DNA of 64,000 bases. Origin: a virus (lineage: Duplodnaviria; Caudoviricetes). Below, piece by piece: positions 1 to 64,000 of the stretch. The position numbers were made by a program, and so were the translations under genes. The stretch covers positions 64,001-128,000 of IMG/VR virus record IMGVR_UViG_3300032281_000616. The stretch is one strand, 5' to 3'. The notes below the pieces were generated by a model. It was not told the DNA's origin. It made no database searches and worked only from the letters and a program-made list of their open reading frames with translations. Positions within the stretch are counted from its first letter, which is position 1, and each line of letters begins with the position of its first letter.

Positions 1-1
1 T

Positions 2-1004
2 CAATCGCTTGCGATAGCCCACACAACCCCGCATGTGATAGAAATCGTATAAGGTTGATATACTGCAATTTCTCATCAAGTATAATTAATAGTTCTACAT
101 CTCGTAGGTTATAATCAACATAAGTTTCCCAATCGTTGACAGATAGATCCCAAAGGGTTCCATCATAATCAATCTTATTAACTCCAACCTCATGTTCTCC
201 AACAGTATCCAATTTATAATCTTCTGGTTTGTTGAATATCTTAAATTTTTGATACATTACAAGATAGTCGAGACATGATACACCTTCAATGACATATTCT
301 TTTGAGGTTTTTCCGAATTTTCCAGCCTTGTTAACCTTCTCGTATATTCTACCTATAGGAGACAATTCATCTGCCCAATCTTTACCCAATTCAAACGTTA
401 TTCGATTTATCAAATAAGGAACATCGTAACCATTACTGTTCCATCCACACAATACATCAGGATAATCACTTGAGAAGTGTCCGATGAATCTCTTTAAGAG
501 ATCGTGCTCTGATTTACAGTGATAATAATCAACATTATCTTTCTTTGGTTTATATGCTTTCAACCCAAAAACGGTATATCTCTTAGTCTCTGTATCATAG
601 CATGTCAGCAAATTTATAACTGTATCAGCTAATTCGACATTTGGCTGACGATCTGATGCTGGATTTTCGATGTCGATATAACAAACCTTGAGGGGATATT
701 GTGAAAATTCCTCTTTTTCAGAATCTCTATAATATTCATCGATTAAAAATTGCTGATATGGTGTGATGTTTTCAAATATCCTTTTAACACCAGATTCTTT
801 GGTAAATTTTCCCCTATCGTATTGAGTTTCGAACTCCCTCTTTTTGAGGGTCGTTCCATAGATGCTTCTGAAAGGACCACTCTTATCCTCAAGCATGATA
901 TATGGCTTGTATGGTATTTCTTGTTTTACCCTATTTCCATAGGCATCCCAAGTAAAAAGGTGGATCATTCGATCTCTGTTTGAATATACGCAGTTTCTAT
1001 ACAT
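2..1004 (-). CDS. gp43: Family B DNA polymerase (T4 gp43-like), N-terminal and 3'-5' exonuclease region; 3' part lies outside the window
   Basis: Not in the ORF track. Manual translation from the ATG at 1004 gives MYRNCVYSNRDR..., with ExoI (YIDIE), ExoII (GWNSNGYDVPYL) and ExoIII (YNLRDVEL) motifs and no stop before the window edge. Confidence 0.93.
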   Translation of the reverse strand, partial: MYRNCVYSNRDRMIHLFTWDAYGNRVKQEIPYKPYIMLEDKSGPFRSIYGTTLKKREFETQYDRGKFTKESGVKRIFENITPYQQFLIDEYYRDSEKEEFSQYPLKVCYIDIENPASDRQPNVELADTVINLLTCYDTETKRYTVFGLKAYKPKKDNVDYYHCKSEHDLLKRFIGHFSSDYPDVLCGWNSNGYDVPYLINRITFELGKDWADELSPIGRIYEKVNKAGKFGKTSKEYVIEGVSCLDYLVMYQKFKIFNKPEDYKLDTVGEHEVGVNKIDYDGTLWDLSVNDWETYVDYNLRDVELLIILDEKLQYINLIRFLSHAGLCGLSQAI

Positions 1005-1007
1005 ATT

Positions 1008-1424
1008 TTATTGTAAAAAAGCTTCAACCCAATGATAAACAGTTCTTTCATAAGAATCGTATTCACTATCCTCTAAAAATTTGAAAGCTAATTCGTGTGT
1101 TCCAGCGGAAATTAGATCATTCGCCTTTTCTAATTCATAATATCTAGAATATGAACAATAATAATCATTATCCTTTTGTCTAAGTAGGACAAATTGTTTC
1201 TTAGTTTTAAGATCTACATCACATATCTCTTTACTTTGATGTTTATAAACCTTCAACCCTCGATTTTCGGGTTCGGTTACTATGTCCAATAAGCAATCTA
1301 ACTCTGATTCGTATATCAGTTGGACATCTATCGGTGATTTCGTCCTAGTGATTGTGATGCATTGTCCCGAGTAAAATTCGTGTCCAAATTTTTCAATTTT
1401 CCAAATTTTAGAGCTTTTTCTCAT
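1008..1424 (-). CDS. hypothetical protein
   Basis: 138 aa ORF directly downstream of a sigma70-like promoter and upstream of the polymerase. Confidence 0.7.
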   Translation of the reverse strand: MRKSSKIWKIEKFGHEFYSGQCITITRTKSPIDVQLIYESELDCLLDIVTEPENRGLKVYKHQSKEICDVDLKTKKQFVLLRQKDNDYYCSYSRYYELEKANDLISAGTHELAFKFLEDSEYDSYERTVYHWVEAFLQ

Positions 1425-1431
1425 GAAAGAG

Positions 1432-1459
1432 ATTCTAGCATCCGAAAAACCAAAGTCAA
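1432..1459 (-). promoter_or_regulatory. sigma70-type promoter TTGACT-N16-TAGAAT with extended -10 (TGn)
   Basis: Reverse strand reads TTGACT TTGGTTTTTCGGATGC TAGAAT; the ATG at 1424 follows 7 nt later. Confidence 0.7.
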
Positions 1460-2649
1460 TTCCACATTTTCAGAAATTTTCGATCCCTTGACCCGTATTC
1501 AGTATTCAAAACATCCATGAAACTACCAACATTCGGTTCAAGCTCTAGGAATCTAGTTGATCCAACTTTTCTCAAATCATCAACCAGACGATAATATCCT
1601 GCTTTATTCTTGAGAAGTTTTTGAATTTTATCCTCTAAATCTTCAGCAGTTGTGAATCTCAAGAAATCTGGAGCACTCGAATAAGTCACCAAATCCTGAC
1701 ACAGACAAGGAATTCCTAATTGAGCAGCTTCGATAAATTTGATATCAGATTTAGCCTTATTGAAATTATTATCTTGTAGGGGAGCGATGAACAATTGAGC
1801 ATTTAGAGAAGCTAAGAATGTGGGATATTCTAAAAGACTTTTCCATGGATGGAACTCAATCTCACGCGCCACAACGTAAGGCTGTAAAGGAGGTGGATAG
1901 GCACCAATAAAGACAAACTGATACTTATGTCGATTATCGATAATGAATTTTAGAACATGTGAAAAGTCATCCTGTTGACCCACTTTGTTTTTCATATCAA
2001 AATGAGCACCAGATCCAGCATATACTATTCTTGGTTTTCTTTTATATTTTTCGAAATTGTCGCAAATTTTTCGATAATCATACTGATGACCAATCCACCA
2101 ATAAGGCATGAAATTTGGAATCGCAGTGATCTCCTTTTTACCAGTCTTTTCTATATATAGATCACGCATGAACTTACACGTAACTGTAACCTCGTCCACC
2201 ATATTGATCATATCGATGCAATTTTGGCGAATATTGTCATCATCAAATCCAAATTTCGAAGCATTATAATCAGGAATTTCTTCTCTGAAAACTACATCAT
2301 CAACTTCATAAATTAACTTGAATCCCATTTCTGGTTGAATGGATTTCAAGAATTTCATGAATTCTTTATGATGATCGGTAGCTTGCCTCTGTAGGGTAAT
2401 TGTTTTAATATCTCTATAAAACGATTTATCTAAAATCATTTTCGTCATATCCGTCACATCACCAATCCCAGCTAATCTGATGTGATTGGATAAAAAGCCT
2501 CTTCGATAAGCCATGCATCCATCATTACCAGCATTAAAATTTAAATACCTATTCTCTTTTGGCTGTTCTTCTTGAACAACTGTTTTATTAGTATTCTGAA
2601 AAGGTGATGCTGGGAATGGGCTTACAAATGGACTAGAATTTAGAAACAT
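1456..2649 (-). CDS. GT-B fold (GT4-like) glycosyltransferase
   Basis: YEVDD motif, IVYAGSGAH, C-terminal FIAPLQDNNFNKAKSDIKFIEAAQLGIPCLC sugar-nucleotide binding motif; TAAATA-N5-ATG upstream. Confidence 0.8.
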   Translation of the reverse strand: MFLNSSPFVSPFPASPFQNTNKTVVQEEQPKENRYLNFNAGNDGCMAYRRGFLSNHIRLAGIGDVTDMTKMILDKSFYRDIKTITLQRQATDHHKEFMKFLKSIQPEMGFKLIYEVDDVVFREEIPDYNASKFGFDDDNIRQNCIDMINMVDEVTVTCKFMRDLYIEKTGKKEITAIPNFMPYWWIGHQYDYRKICDNFEKYKRKPRIVYAGSGAHFDMKNKVGQQDDFSHVLKFIIDNRHKYQFVFIGAYPPPLQPYVVAREIEFHPWKSLLEYPTFLASLNAQLFIAPLQDNNFNKAKSDIKFIEAAQLGIPCLCQDLVTYSSAPDFLRFTTAEDLEDKIQKLLKNKAGYYRLVDDLRKVGSTRFLELEPNVGSFMDVLNTEYGSRDRKFLKMWN

Positions 2650-2678
2650 ACCTATATTTAAATATCGATTTTATATTG

Positions 2679-4478
2679 TCAATTTATTCTCCTAGTGACA
2701 TTACCAGATTTTTCAAGCATGATGATTTCACCATCAATTTTATCCTTAACTTCCTTACGGTGAGATATCAAATAAACACATGTATCATTTTTATCGATTC
2801 TGTCCTTGATAATATTGATAATTTTCTCAAGACCAACTGTATCTACCGCAGAATCCAAACATTCGTCCATCCACTCAACATTTGATGTGACTTGATTGAT
2901 CTTCTTTCTCATATCAGAGAAAGCAAAACAACACGCAAAATCCAGAGACTTCTTTTCTGCTCCAGAAGCGTTTTTATAAGAAAATTGTTTACCTCCAGAA
3001 GTAACAATCTCTTCAAAATACTCATCAAACTTAACTCTAACACTTAGTCCAAGATCGATTAAATATTTTTCGATTGTGTTGTTTAAAAGATCTAGTAGTT
3101 TTTTAACTACAAAACTTTTTACACCTTCTTCTCCTAAGATAAACTTACAGATATCATAATCTGATAATTTTTGCTGTAATTCAGTAAGATTTTTACTTTC
3201 CTCATCGAGTCTTTCACTCGTAGAGTCAATATTCGCATCAAAGGACGCAATTGACAAATTAGATATATTCATATCATCATCCAAATCTTTTTTAGACTCT
3301 AATAATTGTTCCAAATTTTTCTCCAAATTTTGCTTTTTGAGAATATCTGTCTTAGCTTCTTCTAGGGATCTTTGGATTTGTGTCTGTTTGCTAACCAATT
3401 TATTTTTGGTTTCTCTATTTTTTACTAACTCTTTATGTAATTCTACAAGAGCATCTTCATAATTTTTCAACAAAATATTCGCAGATTCCTTTTCCACTTC
3501 GATCAGCTCAGTATGGGTATGATCAATATCCTGAAGACATTTTTCGCATCTGACACCTGATTTAATATCCGACATTTTCTTCAATTTATCTTTAATACCA
3601 GCAATAAAATGCTCATTGGTTGTTATAGTCATATGACATTCACCTATTTTAGAATCTATGTCGTAGATTGCTGATTCCAACTTTTTCAAATTGGACTGGA
3701 ACTTAGTTAGTTCCACTAATTGATATTTTTGAATTTCATCTGTGGCGCATTGTATTCTAACATCTAGATCATCTCTCCTCTTCCGTAGAATTTCGTCTCG
3801 TTCTTCGATTTGTTTTTTGATAATCTCTTTCTGATCAATTAAAGATTTTAGACTTCTTTCAATTTCAGAAACTTTAGCAGATGAAACATCTTTATCTTTT
3901 TTGGTTTCTGTGATCATTTTCTTTAGATCTTTCAACATAACCCCAAAAACATCAATAGAAAAAATGGTTTCTGTGAATGCACGTTTATCTTTAGCTTCCA
4001 TCTGCATAAATGGAACAGTATCTCGAACTGTTATAACATCACAGCAACGATAAATATCTGGATTTGTGGATAATAGATCACAAATATATTTGTCAGTTTC
4101 TTTAATAGTGGATTTTGTTATATCCTCATCACCTTCCCAAAGTTCCACCTTAGATGCTTTTTTAACGTGTCTTTTAATGGTGTATGATTTAGTTCCTTGA
4201 GATGTTTCAACGTCAAATTCAAGTTCGACCAAACCATTCGATTTTGTGACATTATTGATCACAAATTCTGATTTGATTTTGTTGATCGTTTCTCCAAACA
4301 AAGCAAAGAAATGAGCATTAGTCACGACAGTTTTACCGACACCGTTTTTACGGTCTGGGATATCAGAATTTATACCATCTATTTGGTGTAATCCCTTTTG
4401 AAAATCAATCTCGATTAATTCATTTCCAACACTTAGGAAATTTTTGATTTTTAAATTTTTATATTTTACATTTTTCAT
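2679..4478 (-). CDS. gp46: Recombination ATPase subunit, SbcC/Rad50-like (gp46)
   Basis: Walker A NGVGKT, coiled coil with CEKC zinc hook, SGAEKK signature, MDECLD Walker B, ISH H-loop. Confidence 0.95.
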   Translation of the reverse strand: MKNVKYKNLKIKNFLSVGNELIEIDFQKGLHQIDGINSDIPDRKNGVGKTVVTNAHFFALFGETINKIKSEFVINNVTKSNGLVELEFDVETSQGTKSYTIKRHVKKASKVELWEGDEDITKSTIKETDKYICDLLSTNPDIYRCCDVITVRDTVPFMQMEAKDKRAFTETIFSIDVFGVMLKDLKKMITETKKDKDVSSAKVSEIERSLKSLIDQKEIIKKQIEERDEILRKRRDDLDVRIQCATDEIQKYQLVELTKFQSNLKKLESAIYDIDSKIGECHMTITTNEHFIAGIKDKLKKMSDIKSGVRCEKCLQDIDHTHTELIEVEKESANILLKNYEDALVELHKELVKNRETKNKLVSKQTQIQRSLEEAKTDILKKQNLEKNLEQLLESKKDLDDDMNISNLSIASFDANIDSTSERLDEESKNLTELQQKLSDYDICKFILGEEGVKSFVVKKLLDLLNNTIEKYLIDLGLSVRVKFDEYFEEIVTSGGKQFSYKNASGAEKKSLDFACCFAFSDMRKKINQVTSNVEWMDECLDSAVDTVGLEKIINIIKDRIDKNDTCVYLISHRKEVKDKIDGEIIMLEKSGNVTRRIN

Positions 4479-4708
4479 CCTTGTATAGCGGCGATGCTTC
4501 CATCTTTTCTATAGATATATCTACAATTATCTAGATTATAACCATTCAAAATTTCTTCCTTAGTTTTCACTACATCCCTCGTATAAGGTTCTGTTGCTAT
4601 ATCCACCAAAAATCTCCCATCACTCAACACATCAACAATACGAATACCTCCCCAAGTTGTTTCAGATTTTTTTACTCTCCAATTTTGACCTTTCCTTATT
4701 TCTTTCAT
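4475..4708 (-). CDS. hypothetical protein
   Basis: 77 aa ORF translationally coupled between gp47 and gp46. Confidence 0.6.
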   Translation of the reverse strand: MKEIRKGQNWRVKKSETTWGGIRIVDVLSDGRFLVDIATEPYTRDVVKTKEEILNGYNLDNCRYIYRKDGSIAAIQG

Positions 4709-4897
4709 TCATTCATTCATTTCTCGGTAAATTTCTTCATAAGATTTGCAATATCTTTTGTGCCATATAGCACCAAACGTATCATTCCCTATAAAATCTC
4801 CTTTATGGTAATTACATTTAAATGCTGTTAGGATACCATTTGGTAAAATAACTCTAAAACATTTACCAATATAATTTTCTTCACTTATTTCTTTCAT
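4709..4897 (-). CDS. hypothetical protein
   Basis: 62 aa ORF in the operon; similar MKEI start to its neighbour. Confidence 0.55.
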   Translation of the reverse strand: MKEISEENYIGKCFRVILPNGILTAFKCNYHKGDFIGNDTFGAIWHKRYCKSYEEIYREMNE

Positions 4898-5900
4898 ACA
4901 GTTCCTTAATTATGTCATCCACTCGTCCCTCTTGCTCTTCCTCCAGTTTTAATTGGACAACAAACTCATCCATCATATCTGGGATATTGATCGCATCGAT
5001 TTCTTCAACGCTATCGATTGTCGATTTTACAACATTGTGTTCAATAATCAAGCGATACGGTCTGAATTTGTTCAGATATACACGGAACTTATCTAGTTTT
5101 TTATCGTCCACTTCCATATCAACAACCATCTTGACTATATTGTTTTTAATATAATCTTCAGTTATCGATTTAATTTTAGATAAATTGAATTTTTTAAATT
5201 TTGGAGATATTGTATTTTCAAAAAACTCAAATCCTCCGGTTTCAACATCGAGAATATGATAACCCTTAGTGTTATCAACATCAGCAAAGTCCATTGGGAA
5301 AGTATTCCCGACATATAAGATTCTACCTTCGTTATATGATCCCATACTTCTACGATGAAAATGTCCTGAAAATACACTATCTGTTTTCGATCCAAGAAAA
5401 TCAATTGGAGATAATCCATGATCGCATACCTTGAAATTGTTCATTTTGAAACTTACAATTTCAAAATGTCCGAAAATATAATCAAATTTTCCATCTGGGA
5501 GTTCATTATTCCATGGCACAAAAGCAAATTTCTTACCGTAGTCTTCAAACTCAAAATTCTTATCAACGATTGTTATGTTTGGATGACCAGATGCCAATCC
5601 CATACTATGAATATCAGATCTATTCTTATAGAATGCATCATGATTACCAATGATCATAAGCATATTAAAATCCTTAAATTTATTAAGAATCTCTGATGCT
5701 AAGTGGAGAGTTTGAACAGATATTTCTGATCTATTATCGAAAAAGTCTCCAAGGAAGAAAATATCTTTAATTTTCTTTTCTGTCAACTCTTTCACAATCC
5801 AATCCGCCCACCACAGAGCAATTTTATGCCAATCTTCGGAATTATTATGAATTCCGAGATGTAGATCTGAGAATATAGCCACTTTAGATTTTTTTAACAT
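4881..5900 (-). CDS. gp47: Recombination nuclease subunit, SbcD/Mre11-like (gp47)
   Basis: Phosphoesterase motifs SDLHLG, GDFFD, GNHD, GHFE, SGHFH; adjacent to gp46. Confidence 0.95.
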   Translation of the reverse strand: MLKKSKVAIFSDLHLGIHNNSEDWHKIALWWADWIVKELTEKKIKDIFFLGDFFDNRSEISVQTLHLASEILNKFKDFNMLMIIGNHDAFYKNRSDIHSMGLASGHPNITIVDKNFEFEDYGKKFAFVPWNNELPDGKFDYIFGHFEIVSFKMNNFKVCDHGLSPIDFLGSKTDSVFSGHFHRRSMGSYNEGRILYVGNTFPMDFADVDNTKGYHILDVETGGFEFFENTISPKFKKFNLSKIKSITEDYIKNNIVKMVVDMEVDDKKLDKFRVYLNKFRPYRLIIEHNVVKSTIDSVEEIDAINIPDMMDEFVVQLKLEEEQEGRVDDIIKELYERNK

Positions 5901-6310
5901 TATCTTTTATAAATTTCCTTAAACTGTCTTATATTTGTATTATTCTCGAACAATTTTACAGTAACCTCTATAGCAATGTATTCCAAAACTTTATTCATTA
6001 TCAATTTTGGTATTTCTTCTGATTTGGTGTATTGGCACGGTAGAATAATGTCTTTATCGAAAAGACGACCATTCAACATAAATCTAACTCTAGCCTTTTC
6101 TGAGAAAGTATATGGATCATAATATATCCACCAAGTAATATCCTTCAACTCGTTATTGTCTAATTGAACACATGATAAAACATTATCAAAAGCCTTCTGT
6201 TGCATCTCATTCAAAAGTCGAACAGATTCATCGGTTGGTGCTCTTTTCTCAGTTACATCTATCTTAGATGGTCCTCTATATGAGTTATCTATTTTATAAG
6301 TATTAAACAT
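5900..6310 (-). CDS. hypothetical protein
   Basis: 136 aa ORF coupled to gp47. Confidence 0.65.
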   Translation of the reverse strand: MFNTYKIDNSYRGPSKIDVTEKRAPTDESVRLLNEMQQKAFDNVLSCVQLDNNELKDITWWIYYDPYTFSEKARVRFMLNGRLFDKDIILPCQYTKSEEIPKLIMNKVLEYIAIEVTVKLFENNTNIRQFKEIYKR

Positions 6311-6312
6311 AA

Positions 6313-6756
6313 TTATTCGTAATCTCCATCGTTCTCATCTGATTCTAGATGTGGTTTAACATAAATATGGCCTTGAAAAGATGGATCATGCATCGCATCT
6401 TCATATACTCTTTGTTTGTATTCTTCCAAACCATCGTGTTGCCTTTTTTCCTTTTTAATTCTATTACAAAAAGCGTGCCAAGCTATTTGGTTGAAGTATC
6501 CGAATGGAGAAAACTCTGAATCAATTCGGAATTTTTTAGATTGTAAAGCAGCATACATTTTCACCAATGCATCACCAACCATCTCATCCTTCCATGTGTA
6601 ATTGATGAAGTTATATTTGTAACTAAGCCCTTCAGCTATTTTAACGAGGTTAATTGCAAGCTCATCTGTCATAATATCACTCTCGTAATATTTTTGAATC
6701 TGATCCTTGAAAACTTTCGGTGAGACATAATAATTTTCTTTATTTTCGTCCTTCAT
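6313..6756 (-). CDS. gp55: Late transcription sigma factor (gp55)
   Basis: NFINYTWKDEMVGDA...SPFGYFNQIAWHAFCNRIKKEKRQ matches the gp55 pattern; uvsW-gp55-gp47-gp46 synteny; ATG at 6756 overlaps the uvsW stop. Confidence 0.9.
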   Translation of the reverse strand: MKDENKENYYVSPKVFKDQIQKYYESDIMTDELAINLVKIAEGLSYKYNFINYTWKDEMVGDALVKMYAALQSKKFRIDSEFSPFGYFNQIAWHAFCNRIKKEKRQHDGLEEYKQRVYEDAMHDPSFQGHIYVKPHLESDENDGDYE

Positions 6757-8168
6757 AGTTCTGTCTCCTTCCATTCAATACTTTCTCCATCATAAAAAAT
6801 CTTTCTTTCCTCGACATGTTCCATCGAATACTTAAGATTATCACAGATATCAAATAAAGTCAACTTATTTTTTGATGGGTGTAACCTAAGTCCTCGACCA
6901 ATTGACTGAACGATTCTGATGAAACTTCTACCACCAGATAAAAATATAATATATGGAAGATTTTTGATATTAATACCTGTGGAGAAGCAAGTCGAGTTAG
7001 CTACTGTAACAATATTACTATTCTCCTCCATCTCATTTATTATCTTCATTCTTTCTTCGACAGGAACTTCCCCATTGATAAAAAAACATTTCTTATCAGA
7101 TATTGAAGACATCATATCAAGAGTATCCAATCCATGTTCGGTATGATTCACGATAATCAAAACATTACCATTCAATTTTCTGACAAGATTTCTAACTAAA
7201 GTGTGTCTCCTAGGAGATGTGTAAATGTATCTCAACTCTTGACGATAATTCATATTACGAGAATCGAGATGATTTATCTTAACTATTCGTATCTCCACAT
7301 TTGAAAGAAAACCTTCTTCTCTCAATTCTTTACTATTTTTTTCGTAAATTATAGGTCCGAATGTTCCAATAACCTTCCAGTAGTCGATTTTATCCTTTGG
7401 TAGAGTTCCAGTAAAACCGAATTTATGTGGAGTGTTTATTTTTTGTATTAATTTGGATACCGTTGAAGAAGCATTTATCTTGTGACATTCATCAACTAAT
7501 AATAGATCTACCTTTTTTATCCACTTCAAATTTTCAGAAAACTTTTTACAGAAATTCTCTGTATTACAAATAACAACATCCGTATTTTGAAGCTTCATTC
7601 CCTTTACTCCACCAGTCCAACCAGAATATGTAAAATTTACACCATACTCTTCAAAGTTTTCCAATAACTGTGATACTAAGTTTAATCCGGGAACAATTAA
7701 AAGGCATTTAAAGCTCTTTCCTGAGCATCTCCACACGTTTTCGATAAGAGACGCCTGACATAGAGACTTACCTGCTCCTGTAGCCCACAAAACGGTTCCA
7801 TAGCCTTGTTTCAAGGCAGAGTCTAAAGTCTCTAATCCATAATATCTATGCTTGTAATTTAGACCATCATATATTTCTGGAATTTCGAAATCGCATTCCA
7901 ATCTAGAACGAAATTCATTAGTTAACTCATACTCGATATCATTTTGTTTCAGAAAAGATAGAAGCTCATCATACAATCCAAAATCAAACATACCAGATTC
8001 CTGAATCGCGTATGTTGTGTCTGGTATTTTATAATTGTTAGCCTTTTTTCTAACAAAGTCTATATCTTCAACCTTCTGTGAGAAATGTTCACGAATCATA
8101 TTAAAGGTATTAAGATCGCATTTGATCTTACCCTTTCTATATGATTTGTTGTAATCTACAGTAATCAT
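6753..8168 (-). CDS. uvsW: SF2 DNA helicase UvsW
   Basis: ATGAGKS, DECH, GFTGT, FSTGINIKNL and QSIGRGLR motifs; T4-like synteny. Confidence 0.92.
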   Translation of the reverse strand: MITVDYNKSYRKGKIKCDLNTFNMIREHFSQKVEDIDFVRKKANNYKIPDTTYAIQESGMFDFGLYDELLSFLKQNDIEYELTNEFRSRLECDFEIPEIYDGLNYKHRYYGLETLDSALKQGYGTVLWATGAGKSLCQASLIENVWRCSGKSFKCLLIVPGLNLVSQLLENFEEYGVNFTYSGWTGGVKGMKLQNTDVVICNTENFCKKFSENLKWIKKVDLLLVDECHKINASSTVSKLIQKINTPHKFGFTGTLPKDKIDYWKVIGTFGPIIYEKNSKELREEGFLSNVEIRIVKINHLDSRNMNYRQELRYIYTSPRRHTLVRNLVRKLNGNVLIIVNHTEHGLDTLDMMSSISDKKCFFINGEVPVEERMKIINEMEENSNIVTVANSTCFSTGINIKNLPYIIFLSGGRSFIRIVQSIGRGLRLHPSKNKLTLFDICDNLKYSMEHVEERKIFYDGESIEWKETEL

Positions 8169-8569
8169 TTCAAATAGAATCTGATTGTATCCATCTCATC
8201 ACGCTCCCATTTTATGGGTTTCCAAAGATCAGGATATAAAAAAGAATCTGAACATTTCAGACATCTGAATCTTTTATTTCCGTTAGATGCATCGGACCAG
8301 TAATATGCTGCATTATTACAACCCTTCCTTCCACATTTAGGTTGTAATTCGGCACAACCCCTATTTCCGATATTGTTTCCATCCATGTCAGATACATATA
8401 CACTATTAGGATATATAACATCCACTACCAATGCACCTTCGTATGGTATATCGCAATCTCCATAAACCATGACAACCTCCATACCTTTAAAAAAATTATC
8501 TGTAGGTATCATATTAACAATATGTATTATTAAATTTTGGTATGGTATATGATACCTTATATTTTCCAT
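8165..8569 (-). CDS. hypothetical protein with Cys pairs
   Basis: ORF in the operon; start uncertain because it overlaps the upstream ORF. Confidence 0.55.
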   Translation of the reverse strand: MENIRYHIPYQNLIIHIVNMIPTDNFFKGMEVVMVYGDCDIPYEGALVVDVIYPNSVYVSDMDGNNIGNRGCAELQPKCGRKGCNNAAYYWSDASNGNKRFRCLKCSDSFLYPDLWKPIKWERDEMDTIRFYLK

Positions 8570-8909
8570 CTACCATAGAAATTTCAACATCGTATAAAGT
8601 TGAAAATTTTCCATGTTCATACTTTAATGGAATACCTGCTCCGATAAAAATACCCAATTTCTGGTTAGATGTTAAATCTTCTACTGATTCACCCATAGAT
8701 TGTGCTACCACAGCATCTAGAACGAAATTATTCAATGTATCATGGATAAATTTTGTATGAGATGACTCTGGAACTAATTCCTTATCAAAGATTTCACAAG
8801 TTGGGTAAATGTAATGTTTATCTGGTTTGGAATAAACAGCATCAATACATCTAAGATTTGATCCTGTATACTTTTCAAATTCTTCTTTAGTTTTAAATTC
8901 CATAATCAA
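8514..8909 (-). CDS. hypothetical protein
   Basis: 131 aa ORF in the operon. Confidence 0.6.
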   Translation of the reverse strand: MIMEFKTKEEFEKYTGSNLRCIDAVYSKPDKHYIYPTCEIFDKELVPESSHTKFIHDTLNNFVLDAVVAQSMGESVEDLTSNQKLGIFIGAGIPLKYEHGKFSTLYDVEISMVDGKYKVSYTIPKFNNTYC

Positions 8910-9412
8910 TCTATCTTTTCGTATTTTAAACTTTTAAAATCAACAACATCCCTAAATCTATTAACCGAATCGAGTTTCCATTTAATTAATGAACAATTCC
9001 AATCAGCACCTTGACCTGATTCTGGCAACCAATGTGGAAACGCCCAAATTAAATCTTTACCAAGATGGTGCGAATAATCTCGATGACATTGATCCATGGT
9101 CGGTTCCTTGGAATAGACTGCCACTGTTTGTCCTGTTTGCCAATTGGTTAAAATATAAATCCATTTTTCTTCTTTGGCTGTTCTTGAACCATGTTCATCC
9201 CATCCTCTCATAATAGAGTTCGAAAACCACCCTATCATAGTTTCTTCATCTGTAGCTATTTCTGGTTTATTTTTAACCATTGATACAAATTCTTCAGCCC
9301 AATCCCTAGCATCGAATGACTCGGGTATCGATTTTTTAATTCTTTCCTTTGTAGGCATAATCAATATTCTTCTGTTTGAATATAACTGTATCACACGATC
9401 ATTAATTGTCAA
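8906..9412 (-). CDS. hypothetical protein (likely start 9358, MPTKERIK)
   Basis: ORF in the operon. Confidence 0.6.
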   Translation of the reverse strand: MTINDRVIQLYSNRRILIMPTKERIKKSIPESFDARDWAEEFVSMVKNKPEIATDEETMIGWFSNSIMRGWDEHGSRTAKEEKWIYILTNWQTGQTVAVYSKEPTMDQCHRDYSHHLGKDLIWAFPHWLPESGQGADWNCSLIKWKLDSVNRFRDVVDFKSLKYEKID

Positions 9413-9474
9413 TGAAATTTTTAAATCCTCTATCTGTAATTTATAAAAATTCTACTACTATGTTAAATACACAC

Positions 9475-10365
9475 ATGATTAAAACATTTTATGTTTATAT
9501 GTTGTATGATGAGAATAAAACGATTAGATATATAGGAAAGGCTAATGATTCTTATAATAGAATACAAAGACATTTTAAAAGATCCAGTAATCCTCGGGTT
9601 AGACAATTCATAAACGATAATTGGTCTTCTGATATAGTTTATCGAAACTCTGACGAAAAATCCGTATTAAATGAGGAGATAAAACTCATCAAAGAACATA
9701 AAATAACACTTTACAACGAGAGTCGTGGTGGTGAGGGAGGTCCAACTAAAGATGGTGATGGAAATATGATAACTTTAAAAAATTTAAAAACGGGAGAAAT
9801 AAAAACTTTTAAATCCAACTTATTAGCTGCTAGATATATTGGGTGTTCTAATAGTTATATTGGAAAAATATCTTCTGGTAAATATTTGCATTATAAATTA
9901 ACATGGGTTCTTGAGCCTACTACCCAATACATTCTAGATAATCGACCCATCAGCAGAAATCACCCAAAACCCGGTTTACGGCACCCAGTCACAATTTTCG
10001 ATAATAAAGAAGAAAAATATTTATCATTCAATTCATTATCCGAATGTGGGAAGTTTATAAAAATCGCCATTGCAGATGTTTGCTTATTAGTAAGTGGAAA
10101 AGCTAAAACGTTGAAATACGGCAGATATACAATGGCACCATCTAAGGGGACATTCACAAAGTCTGTTGAAGTATATGACACAAAAGAAAAGAAAGTATTG
10201 AAATTCGATTCTCGTGTTCAATTTGCTAAACATTTTAATTTTGATAAGACTCACGCAAACTCCTTAATGAATGGCAAAATGAAATCTATAATTAAAAATA
10301 GATTTATAACCATCGAAACCGCTATTCAGATGTCTCTAATCGATGAGCATCCAAAAGGTTTTTGA
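9475..10365 (+). mobile_element. Free-standing GIY-YIG homing endonuclease with C-terminal NUMOD1-like repeats, antisense to the uvsY operon
   Basis: FYVYMLYD...RYIGKAND...RIQRH, then repeated 'KTFKSNLLAARYIG'-type units; TAAATA at 9464-9469 lies 5 nt before the ATG at 9475. Confidence 0.85.
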
Positions 10366-10729
10366 TATCTTGTGCAATGTAAGCATACATCTTTACGCTG
10401 TATTCGAGGTATGTGATTAAAAATTCACAATCCTTGATCTGTTCATTGATCTCCTCTAATTGGGGAGAATTATCAATCGCTGCCATGGTTGACTTATCTA
10501 AGTTGACTGGGGATTTTTCTATAAGCTTTTCTGTAATTATCTTCTTAAGATTCTCTTTCTCCTTTTTAAGTTTCAATAAATCTCTCTTGTAATCAAAGAG
10601 CCTAGCAACTACCCACTGCTTTCTTCCAATGGCTTGTTTAGTTTTATCTCCAATGTTCGTCAAGTTAATCGAACACCATTCTGCTGTGTCTTTTTTGAGA
10701 CGCTCGTATTCTTTTTCGTAATCTTTCAT
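10322..10729 (-). CDS. uvsY: Recombination mediator UvsY
   Basis: 135 aa helical protein upstream of uvsW; C-terminus ...AQDIKNLLD is typical. Confidence 0.7.
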   Translation of the reverse strand: MKDYEKEYERLKKDTAEWCSINLTNIGDKTKQAIGRKQWVVARLFDYKRDLLKLKKEKENLKKIITEKLIEKSPVNLDKSTMAAIDNSPQLEEINEQIKDCEFLITYLEYSVKMYAYIAQDIKNLLDAHRLETSE

Positions 10730-11196
10730 AAATTCAATAATTCTGGGTTTTCATAAATATTTCCAATGACTTCACTAAGAGCACGGTAAGAATAATCCAT
10801 ATAAGAAATCATGTTGTCTCGTTTTAATCCAAATCCGGGGGATACTCTAAACCAAATAACCTCGTATATATCGTGTGGAGATTCTTTAGAAAGTTCTCCA
10901 GTATTAAAAATTGGGGTGGGTTGTTTCACACCATAAATCTTTAAAATATCACCTTCATAAATTTCTTTTTCGTTTTTATCCTTTAATCCGGTGTATTGTT
11001 GAATCACATAATTTTCAGAACAATCCACATCACCACAATGTTTAAAATCTCCTCTAACTTTACCATAAAGAGTCAAATACAATTTTTCGTCATAATCTTT
11101 ATTTTTCGATAAAGAATTGTAAAACATTTCTCGATATGTTTCATTCCACAATCTAAATTTAAATTCTCTAGAATTCATATCATTAAATAATAACAT
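10726..11196 (-). CDS. YopX-family protein
   Basis: REFKFRLWN, QQYTGLKDKNEKEIYEGDIL, EVIGNIYENPELL. Confidence 0.9.
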   Translation of the reverse strand: MLLFNDMNSREFKFRLWNETYREMFYNSLSKNKDYDEKLYLTLYGKVRGDFKHCGDVDCSENYVIQQYTGLKDKNEKEIYEGDILKIYGVKQPTPIFNTGELSKESPHDIYEVIWFRVSPGFGLKRDNMISYMDYSYRALSEVIGNIYENPELLNL

Positions 11197-11451
11197 ATGA
11201 GCCTAAGATTGTCAAGTTTAGAAGAGAAAAAGATTGCCGATCTTTATGATCAGATTCTTGAAGACATGAGTGCTGGTGAGGGTGGCATGTTTGGCACTCC
11301 ACAAGACTCTGTGGATGATCTTGGTGAACCTAATGGGGACAATTATGCAGCGGGCGATACACGCATTCCTAAATCGATTTTCGAAGGTGATATTTTATCC
11401 AGAAATGGTTTGGTGAAGAAAAAGAAGAAAAAATCGAAAAGAAAAGCTTGA
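11197..11451 (+). CDS. hypothetical protein, acidic body with lysine-rich tail
   Basis: 84 aa ORF preceded by TAAATA (11184-11189). Confidence 0.65.
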   Translation: MSLRLSSLEEKKIADLYDQILEDMSAGEGGMFGTPQDSVDDLGEPNGDNYAAGDTRIPKSIFEGDILSRNGLVKKKKKKSKRKA

Positions 11452-11690
11452 CTTTTAGATTTTTGGGCACACTATAAGTACAATAATAGTCGCGGAGCGA
11501 CAAAACTGTAAATCTTTATTATTGTACATTGATTAAGATTAATACTAATAGATTATGATTTATTTTTATTAATAATTGTACCAGAGCCCGCCCACTACAC
11601 CCATAACTAATTTACGAAAAAGTAAAAGTCAATGGGGAAAATAGAAAAAGTTTAAAATAATTTCAATTTGACAGCTTATTAAGTAATTAC

Positions 11691-11798
11691 ATGTCAGATT
11701 GGATAGGATTACCTGAGAATATTAGTGATTATATGGGGATTATATACTTAATTAGAAATAATCATCCCGATAGTACAAAGAAATTATATATTAAATAA
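11691..11798 (+). pseudogene. Truncated small GIY-YIG gene (35 aa N-terminal remnant)
   Basis: MSDWIGLPENISDYMGIIYLIRNNHPDSTKKLYIK*; preceded by TAAGTA-N5-ATG; breaks at the YIG motif where the inverted ORF 11784-13199 ends. Confidence 0.7.
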
Positions 11799-13199
11799 TT
11801 CATCATTAACATCATTTATTATATTTTCATAAAAAGAAACATCAATAGATTCCGTATAACCATCACTTAATTCATCCTTAGTAAAAAATTTAAAATTGTT
11901 TTTATATTTTTTCTTTATAAATCTTTCTAATCTCAATATATCAACCCCAGAAGCCTTAACATTATAAACCGTATCAAACTTTGAATTTGATAATCTACAT
12001 TGCGCCAATTTTCTCTTATGTATATTATTTGTTATTCCAATTTTTAGACCTTCTTTTCCACTAAAATGAGTGATTTTGTGTATATAGAAAAATCCATCTT
12101 TGCTTTGATTGAATCCCTTTGTACAACAGAATGGACATCCAGATTTACTGTTTATAACACAATCAATTTTAGTGAACCATGTGTTTTCACAAACATCACA
12201 TCTAAACTTTGCTTTTTGTTTAACTCCGGGTGGATTATGATCCAATAATGTTATTTCTTTTCCTTTCAATCTTTCGCATATATCTCCATATGTCAACTTC
12301 GCCTTACCTATACATTTTCCACATTGATATGATGGATTTCTTAAAATTATAGAAGGGGTGATACATATATGATGTCCATTTGGACAGGTCATTTTAATTT
12401 TTTTTGTTGAGTTTTTTATAATTTCAGTGGAATCTACAGAAAACCCGCGAAGTTTTAAGAAATATTTATATTGCTCGTCTGTTGGCCTCCATCTGTTGCC
12501 CAAACTTTTATCTGTAAAATTGCATAGTATGCATCCATTAGAACTCAGCAATTTGGTTGGAGCAGTTTCCCAACTATATCCACAAGAACTACAGGAAACG
12601 TTCCATTTTTCACAATTTTTATTCACGATATTAATATGATTGGTCAAACAATGATCGGATACACATTGTTCACAAAAAATATTTTTCAAAAATTTATCAG
12701 ACTGGAATAGGTTTTTATGACCTTTCTGACAATTTGATGATATGAATGATTCATCAATTGAAAAATTATAAAAGTTTAGATTCTTAAGCTTTTTTATATT
12801 TTTATTGACTTGTTTAGAATTTATTTTCTCTTTATGTTTATTGGTTCTACATATTTTACACCCTATTGTGGATTCTATTTTAAAAATATCATATATTCTT
12901 TTAAATGTTTCAGTTTCACAATGTAAACATTTAAGTTTGTGTTTTTTTAAAGTTGGATTATAATTCCCAACCAATTGAAATCCATAACTATTCAATTTTT
13001 TATTCATCGTTTCTGTGTTCAAACAATCACCACTACAGAATTTACAACTTCTTTTTCTATTAACAACGGAATACGGGACATTTTTATAAATGTGTCCATT
13101 ATCACACATTAATAGGCATGATTTGTAAAACTTTTCATAATTTGAATGTATTCCCCACCCAAATGGTTTCAATTTGATGTTGGCTTCTTCTAAATTCAT
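11784..13199 (-). mobile_element. Putative homing endonuclease: tandem CxxxH/CxxC zinc-ribbon repeats plus C-terminal GIY-YIG-like domain
   Basis: Many CxxC/CxxGH units; C-terminal GFFYIHKI...LKIGITNNIHKR. Confidence 0.7.
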
Positions 13200-13591
13200 A
13201 TATCTTTTCTATAAAATTTTCCGTTTATATTATTATTATAATAATTATCTTTCTCCAAAACCTCGTTTATGAATAAATATTTTAATTCATAATATGTCAA
13301 TTGTTTTTCAAAATTACATAAATGTAATATTTCCCTCTTTATAATATCCCCGGTTGATATATCAATCTTTAATTCTTCATTTGAACCACAATATTTTTTC
13401 CAATCGCTTTCTCTCTTGATTCTTTTTGTTTTACTCCCTATCTTTTTTTTGATAATGTGGTATAAAAATTTTTTCCCAACATATGTTTTATTTTTTGTAA
13501 TATTTGTTATTTTATAAACAAAACCAAAACAATTTATAGGAAAGTCTTCCAAGGTTTTAAGCTCAACGTCATTAAAGATCCAATCTGTCAT
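13196..13591 (-). CDS. Small GIY-YIG nuclease-family protein
   Basis: GFVYKITNITKNKTYVGKK...ESDWKKYCGS; TAAATA-N5-ATG promoter. Confidence 0.85.
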   Translation of the reverse strand: MTDWIFNDVELKTLEDFPINCFGFVYKITNITKNKTYVGKKFLYHIIKKKIGSKTKRIKRESDWKKYCGSNEELKIDISTGDIIKREILHLCNFEKQLTYYELKYLFINEVLEKDNYYNNNINGKFYRKDI

Positions 13592-13677
13592 AAATATATT
13601 TAATCAAACATGTTAATATTTTCAGATGATAACAAATAATCAATATATTTGAAAAATGTCAAATGAAAATTATAAAC

Positions 13678-13705
13678 TTGACATTGAGAGAAACCCTGAT
13701 ATTCT
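13678..13705 (+). promoter_or_regulatory. sigma70-type promoter TTGACA-N16-TATTCT
   Basis: Directly upstream of the ATG at 13715. Confidence 0.55.
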
Positions 13706-13714
13706 GAATTTACA

Positions 13715-13960
13715 ATGAAAAATACAAATAGGGTATATAGGAAACGACTCCATAAACAAATTTATAGGAAAAGATTTGGTGGATCTCAACCATCTCAACA
13801 ATTTCGATGGAAATGGAAAATAGCACTATACAAAACATTATTTTATAAAACACCAAATGTTGGACTTTGCTCGGAAATTGTGGGAATACAGCCCATGGAT
13901 GATCCAATTGGTCAAGCCTTTTACCTAAATTTATATGAACCATTACGAGATCAAAACTGA
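13715..13960 (+). CDS. Small basic protein carrying a gp23 (Gol-region)-like segment
   Basis: EIVGIQPMDDPIGQAFYL is 11/18 identical to EICGVQPMGGPVGLAFAL of the major capsid protein in this window. Confidence 0.65.
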   Translation: MKNTNRVYRKRLHKQIYRKRFGGSQPSQQFRWKWKIALYKTLFYKTPNVGLCSEIVGIQPMDDPIGQAFYLNLYEPLRDQN

Positions 13961-14474
13961 GGAAAATTATACAAAAATCATTTTTCATGACGAACGTATA
14001 ATTTTTACTGATATCGATACAGTTTTTAGAGAGACTAATATATTTTTCGCTAAAATATTAAGAGCAATGTTTATTGATGTTACATTCGATTTTTCTAAAA
14101 GCTATAATAAAACAATATACTCACATGCTTTCCTAAAAATAGTTTGCGAACATATTATAAGTCAAGAATCTAATTACAGATTATGTTTTTATAGCAATTC
14201 TCTAACTAAGGATAAATTCAGAAATTCCCTATTAAGAAAATTAAAATCAATCTTTGGATTCAAAATCTTAGAAGATGTTATGGATTTTTCTGAAGTTATT
14301 GAAAAAGTCGAAACAAACGATGCTGGATTGACTCCGAGATTAGAAATATTCTTTCAAAAAGACACCAAACCGAAGAGTTTTAAACATATTAAAAAATATC
14401 TAGAAAAAACTGGATTGAAAGATATGGGAACGCATTTTTATGATGTCGCCAATAAAATGAGCCTGATGTCATAA
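13935..14474 (+). CDS. hypothetical protein
   Basis: 179 aa ORF. Confidence 0.7.
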   Translation: MNHYEIKTEENYTKIIFHDERIIFTDIDTVFRETNIFFAKILRAMFIDVTFDFSKSYNKTIYSHAFLKIVCEHIISQESNYRLCFYSNSLTKDKFRNSLLRKLKSIFGFKILEDVMDFSEVIEKVETNDAGLTPRLEIFFQKDTKPKSFKHIKKYLEKTGLKDMGTHFYDVANKMSLMS

Positions 14475-14482
14475 ATATATGT

Positions 14483-14932
14483 ATGAGTCGTTTTCTTTCA
14501 ATCCTAGAAGAATATAATCCAGAAAATACAGAAGATCCTAAATGGGATCTCATTGATTTTTTAAAATCTAAAGATGTTAACGTAAGATTAGATAGGTTGT
14601 CTGGTATGATTTTTGTAGATACTGGGAGTAAGGAAATACCCCTACAAGTATCAGGCATGGATAATGAAGAAGAAGCTGAAAGTATCGAGGCTGGAGTAGG
14701 AACATACAAGGTTGATCAAGAAGTTGAAAAGTTGGGTAATACTGCTGCATCTGGATTGAAAGGTGTAGCTGGTAGAATGCTTGGAACATCTGCTCAGAGA
14801 GCTAAACAAGCGATGAAAAAACGTCAACAATTAGCTGGTCAAGCTGTTAAAACTTACGAAGATTCTACTAGAGAACTAGAGCGATCATTACAACAAGCTA
14901 GAAGAGCTGGACCAATCCAAGTTAACTATTAA
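14483..14932 (+). CDS. hypothetical late protein
   Basis: 149 aa ORF; TAAATA-N5-ATG. Confidence 0.75.
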   Translation: MSRFLSILEEYNPENTEDPKWDLIDFLKSKDVNVRLDRLSGMIFVDTGSKEIPLQVSGMDNEEEAESIEAGVGTYKVDQEVEKLGNTAASGLKGVAGRMLGTSAQRAKQAMKKRQQLAGQAVKTYEDSTRELERSLQQARRAGPIQVNY

Positions 14933-14935
14933 TTT

Positions 14936-15295
14936 ATGAAATCAAAAACTTTAAGGTTGATTGATACCTGTCTAAAAATCATCAAAGAAGAGGGTGAAAT
15001 GCCTGATATGAGTCAAGAACAGCCATCTGGAGATGCTCAAGCTGCACCACAACCTCAAGAGGAGATAATGCCTCTGTCATCTGCTGGGGAAGATAAGTAT
15101 ATTGCTGATATGATTGATGCTGCTTTATTCGAGCCTTCTCCAGAGCAAGCTAATACTTTACTCAATCTCCAGAGTCAAATGCAAATGAAAAAATATAAGA
15201 ATTCTAGAGAAGAAATTTTACCAAGTGTTCTAGGAATTATATCATCTTCAACATCTGGTGGAGATCTCAGAAAACAACTTAACAAAATCAACTAA
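14936..15295 (+). CDS. hypothetical protein
   Basis: 119 aa ORF in the late operon. Confidence 0.7.
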   Translation: MKSKTLRLIDTCLKIIKEEGEMPDMSQEQPSGDAQAAPQPQEEIMPLSSAGEDKYIADMIDAALFEPSPEQANTLLNLQSQMQMKKYKNSREEILPSVLGIISSSTSGGDLRKQLNKIN

Positions 15296-15303
15296 ATAAT
15301 ATA

Positions 15304-15747
15304 ATGGGTAAGAAATTTAAGAGAGAAGAAAATGATGTAATCTGGGAAAGCTATACAACTCCGAATGATCAGAAATATGCTGATTATTATAATGACTACA
15401 ATACATTCGAAGATGAAGATGCAGAAGCTATCATTACAATGGAAAAACCTTTAATGGTTGAACCAGAGATGGGAGATGATGATATTTTCGAGGATGATGA
15501 TATTTTCGAGGATGATGATATTTTTGAAGACGAGGATGATGATCTAGATAATGAGATCATTGTTAAAGCTCTACGTAAATTGATCAAACGCGCTGATATT
15601 CTTCTAAATCATTGTGAAAGTGATAAACTAGATACTTGGATGGTTGCTAAAATCATCAAGGCTGAAGATTATATTTCAGATGTCTGGAATGAATTGGATG
15701 ACGTTGCGGATTTTGCTAATGATGGATTTGAAGATGTGAAAATTTAA
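15304..15747 (+). CDS. hypothetical acidic late protein
   Basis: 147 aa ORF; TAAATA-N5-ATG; DDDIFE repeats. Confidence 0.75.
   Translation: MGKKFKREENDVIWESYTTPNDQKYADYYNDYNTFEDEDAEAIITMEKPLMVEPEMGDDDIFEDDDIFEDDDIFEDEDDDLDNEIIVKALRKLIKRADILLNHCESDKLDTWMVAKIIKAEDYISDVWNELDDVADFANDGFEDVKI
15475..15528 (+). repeat. 3 x 18 bp in-frame tandem repeat (GATGATGATATTTTCGAG, DDDIFE)
   Basis: Two exact copies and a third with two synonymous changes. Confidence 0.95.
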
Positions 15748-16187
15748 TGATCAGTTTTAAGCAATTTTTTATGGAAAAACTCATAGTAGGACTCGAAGAG
15801 ATTCTTACTTTGGATGGCATTGGACCCATAAAATCTAAGCTTGATTCTGGAAATGGTGCATTCAATGTTCTTCATGGTGAGGATATTGAAAGTGATGGAA
15901 AACTAGTCAGATTCACTACTGAAGGTGGTATAAGCGTTGAGAAAGAATTAAAGGACACAATTACGATTAATCTAGGTGCAGGTAATAAAGAAGAACGTCC
16001 TGTGGTTTTATTTGATGTGAAATTTGGAAACAAGGTCTTTAAAGATGTTCCATTTTCTATTGGTAATAGGTCTGAGAATGCTCATAAAATATTAGTAGGG
16101 AAGAATTTCATAAGTCAAAACCTAAATGCACTAATCGATGTTTCGCTAGTGGATGTAGCCGGAAAAAATTTACAAGTAGATATATGA
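15747..16187 (+). CDS. Retropepsin-like protease (RimK-associated 'ATP-dependent zinc protease' family)
   Basis: KSKLDSGNG catalytic-type motif; C-terminal NRSENAHKILVG. Confidence 0.8.
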   Translation: MISFKQFFMEKLIVGLEEILTLDGIGPIKSKLDSGNGAFNVLHGEDIESDGKLVRFTTEGGISVEKELKDTITINLGAGNKEERPVVLFDVKFGNKVFKDVPFSIGNRSENAHKILVGKNFISQNLNALIDVSLVDVAGKNLQVDI

Positions 16188-16888
16188 AAAATAATATTAA
16201 ATATCCCAAAGAAGCTGGTGTATATAAATTGACGTGTATCAATAACGGAAAAATTTATATAGGTAAATCTGTCAATTTATATTACAGATTGAGTTGTCAT
16301 AAAAGTTGTGAAAAAAAATCTAATGGTCGTTATTATTTTGAAAATGCTATAATAAAACATGGGTGGGATTCGTTTAATATTGAAATATTAGAAATCATTC
16401 AAGATTTCAATAAATTGAAAGATAATGATATCCTTTTAGAAAAGGAGAAGTATTACATAGAATTATTTGATTCTACAAATCCTAAAAATGGTTATAATAT
16501 ATGTAAATCTTCTAATGATAGAACAGGGGTTAAAAGTTCCGAGGAAACTAAAAGAAATATAAGTTTAGGACAAATGGGTAGAAAACATTCAGAAGAAACC
16601 AAGGAAAAAATTAGACAGTCGAAATTGGGTAAACGTGGAAAACCTCACACTGAGGAACATAAAGAAAAAATGAGACAACTCAATCTAGGTAAAAAAATGT
16701 CCATCGAATCTAAAGAAAAACTTAGACAAATTAGATTAGGGTCAAAACATTCTGAAGAAGCTAAGGCTAAGATGAGTATGTTTAGGAGGGGAAATAGATA
16801 CGCTCTAGGATTTAAACATTCCGATGAAACTAAAGAAAAACTGAGAGCGGCTAAACACAAAAAAGATTATCTAATATTACACTCTTAG
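16184..16888 (+). mobile_element. GIY-YIG homing endonuclease with NUMOD3 repeats
   Basis: AGVYKLTC..NGKIYIGKS..LYYRLSCH; repeated HSEETKEKI units. Confidence 0.92.
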
Positions 16889-16938
16889 ACGTATCACTGG
16901 TTGATGTAGCTGGAAAAAATATGGAGGTTGATTTATGA
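16882..16938 (+). pseudogene. Second copy of the protease 3' end (LLDVSLVDVAGKNMEVDL*)
   Basis: Translates almost identically to 16131-16187 (LIDVSLVDVAGKNLQVDI*) with many third-position differences. Confidence 0.85.
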
Positions 16939-17489
16939 AAAAGGATATTAGAAAATACACACAGAGAGAACTTTTAGCTGAAGGATTTTGGAGCAACCTA
17001 GCACAAAAATCTGTCCAAGGTGTTAAAAATACCGCTAGTTTAGCAGGTAGAACTGCAAAAGGGGCATTAGCAATTGGAAAATTTGCCTCTGAAAAAATGG
17101 CTCCTGAATTATATAATCCGATTAAAGGTGTAGTGGATTCTATCAAAGATTTAAATAAACGATTGATTAAAGCAACTACTCCTGAAGCTACATATATTGA
17201 AAACAAATTAAAGAATCAAGGATATTCTTTAGTGGATAATAACGTGTATAAAGTAAAAATGCAACCGGGAGATGAGAAACAATTATATAAAGTTTTGGTC
17301 AAAATTCGACCAGAATTTATTTCAGTTGGAGAATCAAATCCTCAAAAAATATTCTTAGTTGATAAAGATGGAAATATTGTTCGAGATTTGAGCGCAAAAG
17401 ACGCAGTAACAGGTGGCAGGAAACCCAAAAAGAAGAAAAGAAAAAGGGTTTTGTCTACTTCGGCAAATAATCCACAATCAACTCCTTGA
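16935..17489 (+). CDS. hypothetical protein with basic C-terminus
   Basis: 184 aa ORF. Confidence 0.7.
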   Translation: MKKDIRKYTQRELLAEGFWSNLAQKSVQGVKNTASLAGRTAKGALAIGKFASEKMAPELYNPIKGVVDSIKDLNKRLIKATTPEATYIENKLKNQGYSLVDNNVYKVKMQPGDEKQLYKVLVKIRPEFISVGESNPQKIFLVDKDGNIVRDLSAKDAVTGGRKPKKKKRKRVLSTSANNPQSTP

Positions 17490-17519
17490 CATATTGATAT
17501 CATATGCTTTAATATTGTT

Positions 17520-17783
17520 GTGAATATAGAAATTCAAGCAATAGAAGATGATAATTTCAAGATCCAAGTTAAGAAATTTGGAGAACAGTTTATGGCTACT
17601 ACAGGAGAAACCGTAGCCATTGCACCAACACCAGAAGAAGCTATTCAAAAGGTCGAGGAACAATCAACTCCACAGCCTATTAAACCAATCCCACAAGGAC
17701 CAAGAGGAGCACCTATCAATAATAAAGTTTATAGTGGAACTGGATGGTTTGAGGGAACACCGTGGTCAACTAACAATCGATAA
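17520..17783 (+). CDS. hypothetical protein
   Basis: 87 aa ORF, GTG start. Confidence 0.6.
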   Translation: MNIEIQAIEDDNFKIQVKKFGEQFMATTGETVAIAPTPEEAIQKVEEQSTPQPIKPIPQGPRGAPINNKVYSGTGWFEGTPWSTNNR

Positions 17784-17784
17784 T

Positions 17785-18591
17785 ATGGTTAAATCAATTA
17801 AAATTTTAAATGGATTTCTAACACAAATGCCGGGATTTTATCCGGGCATTAAGTTTGATTTTGAAGCAGATAAAGTGAATGTTTTACTAGCTCCGAATGG
17901 ATTTGGTAAGTCATGTATTCTGAAGATGATCAAGTCTTATTGTGGAATTGAAAAGGGTGGATGGTCTAAAATTAGCTCAGAATTAGCTCTAGGAGCACAA
18001 TGTAAAGAACATTTTCCTTGGGTTTATAGAGCCTATTGTCCAGCCTCAACTGATTGTGTCGTAGAATGGGATGGAATTGCATCATTTTATAATGATGGAG
18101 ATATTAAAATCGATGAATGGGCTTGGTTCTCTAATAACATCTCTCTTTCAGAAGATGGAATGACCACTGAGCAAGAACAATTTCAATATCTGATGGATAA
18201 GCCTTCTTCTGGACAATATCGGATGATTAAGTTGAATAAACTTCTAAATATGGCTAAGAATCCACCAGATTTGACCCAATATGTTTCCGCGCATCCTACA
18301 CAAAGAGCGGAGTCCGATTACATAAGATCTCTACCCAGAGATGGAAAACCTACGTTGATTTTGGATGAGCCTGAGAGAGCTTTGTCTCTTCCAAAACAAG
18401 TAGAATTATATAAGCTTTTAGCTGACCTAACAAAGGAGTATCAGATTATAATTGCAACACACTCACCATTTGTTTTATTTCAAGATAATATGAAAATTTT
18501 TGATTTACAGAAAGGTTTCTCTGAAGAATGTATACAAATTTTCAAAGAATGTGTTCAAAACCATATAAATAAAGAAAATGAATCACTATAA
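17785..18591 (+). CDS. ABC-type (AAA_21-like) ATPase
   Basis: APNGFGKS Walker A, LILDEPERALS Walker B/D-loop, IATHSPF H-loop; start moved to the ATG at 17785 after the upstream ORF. Confidence 0.85.
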   Translation: MVKSIKILNGFLTQMPGFYPGIKFDFEADKVNVLLAPNGFGKSCILKMIKSYCGIEKGGWSKISSELALGAQCKEHFPWVYRAYCPASTDCVVEWDGIASFYNDGDIKIDEWAWFSNNISLSEDGMTTEQEQFQYLMDKPSSGQYRMIKLNKLLNMAKNPPDLTQYVSAHPTQRAESDYIRSLPRDGKPTLILDEPERALSLPKQVELYKLLADLTKEYQIIIATHSPFVLFQDNMKIFDLQKGFSEECIQIFKECVQNHINKENESL

Positions 18592-18811
18592 AGAACCTGA
18601 TCAGGTAAACATGGTTGGAGGTAGACCAGTTTTAAATAGCAGCGAATGTAACGTATCTTTGGGATTTCTTGAAGGAATTTTGAACACCAGAGACGGGAAA
18701 GCGTTGGCTGAACTATATGAAAATCACGTAAAGAGTCATGGATTGATTAATCTAGAAGAATCTACAACCGATGTTAATGGAATGAGTTTAACATGTAAAC
18801 GTTGGTTATAA
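18578..18811 (+). CDS. hypothetical protein
   Basis: 77 aa ORF preceded by TATAAATA (18564-18571). Confidence 0.65.
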   Translation: MNHYKEPDQVNMVGGRPVLNSSECNVSLGFLEGILNTRDGKALAELYENHVKSHGLINLEESTTDVNGMSLTCKRWL

Positions 18812-18867
18812 TCTGTGTAAAAACGATAAGCTCACAACAGCACAGTTTATAAAAAAACTTCTTGCAT

Positions 18868-18903
18868 AAAAAACCCTCTCAAATTACTGAGAGGGTTTTT
18901 TTA
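18868..18903. terminator. Bidirectional rho-independent terminator
   Basis: AAAACCCTCTCA / TGAGAGGGTTTT stem with A and T tracts, between convergent genes. Confidence 0.85.
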
Positions 18904-18910
18904 TTTGATG

Positions 18911-19651
18911 CTACACCGAGAGAACTTGAGTTATATGTTTGAGTATAGCAGATCTCGAAATATCGTGTATGTCAAACTTCATACAATGAATATGATTCTT
19001 TCTTGAAAATTCAGTATCGAATAATTCGAAGACTTTAGTAAACCCTGAGTCTTTAATATCACTTTGTTTGGCGTCTCCACAAATGATATATTTCGATCCT
19101 CTACCAAAACGAGTCATAATGGTTGTTAATTCGCTTCTAGTAGCGTTCTGAGCTTCATCGATGATGACCACAGCATTATTGAATGTAAGACCCCTGACGA
19201 AGTTTACAGGCATAGCTTTGACATACTCTTGTTCAAGTAATGCACTGACAGTTGGTTTGTCAGTGATTTCTGAGATTTTTTCAATTAAAGGTAGCGTGTA
19301 AGCTGCGAATTTTTCGTTCTCGTCACCTTTAAGATATCCCAAAGATTTTGATGCACTCTCAACAACAGTTCTTATATAAATGATTTTATCTACTTTTCTA
19401 TCCCTAAGCATTTCCATTGCAGAATAAACAGAGATGTAGCTCTTCATTGAACCAGCGGGTCCATCCAAGAAAACCATATTAGTTTTATCATTTTGTGTCA
19501 GGTAATAAAAAGCAGTGTGATTATCTGTGAATGGGAATGGTTTTTTGATTACTATATTAGAACAGTCGAAATTCTTTTTGTATTGTTTAGTGAATTCTTC
19601 TGTAACATCAACCGACTCTTTCCTCTTGCGAGGTGCTTTTTTAGGTGTCAT
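18911..19651 (-). CDS. phoH: PhoH-family ATPase
   Basis: GPAGSMKS, LGYLKGD, VRGLTF, IDEAQN, TRFGRGSK, GDAKQSD, RS motifs. Confidence 0.95.
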   Translation of the reverse strand: MTPKKAPRKRKESVDVTEEFTKQYKKNFDCSNIVIKKPFPFTDNHTAFYYLTQNDKTNMVFLDGPAGSMKSYISVYSAMEMLRDRKVDKIIYIRTVVESASKSLGYLKGDENEKFAAYTLPLIEKISEITDKPTVSALLEQEYVKAMPVNFVRGLTFNNAVVIIDEAQNATRSELTTIMTRFGRGSKYIICGDAKQSDIKDSGFTKVFELFDTEFSRKNHIHCMKFDIHDISRSAILKHITQVLSV

Positions 19652-19689
19652 CCTCCATTATTTAATACATATTTTATAAAATCAAGTGA

Positions 19690-19717
19690 TTGACTTTTTA
19701 GTTAAATATGGTAAATT
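19690..19717 (+). promoter_or_regulatory. sigma70-type promoter TTGACT-N16-TAAATT (TGn extended -10)
   Basis: Predicted +1 falls on the ATG at 19724. Confidence 0.55.
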
Positions 19718-20455
19718 ATGGATATGAGAATTGCCATGGTTGGTGCAGCAAACACCGGGAAGTCAACATTAGTCAAATTATTTCGTGATAAATGGCCCAT
19801 GTTCGTGAGTCCAACAAAAACATATAGAGATGTGATCACTGAATCTAATTTATCACATTCTTCTAATACATCTGAAGAAACTCAATTATTGATTTTGGAT
19901 TGGATGATGAAGGAGCAAGAAAAATATGGAGAGAAATCTAAAGTCATTTACGATCGTTGCCCTCTTGATAATCTAGTATATACACTATACGCAAATAGTA
20001 AAAATTTGATATCTGATGAGGTGTGCGCGGCTTCAATCTCTCTAGTTAGAGAATCCTTGAAAAATTTAGATATCATTTTCATGCTACGTTATGATCCAGA
20101 AATCAAAATCGTAGATGATGGAATGCGTGATACCGATCTACAATTTATTAAAGATACTGATCAAATTTTCGGTGATTTATATCATCAATATTGTGAGAAT
20201 TTGGAATCTGATATTTTCTTCCCGAAAGAAGATTGCCCAGCCATTATTCAAGTAGATGGTAAGAGTGTAGATGATAGAATTTGGTTTATTGGAGAATTTA
20301 TTGACTATAAAGGAGATCTAATCGAGACTACTAATAGTATCTTAGATCCAAGTAATGTTGATCTTCTTGAACAGATGTTGGGTGAACAACAAGCTGAGAT
20401 GGGTAAAGATGCTCAGATCAAATCCTTAATGAATCAAATCAAAACACAAAGATAA
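19718..20455 (+). CDS. P-loop nucleotide kinase-like protein (AAA_28/dNK-like); likely start 19724
   Basis: GAANTGKST at the N-terminus, DRCPLDNLVY. Confidence 0.8.
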   Translation: MDMRIAMVGAANTGKSTLVKLFRDKWPMFVSPTKTYRDVITESNLSHSSNTSEETQLLILDWMMKEQEKYGEKSKVIYDRCPLDNLVYTLYANSKNLISDEVCAASISLVRESLKNLDIIFMLRYDPEIKIVDDGMRDTDLQFIKDTDQIFGDLYHQYCENLESDIFFPKEDCPAIIQVDGKSVDDRIWFIGEFIDYKGDLIETTNSILDPSNVDLLEQMLGEQQAEMGKDAQIKSLMNQIKTQR

Positions 20456-20456
20456 T

Positions 20457-21284
20457 ATGTTGAGTGGATGTGATATGTCAAAGGTTGAAAAGATCGGAAT
20501 AGGAATCCTGACATGTAACAGGAAATCTATGCTTAATAAATTATTAGATTCTATCAAGTATAGAAATGATTGTGAGTTTATCATTATAAATGATGGAGAT
20601 GATTTGGAAGTAGAGGGATACAATTTCTACGTTAGAAATAATATGGAAAATTTAGGGGTCGCAAAATCCAAAAATTTAGCATTGAAACATTTATTGAATA
20701 AAGATTGTGATCACATCTTCTTAATTGAAGATGATATGCTGATTAAAAATGATCAAATTTTTGAAGCATACATCAAAGCATCCAAAGCTACAGGAATTCA
20801 ACATATGATGTTTGGGTACCATGGTCCAGCCAATAAAAATGGAATCTCGAAAGGAGAACCACATCCAAGATTAGTTGTGAAATACTCCGATAACGTTTCC
20901 ATTGCTCTGAATCAACATTGTGTCGGAGCGTTTTGTTATTACACGCGAAAATCTTTAGAAGATGTAGGGTTGATTGATGAGAATTTTAAAAATGCTTTTG
21001 ATCATGTTTCGCATAGTTATGAATTAGCTTTGAAAGGTTATTCAACACCTTATTGGTGGTGGGCTGATCTGGCCAATTCGTGTGATTATATTGAAGAACA
21101 AGCATGTTCTGAAGAATCATCCACGATTAAGACGAAAGAAAAGATGGAAGAGTGGAGAACTAATATGTATAAATCGTATGATTATTTTAAATCAAAATTT
21201 GGGGTCACACCTTTTGGATATGATGGGGTTCCTGATCAAACTGAAGATAACGTTTTAAAATTTTTAAAGACAATTAAACCATGA
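20457..21284 (+). CDS. GT2-family glycosyltransferase
   Basis: IGILTCNR, INDG, NLGVAKSKN, HIFLIEDD. Confidence 0.88.
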   Translation: MLSGCDMSKVEKIGIGILTCNRKSMLNKLLDSIKYRNDCEFIIINDGDDLEVEGYNFYVRNNMENLGVAKSKNLALKHLLNKDCDHIFLIEDDMLIKNDQIFEAYIKASKATGIQHMMFGYHGPANKNGISKGEPHPRLVVKYSDNVSIALNQHCVGAFCYYTRKSLEDVGLIDENFKNAFDHVSHSYELALKGYSTPYWWWADLANSCDYIEEQACSEESSTIKTKEKMEEWRTNMYKSYDYFKSKFGVTPFGYDGVPDQTEDNVLKFLKTIKP

Positions 21285-21964
21285 TGATTGATGCTATAAT
21301 ATTAAGTAATACTTTCGATTTGTCTCATTACGGCTTGACGAGTCGGACAATAAATAGTCTCAGGGTATCAGATCATTGTAATGATGTAGACATAATTGTA
21401 GTAGAATCTCAATCAATATTAGATTTTCAGACAAATGGGTTTTTATATCCCGGATGTAAAATCATCCACCCAAAAGATTCTTTTGGGTATAATAGATTCC
21501 TAAATATAGGGATCGATCAAACTGATCCTGATTCTGAATGGATTCTTATTTGTAATAATGACTTATTCTTTACCAAAGATTGGTTATCTGAAGCGAAGAA
21601 AATCATTGAAAAATATCCCAACATTAGATCATTTTCTCCTAGATGTCCCAATTGGCATTTGCATCAAAATCCTAGTGGTGATATTGTAGAAGGATATACA
21701 GTCTCGAAGGAAATTTGTGGGTGGTGTATTTTATTACATAGAGATATTATTGGTGAATGTGGGTTGTTTGACGAACAATTTGATTTTTGGTATCAAGATA
21801 ATGATTACGCAATGACACTAGAATCTTTTAATATTAAGCACGCTTTGATGAATAATAGCAAGGTTTATCATATGGTAAGTGGATCACATGATTTACTGAA
21901 TGATAGATATCAAGAATTAACACATAATCAACAACAAAAATTTTTGAATAAATGGATAAAGTAA
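21281..21964 (+). CDS. GT2-family glycosyltransferase
   Basis: FGYNRFLNIG, LICNND, FDEQFDFWYQDND. Confidence 0.85.
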   Translation: MMIDAIILSNTFDLSHYGLTSRTINSLRVSDHCNDVDIIVVESQSILDFQTNGFLYPGCKIIHPKDSFGYNRFLNIGIDQTDPDSEWILICNNDLFFTKDWLSEAKKIIEKYPNIRSFSPRCPNWHLHQNPSGDIVEGYTVSKEICGWCILLHRDIIGECGLFDEQFDFWYQDNDYAMTLESFNIKHALMNNSKVYHMVSGSHDLLNDRYQELTHNQQQKFLNKWIK

Positions 21965-22719
21965 TTTGTAATATTAGAGGAGTTGAATATAACTTTGAGA
22001 AAGAGTCAAACAAAAACATTGCATGTTTTAATTGGTTCATTGAAAGATTTGTATCAGAATCATGGGAACCTGAAACATTTGAATTTTTTGAAAATGTACA
22101 GGATTCAAAAAAAAATGCAATTGACATGGGTGCTTGGATCGGAGCGACCTCTATTTGGTTATCTAAAAAATTTAAAAATGTGTTATCTATAGATGCTGAT
22201 CCAGTGGCATATGATACTTTACTAAAAAATTTAAAATCATCGAATTGTGAAAATGTTATTCCTTTAAATCGTCCAGTGTATTCATCAGAATCAGATATTA
22301 TTTTTGGAGTCAATCAATTTAATGAAAATTTCCAAAAAGAAGGACTTGGTTCTTCGACTAGTCAAATAAAAAACGAATCGTTATTTGTCACCGACAGAGA
22401 GGTGAAGGGTATTCCAATGCAAAAAATAGATGATATGTTCCCATTTTCGGATGTATCGTTTGTCAAAGTTGATATTGAAGGTGGAGAAGAAAATATCTTA
22501 AATTCTCTATTTGAGTATGGAAAAAAATATAATCTTGAATTGTTAATATCTTTCCACTACGAATGGTGGGTCGATAAAAATATTCAAAGATTTTCGAATA
22601 TATTTAATGATATGAAAGATGTGAGATTTGATAGATGGATCAATAAAATTGATGATCATTCTGAAATAATACCACACATACTTTCGAACCCATTCACAAC
22701 CATTTACTTCAAATTTTAA
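21952..22719 (+). CDS. FkbM-family SAM-dependent methyltransferase
   Basis: AIDMGAWIG, SIDADP, FVKVDIEGGE. Confidence 0.9.
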   Translation: MDKVICNIRGVEYNFEKESNKNIACFNWFIERFVSESWEPETFEFFENVQDSKKNAIDMGAWIGATSIWLSKKFKNVLSIDADPVAYDTLLKNLKSSNCENVIPLNRPVYSSESDIIFGVNQFNENFQKEGLGSSTSQIKNESLFVTDREVKGIPMQKIDDMFPFSDVSFVKVDIEGGEENILNSLFEYGKKYNLELLISFHYEWWVDKNIQRFSNIFNDMKDVRFDRWINKIDDHSEIIPHILSNPFTTIYFKF

Positions 22720-22721
22720 TT

Positions 22722-23357
22722 ATGGATAATTTAGGATCTTGTATAAGAAATCATAAGATTGTTAATAAGTTTAACATTGTTATACCAACTTACAATTGTA
22801 ATACTATGTTGGATGTCATTATAAACTGCTTTTTATCTCAGACTTCTAATAATTGGAATATCACGATAGTATCCGATGGGTTTGATTCAAATTTATATAA
22901 ATTTGTCGATAGATACGAACACGATAACATCTCCTTTCACACTTTAAAAAAACGATATAATGATTGGGGACATACTCCGAGGGAATATGGAATATATCAA
23001 AGCGATTGCGAATACACTATAATGACCGGATTCGATAATTATTACGTCCCAACGTTTATTGAAGAATTTGACAAAGCAACAAAAATTTTTGAAAATGTTG
23101 ATATGGTATTTTGTGATTTTGTTCTAAATCATTTACGAGATAACATACCATACAATGGTTATATTGAATCTAAATTAGAAGTTAATTTTATCGACATTGG
23201 CAATTTTGCGACAAAGACATCTTTATTAAAAAATGTCGGGTTTAAATGGCGAAACTTCGCAGCAGATTGGTCGTTGGTCGAAGAGTTGAAGAGGAAAATA
23301 CCCGAGAGAAATAGTAAAATAGTTAAAATACCTCAAACTTTATACATACACAATTAA
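22722..23357 (+). CDS. GT2-family glycosyltransferase
   Basis: IVIPTYN, VSDG, NDWGHTPR, FDNYY, ADW. Confidence 0.85.
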   Translation: MDNLGSCIRNHKIVNKFNIVIPTYNCNTMLDVIINCFLSQTSNNWNITIVSDGFDSNLYKFVDRYEHDNISFHTLKKRYNDWGHTPREYGIYQSDCEYTIMTGFDNYYVPTFIEEFDKATKIFENVDMVFCDFVLNHLRDNIPYNGYIESKLEVNFIDIGNFATKTSLLKNVGFKWRNFAADWSLVEELKRKIPERNSKIVKIPQTLYIHN

Positions 23358-23361
23358 TATT

Positions 23362-24087
23362 ATGAATATTGAATTATACACTATAACTTACAATGAGGAA
23401 AAAATTCTACCTTTTTTTCTCGATCATTATTCAAATTTTTGTGATATTATCAATGTTTACGATAACATGTCAACAGATAAAACATTAGAAATATTGAATA
23501 ATTTCGATAGATGTAAAATTAATATCATACCATATGACACTAACTCCAAACTAGACGATTCTGTATATTTAGATATTAAAAATAATTGTTGGAAAAACTC
23601 ATCAGCCGATTATACTATAATAGTTGATGCCGACGAATTTTTATATCATCCTAATATTATAGATTTTTTAAAAAATACCGATGAATATCTCTATAGGCCA
23701 TTGGGATATGATATGTGGTCAGAAAAATTTCCACAGAAAGATATATTAAATGAAATCAATATGGGGATTCGCTCAATCAACTACGATAAAATATGTATTT
23801 TTAATCCTAATGAAATAAAACAAATTAACTACTCATTGGGTTGTCATCAAGCGAATCCTATTTTAAATTATGGTGGGGGGGTTGATATAACGATATATGA
23901 TGATTTAAAATTACTACACTATAAAAATATATCATTTGATTATAGATACAACAAGCATCAGGAATATCTAAAAAGATTGAGTAAATTCAATATTGACACT
24001 GGTTCTGGGATACATTACACCTTTTCTGAGAAACAACAGTATGAAGAATTTGAAAATATATCTAAAAAAATAAAAAAAATTATATGA
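23362..24087 (+). CDS. GT-A glycosyltransferase (GT2/GT92-like)
   Basis: TITYNEEKILPFFLDHY, YDNMSTD, IVDADEFL. Confidence 0.85.
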   Translation: MNIELYTITYNEEKILPFFLDHYSNFCDIINVYDNMSTDKTLEILNNFDRCKINIIPYDTNSKLDDSVYLDIKNNCWKNSSADYTIIVDADEFLYHPNIIDFLKNTDEYLYRPLGYDMWSEKFPQKDILNEINMGIRSINYDKICIFNPNEIKQINYSLGCHQANPILNYGGGVDITIYDDLKLLHYKNISFDYRYNKHQEYLKRLSKFNIDTGSGIHYTFSEKQQYEEFENISKKIKKII

Positions 24088-24719
24088 AACCTATATCAGT
24101 AACACTAACCACTTGTGGCCGTTTAGATTTATTAAAATCCACCATAGATTCTTTTCTTGATACTAATTCATATGCTATTGATGATTTTACGATTATTTGC
24201 GATGATCCAGAGTCGAATAATTCAGTATTTAGAGAGTATGGTAAAGATTTTGAAGTGATTTGCAACTCAAAAAATATAGGACAAAAAAAATCTTTAGATA
24301 TTTTATTCTCCAATGCTAAAAATGAATATATTTTTCATTTGGAAGATGATTGGTATTTCGATAATAAAAGCCCGTATATTTTAAATTCTATCAAAATATT
24401 AGAAAACAATCCAGATATACACCAAGTTTGGTTGCGTCATGAACACGATAACCCACACAAAACAATTGGTGAAAATGAGATATTAGAAGATTTCTCTTAT
24501 AGATACGTCGATCCAAATTTTAGAGATTGCTGGTGTGGATATTCTTGGAATCCGGGATTGCGTCGAAAAAGTGATTATTTGAAAATGTTTCCAAGCGGAA
24601 TAAAGAAACATGTTGATGAATTGGAGTGTTCCTTATATGTTAAAAATTTTAATTATAAAGCTGTGTTGTTGAATCCCACAGTTTGTTACCATATTGGATA
24701 TAATAGAAGCACACAATGA
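24084..24719 (+). CDS. GT2-family glycosyltransferase
   Basis: TTCGRLDLL, IFHLEDDW, SWNPGLRR. Confidence 0.85.
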   Translation: MKPISVTLTTCGRLDLLKSTIDSFLDTNSYAIDDFTIICDDPESNNSVFREYGKDFEVICNSKNIGQKKSLDILFSNAKNEYIFHLEDDWYFDNKSPYILNSIKILENNPDIHQVWLRHEHDNPHKTIGENEILEDFSYRYVDPNFRDCWCGYSWNPGLRRKSDYLKMFPSGIKKHVDELECSLYVKNFNYKAVLLNPTVCYHIGYNRSTQ

Positions 24720-25390
24720 AAAATAAAATAATAATAGGTGAAACGTGTCTTTTAGATAAACAGTTGAGAAGATGTGGTATAATAAATGGACCACACGGAT
24801 TATTCGATAACGTATTGATTAATTTGGATGGTGTGAAATATATAATAGAAAATGATTTCAGTTATATTTTAGATCGGAATTTTTTAATAAACGAATCGTA
24901 TAATTATTATCCTAAACATAATATAATTTATAGTAAATGGATTAACAAAAAGTATTCAATAGATCGAGATAATATATATTCTTGGAATGTTATGTCATTT
25001 TTTCATTTAGATAATATAAATAATTTAGATAGTTTGTGTAGAAAATTGAACAGAACCAAATCTTGGTTAGAAGATTCTAATGATGTTGTGATGTTCTACT
25101 ATTATAGAAGATCCGATAAATATAATACACAGAAACATGAAAACAAAATAATAAATTTTTCTAATTTTATAAATAAAAAATACAATAAAACAATCAAAAT
25201 AGTTAATTTTAATAATTTGATAGGTGAATCACATTATGATATTAAAATGTTTGAAGAATTGATATTATCGATTGATATATATTCTAAAAATTGTTGGACT
25301 GATATAGATGATAATTGGGATGCACATACTGATAATTTTTTATTTGATAAAATATTCAATTGTCAAAAATTTCTAGAATTTGTAAAATGA
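24716..25390 (+). CDS. hypothetical protein, possibly DUF1796 papain-like family
   Basis: N-terminal IIGETCLLDKQLRRCG..HGLFDNV recalls the DUF1796 SLGxxC...PFDW pattern (weak). Confidence 0.4.
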   Translation: MKNKIIIGETCLLDKQLRRCGIINGPHGLFDNVLINLDGVKYIIENDFSYILDRNFLINESYNYYPKHNIIYSKWINKKYSIDRDNIYSWNVMSFFHLDNINNLDSLCRKLNRTKSWLEDSNDVVMFYYYRRSDKYNTQKHENKIINFSNFINKKYNKTIKIVNFNNLIGESHYDIKMFEELILSIDIYSKNCWTDIDDNWDAHTDNFLFDKIFNCQKFLEFVK

Positions 25391-26160
25391 AAGCATTGGT
25401 AATATGTCCAACCATAGGTAGGGTTCCTTACCTAAACAGAATGCTATCATCTTTCACGAATCAAACTTACGATGATAAACATTTGGTCGTAGTTAATGAT
25501 GACAAACATATTCAAATCTGTTGTGATAGATCGGATGTTACAGTCATAAATTGTAACAAGAGGATGACGATATCCGATAAAAGAAATATAGCAATCTTAG
25601 CCAAAGATGCTGATATAATATTTCCTTTAGATGATGATGATATATTTACTCCAGATAGAATATCTAATCATATGAATCAGTATGATAAAGAAGATATTAA
25701 CGGATATAGAAATTTAGAATCTTATATAATTTACGGTGATGTTTTTAAAAAATCGAATTCTTGTCCACACAACGCGATGTCTTTTAAGAAGAGTGAGTGG
25801 TTCCGGGTTGGTGGTTACAAAAATGATATCAGAATATATCAAGATATTGAATTACATGATAGTATCACTAAGTTGAAGGTTGAAAGAGATTCAAAAAATA
25901 AAGATTTTATATATCATTTCGGTGGAGTTAATTATCATTCATGTTGTTTTACACCGGATGAACACGAGGCTAAAACAGGAGAAATTGCTTATAAACAGTT
26001 GGAAAAAATGAATTTACTTTATAGAAAATATTCGATCATCCCAGATGACGAAGAATATGATAAATGTATGAAATTGAAGAAAATGTTTGACTTTGGGGAA
26101 GAAGAGATTACAATAAAGCATATTTCCGATGGAAAAATAGATATATCACATTTATTATAA
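25387..26160 (+). CDS. GT2-family glycosyltransferase
   Basis: ICPTIGR, VVVNDD, ISDKRN, FPLDDDD; ATG at 25387 overlaps the upstream stop. Confidence 0.88.
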   Translation: MKALVICPTIGRVPYLNRMLSSFTNQTYDDKHLVVVNDDKHIQICCDRSDVTVINCNKRMTISDKRNIAILAKDADIIFPLDDDDIFTPDRISNHMNQYDKEDINGYRNLESYIIYGDVFKKSNSCPHNAMSFKKSEWFRVGGYKNDIRIYQDIELHDSITKLKVERDSKNKDFIYHFGGVNYHSCCFTPDEHEAKTGEIAYKQLEKMNLLYRKYSIIPDDEEYDKCMKLKKMFDFGEEEITIKHISDGKIDISHLL

Positions 26161-26161
26161 T

Positions 26162-26506
26162 ATGTTCGACGCTGTAAATTATCTACTACACGAAAAGAAT
26201 AAAACCGAATTGGATGCTGATCTGATTCAGGAATTTAATCCACATATAACTACGAAAACCTTTTCATTCTACGATTCTGGTAAGTATTGTGATTATATTA
26301 ATGATACTTTGAATGTATACTCCAATCTATTCAAGGAAAAGGACGAACAATTCAAATTCTTCGATTCTATCATTCCAAAATTGAAGAGGAGAAAATCAGA
26401 ATATATCAAGAGAAAATATAAGGAAGAAGAAAAGTCAGAAATTCAGCATATACCAGAATTCATGTCTAAGAGAGAATTGGAATATTATGAACAAGGAAGA
26501 AATTAA
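26162..26506 (+). CDS. gp62: Sliding clamp loader small subunit (gp62-like)
   Basis: MFDAVNYL...FNPHI...QFKFFDSIIPKLKRR pattern. Confidence 0.7.
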   Translation: MFDAVNYLLHEKNKTELDADLIQEFNPHITTKTFSFYDSGKYCDYINDTLNVYSNLFKEKDEQFKFFDSIIPKLKRRKSEYIKRKYKEEEKSEIQHIPEFMSKRELEYYEQGRN

Positions 26507-26771
26507 AGCTAAGAGAATCGAATTGAGGACACTAGAATCGGAGGAAAGATCTAAAATATTGCACCCTCATATTGAAAAATATCACACATTAGAGAAAAAA
26601 TTACAAGATGAATGTGAGGAAAGTGGTCACTATTTTCAAATATGTTACTATAATTGGGGGAGTTTTGATGATAGGAAATACACACATGAATCAATGTTGT
26701 GTAAATATTGTCATAAACGCATTTTCGTTCCACACGACGAAGTTGACAATGTGAAAAGACAAAATAAATAA
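26487..26771 (+). CDS. hypothetical protein
   Basis: 94 aa ORF with a CxxC motif. Confidence 0.6.
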   Translation: MNKEEIKAKRIELRTLESEERSKILHPHIEKYHTLEKKLQDECEESGHYFQICYYNWGSFDDRKYTHESMLCKYCHKRIFVPHDEVDNVKRQNK

Positions 26772-26777
26772 AGTCCT

Positions 26778-27209
26778 ATGCAAAGAGCAATTCACATCGA
26801 ACGAGATCCAATTTCAATTGACCACGCACCTGTTCAAAAATCACATATTGATCTCTCTGATCGATCTTTACCGAGTGATTTTGGATTAGATGATTACATC
26901 TTCTCTCAACTTCTCGATGATATTATTTTAGTTGAATATGCTGATATTGTTATGGACGAAGCTGCTGGTGATTACATTCTAAGAAAGGGTATTGCCATTC
27001 CAGTCAATCAAATTCACAATGCTTGGAGAAAGGGTAAGGTTGTTTTGACTGGTCCTCAAGTTCGTTGGGTTAATGTTGGTGACATTGTAGTTTTCCCGAA
27101 CAATATGGGAATCCCAATTACTAATCTAGAAGTAGAGGGTCATGGGACTATGAAGAACGGTCTATTCCTTAATGAGCAAAGATTGTTTGGTATTTGTAAA
27201 GCTAAGTGA
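26778..27209 (+). CDS. groES: GroES/Cpn10-like co-chaperonin
   Basis: DDIILVE...GIAIP...GKVVLTGPQVRWVNVGDIVVF...LNEQRLFG. Confidence 0.8.
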   Translation: MQRAIHIERDPISIDHAPVQKSHIDLSDRSLPSDFGLDDYIFSQLLDDIILVEYADIVMDEAAGDYILRKGIAIPVNQIHNAWRKGKVVLTGPQVRWVNVGDIVVFPNNMGIPITNLEVEGHGTMKNGLFLNEQRLFGICKAK

Positions 27210-27856
27210 TTATGAAAGACTACGACAAGACAACTCTGGGTGAATTATACGAAGATATAAGTCGTGGTAATTTCGATTGGGATTATTTATTCGAATCTGG
27301 AATGGGATCAGATTCAGTTTTGTTATGGGAAAGTTTGAAAAAAATATCCTCTGGTGAATCCGCGAATGGGACCGAGGATGTGTATGAGGTTGTATTGAAC
27401 AATGGTCAATCGTTTTATGTTTTTTTCAGTTTCTTAAATCCTAAGAAAACAAACGATACCATAATCAACAATACTTTAGCAAATAATAAAAATGATTCAC
27501 CCACCGAAGCGTTTCGCTTATATAATAAACATTTTTCAGATCTAAAACCTACCGACAGAATGTGTTATATATCTTTCAAAGATGAAAGAGGTCGTCAACA
27601 TACCACAGGAGAAGTTGGTTTAGCTGCAAAGGGGTTATTTTCTGGATTGAAGGGTGCTATGTTGGATAGCCTTTGGGGTGATTCCCAGAATCATATAAAT
27701 CTAAAGGCTATTTGTATAAAGGCAAATGGGAAAGATCCTTCAAGAGTAAGTCTTTTTAAAAAATTAATGGAGAAATATTTAGCGGATACTTACCCACATA
27801 TTATTATGGATTATAATTCTGATTCTCCGTTTGTATCCATCATGGCAACTAAATAA
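27206..27856 (+). CDS. hypothetical protein (distant similarity to 43947-44468)
   Basis: 216 aa ORF. Confidence 0.7.
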   Translation: MIMKDYDKTTLGELYEDISRGNFDWDYLFESGMGSDSVLLWESLKKISSGESANGTEDVYEVVLNNGQSFYVFFSFLNPKKTNDTIINNTLANNKNDSPTEAFRLYNKHFSDLKPTDRMCYISFKDERGRQHTTGEVGLAAKGLFSGLKGAMLDSLWGDSQNHINLKAICIKANGKDPSRVSLFKKLMEKYLADTYPHIIMDYNSDSPFVSIMATK

Positions 27857-27860
27857 TTGA

Positions 27861-28406
27861 ATGGCGAAGCGTTCTACCAAAGACAGATATGAAAGAATTT
27901 GGCAGGACTCTAAAGGAAATCTTCGTGATGCTTGGGGTCGATTCTTAAAAAGTTGGCAAGAGATCGATGGTTACAAAGAAGAAGAGAATTATCAATCTCA
28001 AATTAAACAATCTGATAGACAAATTCAAAGAGGTGAGTTAAAAAATATACTCACTAATAATGTCTGTGAGATTGTTTTTGTGCGTAGAAGACCCGAGAGA
28101 GCACCGGGAAGACCGGAGGTTAGGAGAATGCTATGCACATTATGTAGAAACATCCAAGTATCTGAAAGAGGAAAACGATCTCTTTCTTTTGAAGAACCAA
28201 AGACAAGCAGGAGGTTGGACGAAGTAAAACACAACATCGTAGTGGTTTGGGATATAATACAATGCAAATATCGCAATGTGAGTATGGACACATGCTATCT
28301 AAGACAGACAATACCCGGAGATGAAACTTTTTGGAAATATTATGATAAGGTATTTGCGCCAATGTCCTTTGGGCAAAAATCACAATGGATAGACTCTATC
28401 ACTTGA
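27861..28406 (+). CDS. WYL_2/DUF2693-like Sm/SH3 protein
   Basis: VCEIVFVRR...RRMLCTL...VVWDI...YRNV; TAAATA-N5-ATG. Confidence 0.6.
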   Translation: MAKRSTKDRYERIWQDSKGNLRDAWGRFLKSWQEIDGYKEEENYQSQIKQSDRQIQRGELKNILTNNVCEIVFVRRRPERAPGRPEVRRMLCTLCRNIQVSERGKRSLSFEEPKTSRRLDEVKHNIVVVWDIIQCKYRNVSMDTCYLRQTIPGDETFWKYYDKVFAPMSFGQKSQWIDSIT

Positions 28407-28435
28407 TTAATTTTTAAATTGTTGTAAGTAACATC

Positions 28436-28771
28436 ATGATTAAACTGGAGAATGATCTTAAAGATATCGTGTTAAAAAATGTAGATTTTCAAATAGACGG
28501 GAAATCGATTAAAAAAGGTAAGGTTAAGGTTTTTAATACAAAACAATTTTTCATACGATTTAAATTGGAGAATGAAGAAAAAACTATAGAGTATGATTTG
28601 CCTTATCCGTTTAGAGTTGTTAAAAATCCCAAAGGTTATTTGTTTGATTATTCATTGTCAGCATTTTGCCCAAGAACAGAAGAATTATACTGGAAGATGA
28701 AACTTATGAATAAATCAGAAGCTTCCAGACTGCACGACAATTATCTCCATGTAATCACTTTATCTGCTTGA
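28436..28771 (+). CDS. hypothetical late protein
   Basis: 111 aa ORF; TAAGTA-N5-ATG. Confidence 0.7.
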   Translation: MIKLENDLKDIVLKNVDFQIDGKSIKKGKVKVFNTKQFFIRFKLENEEKTIEYDLPYPFRVVKNPKGYLFDYSLSAFCPRTEELYWKMKLMNKSEASRLHDNYLHVITLSA

Positions 28772-28796
28772 CTTTTGGTATCTTTGTGAGTATAAT
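28768..28796 (+). promoter_or_regulatory. Near-consensus sigma70 promoter TTGACT-N17-TATAAT
   Basis: Read directly from the sequence; 8 nt before the helicase ATG. Confidence 0.85.
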
Positions 28797-28804
28797 TTCA
28801 GTAG

Positions 28805-30418
28805 ATGACCAACTTAATTTTAAATTTTCCAGAGGGATATTCTCCAAACAAATCCCAGACAACCATTCTAAAAAAGATAGAGAAGGCTTTTTCGGATGGT
28901 AAAAAATATGTTATTGTGAATGCTCCCACCGGATCGGGGAAAGGCCACCTTCCTCTAACTTTATCGAATTCTACCAATGAGCCATCGGAGAAATTTAAAG
29001 AAAATGTAGATAATTATTCTATATTTGGGGAGGATGGGTTGAGTGTTATGGGTGATGAAACCTTTGGTTGCTATGCATTAACAATCACTAAATCTCTTCA
29101 AGATCAATATAAAAATACTTTCTCAGAAACAGGAGTATTAAAAGGTCAAAGCAACTATCAGTGTAAAGTGGATGATGAAATGACAGTAGATGTTGCTCCT
29201 TGTATCTACGTTAAGGGAATGAAAAACGATTGTTGGAAAGCTAACAAATGTCCGTATTACAATCAGAGGAATAAGATGTTGAAGAGTAGATTTGCAGCAT
29301 TAAATTACAGTATGTTCTTCTCTTTACCAGAGCACTTGAAGAAGAGAGAAATTTTGGTTTGTGATGAGGGATCGGAGTTGGAGGAACAACTCGTCTCGCA
29401 ATTCACATGCGAAGTAGATATCCCTTTTCTTATGAAGACTAACACCTCTGTTTCTTCATTTCCAGTAGAAGAAAAGCCTGCTAAAGTTGTCAATTGGTTA
29501 TCTGAACTTCTTAGAAATGTTTCAACTAATGTGGAATCATATAAGGAATACTTTAAAGAAGGTAAGAATGATCCAATGGAATTCAATAAAAAGAAGGGTG
29601 AATATTCTAAATTATTGAATCTACAATCTAGTTTAGAAATTCTCATTGGGACTTATTACGATTCAGAATATCTAATTGAAAGAGTTGACAAAAAAATTAG
29701 ATTCATACCTTTAAAGGTTGATAAACTTTCTAGCTTTTTGTTTGACCACGCTGATCGTGTTGTTATTATGTCTGCTACAATCATTGATCCACATAATTTC
29801 TGTAAAAATTTAGGGATAACAGATTACGAATATATTGAGGTTGATTCTGCTTTTGATTCCGAGAAAGCACCAATTTATATCTTAGCTTCGCAGAAATTAA
29901 ATTTCAAAAATATGGATCAAATGCTTCCAAAAATCGCTAAACAGGTTTCGGAATTGTTGGAAGAGCATAAGGACGAAAAGGGAATTATTCATACCCACAC
30001 TCAGTTTATAACCGACTATATTAGAAACAACGTAAAGTCTTCTCGTTTGCTATGTAGAGAAGGTGGAGTGCGTAATGAGGAACTTCTGGACATTCATGAG
30101 CGAAGTAAGGAACCCACTGTCCTAGTGAGTCCTAGCATGACTTATGGGGTTGATTTGAAGGGTGATCTTGGAAAATTTCAAATTCTTTTGAAAGCACCTT
30201 GGCTACCTACCAAAGATATCCGAGTTGAAAAGTTAATGAAGATTGATAGAGATTGGTATTCCAATGCTATGTTGAAAACATTAATCCAAGCTTGTGGTCG
30301 TGGGGTTCGATCTTTGGATGATGAATGTGTGACGTATATTTTAGATGGAAGTATTTTTGACGCTGTTCATAGAAATAAGAAGAAGTTGCCGAAGTTTTTC
30401 ATAGATAGATTTCAGTAA
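28805..30418 (+). CDS. dinG: DinG/YoaA/XPD-like Fe-S helicase
   Basis: APTGSGK, four-Cys cluster (C..APC..C..CPYY), MSAT, HTH, GVDLKG, QACGRGVRS. Confidence 0.88.
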   Translation: MTNLILNFPEGYSPNKSQTTILKKIEKAFSDGKKYVIVNAPTGSGKGHLPLTLSNSTNEPSEKFKENVDNYSIFGEDGLSVMGDETFGCYALTITKSLQDQYKNTFSETGVLKGQSNYQCKVDDEMTVDVAPCIYVKGMKNDCWKANKCPYYNQRNKMLKSRFAALNYSMFFSLPEHLKKREILVCDEGSELEEQLVSQFTCEVDIPFLMKTNTSVSSFPVEEKPAKVVNWLSELLRNVSTNVESYKEYFKEGKNDPMEFNKKKGEYSKLLNLQSSLEILIGTYYDSEYLIERVDKKIRFIPLKVDKLSSFLFDHADRVVIMSATIIDPHNFCKNLGITDYEYIEVDSAFDSEKAPIYILASQKLNFKNMDQMLPKIAKQVSELLEEHKDEKGIIHTHTQFITDYIRNNVKSSRLLCREGGVRNEELLDIHERSKEPTVLVSPSMTYGVDLKGDLGKFQILLKAPWLPTKDIRVEKLMKIDRDWYSNAMLKTLIQACGRGVRSLDDECVTYILDGSIFDAVHRNKKKLPKFFIDRFQ

Positions 30419-30431
30419 CTAAATATGATTA

Positions 30432-31499
30432 GTGCATAACTATTCTTATTTTCGAGAGGCTTATAACATGATGTCGCAATTTGTAGCGGCATTTGATGGA
30501 ATGTTTTTATATAGATATGATAAAAACGGTATTCCGAAAGAAAAAATAAATGTTAGATATATCAATGGTTCTAAACAAAGAGCCCTTTTCGATATAGTAA
30601 ATCCAGCTAAGAATATAACTTTACCTGCGATTTCGATCAATAGAAAGAATCTAAAGCGCGATCCAGACAGAGTTCAGCATAAGGATCAACATATGTATCG
30701 TCATCATGTTAATTCTAAAAATGTTGCAAAGATTCCTATGCCAATACCTGTATCTTGTGATATAGACGTTTCAGTAATAGCTCATTACAAAGAGGATATA
30801 GATCAAATCGTATCGAATATTATACCCTATTGTAATCCATATTTTATAATCTCTTGGAAAGTTCCAGAAGAATTTGGGATGGATTTTGATGATGAATTGA
30901 GATCAGAAGTATCTTGGTCTGGTTCTTTTGATTACGAAGAACCTATTGAAGTTGATAAAGCAGAAAAGCATAGGATTATTGCTAATACATCCTTTACTAT
31001 AAAGGGATGGATTTTCCCAGCATTGGAGACAACAGTTGCTCCGATTTATGTTGTTAATAATAGTTTTTATACTCTTGGAACTGGTTCAGACTTCACACTC
31101 AATGGGTTGTCTTCCTATCCAGTAGATGTCATATCTATCTCAGCTTATCCAGAAATCACAAACGAATTCATAAACGGTAAGTCTTATAGATCATCGATAA
31201 CGATAAATTCACTGAATGACAATATCATAACTTTATACGGTAAAAGGTTTAATTTCGATAACGAATGGTTTTTGAGTTCCAATAATGTTATTAGTGGGTT
31301 AGAATACAAAAAAATAACTACATTCAAACATCCGACAATATCTGCTTACAAATTACCGGATAGTTTAATTGAAGTGGTAAATGACAACATAGCTTCAATC
31401 TCTCTCACATCAGAATTTTTGAGTAGTGGATTATTTACATTAGTTACGTCTAATAGTGCTGGATGGATTTCTAATAATTACGAAATCGTTGTTATTTAA
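30432..31499 (+). CDS. gp15: Tail completion/sheath stabilizer (gp15-like) with C-terminal extension
   Basis: YFREAYNMMSQFVAAF...LPAISI...FTIKGWIF; late promoter. Confidence 0.7.
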   Translation: MHNYSYFREAYNMMSQFVAAFDGMFLYRYDKNGIPKEKINVRYINGSKQRALFDIVNPAKNITLPAISINRKNLKRDPDRVQHKDQHMYRHHVNSKNVAKIPMPIPVSCDIDVSVIAHYKEDIDQIVSNIIPYCNPYFIISWKVPEEFGMDFDDELRSEVSWSGSFDYEEPIEVDKAEKHRIIANTSFTIKGWIFPALETTVAPIYVVNNSFYTLGTGSDFTLNGLSSYPVDVISISAYPEITNEFINGKSYRSSITINSLNDNIITLYGKRFNFDNEWFLSSNNVISGLEYKKITTFKHPTISAYKLPDSLIEVVNDNIASISLTSEFLSSGLFTLVTSNSAGWISNNYEIVVI

Positions 31500-31521
31500 T
31501 TGATTGACATTAAATACTCAT

Positions 31522-33336
31522 ATGGCAGGTTTGATGAACAATCCAAATAATCGCACAAATATTTCTAGAGATGGAAAATCATCGACATATGATAGATCGA
31601 TGACTTCATATTTGAAGAATCGATTACCATATAATTATAATGTTTTAGATTCTGATGAGTCTAAAAATCCAAAATATAAGTATTTCCAACATGTCGGGAT
31701 GCGCCGTCCAGAGGCGATTGCGAAAAATTCTGTAACTCTAAGCAATGATTATAATAATACAGCTTTCTCTGCTATTGAGCAAGATAAGAGTTTCTCGAAT
31801 ATCATGTATGCTACGGCGTCTGAGGATAAACCGGGACGTATGCGCGATTATCGAACCATGGCTGCGTTCTCAGAAATTGCCGATGCTTTGGATGAAATTT
31901 GCGATGAGACGATAAATCCTGATGAAAACGATGACATTGTAAAATTAAAATTCAAAAATTCAGAAATTGAATCCGATAAAAAGGAAGAGATTATGAAAGA
32001 ATTTGAAAAATATATGGAGCATTATGATCTCCATAATAATGGTTGGCAATATTTTAGACAATTTTTAATTGAAGGGGAATTATATTTTGAACAGATTATT
32101 CATGAGGATTATGTGAATGAAGGTGTGCTTGGGGTTATCAATATCCCTTCTGATTTGATCGATCCAGTTTATGGAAATATACAGAATATGTTGGTTAAAG
32201 GATTTCTTTACCAAAAGCCTATTTTCGATAAAAATGATCCTAGAAAAGTAGAAAAATATGAACCAATTCCTTATGAGGAAAATCAAGTAGTTTATATCAA
32301 TAACTCTTCATATAATGACACTAAGGAGTTTATTGTTCCATTTATTGAAAACGCTAGACGAGCATATCGTCAGTTATCCATGATGGAGGATGCTATTGTC
32401 ATCCATAGAATGGTCCATGCTCCTTTACGATTTGTTTTTAACGTAGACGTTGGTAGATTACCTGTTCCACAAGCTGAAGCGTATCTTAGAAAACTACAAG
32501 CTCAATATTGGTCCACCAAAACATTTGATGCCGATCAGGGAGATATTGTTAAGAAATATAGTCCTCAATCAACCCTAGATTCTTATTGGTTTGCTAAAAG
32601 ACAAGGGACAGAACCTACAACTGTTCAAGAAATCGGTGGACAATCAGGTGATGATCAAATGGAAGGGTTGTATTTCTTCATCAAGAAACTTTATCGTTCT
32701 TTGAAAACACCAACCTCTCGTTTAGATCCAGACGACTCGTTTCGAGATGGTGCAGACATTCTACGTGAAGAATTGAAATTTGCAAGGATGATCATGCGCC
32801 AACAGCAAAAATTCGCCTCTGGTCTAAAAAGAGGATTCATCACGCATCTTAAACTACGTAAAATGTTTAAGGAGTATGATTTAACTGAGCAAAATATAAA
32901 TGTTATTTTCAATCCTCCATCTAATTTCTATGAACTTAGAAATAACCAAAAGATGGAATTAAAGATCAACTCTTTCAGTAATATGATTTCTAGTGGAAAA
33001 ATAGCCACTGCTTTCGCTATGAAAAAGGCTCTTGGATTTACTGATAAAGAAATCTTAGCTAATAACGAATTTCTTCGTTTGCAAATGGCTCTGGAATGGG
33101 AATTGAATATGTTGTTAACGATGGGTCCAGACTTCAAGAATCAACTATTACAACAAGCCCAAGCTGGTGCTCCAGCCGAAGGTGGTAATATGGGTGGAGG
33201 AGCACCACCTATGGGTGGAGGTGGAATGCCACCAGATATGGGTGGAGGAATGGATATCGGTGGTGGTGAAGAACCACCCCCAAATGCGGGAAATCCACCA
33301 GAATTACCTATAGTTGGTGAAGAACCACAAGCTTAA
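31522..33336 (+). CDS. gp20: Portal protein (gp20)
   Basis: LSMMEDAIVIHRMVHAPLRFVFNVDVG, SYWFAKRQG, KKLYRSL, RDELKF-like REELKF; start set by TAAATA-N5-ATG. Confidence 0.96.
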   Translation: MAGLMNNPNNRTNISRDGKSSTYDRSMTSYLKNRLPYNYNVLDSDESKNPKYKYFQHVGMRRPEAIAKNSVTLSNDYNNTAFSAIEQDKSFSNIMYATASEDKPGRMRDYRTMAAFSEIADALDEICDETINPDENDDIVKLKFKNSEIESDKKEEIMKEFEKYMEHYDLHNNGWQYFRQFLIEGELYFEQIIHEDYVNEGVLGVINIPSDLIDPVYGNIQNMLVKGFLYQKPIFDKNDPRKVEKYEPIPYEENQVVYINNSSYNDTKEFIVPFIENARRAYRQLSMMEDAIVIHRMVHAPLRFVFNVDVGRLPVPQAEAYLRKLQAQYWSTKTFDADQGDIVKKYSPQSTLDSYWFAKRQGTEPTTVQEIGGQSGDDQMEGLYFFIKKLYRSLKTPTSRLDPDDSFRDGADILREELKFARMIMRQQQKFASGLKRGFITHLKLRKMFKEYDLTEQNINVIFNPPSNFYELRNNQKMELKINSFSNMISSGKIATAFAMKKALGFTDKEILANNEFLRLQMALEWELNMLLTMGPDFKNQLLQQAQAGAPAEGGNMGGGAPPMGGGGMPPDMGGGMDIGGGEEPPPNAGNPPELPIVGEEPQA

Positions 33337-33623
33337 TCACAGAAACTCACACAGTTAAACGCTGAACTATAATAATACCCAGTATAATTATTAGCTGTCA
33401 AATTAATTGTTGTGGATGGTGTATTACACTTATAAAAATAATTTTGAGATCCATTATTGGATGTTACAGACGCATATTGTGTTGATTGACCCCATAAAAT
33501 AAATTCATTTGCAGAATTTCGATAATACCCGGTTGAATTATTAGAACTGAGATTTGTTGTAGTTGAGGGAATTCCACAAGAAATCGCATAATATTGTGTT
33601 CCATTATTATCAGTCAGAGCCAT
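33333..33623 (-). CDS. Small Asn/Ser/Thr/Tyr-rich protein made of two internal repeats
   Basis: NNGTQYYAISCGIPSTTTNLSSNNSTGYY vs NNGSQNYFYKCNTPSTTINLTANNYTGYY; has its own TAAATA-N5-ATG. Confidence 0.7.
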   Translation of the reverse strand: MALTDNNGTQYYAISCGIPSTTTNLSSNNSTGYYRNSANEFILWGQSTQYASVTSNNGSQNYFYKCNTPSTTINLTANNYTGYYYSSAFNCVSFCD

Positions 33624-33628
33624 GAAAA

Positions 33629-33646
33629 TATTTAATTGATTAAATA
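33629..33646. promoter_or_regulatory. Back-to-back divergent late promoters (TATTTA attgat TAAATA)
   Basis: Each hexamer lies exactly 5 nt from its ATG (33623 minus, 33652 plus). Confidence 0.85.
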
Positions 33647-33651
33647 GTTTT

Positions 33652-34791
33652 ATGTCAGAATTGTGTAATGTTCAACCAATATCAGCCTTTATGAGCACAA
33701 ATCTATCGTCTAAGATAGAGTGTTTTCAAGCTTTGGGTGCTAGAATTTTGAGAATGTTGGGTCATCCAATGATCAATGTTGAACTTCACCCTGACCAATT
33801 ATACGATTCTATTAGCATGGCTTGTGAATTTTATACACAATATGCTGGGTATACAAAGGAGTATTTGATATTTGATAGCAATCTATATGATAAAAATAAA
33901 GGTCTTAGATTGGACCATCTTTTCACAGTCGCTAATACAGGATTTACTTTATCAGAAAAATTAAATGAGGTCAAAAAATCCAATCCAGATTATAATGTTA
34001 CCTTAAGAGAAAATTTATACATTCTCACATCAGCCATACCCAGTTCATATTTCGTGTCAAGTTCTACCTTAAGTTCTTCTATCCCATCTGATGGTTTACC
34101 AGCAATGCAGGTAATGGAGGAATCTACATATTCACAATTGACAGCATTTAATTCATCTTTAAGTTCATTATTCATTGTATCACCAAAAAAACCTTTCACG
34201 GTTCAATGTGAAGAAGTTGAAAATGTTGTAAAATATAACAACATGTTTGATTACGATGTTATGGATTATCGAAAAGTCATTGATGTAATTGATTTCGTGG
34301 AAGGAAGCTCTAGTGGTGTCAATACATTGTTTTCTATGGAACAAACAATGGCACAACAAACATACTATTCTTACGCTATGGGTAATTTCGGATTTGATTT
34401 ATTATCATGGCATACTGTAAAAGACTGGCAAGATACTAGAGAAAAACTCTTAGCTATAAAAAGAGATATACATTTCGATCCAAGAACACAATACTTGAGA
34501 CTTATGCCACAACCAAAATCAAATAGATTTTATGGAGTCTTGGAATGTTATGTTGAACGCCCACTGAAAGATATTGTAAAAGAAAAATGGGTTCTCGATT
34601 ATGCCACAGCATTGTCTAAAATTATGTGGGGTCGTATACTAACACACATAACAGGGGTGACTTTATTGGGTGGTGGGACTTTAAATGGTGAATCTGTTTT
34701 ACAAGAAGGTGTTTCTGAAAAACAAGCATTGGAAGAATTTCTCATTGAGGGTGGTCACACTAGCGCACCTCCGATGATGTTTGTTGGATAA
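33652..34791 (+). CDS. gp13: Neck protein (gp13-like)
   Basis: INVELHPDQLYDSI..A.EFY, WVLDYATAL.K..WG..L...GVTLLGGGTLNG. Confidence 0.85.
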   Translation: MSELCNVQPISAFMSTNLSSKIECFQALGARILRMLGHPMINVELHPDQLYDSISMACEFYTQYAGYTKEYLIFDSNLYDKNKGLRLDHLFTVANTGFTLSEKLNEVKKSNPDYNVTLRENLYILTSAIPSSYFVSSSTLSSSIPSDGLPAMQVMEESTYSQLTAFNSSLSSLFIVSPKKPFTVQCEEVENVVKYNNMFDYDVMDYRKVIDVIDFVEGSSSGVNTLFSMEQTMAQQTYYSYAMGNFGFDLLSWHTVKDWQDTREKLLAIKRDIHFDPRTQYLRLMPQPKSNRFYGVLECYVERPLKDIVKEKWVLDYATALSKIMWGRILTHITGVTLLGGGTLNGESVLQEGVSEKQALEEFLIEGGHTSAPPMMFVG

Positions 34792-34826
34792 TTGACAAAA
34801 TATTCCATTTGACTAAATAATCTCGA

Positions 34827-37493
34827 ATGAAATTATTTGGCGAAGAAGTTAACCATACTTCAACAAATTCTCCACTAAACATCATACAGGTTGAAAATTT
34901 TGAAGAAATTTTCTTTGGTGTTTTTGAGGTTGAACTAAATGAACAGAAATATCCACTAGAAAAAATCTCTGATTATAAGGGACATCCAGTGGTTCAAATT
35001 CCTATCATTGTTGAAGGAGAGGAAGTATTATATCCATTTGTCCTCATCAAAGGACAATCCGAGATTCTGTTCAACGAGTCAAATATTGAATTACCTATAG
35101 ACCACGAAGATTTTGTTTTGGAAACTGATAATATAGATGAAGATACACTATCTGAATCTAAACAGGAAATTTTGGAGCAAATAGAGAGAGCTAAAGAGGA
35201 AGCTAGAAAGGCTATAAAAAGAGCCAAGATCTTGGAAGCTAATGAACTTTCATCCGAATCCAAGAAAAACAATAAGCTTCTTAAAAATGTCTTAGAGAAA
35301 GCTAGAGAGAGTTTGGTCAGTGAATTTACTAATATTTCTGATAAACTGAAGGGTGAGATATTAAAGGAATATAGCAACAATTATTATGAACTAAAAGACG
35401 GGTTTGATAATAGAGCTTCTGATATTAAGGAAGATTTGAAGCTTGAATTAAAAAAGGACTTCAAAAATGCTTCATTGATTTTTGACACAAAAATCAAATC
35501 TCTCATCAAAAGGCTATACAACGAAAGCGTTTATCCGAAATTGGAAAAGGATTTAAATGAAATTGCCTTACAAATAGTCGAGAAAGTTTCTTCTATAGAA
35601 TCAAATTTGGAAGGAAAATTGGGAAGCAAAGCTGAAAAAACTTTAGTGGAAAGTGTTTCTAAAGAATTATCAGTTATTCAAAAGGCTAATATTGAACTCA
35701 ATGATAATATAAATAAAGGGGTAAACAAAGCACTCAGCCGTGCTGGCAATGTCAAAACTTTAGTTGAAAAAATTGATAAGGAAATCAATGAAAAAATTGA
35801 GAGTCAATTATCTGATATCGAAAAATATTTTGATGAACGAATCGTAAACATTCAAGAAAAAACATTCGATGTAACAGAGGAATCTAGAAAATATATTATT
35901 GATTTGGTCAATAAATCTAAAATGGATTTGTTGGAGGAAATCAAAAAAATTCCTAAAGAAAAACCAGTCGAATATATTTTAGAATCTAAGAAAAAAGATC
36001 CAGAAAAAGTCAATCTAGATAAACTCAAAAAGGAATATGATTCTATCATCCATAATAAATTCGAAAATTATAAAACAGATTTAAGAAAATATATCGCTGT
36101 TTATTCTGGTGGTGGTTCAGTCGCTCAACAATTTGCTGATGGTGGGATGATGAATGGAGACTTGACCGTAGTAGGAACAATATCAGCATCTAATTATTTG
36201 GGTATTACTGTTGGAGGTGGGGGTTCAGATGTATCCACATTATCAGGAAATTGGCAAAATACTTACACCACAGTTCAATCTAATAGTGCTTCTTGGATTA
36301 ATCCACCGATGGATTATCTACCATTGTCTGGTGGAACTGTCACAGGTGGTTTATCTGTAACTAATAATCTTACAGTAGATTCTAACACATTATTTGTTGA
36401 TAGTGTTAATAATAGAGTTGGTATAGGCACTATATCACCTACTGCTAGGCTTGATGTGTTATCCATTTCTGCCGCAACTAAGGGTTTAATTGTTCAGGGT
36501 GCAGCGTCCCAAACTGCGAATCTTGCTGAATTCAATTTTGATGCAACAACCTACTCACAGTTTAATAACCGAGGCGGGCTTTACATAAGAGACGATAAAA
36601 CTGAGGAATCAGTTTTGCTAACTTTGGATGGACCATTTGGAAGCACACTTTTCTATGGAACTCATTTTTCTATTCCTAACATTAATTTAAATAGTTCTCA
36701 AACACTGTATGTCGGCAGGGGTGGCGGTGGGCTAGCTGTGGGACCTTATGTTGGCAATATAACTTCGAAATTTGTAGTAAATGGGAACATGGTTGTCGGA
36801 ACAAGCTACACTCTTCTTACAGCACCTACAAATGGAGCTATTATACAGGGTAACGTAGGCATAGGAACTTCATCCCCATCAACTAGACTAGACGTTAATG
36901 GGACATTTAATGTATCGGGTAACACCACTTTGCTTGGAACTACTACAGCTACAGGTAAGATAACCGCTAATGGTCAAGGACTGTTAAGCGCATTATCACC
37001 TAATGATGTTCTGACAAAACAATTAGGAGACACAGCTTATGCAACATCTTATATTGGAGCATTATCCGCACAATTCGATTCAGATGTTAATACAACAACG
37101 TATAAAAACGTCCCTGATCTAACATTTGATCTTCCTGTAGGCACTTATTACATTGATTGTATTTTAATCCACAACGGCAACGCCTCTTACGCAACCTCTG
37201 GTGTTAAAGATCGTATTAACTTTACTGGCACCGCGACAGCCACAGGAACCACTTATAGAATCTTGGATAATGCTACAACGGCAGGTTCTGTTGTGAATGC
37301 TTTAGTATCAAGAAATGTATTAGTTGAATCAGCACCATCGAATAGATCACAAGTAACTTGGAGAAAGGGTAAACTGGTAGTTACGTCAGCGGGAACGATA
37401 TCAGTTCAAATCGCCCAAACAAATGCTGTTGCCGCTGCTAATACTACATTGGATATCGGGAGCTTTTTATCCATAACAAGATGCAATAACTAA
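34827..37493 (+). CDS. Virion structural protein: long N-terminal coiled coil plus fiber-like C-terminus
   Basis: Charged heptad-rich first ~430 aa; GNVGIGT.SP..RLDV repeats and Thr/Gly-rich C-terminus; TAAATA promoter. Confidence 0.7.
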   Translation: MKLFGEEVNHTSTNSPLNIIQVENFEEIFFGVFEVELNEQKYPLEKISDYKGHPVVQIPIIVEGEEVLYPFVLIKGQSEILFNESNIELPIDHEDFVLETDNIDEDTLSESKQEILEQIERAKEEARKAIKRAKILEANELSSESKKNNKLLKNVLEKARESLVSEFTNISDKLKGEILKEYSNNYYELKDGFDNRASDIKEDLKLELKKDFKNASLIFDTKIKSLIKRLYNESVYPKLEKDLNEIALQIVEKVSSIESNLEGKLGSKAEKTLVESVSKELSVIQKANIELNDNINKGVNKALSRAGNVKTLVEKIDKEINEKIESQLSDIEKYFDERIVNIQEKTFDVTEESRKYIIDLVNKSKMDLLEEIKKIPKEKPVEYILESKKKDPEKVNLDKLKKEYDSIIHNKFENYKTDLRKYIAVYSGGGSVAQQFADGGMMNGDLTVVGTISASNYLGITVGGGGSDVSTLSGNWQNTYTTVQSNSASWINPPMDYLPLSGGTVTGGLSVTNNLTVDSNTLFVDSVNNRVGIGTISPTARLDVLSISAATKGLIVQGAASQTANLAEFNFDATTYSQFNNRGGLYIRDDKTEESVLLTLDGPFGSTLFYGTHFSIPNINLNSSQTLYVGRGGGGLAVGPYVGNITSKFVVNGNMVVGTSYTLLTAPTNGAIIQGNVGIGTSSPSTRLDVNGTFNVSGNTTLLGTTTATGKITANGQGLLSALSPNDVLTKQLGDTAYATSYIGALSAQFDSDVNTTTYKNVPDLTFDLPVGTYYIDCILIHNGNASYATSGVKDRINFTGTATATGTTYRILDNATTAGSVVNALVSRNVLVESAPSNRSQVTWRKGKLVVTSAGTISVQIAQTNAVAAANTTLDIGSFLSITRCNN

Positions 37494-37495
37494 TC

Positions 37496-37867
37496 ATGAT
37501 AACTATATTACCTGATAAAACCGAAACAGAAAAACGTCTTATTGAAATCAATGATCAATTAGAACTTCTTATCAACAATATCAAATCTGCTGCATTTAAT
37601 CTCAATAAAGCAATGGATATATTTTGGGAAACTGAAGACAATCTATTGATCGAGATGATGAACCAGAAAGGTCCTGTCGAAATGAATAATATATTCCAAA
37701 AACATGCAGAGACAGCCAATGGGATTAATTTTATTCTCAATCAAAGAGGAGTTGATTCCATTGCTTCAATAGGTATGAGAAAACCCGTTGTTTTGGGTGA
37801 GGATGGGTTATTTAAAATTGTATATCCTGAAGAAGAACATATTGTTTTACCAGAGGAGAACCCTTAA
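37496..37867 (+). CDS. hypothetical protein (possible fiber assembly factor)
   Basis: 123 aa ORF immediately after the fiber gene. Confidence 0.55.
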   Translation: MITILPDKTETEKRLIEINDQLELLINNIKSAAFNLNKAMDIFWETEDNLLIEMMNQKGPVEMNNIFQKHAETANGINFILNQRGVDSIASIGMRKPVVLGEDGLFKIVYPEEEHIVLPEENP

Positions 37868-37874
37868 TTAACGA

Positions 37875-38363
37875 ATGATAAATCCATCTCCAAGAAATTG
37901 TAAATTCAAACAAGGATATTTTCATCCAAAAAATGAGAGTAAATTAATCGGTCAAGATGTTCCGATGTATAGATCTGGTATTGAATTAGAATTCATGAGA
38001 TGGTTAGATTCGAATGATAATGTTCTAAGATGGAGTAGTGAGGGTGTAACTGTAAAATACTACGATCCTGTTAAAAGGAAAGATCGAACATATTTTACAG
38101 ATAATTATGTTGAAATCAGAGAAGGTGACAAGATTAAAAAATATCTGATAGAACTTAAGTCTGAAAGAGAAACTGTTAAACCAGATCCCCGATCCAAGAA
38201 GAAAAAATCAGCTTTATTGGTTGAACAATCAACTTGGGTAACAAACAACGCTAAGTGGAAATACGCTATAAAGTTCTGTGAAAAGAATGATATGGAGTTT
38301 TTATTGTTGGCTTATACTAAAAAGGATGGATTTTACCCTGTAAAATTAGATTTCTTAATTTAA
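37875..38363 (+). CDS. gp4: Head completion nuclease (gp4, TnsA N-terminal-like)
   Basis: YRSGIELEFMRWLDSNDNVLRWSSE...YFTD...IELK. Confidence 0.9.
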   Translation: MINPSPRNCKFKQGYFHPKNESKLIGQDVPMYRSGIELEFMRWLDSNDNVLRWSSEGVTVKYYDPVKRKDRTYFTDNYVEIREGDKIKKYLIELKSERETVKPDPRSKKKKSALLVEQSTWVTNNAKWKYAIKFCEKNDMEFLLLAYTKKDGFYPVKLDFLI

Positions 38364-38379
38364 ATGTGTAAATAATAGT

Positions 38380-39051
38380 ATGTTACGATTAAAATTGATG
38401 TATCCAGACCAAAACATCTTCGATGGTATGGAAATTGTAGAAGAACAAAACAAACTTGGAACAGGGAGCACTCTATATATTCAAGGACCATACACAGGTG
38501 TTGCGAAAAATAAAAACAAACGTGTATATCCTAAAGAAGAATTAGATAGAGATATTTCGAGATACATTAATGAAATGGTTAATACCAATAGATCGATGGG
38601 TGAATTGAATCACAGTAGCACCAGTGAGGTAAATCCAGAACGTGCCTGTCATATGGTAACTAAGTTATATGAAGACAATGGGACTTGGTATGGTAAATCT
38701 AAAATTTTATCAGGAGAAGGTTTACCAATTGGTAATTTGGTTAAAGGTTTGATTAATCAAGGTGTATCGCTTGGAGTTTCTACTAGATCTTTGGGAACCT
38801 TAGAAGAGTCAACCGATCATAATATCGTCAGGAATTTACATATTGTTGCTTGGGATATGGTAGCCGACCCAAGTTTCCCAACAGCATTTGTTAACGGAAT
38901 TTTGGAATCTCGTGAGTTTGTTATCGGCGATAATGGAAAATATGAAGAATTTTATTCTCGATTTGATAAGGGTATCTCAAAAATTCCAAGAAAAGATGCT
39001 GATTCTTATCTACGTGAACAAGTTATAAAATTTATCAACTCTCTTAATTAA
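38380..39051 (+). CDS. gp21: Prohead core protease (gp21)
   Basis: NKRVYP, GELNH, LGVSTRSLG, DMVADPSFPTAFVNGILE. Confidence 0.95.
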   Translation: MLRLKLMYPDQNIFDGMEIVEEQNKLGTGSTLYIQGPYTGVAKNKNKRVYPKEELDRDISRYINEMVNTNRSMGELNHSSTSEVNPERACHMVTKLYEDNGTWYGKSKILSGEGLPIGNLVKGLINQGVSLGVSTRSLGTLEESTDHNIVRNLHIVAWDMVADPSFPTAFVNGILESREFVIGDNGKYEEFYSRFDKGISKIPRKDADSYLREQVIKFINSLN

Positions 39052-39059
39052 ATACTATT

Positions 39060-39680
39060 ATGAGCAATTCTAAGAAAAAAGAACAACCCAAGTGGCTTAG
39101 ACATCCTAAATCTCAACAAGAGAAAAAGGAGTTTGGTAAAGCCAAGGAAGAGGGTGTCCCAGTAAGAGGAAAACGCAAACCAGCTAATTTAGGAAATTTG
39201 TATGACGATAAAGAAATTGGTAGCAATATCAAAAAACAAAATAAATCCAAAAAGCCTTCCAGAGATACTATTCGAAAAGGAGAAGAAGACGAACAATCAC
39301 TTTCTAAACAAATGAAGAAATCAGGAAAGGTCACATTCAAAGGACCCAACGTGAAGGATCGTAAAAAATTCGCTCCAGCGACTAAAGTAGAAACACCCAA
39401 AAAAGGTAAAGGTTCTTATAATAGAAAAAACAAGAATGATGAAGATGAAGAATCTAAATCCTGTTGGAAGGGTTACGTGAAAAAAGGAATGAAAAAGAAA
39501 GGTGATAGAAAAGTCCCTAACTGTGTAAAGGAGTCCTATGAGGAAAACGCAACTATACATAGATTTGTTAATTCCGTTCTTTCTAAAAATTATTCTAAAG
39601 CTGATGACTATCTTAAAAGGATAGTAGAACAAAAACTAGCTAAAAAAATTAAAGCTGAGTTAAATACACCATTATTTTAA
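39060..39680 (+). CDS. Basic modular prohead-locus protein (ArfA-like motif, CWKGY..VPNC motif, gp67-like helical end)
   Basis: Located between gp21 and gp22; contains KVETPKKGKGSYNRK; TAAATA-N5-ATG. Confidence 0.6.
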   Translation: MSNSKKKEQPKWLRHPKSQQEKKEFGKAKEEGVPVRGKRKPANLGNLYDDKEIGSNIKKQNKSKKPSRDTIRKGEEDEQSLSKQMKKSGKVTFKGPNVKDRKKFAPATKVETPKKGKGSYNRKNKNDEDEESKSCWKGYVKKGMKKKGDRKVPNCVKESYEENATIHRFVNSVLSKNYSKADDYLKRIVEQKLAKKIKAELNTPLF

Positions 39681-39701
39681 TACAAAAGACTAAATATATC
39701 T

Positions 39702-40598
39702 ATGAGCCTTAAAAATCTGTTTTCAGAAGATGTTCAAAAGATTCTAACCGAAGAATCTTTGAATGCCATTCAAGAAGCTTTTGATTCCAAAGTTGAACTT
39801 GCAGTAGAAGCTGCATTGATCGAACAGGATGATCAATATGCTGATAAACTAAAATCACTTATCACTGTGCTTGATAAAGATCGCACTAAGAAAATGAAGC
39901 GTCTGGTTGAAGCCGTTGATAAGAACAATGCATCTAAACTCGTTAAGGTAGTTAAACTTTATGAGCGTAAGATCAATAAGGACTTAGATAAAGGTGCTAA
40001 AAATTTCAAAAAACAAATCGTTGAAACTGTTGGACAATTCATTGACGCATACATCGCTGAAGCAGTCGATGCTCAAGATATTGCCCAAGCTGTTAAAAAC
40101 AAATCCGCTTATAATGTTCTTGAGAACATGAGAGCAGTTCTGGGTGTTGATGTTGCTATGGTCAATAATTCTATTAAAGGTGCTGTTCTAGATGGTAAAA
40201 ATAGAATCGATAAGTTAGAAGAAGAAAACAACTCACTCAAAGGTAAACTTAATAAGTTAACCGAATCTTATGAAAAGGTTCAGGTTAAGTCTCTTCTAGA
40301 AGAGAAAACTGCTAAACTACCAGAAACCAAAAAGAACTTTATCCGTAAAGCTCTAGATGGTAAATCTGTTAAGTTTATTAATGAAAACTTTGATTATACG
40401 CTTCGTCTATTTGAGAAACAAGAGAAAGAAAAACTTGTAACTCTTAAAGAAGAAGCAATCAATAATCGGTCTGTCAAGCCCGATGTGGTTCCTAGACAAA
40501 AAATTGTAGAAGAATCACTAAATAATAATGATGATAGCCATGGTGACATGTATATCTCAGAGCTTTCCAAAACTTGGGGGACCAAAAAAGTATCCTAA
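39702..40598 (+). CDS. gp22: Prohead scaffold protein (gp22)
   Basis: Acidic helical protein, LTEESLNAIQEAF; position between gp21 and gp23. Confidence 0.88.
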   Translation: MSLKNLFSEDVQKILTEESLNAIQEAFDSKVELAVEAALIEQDDQYADKLKSLITVLDKDRTKKMKRLVEAVDKNNASKLVKVVKLYERKINKDLDKGAKNFKKQIVETVGQFIDAYIAEAVDAQDIAQAVKNKSAYNVLENMRAVLGVDVAMVNNSIKGAVLDGKNRIDKLEEENNSLKGKLNKLTESYEKVQVKSLLEEKTAKLPETKKNFIRKALDGKSVKFINENFDYTLRLFEKQEKEKLVTLKEEAINNRSVKPDVVPRQKIVEESLNNNDDSHGDMYISELSKTWGTKKVS

Positions 40599-40666
40599 GT
40601 CTAAAAATCTCACAACGCTTATGAGGTCACAATGACCTGAACAAATATAGAAAGAAATAAAATTAT

Positions 40667-42142
40667 ATGAAAGAAATTCCACAAACTGGTAATGAAAGCA
40701 AAATTCAAGGGCTTGTTAGAAAATGGGCTAAGGTTCTAGATTACGAAAGTAATTCTATCCCAGCCATTCAAAACGAGCATGTCTATAAGACAACTGCGAT
40801 GCTATTAGAAAACCAAGAAAGATGGTGTATCGAAGAAGCTGGAAACTCTTCTGCTGGTATTTTCGGAGCTACTGCTGGGGCCAATGCAACACAAGGTCTT
40901 GTCAAAGCTGACGGATATGCTACTGGAGACTCCCGCCTTCCTAAGATTCTCATTCCTATGATTCGTCGTACTTTCCCTGAACTTATCTCCAACGAGATTT
41001 GCGGTGTTCAACCTATGGGTGGTCCGGTTGGTCTAGCTTTCGCTCTGCGTTATGCATATCAATCAAACTTCCTAAATGAAACCGATCACGTTGGTCAAAC
41101 AAGTGTTGGAACTCGTGGCACAAACCCAGGTCTTGGATATGGTGGAAACGGTCCTACAAGTCCGTCTCTATCCACTGTCCCGTCCTCGGAACTTGGCTAT
41201 CAACTTCTTGATACTCGTTTTACTGGTGTTAGCTCTGCTGCCTTAAGTGGTCACGCAGAATGGGGCTTCAGTCTACAAGATACAGGTGTCGCACAACTAC
41301 TCGAAAACTACGAGAACACTGGTCGTATTCCACAAATCGAAATGAAGTTTGAAAAAACCTCAGTCGAAGCTGGAACTCGCAGACTTGCTACCCGTTGGTC
41401 TATCGAACTTGAACAAGATATCAAAAATATGCAAGGCATCGACATCGATGGCGAGCTTACTAATGCTATGTCTTATGAAATTCAAGCCGAAATCGACCGT
41501 GAAGTTGTTATGCGTATGATCCAAGCCGCGTTTAACGCTGGTTATGGTGCTGGTATCTCCATCTGGAGTCCAGTAAGTGCTGATGGTCGTTGGACTGCTG
41601 AACGTAATCTTACATTCTATCAACGTCTTGTAATCGAAGCTGGTCGTATGGCTGCTCGTAACCGTAGAGGTGCCGCTAACTTTGTTATCGCTACTCCTCG
41701 CGTTTGCAGTATCCTCGAAATGCTTCCTGACTTCAAGGTATACGAAATCAATGGCACAGTTTCTACTGCTGGTGTTGGTATCGCTAAAGTTGGTACTGTT
41801 GGATCTCGTTTCACCGTTTATCGTGACACTCGTACCGAGACACAGAACTCAACTCTATACGGAGACAATGGATATCGTCCAACTCGCACTGATGCAGTCG
41901 AGTATTGCTTGATGGGTTATAAAGGTTCTGAGTATTATGATACGGGAATAATCTATTGTCCATATATTCCAATCATGGTTCAAAGAGCTATCGATCCTGT
42001 TAACTTCACACCTCGCGTTGGTCTAATGACCCGTTACGGTATCGTTAACAACATCTTCGGTGCAAATCTTTATTACCATATTATTGTAGTCAAGGGACTA
42101 GGCGTTGCGTTTACACCCGGAAGTACTAGCGTGTATTTGTAA
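40667..42142 (+). CDS. gp23: Major capsid protein (gp23)
   Basis: RRTFPELISNEICGVQPMGGPVGLAF, EIQAEIDRE, YCPYIP, FTPRVGLMTRYG. Confidence 0.98.
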   Translation: MKEIPQTGNESKIQGLVRKWAKVLDYESNSIPAIQNEHVYKTTAMLLENQERWCIEEAGNSSAGIFGATAGANATQGLVKADGYATGDSRLPKILIPMIRRTFPELISNEICGVQPMGGPVGLAFALRYAYQSNFLNETDHVGQTSVGTRGTNPGLGYGGNGPTSPSLSTVPSSELGYQLLDTRFTGVSSAALSGHAEWGFSLQDTGVAQLLENYENTGRIPQIEMKFEKTSVEAGTRRLATRWSIELEQDIKNMQGIDIDGELTNAMSYEIQAEIDREVVMRMIQAAFNAGYGAGISIWSPVSADGRWTAERNLTFYQRLVIEAGRMAARNRRGAANFVIATPRVCSILEMLPDFKVYEINGTVSTAGVGIAKVGTVGSRFTVYRDTRTETQNSTLYGDNGYRPTRTDAVEYCLMGYKGSEYYDTGIIYCPYIPIMVQRAIDPVNFTPRVGLMTRYGIVNNIFGANLYYHIIVVKGLGVAFTPGSTSVYL

Positions 42143-42191
42143 GTCATTACAAATCAACTAGTTACAGCCTAGTAACAATACGAATCAAATT

Positions 42192-42226
42192 GAAACCAGA
42201 GGAACCGAAGATCCTCTGGTTTCTTC
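42192..42226 (+). terminator. Rho-independent terminator after gp23
   Basis: GAAACCAGAGGA / TCCTCTGGTTTC stem. Confidence 0.75.
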
Positions 42227-42279
42227 GTGTCTGGAACGATATTTGTTGACATTTTAGGAGCATATGGTTAAATACTCTT

Positions 42280-43851
42280 ATGACAGATATCGACATCAAA
42301 GACAAACTTCTAAAAGTATCCAAGGAACAATACAAAGGATCTCTAAGATTTTTTAAACCAAAGCTTACTGAATTAATCATCGGTAAGGAAGCTCTGGATC
42401 ATATCAAAAAAAGAATAGACACTAAACTACAAAAATCACACACATTAATGCTGTATTGTTATCTGAATGATATTTATGAAACACCTAAATGTGTCTGTGG
42501 ATTTGATACAAAATTTAATACTACCACGAAGGAGTTTATGAAGTATTGTAGTAATAAATGTAGATTTGATAATTTCTCTGAGGTGGTGGAAGTCAGAAAG
42601 CAATCAAACTTAGAAAAATATGGAACAAGTAATTATCTTGCTAGTGAAGAGGGTAAGAGAAAAATAAAAGATTCTAATATTGAAAAATATGGTGTATCAA
42701 ACTACACACAGACTGATGAATATAAAGAGAGTGTTAGAGGGAAAAAGAATTCTCCTGAACAAATCCTTAAAACAAAAGAGGCGCATCTAAAAAGATCATA
42801 TACCAATCTTATTAAAAAATTTACCCACTGTAAACCTCTTTTCTCATTAGAAGAATTCGGTGGAGTGAGAGGATATAAACAATATCCTTGGTCATGTAAT
42901 AAATGTAAATCTAGTTTTATATCCTCATGTGATAATGGAAGTTCTCCTATATGTAATTATTGCGAACCTACAGGATCTAAACATGAAGTTGTTTGTAAAG
43001 AATTGCTAGAATCATTAGAGGTGGATTACAAATATCGATACAGAAAGCTACCATCTGGTAAAGAAATAGATCTATTTGTTCCAGATAAAATGTTTGGAAT
43101 AGAACTATGTGGGTTATATTGGCACTCTACCGCTGGTCCTAGTTACGCAAAACCAAATCATGTTAATAAACTAAACGAATGCGAAGAGAATGGAATAAAA
43201 TTATTTACAATATTTGATGATGAAATGTATAATCCAGTAAAGAAACGAATAGTTTTAAATAAAATTAAAAATTCAGTTGGACAAAACAAGAGAAAAATAC
43301 ACGCCAGAAAATGTAAAATAATTGAATTGGATTCGAATATATGTAGTAAATTTTTGGAAAAATATCACATTCAAGGTGCTATAGGTTCCTCTTATAAATA
43401 CGGTTTAACATATAAAAATAGGCTCGTTGCAGTAATGACATTTAATAAAGGAAGAACTTCAACTGGACACAAACCCGTAGAGGGGGAATGGGAACTTGGT
43501 AGATATTGTACGATCTTTAATTTTAATGTAGTTGGTGGTGCGAGTAAATTATTAGCTCATTTTATAAAAAATATAAACCCCACTAAAATCTATTCATATG
43601 CTGATCGAAGATGGAGTAATGGTGATATGTATAATAAAATAGGCTTCACTTTTGTTAAAAATACTACACCAAACTATTGGTATACTAAAACGTTCAAAAC
43701 TAGAGAACACAGAGTCAAATTTCAAAAGCATAAGCTAGTTGATATGCCTTCTTACGATGAGTCTCTGACAGAAGAAGAAATAATGAAAAGAGAAAAATAT
43801 TTTAAGATTTGGGATTGTGGGTCAAAACTTTATGAGTGGACTAAATTTTAA
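42280..43851 (+). mobile_element. Putative homing endonuclease (EKYG repeats, zinc ribbon, PD-(D/E)xK-type domain, Hef-like C-terminus)
   Basis: LEKYG repeats, EIDLFVP..FGIELCGLYWHS, ARKC, VVGGASKL, IWDCG. Confidence 0.8.
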
Positions 43852-43868
43852 CCTCCCCCATATATCCA

Positions 43869-43937
43869 ATGAAAAATGAAAAATATTTTAAGATTTGGGA
43901 TTGTGGTAGTAAATTATACGAATTGAATAATTACTAA
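43869..43937 (+). pseudogene. Duplicated 3' end of the upstream endonuclease (MKNEKYFKIWDCGSKLYELNNY*)
   Basis: First 38 nt are 36/38 identical to 43783-43820. Confidence 0.85.
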
Positions 43938-43946
43938 ATATTTAAT

Positions 43947-44468
43947 ATGAAGTTTGATCAGTTATTTACTATATTTGAAAGTTTGGATAACCCATACCCA
44001 TGGAAGAATACATTTAAAACATCGCAAGTGATCGATGATTGGGATGATGATGGAGAAGAATATCCCAAAGATGTATTAGACCCTGTTCAAATGATTCATT
44101 TTAAGACTGAAAATGGAACACCGTATATGTGGTATGCTAGGCAAAATAGATATAATGATACATACTGGGAAATAGCTTTTGGAATGATCAAAGGTCAAAG
44201 AGAAAATGGTGAATATCAATTGGATATTGAAAAGACTGGAACCGGGAATGCATTTAGAATCTTTGCAACAATTATAGATATAACAAATTCTTTCATAGAT
44301 TATGATGGTGATAATTATGATGTTAGAGTATTAACTATATCATCTAAGGGGAATAATCGAACCTCTTTATATAAAAAATATTTAATTCCCAAAATAGAAG
44401 GATTTGATATATCACATGAACAAAATAATGGAGATGAAACCGAACTCCACCTAAGCAGAAATTTTTAA
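43947..44468 (+). CDS. hypothetical protein
   Basis: 173 aa ORF with a TGTGNAFRIFATI motif; TAAATA upstream. Confidence 0.75.
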   Translation: MKFDQLFTIFESLDNPYPWKNTFKTSQVIDDWDDDGEEYPKDVLDPVQMIHFKTENGTPYMWYARQNRYNDTYWEIAFGMIKGQRENGEYQLDIEKTGTGNAFRIFATIIDITNSFIDYDGDNYDVRVLTISSKGNNRTSLYKKYLIPKIEGFDISHEQNNGDETELHLSRNF

Positions 44469-44514
44469 CTATTTAATATATTGTGAAATATTCCCAATTT
44501 GACTAAATAATAAT

Positions 44515-44964
44515 ATGGCTAATTATATTTTTCAGACAAATCTTTTATCTGCCGCTAAAACAGGATTCCCACCATTAGTGGGAACATCATTATCAGCTAC
44601 TGGCGTATCTTTTCTTTCTGGTGCTGGTGTAGTATTTGCATCCAGAAATGTGGGTATTGTTTCTCTATCGACTGATGACGTTGGTATTGCATTTAATCCA
44701 GTTACTCTCACTATTGCAACCAGTTCTCTACCAACATTCAATCTTACAGCTTATCCATCGGTCACAGTCAATGTTGCTGGATCTGTCTTTAATATCCCAG
44801 CTAATTTAACAACATCAAATTTCGCTGTGGTTAAAACGACTCCCGGTGATTACACAGTATTTCCTTGGTTATCTACAACCACAACTGTTCCAACATCTGC
44901 TCTATCAGCCACTCATGAAGTATCTACACAAGATTCTCGTCGTAAGCGTCTATTGGGTTATTAA
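44515..44964 (+). CDS. Ser/Thr-rich late (probably virion) protein
   Basis: TAAATA-N5-ATG; beta-strand-rich composition. Confidence 0.7.
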   Translation: MANYIFQTNLLSAAKTGFPPLVGTSLSATGVSFLSGAGVVFASRNVGIVSLSTDDVGIAFNPVTLTIATSSLPTFNLTAYPSVTVNVAGSVFNIPANLTTSNFAVVKTTPGDYTVFPWLSTTTTVPTSALSATHEVSTQDSRRKRLLGY

Positions 44965-44971
44965 TTCTCGT

Positions 44972-45023
44972 TGTTTGTTATCATAGCTAAAACCTTTCAG
45001 GTGAAATTCTGAAAGGTTTTTTT
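44972..45023 (+). terminator. Rho-independent terminator, copy 1 of a ~50 bp direct repeat
   Basis: AAAACCTTTCAG / CTGAAAGGTTTT stem plus T tract. Confidence 0.85.
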
Positions 45024-45060
45024 GTTGACAATGAACGTCATAAAATTAAATATGAGTGAT

Positions 45061-45549
45061 ATGTATAAAGAAGAAATTGAAAAATTCGAAGCAGAATTAC
45101 AAAAAATTCCCGAGTCACATAAACAGAATGTGATCAATTTATTTACACAAAATGTGGCGGGCCTAAAAAAACTGGATGAATTTAAAAAGAATTTATCATT
45201 GCCAATTCGACACAAGATCGATACGTCTATGTTGCTTTGTAGAAATTATAGAAAACTTAAACAACATTTGAAAGTAGAAGATTATGTATACGGTCTTTAT
45301 TTTAAAAATCTATCGGATTTGAAAAAATTCGCTAGAAAAAATAGAGCCATTATTCAACAAATCGAACGATTGAAATATGATGATAATTATACCGATTCCC
45401 CACACAAGGAATCGTGGTATCAGATTTATTATTTTAAAAATACAAACATTTTTAATTACTATTTACAGTACCTCCCATTCTTCAAAAAAAAGGATAAAGA
45501 TGATTACGTTCCTAAAAGATTCCCAAAAAATACCATTCCTTATAAATAA
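45061..45549 (+). CDS. hypothetical protein flanked by duplicated terminators (start 45052 or 45061)
   Basis: ORF preceded by TTGACA-N16-TAAATA. Confidence 0.65.
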   Translation: MYKEEIEKFEAELQKIPESHKQNVINLFTQNVAGLKKLDEFKKNLSLPIRHKIDTSMLLCRNYRKLKQHLKVEDYVYGLYFKNLSDLKKFARKNRAIIQQIERLKYDDNYTDSPHKESWYQIYYFKNTNIFNYYLQYLPFFKKKDKDDYVPKRFPKNTIPYK

Positions 45550-45558
45550 GGATATAGA

Positions 45559-45610
45559 TGTTTGTTATCATAGCTAAAAACCTTTCGGGAGGAATTCTGA
45601 AAGGTTTTTC
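45559..45610 (+). terminator. Rho-independent terminator, copy 2 of the ~50 bp direct repeat
   Basis: TGTTTGTTATCATAGCTAAAA(A)CCTTTC...AATTCTGAAAGGTTTTT, as at 44972. Confidence 0.85.
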
Positions 45611-45708
45611 TTATTAAATACTATTATCAGAAGAAATTAAAGAAAAATGAGACAAGCTAGACTAAAAAGACGCATTAATAAATCTTCAACAATAGAAACA
45701 CCAAACCC

Positions 45709-46446
45709 GTGTTTGTGAGAGGTAGTGGTAGTGGTCAAGAGTATAAAAGGGTTGATATTAAACCATATAGGGGAATTGTAGTAAAAACAAACGATCCTCT
45801 AGGGTTGAATCGTGTCAAAGTTTATATACCCGAGTTATCTAATCAACCATTTGATTCTTGGTTTGAGCAATATGATCAAATCCATGTTAAAGGTGTTGGT
45901 GAAAATTTAAAAACATTATGGAATGATAAAGAGACTAATGGTGATTGGACAGATGTTGATATTTTTGAAAAGATAGCTCAAGCTATACCATGGGCTGAAC
46001 AATGCTCACCTATAGTTGGAGAATCTAATAATTTCAGATTTTATAAAGACGGTAAACTATGTGTTATATCGGATTGTAATTATGGGGAAGGATTTTCTAC
46101 TACAGAAATACCAACTTTATCCAGTGGTTCATTTTCTCCAGCTTTTCTGTATGAAAATTTTGGAACCCGATTAGGTGATGCTTTCTCGAACCCAATTTCA
46201 AATTTATCTGGTAAATGTAATCCATATTCGTTTTCGTATGCACCCTCTAAACATGTTAACAAAGGCAAAGGATTGTTTGGAATCCCAGAAGTTGGGTCAA
46301 AGGTTTGGGTATTTCATTACGAAGGAGATTCTAATTATCCTGTTTATTTCGGTAAATATCATGATTATAGAGAATTATCTCTTATCGATGATACAGATAA
46401 TATGAATATCCTAGGAGTCAAGAAATCCATAGACTTTGACAGTTGA
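45709..46446 (+). CDS. gp5: Baseplate hub/spike gp5-like protein, N-terminal OB-fold part
   Basis: YRGIVVKTNDPLGLNRVKVYIP...IPWA...GLFGIPEVGSKVWVFHYEGDSNYPVYFG. Confidence 0.8.
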   Translation: MFVRGSGSGQEYKRVDIKPYRGIVVKTNDPLGLNRVKVYIPELSNQPFDSWFEQYDQIHVKGVGENLKTLWNDKETNGDWTDVDIFEKIAQAIPWAEQCSPIVGESNNFRFYKDGKLCVISDCNYGEGFSTTEIPTLSSGSFSPAFLYENFGTRLGDAFSNPISNLSGKCNPYSFSYAPSKHVNKGKGLFGIPEVGSKVWVFHYEGDSNYPVYFGKYHDYRELSLIDDTDNMNILGVKKSIDFDS

Positions 46447-46462
46447 TATCTTAAATACTAAT

Positions 46463-48049
46463 ATGTCTCTTATATATAGGAACAAAACAATCTTGAATCA
46501 ACGTGGTGGATCTTTAGATATCGATAACACCACTGAACAAGAGAAGATAAAATTATCTCATAGATCTGGATCTAATATAAATTTTACCAATGTCGTAAAC
46601 TCGGAATTAGCTACAAATAATAAACAGACTAATGTAGTAAATGATATTTTTGAAACTTCTGGTGGTGATAAAACAGTTTATACCAATAAGGTTTCGACAA
46701 ATAGAGTTGGAGAAAATTCTTATACTTTAAAAGGATTTACTAATGAGTCTCAAATTCAAGCATTTGAAGATTGGAAAAATACTTATAGAGAAATAGCACT
46801 AAAGAATTCCGAATTTAAAACCACCAGAGGTGGATATAGTATTCCTAATGGAACAACTACAAATCTAAATGGAGAAAAATCAAAAAATCCAACCCTTGGT
46901 AATGATATTCTATCGGTTTCTAACACATTCACTGGATATAAGGGTATTCCTATAAGGAAAAGTGATAAGGATGAAGTGGTTGAATTCTCCAGAGTCTTAG
47001 ATTATAAAAAAACCAAACCAGCTACAAATAGAAAGTTAGATTCTAAACTTATAGAAAAATCCGCTGGTATATCTGGATCAAATGCTCCCGGTGTTGTCGA
47101 GTTTGGTGGTTCTGTATCTTCATCGACTGAAGGTGGAACATGGACATTGAATTCTATTAGTCTTGATAAGGATATTTTAGATATTCAAGATAAATTAACT
47201 CCAATAGAATCTAAAATGGGTAATGGTGGAGATGATATTAATTTTATTAAACGTCATAGATATGAACAAATCGGAGCGACCATAAACGATTATCCATCTA
47301 TAAGAATAGATGAAAAGGGTAGGAGTCAACCACTAGAGATGTTAATATCTACAATTGGTGCTTATAAAAATCACGATTATGTTCCTCATGTAGAGGAGAT
47401 AGATAACAGTTCTAATTTTCCATGTGGGAATGACGATAAAGTAGTAGGGAATAGAATCGCTAGAACGGTTGGCTCTGGTGGTATCAATTTAAAAACTACT
47501 GGACCTATGGAATTGGGTGGTGCTACTTTAAAGGCAGGATTCAAAAAAATAAATATAAACGCTTCTCATGGAGTTCAGATATCTTCTGAGAATGGATTGG
47601 AATTACAATCCTTAAAAACGATTGTGTTGAGAACAAACCGTCAGGTATATGTTGAGTCATCATTAGGAATTAATAAAAATTTGATCGTTGGTGGTGGTCA
47701 ATATGTAGAAGGAGAATTGTATTGTCAGCATATAACAGCACCTTTAGAGGTTCATCAGACCCAAGACACAACTGTATTGGGTAAATTCGCTACAGATGCT
47801 AATAGAAGATTAGTAATCAGTGAGACATTGATAGGTGGTCAATGGTATCCATCATATGCCTTAGCTGACGACGATCTTATTTTGAATTATCCCCACAGTC
47901 ACCATCATCACGGTATACCTATGAGGTTAACTACCAGTAATGAAATGGTGAGAGAATTCGCTCATAAAGAGGGTATGAATTCTCATGGAACAACGGTTCA
48001 ATCTTTACCTCAAATACACGAGAGAAAGTTAGCTCAAAAGTTAGTGTAA
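46463..48049 (+). CDS. Probable gp5/VgrG-like C-terminal beta-helix (spike) part
   Basis: IKLSHRSGSNI and repeated beta-strand units; TAAATA-N5-ATG at 46452-46465. Confidence 0.65.
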   Translation: MSLIYRNKTILNQRGGSLDIDNTTEQEKIKLSHRSGSNINFTNVVNSELATNNKQTNVVNDIFETSGGDKTVYTNKVSTNRVGENSYTLKGFTNESQIQAFEDWKNTYREIALKNSEFKTTRGGYSIPNGTTTNLNGEKSKNPTLGNDILSVSNTFTGYKGIPIRKSDKDEVVEFSRVLDYKKTKPATNRKLDSKLIEKSAGISGSNAPGVVEFGGSVSSSTEGGTWTLNSISLDKDILDIQDKLTPIESKMGNGGDDINFIKRHRYEQIGATINDYPSIRIDEKGRSQPLEMLISTIGAYKNHDYVPHVEEIDNSSNFPCGNDDKVVGNRIARTVGSGGINLKTTGPMELGGATLKAGFKKININASHGVQISSENGLELQSLKTIVLRTNRQVYVESSLGINKNLIVGGGQYVEGELYCQHITAPLEVHQTQDTTVLGKFATDANRRLVISETLIGGQWYPSYALADDDLILNYPHSHHHHGIPMRLTTSNEMVREFAHKEGMNSHGTTVQSLPQIHERKLAQKLV

Positions 48050-48050
48050 A

Positions 48051-48704
48051 CTATTTAATAGAATCCACAATACCGTAAGAAACGCATTCTTCTGAAGTAA
48101 GATAGATATCTTTAGTCATCAACTCATCCAATTTCTTCATGGGAATTTTTGTATTCTTCTTATAGAAGTCTTTTAGGAGCCTCATTAGCATTGTTGCTGA
48201 ATCCATACCTGCTTGCAGCTCTGCAAAGGTTCCATAAATTTCACTTGATAATTGATGAATTAGCATATGTGCGTGTCTTCCACAATATCTTTTTTTGCCC
48301 ACCGATGATATTAGAGTTCCAGCGGATGCTACTAAACCATCAGCATAAGTATATACATCTGATTTTAGATTTAGAATTGTGTCAACTGTAGAGAATGCTG
48401 CATAAATCTCACCTCCCGGTGTATTGATATGTAAATGAATGACTGGTAGATACTCATCACCTAGAGTGTTTTTTAGGTTTTGTAATTTTGTATCCAATTC
48501 CACCAAGACACGGTTTAATTCTAGGCAAGATTGTTCATCTATTTCACCATAGAAAAATAGTTTATTTTCTACGACTCTTATACCACAAGATGGTTGTTGA
48601 GCTTCCTGCGAATTTATAAATAAGGGAAATCCAGTAATTGTCTTCGAATCCTTTTCTTCTTCCTCTTCATCCGACATACGATGTCTCTTAGCTTTCCATC
48701 TCAT
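48051..48704 (-). CDS. clpP: ClpP-like serine protease
   Basis: LHINTPGGEIY, GLVASAGT (Ser), HMLIHQLS (His), YLTSEEC..YGIVD; start at 48704 or 48677. Confidence 0.9.
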   Translation of the reverse strand: MRWKAKRHRMSDEEEEEKDSKTITGFPLFINSQEAQQPSCGIRVVENKLFFYGEIDEQSCLELNRVLVELDTKLQNLKNTLGDEYLPVIHLHINTPGGEIYAAFSTVDTILNLKSDVYTYADGLVASAGTLISSVGKKRYCGRHAHMLIHQLSSEIYGTFAELQAGMDSATMLMRLLKDFYKKNTKIPMKKLDELMTKDIYLTSEECVSYGIVDSIK

Positions 48705-48885
48705 CTCTTTTAGATTTATCATAATTTTTAAAATAGTCAATAGGGAATTCGGTGATTCCGGTTTTTATAGCTTCTTGTATATAAGGATTACACATCCTAC
48801 ATTTATTGCATATGTTATTCAGAGACATATTATCAATCAATATATCCCTGAATGTTATATTATAACATATACATTTTGTGATCAT
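48688..48885 (-). CDS. Bfd-like small Cys-rich ([2Fe-2S]?) protein
   Basis: CxC near the N-terminus and CxxC (CICY...CNKCRMCNPYIQEAI). Confidence 0.5.
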   Translation of the reverse strand: MITKCICYNITFRDILIDNMSLNNICNKCRMCNPYIQEAIKTGITEFPIDYFKNYDKSKRDEMES

Positions 48886-51182
48886 ACAAGCTCACATGAG
48901 CCACCACTACAGGCTTGTGCTCCCATTGTATCAGCATTAATATGTGTTTCGTGATCCTCAACAACCTGAGTCCAATCTAATTCTACATATTCACGTTTAA
49001 GATCACACCACGTTTTCCATAATGATACATGCTTCATGCAATATGTTGCTCGTTTGATGTCACCGTCAAAATATCTATCACCGAATTGTTTAACTCTACG
49101 AATCCAATCAATTTTATTGTTATATTTCTCATATGCTTCTTTTCTAATGAAATACGAAGCTAAATCTGAATAATTTCTAGTAGATGGATAAATTGGTTCT
49201 CCGGGGCTAAGTGTTAAATTCTCACCATATCCCAATACAGTGTCACAAGCTCTCCATAAATTATTATTAAAAGCGGCAAGACCATCTACAATTAATCCTG
49301 ATGCAAATACAGACGCATCACCATACTCCTTAACAAGTTCTAATGGAGTTAATACCGTAGCGAATGGTGCTTGAGCATAGTCCAGATCACCCGAAGAGGA
49401 TAACAACGAAATACCAGCAAACCATTGCTGATTATCAAATATGAAATTCTCAACATCATCCCATTCATCTGATTTTACTGTAATGGTATTAGATACATTA
49501 TGTCTAGTTTTAGGATTGACACAACGCTCGACAACTGTTCCATAATCTACCCAATTTTGCTGAGTCAACTTAACCTTTTCTAAAAGATCCACAGCTTTTA
49601 GTTGGTTTTTTACAATAGCTCCCGGAGGAACTTCGCATAAAAATGAAATAACTTTATCTGTTTTGTTAGAAGACCATACAGATTCCTCGACAGCAGCAGG
49701 ATTTCTTTTTTCGGTTTCTTGTAAAGAAAATTCTGTCTTGTTTGCTTGGACTCTACGAATATATCTTTTAGCGTGATGTGGATGAATACCAGACGCAGTT
49801 CCAAGAACACAACTAGTGCTACCCGCAGGTTTAATGCACCCAGATCTAGCGCAAGGTTTAATACCGAGTAGTTTAGCGACCTTCTCATTTGTTTCTAGAA
49901 TGAACTTAACCCCAGCTTGTTGTATTTCTTCATTAAAAAGAATATCTGGATTGTCCATCATACCAGTAATGGAGCATCCGAGTAATGCTTCTTCTTCGAA
50001 AATTTCTTGCGATTCTTTAGAAAGATACTTGAAATTAGTATAACCAGCTTGGAGAGTTCCTATAATCGCTGATGCTTCACAAGCCTTTAAAAAGTTTTCT
50101 TTACTATCACACCATTTACCATTAATCTCAGTTAGATTACATCCTTGAAATCCACTACGACCATCTCTAGTTTTAGGATACATACCAATTTCAACACATG
50201 GGTTGTAACCAATATCTAAATCATCCATCCAAATAAATCCGGGTTCTCCGAATTCTTTTGTAGATTTCATTAGTTTAGCAAATTCTGCGCGAGTTACATG
50301 ACCCTTTAAAAGTGCAGCACTGTTATTGGAACGTCCACGTTGAGGATTAGTAATAAACCAATCACCAATCTTGGCGTTTAGCATTTCGTCATCATCGTGT
50401 GAAAATAAGCAAAGAGTAGCAGAACGTCGAACACCTCCTGATAAAACAGCATCAGAGATATGCATGATGATATCATAAGCATCAATGGGGCGAAGTTTTC
50501 CTACAAATTCTCCTGTTCCCGAATTGTGTAATCTCTCCTTTAATACTCGTTCTACTTTAATCAAAGATGCTTTTAATCCTTCTGGACCCGGAGCTTTAAA
50601 TTGTCCAGCAATCAACGCCCCCTCTTCTCTAATTTTTGAAAAATCGAAATCTATCCAAGCACCACTATATTCACTATTTGGAGTTTCTAAATAAGATTCG
50701 ATCAATACTCCTACAGCATCAGCCCAACCTTCGATAGAATCTTCAATAATATATTTTGTCTTTACAGCACCTTCTCTACGGTAATTAAATTTAGGTAATT
50801 GTGATACATGTTGCTTTTGAACCGAAAACCCGACTCCGCAACCACATAGGAGAGAATACATAATTTCTTGAAATACTCTACTTCTATCAATGTGTGTAAA
50901 TAGACAATTATAAACTTTCAATTCATGTTTAACAATAGGATCGCCAGCAAATTGTAGAGTTCTCTGTGCCGCCAACACCCTCTTTTTGTTTTGCATGGAT
51001 TGTGCGAATTGTAGTAATTCTTCCAATTCTGGATGTTCTTCTATTTGTTTCGCATATTTTTTCCTATGCATTTCAAAGACCCTACCCACTGCTTCTTCCC
51101 ATGTTTCTCTTCTTTTTTTGTCTTTGTTGTATCTCGCATAACGAGAATAAAATGTATAATCTGATAGTGCTTTAATGCTCAT
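48882..51182 (-). CDS. nrdJ: Class II (adenosylcobalamin-dependent) monomeric-type ribonucleotide reductase
   Basis: GGVRRSA, QRGRSNNS, NPCVEI, CNLTEIN, KPAGSTS..LG..SGIH, C-terminal CSGGSC; start MSIKALS at 51182. Confidence 0.92.
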   Translation of the reverse strand: MSIKALSDYTFYSRYARYNKDKKRRETWEEAVGRVFEMHRKKYAKQIEEHPELEELLQFAQSMQNKKRVLAAQRTLQFAGDPIVKHELKVYNCLFTHIDRSRVFQEIMYSLLCGCGVGFSVQKQHVSQLPKFNYRREGAVKTKYIIEDSIEGWADAVGVLIESYLETPNSEYSGAWIDFDFSKIREEGALIAGQFKAPGPEGLKASLIKVERVLKERLHNSGTGEFVGKLRPIDAYDIIMHISDAVLSGGVRRSATLCLFSHDDDEMLNAKIGDWFITNPQRGRSNNSAALLKGHVTRAEFAKLMKSTKEFGEPGFIWMDDLDIGYNPCVEIGMYPKTRDGRSGFQGCNLTEINGKWCDSKENFLKACEASAIIGTLQAGYTNFKYLSKESQEIFEEEALLGCSITGMMDNPDILFNEEIQQAGVKFILETNEKVAKLLGIKPCARSGCIKPAGSTSCVLGTASGIHPHHAKRYIRRVQANKTEFSLQETEKRNPAAVEESVWSSNKTDKVISFLCEVPPGAIVKNQLKAVDLLEKVKLTQQNWVDYGTVVERCVNPKTRHNVSNTITVKSDEWDDVENFIFDNQQWFAGISLLSSSGDLDYAQAPFATVLTPLELVKEYGDASVFASGLIVDGLAAFNNNLWRACDTVLGYGENLTLSPGEPIYPSTRNYSDLASYFIRKEAYEKYNNKIDWIRRVKQFGDRYFDGDIKRATYCMKHVSLWKTWCDLKREYVELDWTQVVEDHETHINADTMGAQACSGGSCELV

Positions 51183-51337
51183 AATTTTATATAAATGTTC
51201 GTGTAAACTTTGCTTGATTCTAAACCATCTTCCTCTCAAAGTCAACTCGTTTCGTTCGATTATTTAGTCTCCAAAATGGCTCAAATCAAGAGCGTAGAAA
51301 TATATCCGATATGATAAATAAAGGACTAAATAAGATT

Positions 51338-54307
51338 ATGATAGTTAAAAAGATACTAATGTTGTTAACCGAAAACAATGCATCTGATATCGTTTCTGGT
51401 AATATAGTTAAAAGAGTCAAGGATATATTCACGAATCTATATTATACCGATGATGTGACAGAAAAGAACGATATCGGTATGAATCAGACAGATAAAATCA
51501 ATTCGAGAACATATATTTTACCTTATTTTGATCAAGAAGACGATGCCGTAACTGTACAAATATTGTACAGAATGATGAGAATACTCAGAAATTATAAAAA
51601 CACACAAGTTAGAAATTATGACCAACTGGAGATATCTGTGAAAGATTTGTTGAAGGATAGAGTGAAGGAGGTTGAGTCTGAAACTAGGAAAATCATAATT
51701 GATCATACCAAGACATCATACGGAAAGGTTTTAGTTACTTATCCAGATGATATATCACCAAGATCTAATTTATCTAAACAAATAAAACAAGCCCAAAATA
51801 TATACTTTTCTCAAAATAATACACCGAAGGAATCAGATAATTACGGTAATTACGATTACCCAAGATTTAAATTTTTCAGTAAAAACAAAGAATCTTTAGG
51901 AGATAAACAATTCTATGTGAAATTAGAATTGGCTAAGTTGATAAATGCTTTAGTTTTTCCTAATGTAACAGTCGAAGAGATTGGAAATACAACATCGAGT
52001 GAAGAAAATCCTATAACAAATAACAAAGAAACTAAATCATCAGAATTATCAATCAAATTTGTAAAAACTATAAACACCCCATATGGTAAAAAGCATCAAA
52101 TAGAATTACCACAATCAAAATCTTATGGTGTGTATCAAGATGCTAAGTCTAGGGGATATACACCAAAATTGATGGCTTTCGATTTCAATACCAAAAATCA
52201 TTTAATATCCAGCAGCCCAAGTGAGTATAAAATACTCAAATCTTTATTTGATAAATACGGTTTAAACACATCTGAATTAGATTCATTATATTCCGATGTT
52301 GAAGAACCGATAAAAAATGAATCCGAAAAAGGATTAATATTTACGAATTTAGAGTCCGATAAAATTGGATTATCGTATGTAAGAAATCAACCAATTGAAT
52401 CGAAGGAATTTTTGAAAAATTTAATACAGTATATATTTTATGATTATTCTTGGAATTCTACATTATATCGATACGAAGTATCAGCGGATTATAAGCAGTT
52501 AATGATGTTTAAAGATATAATGGAAAGATTTGAATTTGATATAAAGGAATTAGAAAAAATAATAAAGGAAAAGATTAAGATTGGTGTAATAGATGATTCA
52601 GAAAAGGCTGAAGGAGAATTGAATCCCCAATTTAAAAATATTATAGATAATAAATTAAATGAGAATTATCCCAATAGTAAATTTGAACTATACGATTTAC
52701 AAAAAGAAGGTGTTAAATTTTTAACATCTAGAAAGTATGCTATTCTAGGCTCCGAAACAGGAGCCGGGAAAACTATACAATTTATATATGCTGCTGATTT
52801 ATTGACCAGAGAAAAGAAAGAAAATGTATTGATCGTCACTTTGAAAGCTGTTCAAAAACAAATAGTGCAAGAAATAATAGATGTTTTGGGAGAAGAGGCG
52901 AGATCAGAAATATCGACAGATCCAATGAACCCAAAACGATGGACGATTCTTAGATATCCCAATTTTTCAAGTGGAAATAATTTAGAAAATGTCATAGATA
53001 AATTATTATTTACAAAATTTAAAGTTCTTATTCTAGACGAATTGCACAGAGTCAAACACGAAAAACGAGGAAGTAAAGTAGTTATAACATCGGCAAACAT
53101 AGAAAAGATATCCAAAAATATACCCATAAGGTGGGGAGCTACAGCAACATTATCATCTAACGAACCTATAAATGTTAGAAATCAACTAAGATTATTGGGT
53201 CATCCATTGGGTAATATATCGATTGGAAAATTCAAAAAAGAATTTTGTGGTATGGTTCTTAAAGATATAAGACGAAAACCATCTAAAAAGGTTTATAACG
53301 ACGAGGATGATTTAGACAATGATTACGGACAAAATTATGGTGGCGCGACAAAGGCGTATGTGAACGGAACCATAGAGCAACAGTTGGAAGCAGCCGAAAA
53401 TTTACATCGGTGGTTATCCTTAACGGGTGTTTATATCAGACATAGTAAAAAGGATATGAGAGCGGCCAAAGGAGAAAAAATGCCTGATGCCAATATCGAA
53501 AAAAAATCAAATCCTATAAATAAAGACCTTTTAAAAATCATGGTAGACCACAAATTAAAATCGTACAAAGACGAAGATTTGGAAATATCTAAACTTATAG
53601 CATTTAGAGAGAGTATTGCTCAACTCAAGGTGCAGGATACCGTGAATGAAACAATCAAAATTATAACAGAAAACCAAAACGATTCAACACACAACTATGC
53701 AAAATCTAAAGTTCTAATATTTACAAATTTTGCTCAGTCAGGGAAGTCATTATATACACAATTATCGGAAAAATTGCAAAATATAAATCCAAAATGGAAA
53801 GTTTACACATATTTGAGCGGAACACCAAAAGATCAAATAATTAATGTTAAGAAAAATATGGAACATAAGGATTCGAAGGTTCTGATAATGAGTATGAAAA
53901 TGGGTGGGACTGGTATTTCATTTCCGAATACTTTTGCTAATATGTTAATCAATGATTTTGATTGGACCCCAGAATCGATAGAACAAAGTGAGGGTAGAAT
54001 TTTTAGAATCAATACTGTGCAAAATGTCAATATCAAGTATATGTTAGCTGATGGGAAAGATCAAGAACTTTTTGAAAAAGTGGAATTGAAGAAAAAGATA
54101 GCTGAAATTATTCAAACATATAGACAGAATTATTTGGAATCAGAAAATGGTGCAGAGTGGGTTTCTAAAATAGTTGATTTGCAGAAAGAATTGATAAAGA
54201 TAGATGATGATATCAATTCCATTACGGCTAGTGACGTAAGTGGAAATTTAGCTGAATCGTTTGAAGAATTCTTCAATATATACTCATCCATTAGAATACT
54301 TAAATAA
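51338..54307 (+). CDS. SNF2-family helicase-like ATPase with long N-terminal extension
   Basis: ETGAGKT, LDELH, ATAT, LIFTNF, GTGISF..DWTP..EQSEGRIFRI; TAAATA-N5-ATG. Confidence 0.88.
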   Translation: MIVKKILMLLTENNASDIVSGNIVKRVKDIFTNLYYTDDVTEKNDIGMNQTDKINSRTYILPYFDQEDDAVTVQILYRMMRILRNYKNTQVRNYDQLEISVKDLLKDRVKEVESETRKIIIDHTKTSYGKVLVTYPDDISPRSNLSKQIKQAQNIYFSQNNTPKESDNYGNYDYPRFKFFSKNKESLGDKQFYVKLELAKLINALVFPNVTVEEIGNTTSSEENPITNNKETKSSELSIKFVKTINTPYGKKHQIELPQSKSYGVYQDAKSRGYTPKLMAFDFNTKNHLISSSPSEYKILKSLFDKYGLNTSELDSLYSDVEEPIKNESEKGLIFTNLESDKIGLSYVRNQPIESKEFLKNLIQYIFYDYSWNSTLYRYEVSADYKQLMMFKDIMERFEFDIKELEKIIKEKIKIGVIDDSEKAEGELNPQFKNIIDNKLNENYPNSKFELYDLQKEGVKFLTSRKYAILGSETGAGKTIQFIYAADLLTREKKENVLIVTLKAVQKQIVQEIIDVLGEEARSEISTDPMNPKRWTILRYPNFSSGNNLENVIDKLLFTKFKVLILDELHRVKHEKRGSKVVITSANIEKISKNIPIRWGATATLSSNEPINVRNQLRLLGHPLGNISIGKFKKEFCGMVLKDIRRKPSKKVYNDEDDLDNDYGQNYGGATKAYVNGTIEQQLEAAENLHRWLSLTGVYIRHSKKDMRAAKGEKMPDANIEKKSNPINKDLLKIMVDHKLKSYKDEDLEISKLIAFRESIAQLKVQDTVNETIKIITENQNDSTHNYAKSKVLIFTNFAQSGKSLYTQLSEKLQNINPKWKVYTYLSGTPKDQIINVKKNMEHKDSKVLIMSMKMGGTGISFPNTFANMLINDFDWTPESIEQSEGRIFRINTVQNVNIKYMLADGKDQELFEKVELKKKIAEIIQTYRQNYLESENGAEWVSKIVDLQKELIKIDDDINSITASDVSGNLAESFEEFFNIYSSIRILK

Positions 54308-54311
54308 GATT

Positions 54312-54653
54312 ATGGACAAAGGTTTATTTGATGCGTATGAGAACATTCTAGAGGAATCTTGGGGTGGATTAGCAATGAATCGCCCACCTATTAAAGGGGG
54401 CGCACAGGCACCACAGGACGCTAAGAACACCCTATCTAGTGCTAGTTCTAAGATCGGTATAGAGCAGGGTAGTTTATTCAACCAATCTCAATCTAGTGGA
54501 CAGAATCCTTATGAGCAAGAAGAATCTGGAGCTATTGACAAACAAAGAGTATTTGATATAATTGATCATCTATCAAAGGATTTGGATTCATCTAAGATCA
54601 CCGATAGAACTGCTGTAATGGTTCTTGGTAAACTCAAAAAATTAATAAAATGA
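54312..54653 (+). CDS. hypothetical late protein
   Basis: TAAATA-N5-ATG at 54301-54314. Confidence 0.7.
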   Translation: MDKGLFDAYENILEESWGGLAMNRPPIKGGAQAPQDAKNTLSSASSKIGIEQGSLFNQSQSSGQNPYEQEESGAIDKQRVFDIIDHLSKDLDSSKITDRTAVMVLGKLKKLIK

Positions 54654-54922
54654 AACAGCGAGAGAAGAAATTTTCGAATTATTAAAAAATAACTTGAAAA
54701 ATAATAACCAAAAAACTAAATAACTTTACAACTAAATGCACTCCAATTACCAACCGATGTTTGAAGGGAAAGACAATCGCGCCGATTGTTGACGGAGGAA
54801 CTTTATTGATTAAACACTAGAATAAAGTATGGACCTCCTAAGCAAGGGGCATCTGATAACGCAGTTAGAAAAAGATGTTTAGGTTTTGGTATAGATCCGA
54901 AAAAAAGAATAAAAATTTAAAT

Positions 54923-54995
54923 CGCAGGTAGGTGGTCTGGTTGACCATTCCGGGTTCATATCCCGGAGAGGAGGATTCGATTTCCTCACCCGCAA
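54923..54995 (+). tRNA. tRNA-fMet (CAT), initiator type
   Basis: C1xA72 mismatch, GGG/CCC anticodon-stem pairs, TT-CAT-AT loop, TTCGA T-loop. Confidence 0.85.
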
Positions 54996-55001
54996 CATAA
55001 T

Positions 55002-55098
55002 GGGTACATAGGCTAATGCGCGAAAATGAAATAGAGCTAAGTGTATCACAGGTTGTGACGATAAGATTAGCTAGAGGTTCAACTCCTCCGTGTGCTCA
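55002..55098 (+). ncRNA. tRNA-like RNA with acceptor and T arm but a non-canonical core
   Basis: GGGTACA(T)/(G)TGTGCTC acceptor, GAGG-TTCAACT-CCTC T arm, GCTAAT/ATTAGC long internal helix. Confidence 0.5.
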
Positions 55099-55108
55099 CA
55101 ATTCAAAC

Positions 55109-55179
55109 TGGAATATCGTCTAATGGTAAGACAACGCTTTCATACGGCGAGAACGACAATTCGATTTTGTCTATTCCTA
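55109..55179 (+). tRNA. tRNA with CAT anticodon (Met or Ile2)
   Basis: GGAATA/TATTCC acceptor, GTCT/AGAC D stem, TT-CAT-AC loop, GACAA/TTGTC T stem. Confidence 0.75.
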
Positions 55180-55184
55180 CATAT

Positions 55185-55257
55185 GCGTGTTAACGATGGG
55201 ATTATGATTTGCTCGTAATGCGAATCATGAAGGTTTCGATTACCTTCAGCCGCACCA
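55185..55257 (+). ncRNA. D-armless tRNA-like RNA with 9 bp central stem and encoded CCA
   Basis: GCG(T)GTT/AGCCGC acceptor, ATGATTTGC-TCGTAAT-GCGAATCAT, GAAGGT-TTCGATT-ACCTTC, 3' ACCA. Confidence 0.55.
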
Positions 55258-55418
55258 TGAAATACATCAAAGCTATTGACTTTATTCAGTGGATATGGAA
55301 GAATACATTCAACACAGAGAAATCAAAATCACAAATTAAAAGAGATCTGGAACAAGGTTCTGTTAAATTGAATGATAGAAAAATTAAAGTGGATGATGTG
55401 TTTGAGTTTGAAGACTAA
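55257..55418 (+). CDS. S4-like RNA-binding mini-protein (53 aa)
   Basis: SKSQIKRDLEQGSVKLNDRKI..DD matches the S4 alpha-L motif. Confidence 0.7.
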   Translation: MKYIKAIDFIQWIWKNTFNTEKSKSQIKRDLEQGSVKLNDRKIKVDDVFEFED

Positions 55419-55419
55419 T

Positions 55420-55508
55420 GTGCGGGCGGCAACGATGGTGGTGTTGCATTGGTCTGTAAAACCAATCCCTACGGGTAAACAATGTGGATTCGAATTCCAC
55501 CCTTCACA
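55420..55508 (+). tRNA. tRNA-Tyr (GTA)
   Basis: TTGGT-CTGTAAA-ACCAA anticodon arm, variable arm, GTGGA-TTCGAAT-TCCAC T arm. Confidence 0.9.
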
Positions 55509-55590
55509 CCGATGTTGGATAGCACCCAACTGATTTGGATAACAAAAGCGTGATAAGTCCAAAGAGAACCAAAAATAAAACGCGCACAAA

Positions 55591-55662
55591 TCCCATGTAG
55601 CACAACAGCAGTGCGTTCGACTGTTAATCGAAAGGTTGTAGGGGCAGAACCTACCTTGGGAG
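55591..55662 (+). tRNA. tRNA-Asn (GTT)
   Basis: TCCCATG/CTTGGGA acceptor, TTCGA-CTGTTAA-TCGAA, G73. Confidence 0.88.
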
Positions 55663-55749
55663 CGAGGTTGATGTATAATTCTAACGACGACGAAGTATGA
55701 AAAAACTGTTGAATTGGCTGTGATCCGAGGCGATATGATCGGATAATAA

Positions 55750-55844
55750 CTAGGTGTTGCGATAGCTTGGTAATCGGGCCGACTTGGAATCGGTTGTGGG
55801 CAGAAAGAGTCTGTCTATCGGGGGTTCGAATCCCTCCACCTAGA
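55750..55844 (+). tRNA. tRNA with TGG (Pro) anticodon and a class II long variable arm
   Basis: Perfect CTAGGTG/CACCTAG acceptor, GCCGA-CTTGGAA-TCGGT, 25 nt variable region with an 8 bp stem, GGGGG-TTCGAAT-CCCTC T arm. Confidence 0.85.
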
Positions 55845-55845
55845 C

Positions 55846-55920
55846 GGGTGTGTAATTCAATGGTAGAATAACTCCCTTTTAAGGAGTAAGCTACAGGTTC
55901 GAGTCCTGTCACACTCACCA
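55846..55920 (+). tRNA. tRNA-Lys (TTT), CCA encoded
   Basis: GGGTGTG/CACACTC, ACTCC-CTTTTAA-GGAGT, ACAGG-TTCGAGT-CCTGT. Confidence 0.93.
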
Positions 55921-55925
55921 ATTTA

Positions 55926-56001
55926 TCCGAGTATAGCTTTAATGTAGAAGCCTCCGACTGTGAATCGGACTGTTCTGGTTCAAGTCCAGATGCGCGGACC
56001 A
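55926..56001 (+). tRNA. tRNA-His (GTG), CCA encoded, U-1:A73
   Basis: TCCGA-CTGTGAA-TCGGA anticodon arm, TCTGG-TTCAAGT-CCAGA T arm. Confidence 0.88.
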
Positions 56002-56012
56002 TAAATAAGTAT

Positions 56013-56675
56013 ATGACTTGCGATACCGTAGTAATCAGTGATATTCATCTAGGTAGTCCTGTGTGTAATAGAGAAAAAGTGTTGAAGGTTCTTTCTTTAG
56101 ACTTTAAAAGACTTATTATAAATGGTGATTTATTCGATAATTATTCATTTAAAAGATTTAATAAAAAAGACTGGGATATTCTAAGTAAACTTAGAAAATT
56201 AAGTAAAACACATAATATCATCTTTATCCATGGCAACCATGATTCGAATGGAGAATTTATGAGTGCTATTATGGGTATGGAATTTGTCGAATACTACGAA
56301 TTTGAACTCAACAATTCTAAATTCTTTTTGGAACATGGTGATAAATATGATCATTGGATCAAACATAAACCATTTATTACATGGTTCTTTACTGGGATAT
56401 ATTACTGGTTACAGAGAATCGATAAATCACATCGAATTTCCAGACTGACAAAAAAATTAAGCAAATCTTGGATTCAAGCTAAGGATATTGTTAGAACTAA
56501 GTTTGTAGAAAAGCGTGGTAAAAAATATGATGTCTTAATGGCAGGTCACACACACCATGCTGAAATCGTTGATTGTGGTGCCTGTGTTTATGTAAACAGT
56601 GGATCTTTCTGTGAAGTAAAATGTTCGTATATTAAAATTTATGAACATGGAAACTTTGAATTAATTTTCATGTGA
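56013..56675 (+). CDS. Metallophosphoesterase (LpxH/UDP-2,3-diacylglucosamine hydrolase-like)
   Basis: SDIHLG, NGDLFD, GNHD, EHGDKYD, GHTH motifs; TAAATA-N5-ATG. Confidence 0.85.
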   Translation: MTCDTVVISDIHLGSPVCNREKVLKVLSLDFKRLIINGDLFDNYSFKRFNKKDWDILSKLRKLSKTHNIIFIHGNHDSNGEFMSAIMGMEFVEYYEFELNNSKFFLEHGDKYDHWIKHKPFITWFFTGIYYWLQRIDKSHRISRLTKKLSKSWIQAKDIVRTKFVEKRGKKYDVLMAGHTHHAEIVDCGACVYVNSGSFCEVKCSYIKIYEHGNFELIFM

Positions 56676-56686
56676 TATTAAATAAC

Positions 56687-56714
56687 TTGACTTTATAAAA
56701 CACTAAGGTATGAT
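56687..56714 (+). promoter_or_regulatory. sigma70-type promoter TTGACT-N16-TATGAT
   Basis: Predicted +1 coincides with the ATG at 56721. Confidence 0.65.
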
Positions 56715-56720
56715 TATCGT

Positions 56721-56957
56721 ATGTCATCTGAACTGACCCAACACATCGAAGCTATGGGATTAATCTTCACTGAAATGGAGAGACGTAGAAAAGAAGACCC
56801 TGATGATTTCAAAGATCTCTTAGATCAAGCTGATGGTAATTTCGGAATAGCCTATGCCTTTTTATTTTTGTTGGTTGAGGATAATCTCAGGGATCGAATG
56901 ATAATAAAAAGACACGCGAAAAAACCACAACTATTAGAATGTATTTATGGAAATTGA
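56721..56957 (+). CDS. hypothetical protein
   Basis: 78 aa ORF. Confidence 0.65.
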   Translation: MSSELTQHIEAMGLIFTEMERRRKEDPDDFKDLLDQADGNFGIAYAFLFLLVEDNLRDRMIIKRHAKKPQLLECIYGN

Positions 56958-57102
56958 TCAACAACTAATGAAACAAATCATCAGCATCTTAAAATCCATG
57001 TATGACATGGCTCAAGACGAAAACTGGGATGAATCAGATGCTCAATCTTTGATTATGGATGGTGCTGATTTATACGCAGACTATTTTAGAAATAATAATT
57101 GA
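56947..57102 (+). CDS. hypothetical protein (51 aa, below the ORF-track cutoff)
   Basis: MEIDQQLMKQIISILKSMYDMAQDENWDESDAQSLIMDGADLYADYFRNNN*. Confidence 0.5.
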   Translation: MEIDQQLMKQIISILKSMYDMAQDENWDESDAQSLIMDGADLYADYFRNNN

Positions 57103-57248
57103 ATAATTTCACTTCCTACTGGTCGGGTGGTAGGCTATACGGTATGATTACTTCATTAAATCCGTTACTGTTGCGCCAATGTGAAGGGCAATCCGAAACG
57201 GCTCAGTCTCTAGCTAAAAGGTTCTGATCAAACTGATTGAGACAAACT

Positions 57249-57323
57249 GCGCCAATGATGTAATTGGTAACATAATAGACTTCCACTCTATTCTTTAGGA
57301 TTCGAGTTCCTATTGGCGCACCA
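57249..57323 (+). tRNA. tRNA-Gly (TCC), CCA encoded
   Basis: GCGCCAA/TTGGCGC, ATAGA-CTTCCAC-TCTAT, TAGGA-TTCGAGT-TCCTA. Confidence 0.92.
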
Positions 57324-57325
57324 AT

Positions 57326-57397
57326 TCTCTCTAAGCATAGATAGCGATGCTCTGGCTTTGTAACCCAGATAGGTGAGCGCAAGTCTCACAGGGAGAT
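57326..57397 (+). tRNA. tRNA-Thr (TGT)
   Basis: TCTCTCT/AGGGAGA, GCAT/ATGC D stem, TT-TGT-AA loop, GTGAG/CTCAC T stem. Confidence 0.8.
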
Positions 57398-57402
57398 CAT
57401 TT

Positions 57403-57609
57403 ATGAAAACTTTTTATAGAGTAGTTTGTGACGAACATAAACATATGTGTAAAGCTTTAATGATAGAAAATCATGATTGTTCTTTAGAAGATTCAAATAA
57501 AAATTTGGCTATTTGGTTGAAATATCACCATGGTTGTAATTTGAGATTGGTTCATAGTGAACAAGCACTAGATCAGCTATTATGCGAATATGATGATTAC
57601 ATAAAATAA
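57403..57609 (+). CDS. hypothetical protein
   Basis: MKTFYRVVCDEHK...; ATG after tRNA-Thr. Confidence 0.6.
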   Translation: MKTFYRVVCDEHKHMCKALMIENHDCSLEDSNKNLAIWLKYHHGCNLRLVHSEQALDQLLCEYDDYIK

Positions 57610-57610
57610 T

Positions 57611-57928
57611 ATGAATGTAGAAATTAAAGAAGTTTATGCTGCTTATGAGACAGTAGATGACTATGGTCGTCTCGGAAGTTGTAGAGGAATATTCACATCT
57701 AGAAGTGGGGCAGATAAAGAAGCTATTGGAATAGGGTGGTGGGATGGTATAGGATCAGTAATAGCTAAAAATGTTATAATTGTTGATGGTGTTGTTTATT
57801 TACTTGAGTCTCCAACGCCTGTAGAATTGGATGTTAGTAGTGAAGAAGCCAAAGCAGCGAGAGAAAAGATCAAAGCTTCTGCATTAGCTAAACTTAGTGT
57901 GGATGAAAGAAGGGTATTGGGGGTGTAG
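57611..57928 (+). CDS. hypothetical protein
   Basis: 105 aa ORF. Confidence 0.7.
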   Translation: MNVEIKEVYAAYETVDDYGRLGSCRGIFTSRSGADKEAIGIGWWDGIGSVIAKNVIIVDGVVYLLESPTPVELDVSSEEAKAAREKIKASALAKLSVDERRVLGV

Positions 57929-57932
57929 TAAA

Positions 57933-58031
57933 ATGTGGTGTAACTGTAAAAATAATAACATGGATAATTTAGAATATTTGTGTCCGAATTGTCACAATAT
58001 AGAAACATATAAAAATTGTTCAGTGGATTGA
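57933..58031 (+). pseudogene. HNH endonuclease remnant (32 aa)
   Basis: NNNMDNLEYLCPNCH matches the C-terminal half of the HNH motif. Confidence 0.55.
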
Positions 58032-58070
58032 AGTAATCCTGAAAGGTTGGCGCGATACCAACACTGAGCG
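58018..58070 (+). ncRNA. 53 nt mini-tRNA-like element (acceptor, one hairpin, T arm)
   Basis: GTTCAGT/ACTGAGC, GGATT-GAAGT-AATCC, GTTGG-CGCGATA-CCAAC. Confidence 0.55.
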
Positions 58071-58076
58071 GCATTA

Positions 58077-58358
58077 ATGATTGACTTCATCATAACAGCG
58101 TGTATAATACTTTTATTCATTGGAGAACCTATATACGATAAAGGACATATTATGAAATTTAGAATAGTGCAGAAACATAACGGTGTGGATTATTATTACA
58201 TAATTCAACAACGATGGCTCTTATTTTGGAAGAAGCCATGGGATCACTATCTCACCTCAAATTTTCATTCTTGTAAATGTTGTGAAAAGGCTATAGATGA
58301 TTTTGAATTGAAGTTAAAAACTAATCATGTAATTTTAGAAAAAACAATTGAGGATTAG
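58077..58358 (+). CDS. hypothetical protein
   Basis: 93 aa ORF; stop lies inside tRNA-Gln. Confidence 0.55.
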   Translation: MIDFIITACIILLFIGEPIYDKGHIMKFRIVQKHNGVDYYYIIQQRWLLFWKKPWDHYLTSNFHSCKCCEKAIDDFELKLKTNHVILEKTIED

Positions 58359-58419
58359 CATAATGGCAATGCTCCCGACTTTGACTCGGGCTATAAAGGT
58401 TCGATTCCTTTATCCTCTG
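58349..58419 (+). tRNA. tRNA-Gln (TTG)
   Basis: GAGGAT/ATCCTC, CCCGA-CTTTGAC-TCGGG, AAAGG-TTCGATT-CCTTT, G73. Confidence 0.9.
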
Positions 58420-58446
58420 CATTAAACACTAGAATATAATACTGAC

Positions 58447-58632
58447 ATGTGGTATCCACTTAACATACATAAAAATGAAGAAGTGAATTGTGGGGGAGAA
58501 ATTCTATTTTGGGATTACTCCTGCTACGAACCCGATTGTGCTTGTGGGTATGCTGATTATTATTGGAGATGTGAAGAGTGTGGAGAAATCTTTGATTGGG
58601 AAGATATGGATAAATTTGAAAAAGAAGATTGA
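58447..58632 (+). CDS. small Cys-rich hypothetical protein
   Basis: 61 aa ORF; TATAAT 7 nt before the ATG. Confidence 0.6.
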   Translation: MWYPLNIHKNEEVNCGGEILFWDYSCYEPDCACGYADYYWRCEECGEIFDWEDMDKFEKED

Positions 58633-58638
58633 TAAATT

Positions 58639-58881
58639 ATGAAAAAGAAAACAAACTACATACAATGCTCACTTTTAAAAAATGAGAATATCCACCACAT
58701 GGCATGGATTCCAGAAAGGTTTGCTGTTATTGGAAATTATATTAAAATTAAAAAGGATGATGGATCTTGGGATGATGGATGGAAAGTCACTGGTGATGGA
58801 GAACGAAGAATTCTTACAGCTAAGGATGCTGATCAACAATCACAACTTTACAAGAAAACAAGAAAAGCTTCAGATATATGA
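58639..58881 (+). CDS. hypothetical protein
   Basis: 80 aa ORF. Confidence 0.65.
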   Translation: MKKKTNYIQCSLLKNENIHHMAWIPERFAVIGNYIKIKKDDGSWDDGWKVTGDGERRILTAKDADQQSQLYKKTRKASDI

Positions 58882-59123
58882 ATTTGACAATTAAAGATAT
58901 TATCAAAGATAATAGTGTAAAATTTAGAGAATACAGAAAAGGTATTTTATATTATCAGATTGTAATTATGAATGATGTGTCTATAGAGGATGCTGGTTTA
59001 TACACATTCCCAGTTCCATTAGAAGATTGTGGAGACGCTACATTCAAAGCTTCTGATAAAGCTATCATGTTTATGAGGTATATTAGAAAAGCTTTGGATG
59101 AAGGAACATTCGTGAAGATTTAA
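58878..59123 (+). CDS. hypothetical protein
   Basis: 81 aa ORF (FPVPLEDCGDATF..KAIMFMRYIRKA). Confidence 0.7.
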   Translation: MNLTIKDIIKDNSVKFREYRKGILYYQIVIMNDVSIEDAGLYTFPVPLEDCGDATFKASDKAIMFMRYIRKALDEGTFVKI

Positions 59124-59169
59124 TATGGAAGAGTATTATACAATGTCATCTGAAATGTTTATTAAATTC

Positions 59170-59542
59170 GGTGATAAAGGACAAAACTCTAGAAAATGAA
59201 TACGGTGGGTTGGAGGATTATCGTGGGGATGATTCTTATGACGAAAAATCAATCTCATTTTACCAATTAAAAAGGTTAGCGGATTTGATTGGTGAAGATT
59301 ATGATTTGAGTGCAGTTACACACTATTCTGGATATTTAGAAGGATGATTAGTTTCTTGGAGTGATGTGAATCCAGAATACGAAAAAGAATTAAAGGCTTT
59401 CGAGAATAGATTTAATACATATTCGTATAAATTAAAGAAATATGAGGAAATTTTAAATTTATATAATATCTGGAAAAAGGAACGTGAGATAGAAGCTTTG
59501 AAAGAAAAAATCAAAAAGAAAGAAAAGGAATTATCCAAATGA
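59170..59542 (+). pseudogene. Probable gene interrupted by an in-frame TGA (or two short ORFs)
   Basis: ...YSGYLEG*LVSWSDVNPEYEKELKAFE... continues in frame to a stop overlapping the next ATG. Confidence 0.4.
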
Positions 59543-59844
59543 ATATTACACAAGAAATTATAAAAGAACTATATGAACTAGCGTCATGGGAAGGATGTGA
59601 GACTGGTGATCTATGTTATACTTTGATAGACATATATGAAGGTTGTATGAGTTATGCTTCCGACGAATTCCAACAAATATTAAAAAAGGAAATCATAGAA
59701 CAATATAATTTTCTAAAAAAGCAAAAAATGGAAGAAGATATCGAAACGATAGAGCTTATGAATAATATGTCTATTGACGATAAACGAAAACTAGTTTTAG
59801 ATAAACTAACTCAGGAAGATAAAGAAATTTTAGGATTATGTTAA
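59539..59844 (+). CDS. hypothetical protein
   Basis: 101 aa ORF. Confidence 0.65.
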   Translation: MNITQEIIKELYELASWEGCETGDLCYTLIDIYEGCMSYASDEFQQILKKEIIEQYNFLKKQKMEEDIETIELMNNMSIDDKRKLVLDKLTQEDKEILGLC

Positions 59845-60263
59845 AAGTGAAAATTAAACTATTAAATGAATATGCGCAAGTTCCAAAGAGAGCTTTGGAG
59901 AATGACGCTTGTTATGATGTAGTCGCAACATCTAAGAAAGATCTAGGAGATGGACGTATTCAATACGGTCTAGGATTTGCTCTGGAGATTCCAGAGAATA
60001 CACAAGCCGACTTCAGACCCAGAAGTTCAATACATAAGACTGGATTGATTCTATCCAACTCAATCGGAACTATTGATGAAGGTTATCGTGGAGAAATCGG
60101 TGCTGTTTTTTATCATGTAATTCCTTCATTACCACCTTACGAAGTCGGTGATAGAATTTTACAAATGCAAATTCGCTCCAGAGAAGATGTGGATTTTGAA
60201 GTTGTAGACAATTTATCAGATTCGGTTAGAGGAACTGGTGGATACGGTAGCACTGGGAAGTAA
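59838..60263 (+). CDS. dut: Trimeric dUTPase
   Basis: ACYD, RPRSS, GTIDEGYRGEI, RILQ, RGTGGYGSTG. Confidence 0.96.
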   Translation: MLKVKIKLLNEYAQVPKRALENDACYDVVATSKKDLGDGRIQYGLGFALEIPENTQADFRPRSSIHKTGLILSNSIGTIDEGYRGEIGAVFYHVIPSLPPYEVGDRILQMQIRSREDVDFEVVDNLSDSVRGTGGYGSTGK

Positions 60264-60401
60264 CTAAAGATCCCAACTCAAAGCTACATCAGTTCCTTGA
60301 TATTGTCCATCTTCTCCGGTTTTAAATTCTGTAGATACTCTCTGGGGAAGGGGAGCACAAGATAATATCAAGAGAGATGAAATGATCGATAAAATCTTCA
60401 T
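60264..60401 (-). CDS. Small predicted lipoprotein (45 aa), candidate o-spanin-like
   Basis: Manual translation MKILSIISSLLILS-CAPLPQRVSTEFKTGEDGQYQGTDVALSWDL*; last gene of the lysis operon. Confidence 0.55.
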   Translation of the reverse strand: MKILSIISSLLILSCAPLPQRVSTEFKTGEDGQYQGTDVALSWDL

Positions 60402-60414
60402 AAGTGATTGATTA

Positions 60415-62319
60415 TTAAAGGTTAGCGGCTTGAAAATGCATAAAGTCTATATTCCTAGCTTTACCTAAGCTAGTCCAACCCTCTGCTTCGACAATCTTCC
60501 AAAATGGTTCGTATTCAGGTCTAGCTAAAAATGCTTTATCTTTACCCCATTTCAATTGATTTCTATCTGGATCAATATCCACAGCAGCACCCCAGGAGTT
60601 TGATACAACCATACCATCCACAATAAAATTATGGGTATCTTCGACTTCGATATCAAAAACGTCCACAAGTCCTTTTTCGAGATATTTCACATCTTTGACA
60701 CTTTTGTAGATAAAATCTGGAAATAATTCCTCATATCCCATACAGTGAGATGTTCCCTTATTATGTTTAGAATCTTTCACCCTATCGAAATACATTATGT
60801 CCTCAACACATGTAAATATATTATTAGTATCGACCGAAGTAAACATCCACCCGTCTCGCCTATTACACTTAACTCCACATATTTCAGTCTCCCCACCGTT
60901 CCTCTTATCCAATTTCGAATTTCTGAATCCATGGAGAGATAGCAAAAGTCGAAGATTTAGCATTAAATTATACGAGGCACATTTGAAAGAATGTTTAACC
61001 GCCCTACTCGATTTTATTATACACCCATCCGTGTATAAATAACCTCTAATAAATGATCGTTGCTGATCGATAGTTGATGACCAAACTTCGGTGGGAATAT
61101 CTTTATCGAAAGATTTTTTATTATATGGTAAAAACCTTTCCCATATATCTCTTTTGTTTATAATGAACTGTTTTTCATTCTTTTTAATGTTCTCAGAACC
61201 AAAATAATTATCAAATAATTTTTCCGCGTGTTTTCTGATTCTATCACTTTTTGGAATCTGTATAGACATGTATGATGGCGATCCTTTTCGATGATGAATA
61301 CACCCATCACCTATAAACATGCCTAGAATTTCATACCAAGAATCCCAGTTAATATCTCCATCAACTATTGATTTTTTAAGGAAAACTATTTTATCCCCCT
61401 TAATTATATCTTTAGCTTCCACCATCTCTGTCCAATATTTGGCTCTTATTTGACCGTTTTTGTTTTTGTGTTGTATATATTCTGTCGGTTCTAATGTCTT
61501 CTTTTTCAAAACTAAAATTTTATGTTCCGGCGAACAGTCAATATCTCCACCACAAACCACGACTTTTACTAGCGGTTTTTTCCCATTCTCGAAGAAATTT
61601 TTAACCTTTTTTGTGACCAAATTTCCAGATTCGAATGAATAAACATAATCACCGATGGATATATTTTCGATAGGAACAATACCTTTTGGTGTCCACACCG
61701 GAGAACCTTTCGGTAAACAATGCTTACTCCATGAAGATCCACCGCGCATTTTTCTCACATTCAACACACCACCGAATCGATTAAGTCTTAGTTCTTTTAT
61801 TGCATCAATACCATAGTGATCTAAAGTATTTTTGAATATTCTTTGTAGAGAATCATGAACCTTTTCATGACAAGTGATTTTAGAAACCTTAGAATCTAAA
61901 TCCCAAGCTAAAAGCATTTCATATGGTAATTGTAAAGTTGTTTGGTTTGTCCCGACAGCACCATAAAACTTCACCATACTATTATAATCTTGCTTAGGCC
62001 AATCATTATAATGTTTTTTTACATCTACAGATTGAGATACATCAGGTTTCTTAACATGTAGGCTATCTTTTTTAAGCAATTGTTCATAAGCTGATTGAGT
62101 CATGTTACCCCAAAGACCATCAATATTTCCAATGTTTATATTAGATCTCACAGCAGCTACTTGAATTACACCAGTAACTAATTTTTCACCATTCCAAGTA
62201 GTTGGAAAATTGTAATATTTGAAAGCAGCTTCTTTACTTTTTTTACCAAAATCACCATCAATAGTTTCGGTGTAGAAACCAGAGTCTTTTAATATCTTTT
62301 GTGCTAATTTTTCTTTCAT
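60415..62319 (-). CDS. Endolysin: PG-binding domain plus M15 zinc peptidase, interrupted by an intein
   Basis: QKILKDSGFY..IDGDFGKKS PG-binding repeats; spliced SKH|SWGAAVD zinc motif; DFMHFQ third ligand; ATG at 62319 overlaps the upstream stop. Confidence 0.92.
   Translation of the reverse strand: MKEKLAQKILKDSGFYTETIDGDFGKKSKEAAFKYYNFPTTWNGEKLVTGVIQVAAVRSNINIGNIDGLWGNMTQSAYEQLLKKDSLHVKKPDVSQSVDVKKHYNDWPKQDYNSMVKFYGAVGTNQTTLQLPYEMLLAWDLDSKVSKITCHEKVHDSLQRIFKNTLDHYGIDAIKELRLNRFGGVLNVRKMRGGSSWSKHCLPKGSPVWTPKGIVPIENISIGDYVYSFESGNLVTKKVKNFFENGKKPLVKVVVCGGDIDCSPEHKILVLKKKTLEPTEYIQHKNKNGQIRAKYWTEMVEAKDIIKGDKIVFLKKSIVDGDINWDSWYEILGMFIGDGCIHHRKGSPSYMSIQIPKSDRIRKHAEKLFDNYFGSENIKKNEKQFIINKRDIWERFLPYNKKSFDKDIPTEVWSSTIDQQRSFIRGYLYTDGCIIKSSRAVKHSFKCASYNLMLNLRLLLSLHGFRNSKLDKRNGGETEICGVKCNRRDGWMFTSVDTNNIFTCVEDIMYFDRVKDSKHNKGTSHCMGYEELFPDFIYKSVKDVKYLEKGLVDVFDIEVEDTHNFIVDGMVVSNSWGAAVDIDPDRNQLKWGKDKAFLARPEYEPFWKIVEAEGWTSLGKARNIDFMHFQAANL
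60598..61719 (-). mobile_element. 374 aa intein with LAGLIDADG endonuclease domain
   Basis: Starts CLPKGSPVWTP; block B SPEH; ILGMFIGDG and FIRGYLYTDG; ends HNFIVDGMVVSN followed by Ser. Confidence 0.95.
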
Positions 62320-62708
62320 CTGAATTCTGGTTGTTCTGTTTTCTCTACCCAAGATAAAGGAGCATAACTTGGATCATTTGAATATTTATTTACATACTCC
62401 AATACGATATCTTTATTTACTATTGTTTCGTCTATTGTAACTGATGTGAGTCTTTTAGTCTCTTCTTGAACTTCTGTTTCTCTAATAGATTTCACACTAT
62501 AAGCCTTAACCCAAGAATCACCAGATGCTCCTAGAATAAAGAGTGATCCAATTGCTAAGAAAAACTGCATATACGGAGTTGGGTCGAATTGAGCACCCAT
62601 GTATAAGTTTACAAATAATACAGTAAATGCGCAACCAATAAAGATGGCACTCCATATTTGACGAACTGACTTCATAAATTCTGTTTTATCTAGGGGATCT
62701 CTTTTCAT
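62316..62708 (-). CDS. Holin-like membrane protein (2 TM)
   Basis: Two hydrophobic segments and a charged C-terminus, directly upstream of the endolysin. Confidence 0.55.
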   Translation of the reverse strand: MKRDPLDKTEFMKSVRQIWSAIFIGCAFTVLFVNLYMGAQFDPTPYMQFFLAIGSLFILGASGDSWVKAYSVKSIRETEVQEETKRLTSVTIDETIVNKDIVLEYVNKYSNDPSYAPLSWVEKTEQPEFR

Positions 62709-63394
62709 ATTCTAAATTTGGTTAAGGGAAAATAAATCATTAAAATGTTTTTGATCACCAACCAAGCAATAAATGCGGATACTAGACCTATGACCCAATT
62801 TTTGTAAACTTTAGCTGATGCACTAACTTCTTTTTCTTTCGTTAATTGTTTTTTTAGAGACTCTGACTCTTGACTTTTATCTGTTAAATTTTTTGATAGA
62901 TATACATTTTGTTCCCTTAAAGTATAAGCTTCCTCCTCTTTATTATAAGCTAATTTCTCTGTTTTATCTAAAGTATCCTTGATTATCTTTAGAATTTTTT
63001 CTTGATCCTTGGATAGTTTAGATAATTCATCGTTTTGTTTTTCTAAAAACATATTCCTAGCTTCGACTTTTTTCAATTCAGAAATAAGATTCAAAACCTC
63101 TAATTCAGAAATTGCAACCTTGGCTAAAGCCTTTTCTTTCATTTTCTCAGCTTGGGTCAATGCTTCAATTATAGATAATTTCTGATCTGATACCGTTTGT
63201 TTATTTTCCCCTAATTTATCACCTATCTTAACATTATTAATAATAGTTTCATCAACATCAACCTTAGCTTGCTTAACTGTAGGAATTACACTCTCTGTTT
63301 GTTTAGGAGGTGGGGGTATAATAGGATTAGGTAATTCTTTGGGATTACATCCAATGACCACTAATGCTGATAATAATATTAGAATTTTTTTCAT
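62705..63394 (-). CDS. Lipoprotein with coiled coil and C-terminal TM segment (unimolecular spanin-like topology)
   Basis: MKKILILLSALVVIG-C lipobox, Pro-rich linker, long heptads, WVIGLVSAFIAWLVI TM. Confidence 0.6.
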   Translation of the reverse strand: MKKILILLSALVVIGCNPKELPNPIIPPPPKQTESVIPTVKQAKVDVDETIINNVKIGDKLGENKQTVSDQKLSIIEALTQAEKMKEKALAKVAISELEVLNLISELKKVEARNMFLEKQNDELSKLSKDQEKILKIIKDTLDKTEKLAYNKEEEAYTLREQNVYLSKNLTDKSQESESLKKQLTKEKEVSASAKVYKNWVIGLVSAFIAWLVIKNILMIYFPLTKFRI

Positions 63395-63723
63395 CTTGTT
63401 TCTTTAAGTATTTGTTTGATCTCAGCTAAAGAATCTTTAATAACTACAGAATTTTCTTCTAAGCGAACAATACGCCTATCTATAGCATTTCTGTCAGCAT
63501 CTAGAACGGTTTTGGCTGTTGACCAATCGGAGGCAGTGAATTTACTACCAGATACGATAGCAGCAGATAATTCCAATTCCTTTATAGATTTTTCTATATT
63601 AGTTATTCGCTCCATTGCTTGGTTTAAGAACCAAGATGAAACCATAATCGCTATAGACATAATAAATCCCCCTATTTTAAGGACCCAGTTGACAGTTGTA
63701 TCGTGTTTACTTTGTGGAGGCAT
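63391..63723 (-). CDS. Single-TM coiled-coil membrane protein (lysis cassette)
   Basis: N-terminal TM WVLKIGGFIMSIAIMVSSWFL followed by heptads. Confidence 0.5.
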   Translation of the reverse strand: MPPQSKHDTTVNWVLKIGGFIMSIAIMVSSWFLNQAMERITNIEKSIKELELSAAIVSGSKFTASDWSTAKTVLDADRNAIDRRIVRLEENSVVIKDSLAEIKQILKETR

Positions 63724-63793
63724 GACTGTATATGATTATTTATTCAAAATGACTTGATTAAACACTAAACCATGCTTAAATAGTAATCGACTT

Positions 63794-64000
63794 ATGAAAA
63801 AGACAATACTCACACTGATTTTGATGTGCTCCACCTTAATTGGGGCTCAGGTTGAGCAGGGGAAGGCATCATTCTACTCTGTCAAGTGCAACGGTGGAAC
63901 GCATACAGCGAGTGGTGTTCGATTGGTGGATAGCTCTATGACAGCAGCGCACAGAACTTTACCGTTCGGAACTTTAGTGAAGGTAACGAATACTAGAAAT
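63794..64000 (+). CDS. rlpA: RlpA-like (DPBB) lytic transglycosylase/lipoprotein, N-terminal part, runs off the window
   Basis: Not in the ORF track. Signal peptide, then GKASFY...TASG...MTAAHRTLPFGTLVKVTN. Confidence 0.9.
   Translation, partial: MKKTILTLILMCSTLIGAQVEQGKASFYSVKCNGGTHTASGVRLVDSSMTAAHRTLPFGTLVKVTNTRN

Follow-up and report, generated by a model that had tools for sequence, protein, structure and literature searches.

A LAGLIDADG-bearing intein within the zinc-binding motif of a predicted phage M15 endolysin

The interrupted endolysin gene and its lysis cassette

The window analysed here is a 64,000-nt stretch (positions 64,001 to 128,000 of IMG/VR record IMGVR_UViG_3300032281_000616) from an uncultured phage whose complete genome spans 202 kb. 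It contains an endolysin precursor gene of 634 codons plus a stop (60415..62319; minus strand, like all features described below), which starts with an ATG at 62319 that overlaps the stop of the upstream gene as ATGA. The intein-bearing gene was seen in several contigs, with a depth of 42.7 in the likely source run. An assembly artefact was rejected, since the identical gene is present on an independently deposited ENA scaffold (L010, 202,137 bp).

The first 200 residues of the product (N-extein, 61720..62319) comprise PG_binding_1-like repeats and the first part of an M15/LAS domain, and finish with SWSKH. Residues 575-634 (C-extein, 60418..60597) supply what remains of the M15 active site, running from SWGAAVD (Asp581) to DFMHF (Asp625 and His628). 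Between the two is an intein of 374 residues (aa 201-574, 1122 nt, 60598..61719), whose Hint splicing domain encloses a LAGLIDADG homing endonuclease. The insertion point separates the first zinc-ligand His (His200) from the SWGxAxD half of the M15 (LAS) motif. Once the intein is removed, the zinc site reads H200-x6-D581 and D625-x-x-H628, and this S-x-H...D...D-x-x-H arrangement (H-x6-D...D-x-x-H) is invariant in 62 intein-free homologues. By homology, and with the Pfam M15_4 family and the LAS fold as further guides, His200, Asp581 and His628 are the predicted zinc ligands.

Whether intein removal restores a contiguous host protein was judged by a PHROG profile and by natural intein-free alleles, and it does so by both. 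The N-extein matches positions 4-205 of 265 in the PHROG 17001 (endolysin) profile (E 1e-46) and the C-extein matches positions 206-265 (E 9e-31); since the two adjoin at 205|206, the insertion is clean and nothing has been lost. Removal leaves a 260-aa PG-binding plus M15 peptidase, the exact length of the natural intein-free alleles. The first-pass annotation had placed the insertion directly after the first zinc-ligand His and predicted a spliced product of about 260 aa with these two modules, and both predictions agree with these data, the ligand role being assigned by homology.

Profile and structural evidence for the host enzyme is graded. In the precursor, PG_binding_1 in the N-extein reaches 17.5 bits, under the Pfam cut-off, and M15_4 reaches 18.3 bits (cut-off 25; the C-extein covers profile positions 10-69), a sub-threshold score that arises because the domain is split. 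Two intein-free relatives score higher for M15_4: P0023, 88% identical, at 27.8 bits, over the cut-off, and P0024 at 24.6 bits. The structural model of P0023 (pLDDT 93.6) aligns over residues 106-260 with the VanY-like BaLdcB (VIA-align Z 8.3; 125 aa, 3.4 A), and also with VanXYc (Z 7.3) and the Ply500 endolysin (Z 6.5). The fold match is moderate, with Foldseek E values against the PDB of 0.1 or worse, yet every top row is a LAS-fold protein; phmmer of P0023 against PDB sequences gave no meaningful match. Annotations of homologues in isolated phages read endolysin or L-Ala-D-Glu peptidase.

The gene encodes no transmembrane or signal segment, and membrane and lipoprotein genes lie on either side of it. 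The translationally coupled upstream gene (62316..62708) encodes a 130-aa protein with one scored transmembrane segment (aa 21-39) and a second hydrophobic stretch discernible by eye; it has no family match among Pfam and PHROG profiles, its synteny is conserved in relatives, and it is probably holin-like. Beyond it, a 229-aa protein (62705..63394) combines an N-terminal lipobox (VIGC) with a long, coiled-coil-like central part and a transmembrane helix at the C-terminus, suggesting spanin-like topology, while a 110-aa protein (63391..63723) with an N-terminal transmembrane helix and a helical tail may be i-spanin-like or holin-like. Directly 3' of the endolysin is a 45-aa lipoprotein-like ORF (60264..60401; lipobox LILSC), a candidate o-spanin. 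A DPBB_1 (RlpA-like) gene with a signal peptide always adjoins the cassette.

Homology, the lack of an export signal and the cassette context, with putative holin and spanin roles for the neighbours, identify the host gene as the phage's predicted endolysin, a leaderless PG-binding plus M15/LAS zinc peptidase of the canonical, holin-dependent kind. In the canonical scheme of holin-endolysin lysis, endolysin builds up in advance and timing is left to the holin.

Anatomy of the intein and its penultimate serine

Block A (CLPKGSPVWTPKG, 61681..61719) begins with the nucleophile Cys201, and this Cys1 is invariant in 10 family members. Block B (DCSPEHKILVL, 61507..61539) carries Ser263 and His266, the His being invariant in the 10 full-length relatives. 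The endonuclease has two LAGLIDADG motifs, ILGMFIGDGC (aa 331-340, 61300..61329; Asp338, with G-D-G invariant) and IRGYLYTDGC (aa 424-433, 61021..61050; Asp431, with D-G invariant), so that each motif of the pair has its catalytic acidic residue. Block F (VFDIEVEDTHNFIV, 60619..60660) contributes Asp556 (F:4) and His563 (F:13), both invariant, and block G with the +1 residue (DGMVVSN|S, 60595..60618) comprises the penultimate Ser573, Asn574 and Ser575. Pfam scores exceed their cut-offs for both Intein_splicing (PF14890; 44.8 versus 35.8 bits) and LAGLIDADG_3 (PF14528, aa 418-478; 34.5 versus 22.5 bits). The precursor model matches the TliVMA, PI-SceI and PI-PfuI inteins in the PDB (Foldseek E 5e-17 to 2.5e-11), and the endonuclease fold has further matches to I-DmoI and I-Tsp061I, though the mean pLDDT of the model is only 75.5.

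Cys1, the S-x-x-H of block B, the Asp and His of block F and the terminal Asn followed by a +1 Ser are the features of a class-1 intein; the exception is the penultimate His (G:6), in whose place stands Ser573. We classify the element as a canonical class-1 intein with a LAGLIDADG endonuclease, predicted from its residues to splice and to cleave. A group I intron or a frameshift was rejected, as the reading frame is open throughout. A bacterial intein-like (BIL) or Hog-type cleavage-only Hint domain was likewise rejected, given the +1 nucleophile, the terminal Asn, the endonuclease and the clean extein junction. The complete 374-aa element, every motif reported for it at first pass (Cys1, SPEH, two LAGLIDADG blocks, terminal Asn and +1 Ser) and the unusual penultimate Ser were all located here.

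The penultimate His is an assisting residue in most inteins but does not strictly define them. About 5% of functional inteins lack it (see PMC4031507), and cyanobacterial DnaE inteins have Ser or Ala at this position (PMC5874633); the Npu DnaE intein splices with a half-life of 1 min or less (reviewed in PMC4031507). A non-His G:6 residue is compatible with fast splicing (PMC4031507, PMC5874633), which bears on the proposal, made in the first-pass annotation, that the Ser might render splicing slow or conditional and that splicing could gate the timing of lysis. Under such a scheme the split zinc site would act as a safety catch or timer, with slow splicing, or splicing triggered by zinc, redox state or temperature, yielding active endolysin only late in infection. 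The intein does separate zinc ligand 1 from ligands 2 and 3, the Ser at G:6 is invariant, and the -1 residue is a metal-binding His adjoining Cys1. In work cited in PMC4031507, zinc reversibly inhibits the splicing of some inteins, one of them without a penultimate His. Within the family an almost invariant Cys immediately precedes block B, and its pairing with Cys1 is conceivable in principle, but the N-extein has no Cys near the junction that might form a redox trap.

A more specific version of this idea holds that the zinc ligands beside Cys1 (the -1 His and the +7 Asp) bind zinc in a non-native way that restrains splicing, making maturation responsive to metal or redox conditions late in infection. 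Binding of zinc by the -1 His together with Cys1 is speculation, and we regard the version built on it as quite improbable. If it were true, a lysis enzyme would here be under a post-translational safety catch, and the catch would be conserved along with the VVSN ending that is invariant in the intein family.

Intein-free alleles and the intein family at the M15 site

The search for intein-free homologues suggested at first pass recovered natural alleles of exactly 260 aa that are 78-88% identical to the host protein, with the junction WSIH|SWGAA(V/I)D. Another intein-free allele, on contig L012 of IMG/VR, shares 96.6% protein identity, has flanks that are 96.4% identical, and differs from the present locus by an indel of exactly 1122 nt. 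In three other runs, contigs span the insertion site with a net deficit of precisely 1122 nt, and among contigs that encode identical 110-aa and 130-aa neighbour proteins, some have the 634-aa endolysin and others the 260-aa form. Differences from L012 cluster near the insertion site, with 83% identity in the adjacent 100 nt versus 97-100% farther out; identity also drops to 85-89% in patches at other places in the 4-kb comparison, so the divergent tract beside the intein is suggestive but not unique. The polymorphism and the tract fit homing, and they also fit recombinational loss.

The intein is dispensable, given its absence from the endolysin gene of a phage whose flanks are about 96% identical. 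At least 552 intein-free homologue clusters were found versus 18 intein-bearing family proteins (fragments included), and no phage lineage consequently appears to depend on the intein. These comparisons, which include phages with identical neighbour proteins, tell against the timer, as do the putative holin and spanin genes flanking the endolysin, for in canonical lysis it is the holin and not the endolysin that sets the time. We consider a regulatory timer unlikely; neither gating of lysis by splicing nor conditional splicing through the penultimate Ser gains support from these data.

Related inteins occupy the same M15 site in no fewer than 12 full-length metagenomic clusters and in additional fragments. 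The 10 full-length relatives show no variation at the splicing and endonuclease residues, and conservation of the catalytic residues extends to relatives that share only 31-54% identity. Each of the 19 family members examined retains Cys1, the His of block B, the Asp and the His of block F, the terminal Asn and a +1 residue that is Ser or Cys, and each also ends in VVSN; the penultimate Ser appears from this to be a stable family trait rather than a sign of decay. Two natural mini-inteins, P0003 (159 aa) and P0155 (163 aa), have lost the endonuclease and kept the splicing domain, which, with the 19 of 19 conservation, points to selection on splicing.

This conservation weighs on two further readings. 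In the first, the intein is dead or capable of cleavage only, the endolysin is crippled, and lysis proceeds through another enzyme such as the secreted DPBB/RlpA-like neighbour. The missing penultimate His would accord with this, as would the constant presence of the DPBB_1 gene, which could supply a second wall-degrading activity and relax the need for splicing. The precursor model also has low confidence at both junction segments; the contrast between this low pLDDT and the high values of the intein-free model was given no weight as a sign of an inactive precursor, given alignment depths of 12 versus 62 rows. A dead intein is nevertheless hard to reconcile with an open frame, catalytic residues intact here and in distant relatives, mini-inteins that retain the splicing domain and exteins under the same conservation as intein-free alleles. 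In this complete genome, moreover, no Phage_lysozyme, Amidase_2, SLT or second M15_4 gene was found, nor any other recognisable endolysin family; we judge this reading very unlikely.

The second holds that the unspliced precursor is already an active peptidase, its halves brought together because the intein ends lie close to each other in the Hint fold, so that splicing is irrelevant. The N- and C-termini of inteins do adjoin in known structures, and both extein halves are complete here. However, the insertion falls within the H-x6-D metal-binding segment, between two ligands, and splicing residues are conserved in the mini-inteins, which argues for excision being important; an active precursor is the least credible of the readings, and we would be surprised to find one.

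Our data instead favour the intein as a selfish passenger in the endolysin, self-excising and homing rather than regulating lysis, and we hold this to be the probable explanation as a whole. The precursor would be translated in the cytoplasm, where the intein would excise itself through an N-S shift at Cys201, attack by Ser575, cyclisation of Asn574 and an O-N shift; the spliced 260-aa enzyme would then await the holin like any canonical endolysin. During co-infection, the endonuclease would cleave intein-free alleles at WS-x-H|SWG, which is a conserved site, and the intein would be copied in. Targeting of a conserved catalytic motif would suit such an element, which presumably shares the genome with other inteins and homing endonucleases, as there are further intein-like matches and free-standing HNH endonuclease genes.

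Free movement of the intein between very different M15 subfamilies, a possibility also considered, is weakened by the trees: those of intein and extein both recover the same seven-protein clade that includes the present protein. The only supported conflict lies within that clade ({P0001, P0002, P0004} versus {P0001, P0002, P0005}, P0001 being the present precursor). Agreement at the deep level indicates that much of the family's history was vertical, and homing may be rare. Mean identity within the family is 40% for the inteins and 31% for the extein catalytic domains. Outside M15 hosts, phage portal proteins harbour many of this intein's nearest relatives.

An unusual host and its known counterparts

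Intein hosts reported in surveys are overwhelmingly nucleic-acid and ATP-handling proteins. Among the papers searched, none describes an intein in an endolysin; none of 224 mycobacteriophage LysA proteins has one (PMC3314691), and the intein hosts of mycobacteriophages all bind nucleic acid (PMC5050341). The rarity of such a host, suggested at first pass, is borne out by the literature and by isolated phages (none of 171 homologue records bears an intein) but not by metagenomes, which hold a whole family at the same M15 site. A blastn search of the gene against 50,697 phage records gave no match, and a scan for related loci in IMG/VR returned one further intein-bearing locus only (L005).

The novelty lies in the host gene and the insertion site, the element itself being a known kind of mobile intein. 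Adding a lysis enzyme extends the range of known hosts and contributes a defined insertion site, located after the first zinc-ligand His of M15. The locus also offers natural controls (an intact intein-bearing endolysin gene in the complete 202-kb genome, an intein-free counterpart at 96.6% identity and two mini-inteins), which make it easy to ask if a phage intein is nothing more than a selfish element or has an effect on lysis. Such genes are overlooked or misnamed by annotation pipelines, as the sub-threshold M15_4 score illustrates; relatives carry the JGI label 'intein/homing endonuclease'. Self-excising lysin precursors may interest enzyme engineers.

Among known inteins, the best structural matches are PI-SceI, TliVMA and PI-PfuI (PDB 1VDE, 7QSU and 1DQ3), which share the Hint domain with a nested two-motif LAGLIDADG endonuclease. 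Their hosts are a V-ATPase, polymerase or RNR rather than a peptidoglycan peptidase, they have the penultimate His where this intein has Ser, and identity is only 13-18%. The cyanobacterial DnaE inteins (Ssp, Npu) likewise lack the penultimate His, but they are split, have no endonuclease and reside in a DNA polymerase; the likeness is one of the G:6 residue, with no close sequence relationship shown. Phage inteins in terminase, portal, helicase and RNR genes (mycobacteriophages, PMC5050341; phiCbK, PMC3556154) resemble this one in being mobile, sporadic among relatives and placed in conserved catalytic motifs, whereas the hosts in PMC5050341 bind nucleic acid and the host here is a lysis enzyme acting on the cell wall.

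On the enzyme side, M15 (LAS) endolysins and VanY/LdcB peptidases (Ply500, 2VO9; LysB4, 6AKV; BaLdcB, 4MPH) have the same H-x6-D...D-x-x-H zinc site and LAS fold, though the PG-binding module and catalytic domain here are only 10-17% identical to solved M15/LAS structures. M15 endolysins share with the present enzyme the lack of a leader and a place inside a lysis cassette. The L-alanyl-D-glutamate peptidase of phage T5 is also an M15 (LAS-fold) endolysin; it, Ply500, LysB4 and BaLdcB are all without an intein.

Hedgehog/Hog proteins, finally, combine a LAS-like zinc domain and a Hint domain in one polypeptide, as does this precursor. Structural matches of the host enzyme include Hedgehog N-terminal domains (Z about 7), treated as relatives of DD-peptidases (PMC6027127), a resemblance from which we claim no ancestry. 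The Hint domain of Hedgehog lies after the zinc domain and mediates sterol-dependent cleavage instead of splicing, whereas the Hint domain here is nested within the zinc motif and is accompanied by a homing endonuclease and a +1 nucleophile.

Host enzyme and inserted intein

The host protein is an M15/LAS endolysin, cleanly interrupted. The start ATG of its precursor ORF (60415-62319, minus strand; 634 aa) overlaps the preceding gene's stop codon (ATGA), and the insert (60598-61719, minus strand; residues 201-574, 374 aa, 1122 nt) falls between ...SWSKH and SWGAAVD.... The N-extein matched profile positions 4-205 of 265 in PHROG 17001 ('endolysin') and the C-extein positions 206-265, with no residues missing or duplicated at the joint. 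At least 552 intein-free homologues were matched by the N-extein in a 5.8-billion-cluster protein collection, and the insert was absent from all 171 isolated-phage records with homologues (labelled endolysin, M15 metallopeptidase or L-Ala-D-Glu peptidase). The closest intein-free homologues are exactly 260 aa, share 78-88% identity with the predicted spliced product and read ...WSIH↓SWGAA(V/I)D... across the insertion site (arrow). The first-pass annotation had predicted a product of about 260 aa, and these natural alleles, with the same length and junction, agree with it at the sequence level.

Residues S198, H200, D207, D251 and H254 were invariant in 62 intein-free homologues, forming the S-x-H-x6-D...D-x-x-H signature of M15 zinc peptidases. 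The intein-free homologue P0023 scored 27.8 bits against Pfam M15_4 (threshold 25); in its model (pLDDT 93.6), residues 106-260 aligned with VanY-like LdcB (Z 8.3), VanXYc (Z 7.3), Hedgehog N-terminal domains (Z ~7) and the phage endolysins Ply500 (Z 6.5) and LysB4 (Z 6.1), and residues 1-60 with peptidoglycan-binding domains. The source IMG/VR virus record (202,205 bp, direct terminal repeats, 100% complete by CheckV) codes for portal, major head, helicase, RNR and SbcC-like proteins; searches of this genome for a Phage_lysozyme, Amidase_2, SLT or second M15_4 gene came back empty.

The insert is a canonical class-1 intein, apparently functional and mobile. The precursor exceeded the curated Pfam cut-offs for Intein_splicing (44.8 versus 35.8 bits) and LAGLIDADG_3 (34.5 versus 22.5 bits). 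The motifs that had been read from the sequence are all in place: Cys201, block B S-P-E-His266, block F Asp556 and His563, Ser573-Asn574, +1 Ser575, and LAGLIDADG motifs at aa 331-340 (Asp338) and 424-433 (Asp431). The best PDB matches of the precursor's AlphaFold model (mean pLDDT 75.5) were the endonuclease-bearing inteins TliVMA, PI-SceI and PI-PfuI (E 5e-17 to 2.5e-11), followed by free-standing LAGLIDADG enzymes and mini-inteins. The GC content of the insert (33.9%) is that of the window (33.1%), giving no compositional sign of very recent foreign origin.

Elsewhere in the genome, outside the window, a Pfam search returned two weak Intein_splicing matches (54781-54951 and 8269-8778 of the whole genome, both minus strand; L002 and L003), within open frames of 476 and 948 aa. 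Within the window, large homing endonuclease genes of the HNH type, both free-standing (PHROG 3339/559), lie at 42280-43851 (plus strand) and 11784-13199 (minus strand); the major head protein gene (40667-42142) is immediately followed by one of them.

Distribution of the intein among related phages

The M15 site is recurrently occupied by inteins in metagenomes. In a full-length search, eleven metagenomic proteins proved to have their intein at this position, each reading H↓CL(P/T)...VVSN↓SWG. An intein-only profile run against 1.84 billion representatives recovered nine full-length M15-hosted members (396-562 bits), together with P0153 (a divergent member), P0155 (a second mini-intein) and fragments. 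The next scores (≤235 bits) belonged to inteins in SufB, phage portal proteins, FtsZ, polyprenyl synthetase and DUF5131. Wherever an intein-bearing family member has a Pfam M15_4 match, the alignment picks up again at profile position 10 immediately behind the intein. Two natural mini-inteins (159 and 163 aa), in different extein subfamilies, have lost the endonuclease and kept the splicing domain, the usual sign of selection for excision where the host protein is needed. Intein and extein trees recovered the same clade of seven proteins, including the present one, with supported conflict inside it; inheritance has been mostly vertical, and at least one transfer took place.

Outside lysins, the closest relatives of the intein include those in the metagenomic proteins P0181, P0164, P0151 and P0209 (FtsZ/tubulin, polyprenyl synthetase, SufB and DUF5131), along with numerous inteins in phage portal proteins. 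Of these intein hosts, FtsZ and polyprenyl synthetase seem unusual. On another phage contig, IMGVR_UViG_3300010429_000981 (L005), the gene (7802-8764, plus strand) after the intein-bearing M15 endolysin (5998-7617) carries a domain of the ADP-ribosyltransferase exoenzyme type (Pfam PF03496, E 4e-12). On L006, the Logan contig with P0005, the intein-bearing endolysin follows a patatin-like gene, near two Acb2/Tad1-hairpin (anti-CBASS/Thoeris-type) genes, a Cpn10-like gene and several methyltransferases.

Where relatives share this gene order (DPBB gene, 110, 229 and 130 aa, endolysin, dUTPase), their endolysin is the 260-aa allele. Contigs from three further runs read across the site and come out, on balance, exactly 1122 nt shorter; one of these runs belongs to the same study and two to a freshwater study. 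A minor 244-nt contig from the likely source run shows the same loss, with W-S-I-H↓S at the junction. Contigs whose 110-aa and 130-aa neighbour proteins are identical split into a set with the 634-aa endolysin and a set with the 260-aa form. In the IMG/VR contig L012 (51,590 bp), from an intein-free sister, the indel is exact, the flanks are 96.4% identical and the endolysin shares 96.6% identity with the spliced product. The endolysin gene differs at 51 nucleotides, unevenly distributed: only two fall within the first 350 nt, and 30-nt bins immediately ahead of the site drop to 73-86% identity. Among 100-nt bins across 4 kb, the lowest (83%) is the one abutting the intein from the N-extein. 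The pattern resembles a tract of co-conversion or recombination with the insertion site at its centre, a supportive rather than decisive sign because other 85-89% patches occur in the same comparison. Just upstream of the intein (61722-61821), V185C, K199I (-2 position) and many synonymous differences from L012 may represent a co-converted donor tract or changes altering the endonuclease target.

Splicing and lysis

Nothing points to a new mechanism. The precursor would fold in the cytoplasm, where the intein would excise by the class-1 pathway; the resulting 260-aa zinc peptidase would then wait for holin permeabilisation of the membrane. In mixed infections, the LAGLIDADG enzyme could cut intein-free alleles, leading to copying of the intein.

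The first-pass annotation had further proposed that splicing times lysis, the penultimate Ser making it slow or conditional, but our data do not support this reading. Lysis time is normally set by the holin, the near-identical sister phage L012 does without the intein, and intein-free alleles far outnumber intein-bearing ones. The penultimate residue is indeed Ser rather than His (Ser573), but VVSN followed by Ser or Cys ends 19 of 19 members examined, making Ser a fixed family trait, and a Ser at G:6 does not preclude fast splicing. The penultimate His is missing from ~5% of functional inteins (PMC4031507); cyanobacterial DnaE inteins have Ser or Ala there (PMC5874633), and splicing of the Npu DnaE intein has a half-life of at most 1 min (PMC4031507). 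A low probability remains for regulated splicing: the residues at -1 (His) and +7 (Asp) both belong to the metal site, and zinc reversibly inhibits some inteins, according to papers cited in PMC4031507.

The endolysin neighbourhood looks like a lysis cassette, with putative roles for the neighbours. The precursor itself has no transmembrane or signal segment. On the same strand (minus) lie a 130-aa membrane protein (62316-62708), a 229-aa protein (62705-63394) whose N-terminal lipobox, long helical middle and C-terminal transmembrane helix suggest a unimolecular spanin, a 110-aa protein with an N-terminal transmembrane segment (63391-63723) and a 45-aa, possibly o-spanin-like lipoprotein (60264-60401). 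This array of four small membrane/lipoprotein genes, none of which matched a family, is kept in relatives. A signal-peptide DPBB_1 (RlpA-like) gene (63794-64000, plus strand), which runs off the window end, always adjoins the cassette in the related loci L007, L009, L010 and L012 and could provide a second wall-acting activity.

An unusual intein host

Our full-text literature search found no report of an endolysin, or of any other peptidoglycan hydrolase, that contains an intein, and none of 224 mycobacteriophage Lysin A proteins has an intron or intein (PMC3314691). The earlier view of a rare host holds for publications and isolated phages (0/171 records); in metagenomes, this intein family recurs at the M15 site. 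The endolysin is an unusual host gene with a defined and recurrent insertion site for a class-1 intein, and its intein-bearing, intein-free and mini-intein alleles form a natural test set at one site. It adds a non-nucleic-acid class to intein hosts: whereas every phage intein host in a mycobacteriophage survey binds nucleic acid (PMC5050341), the present one is a cell-wall hydrolase.
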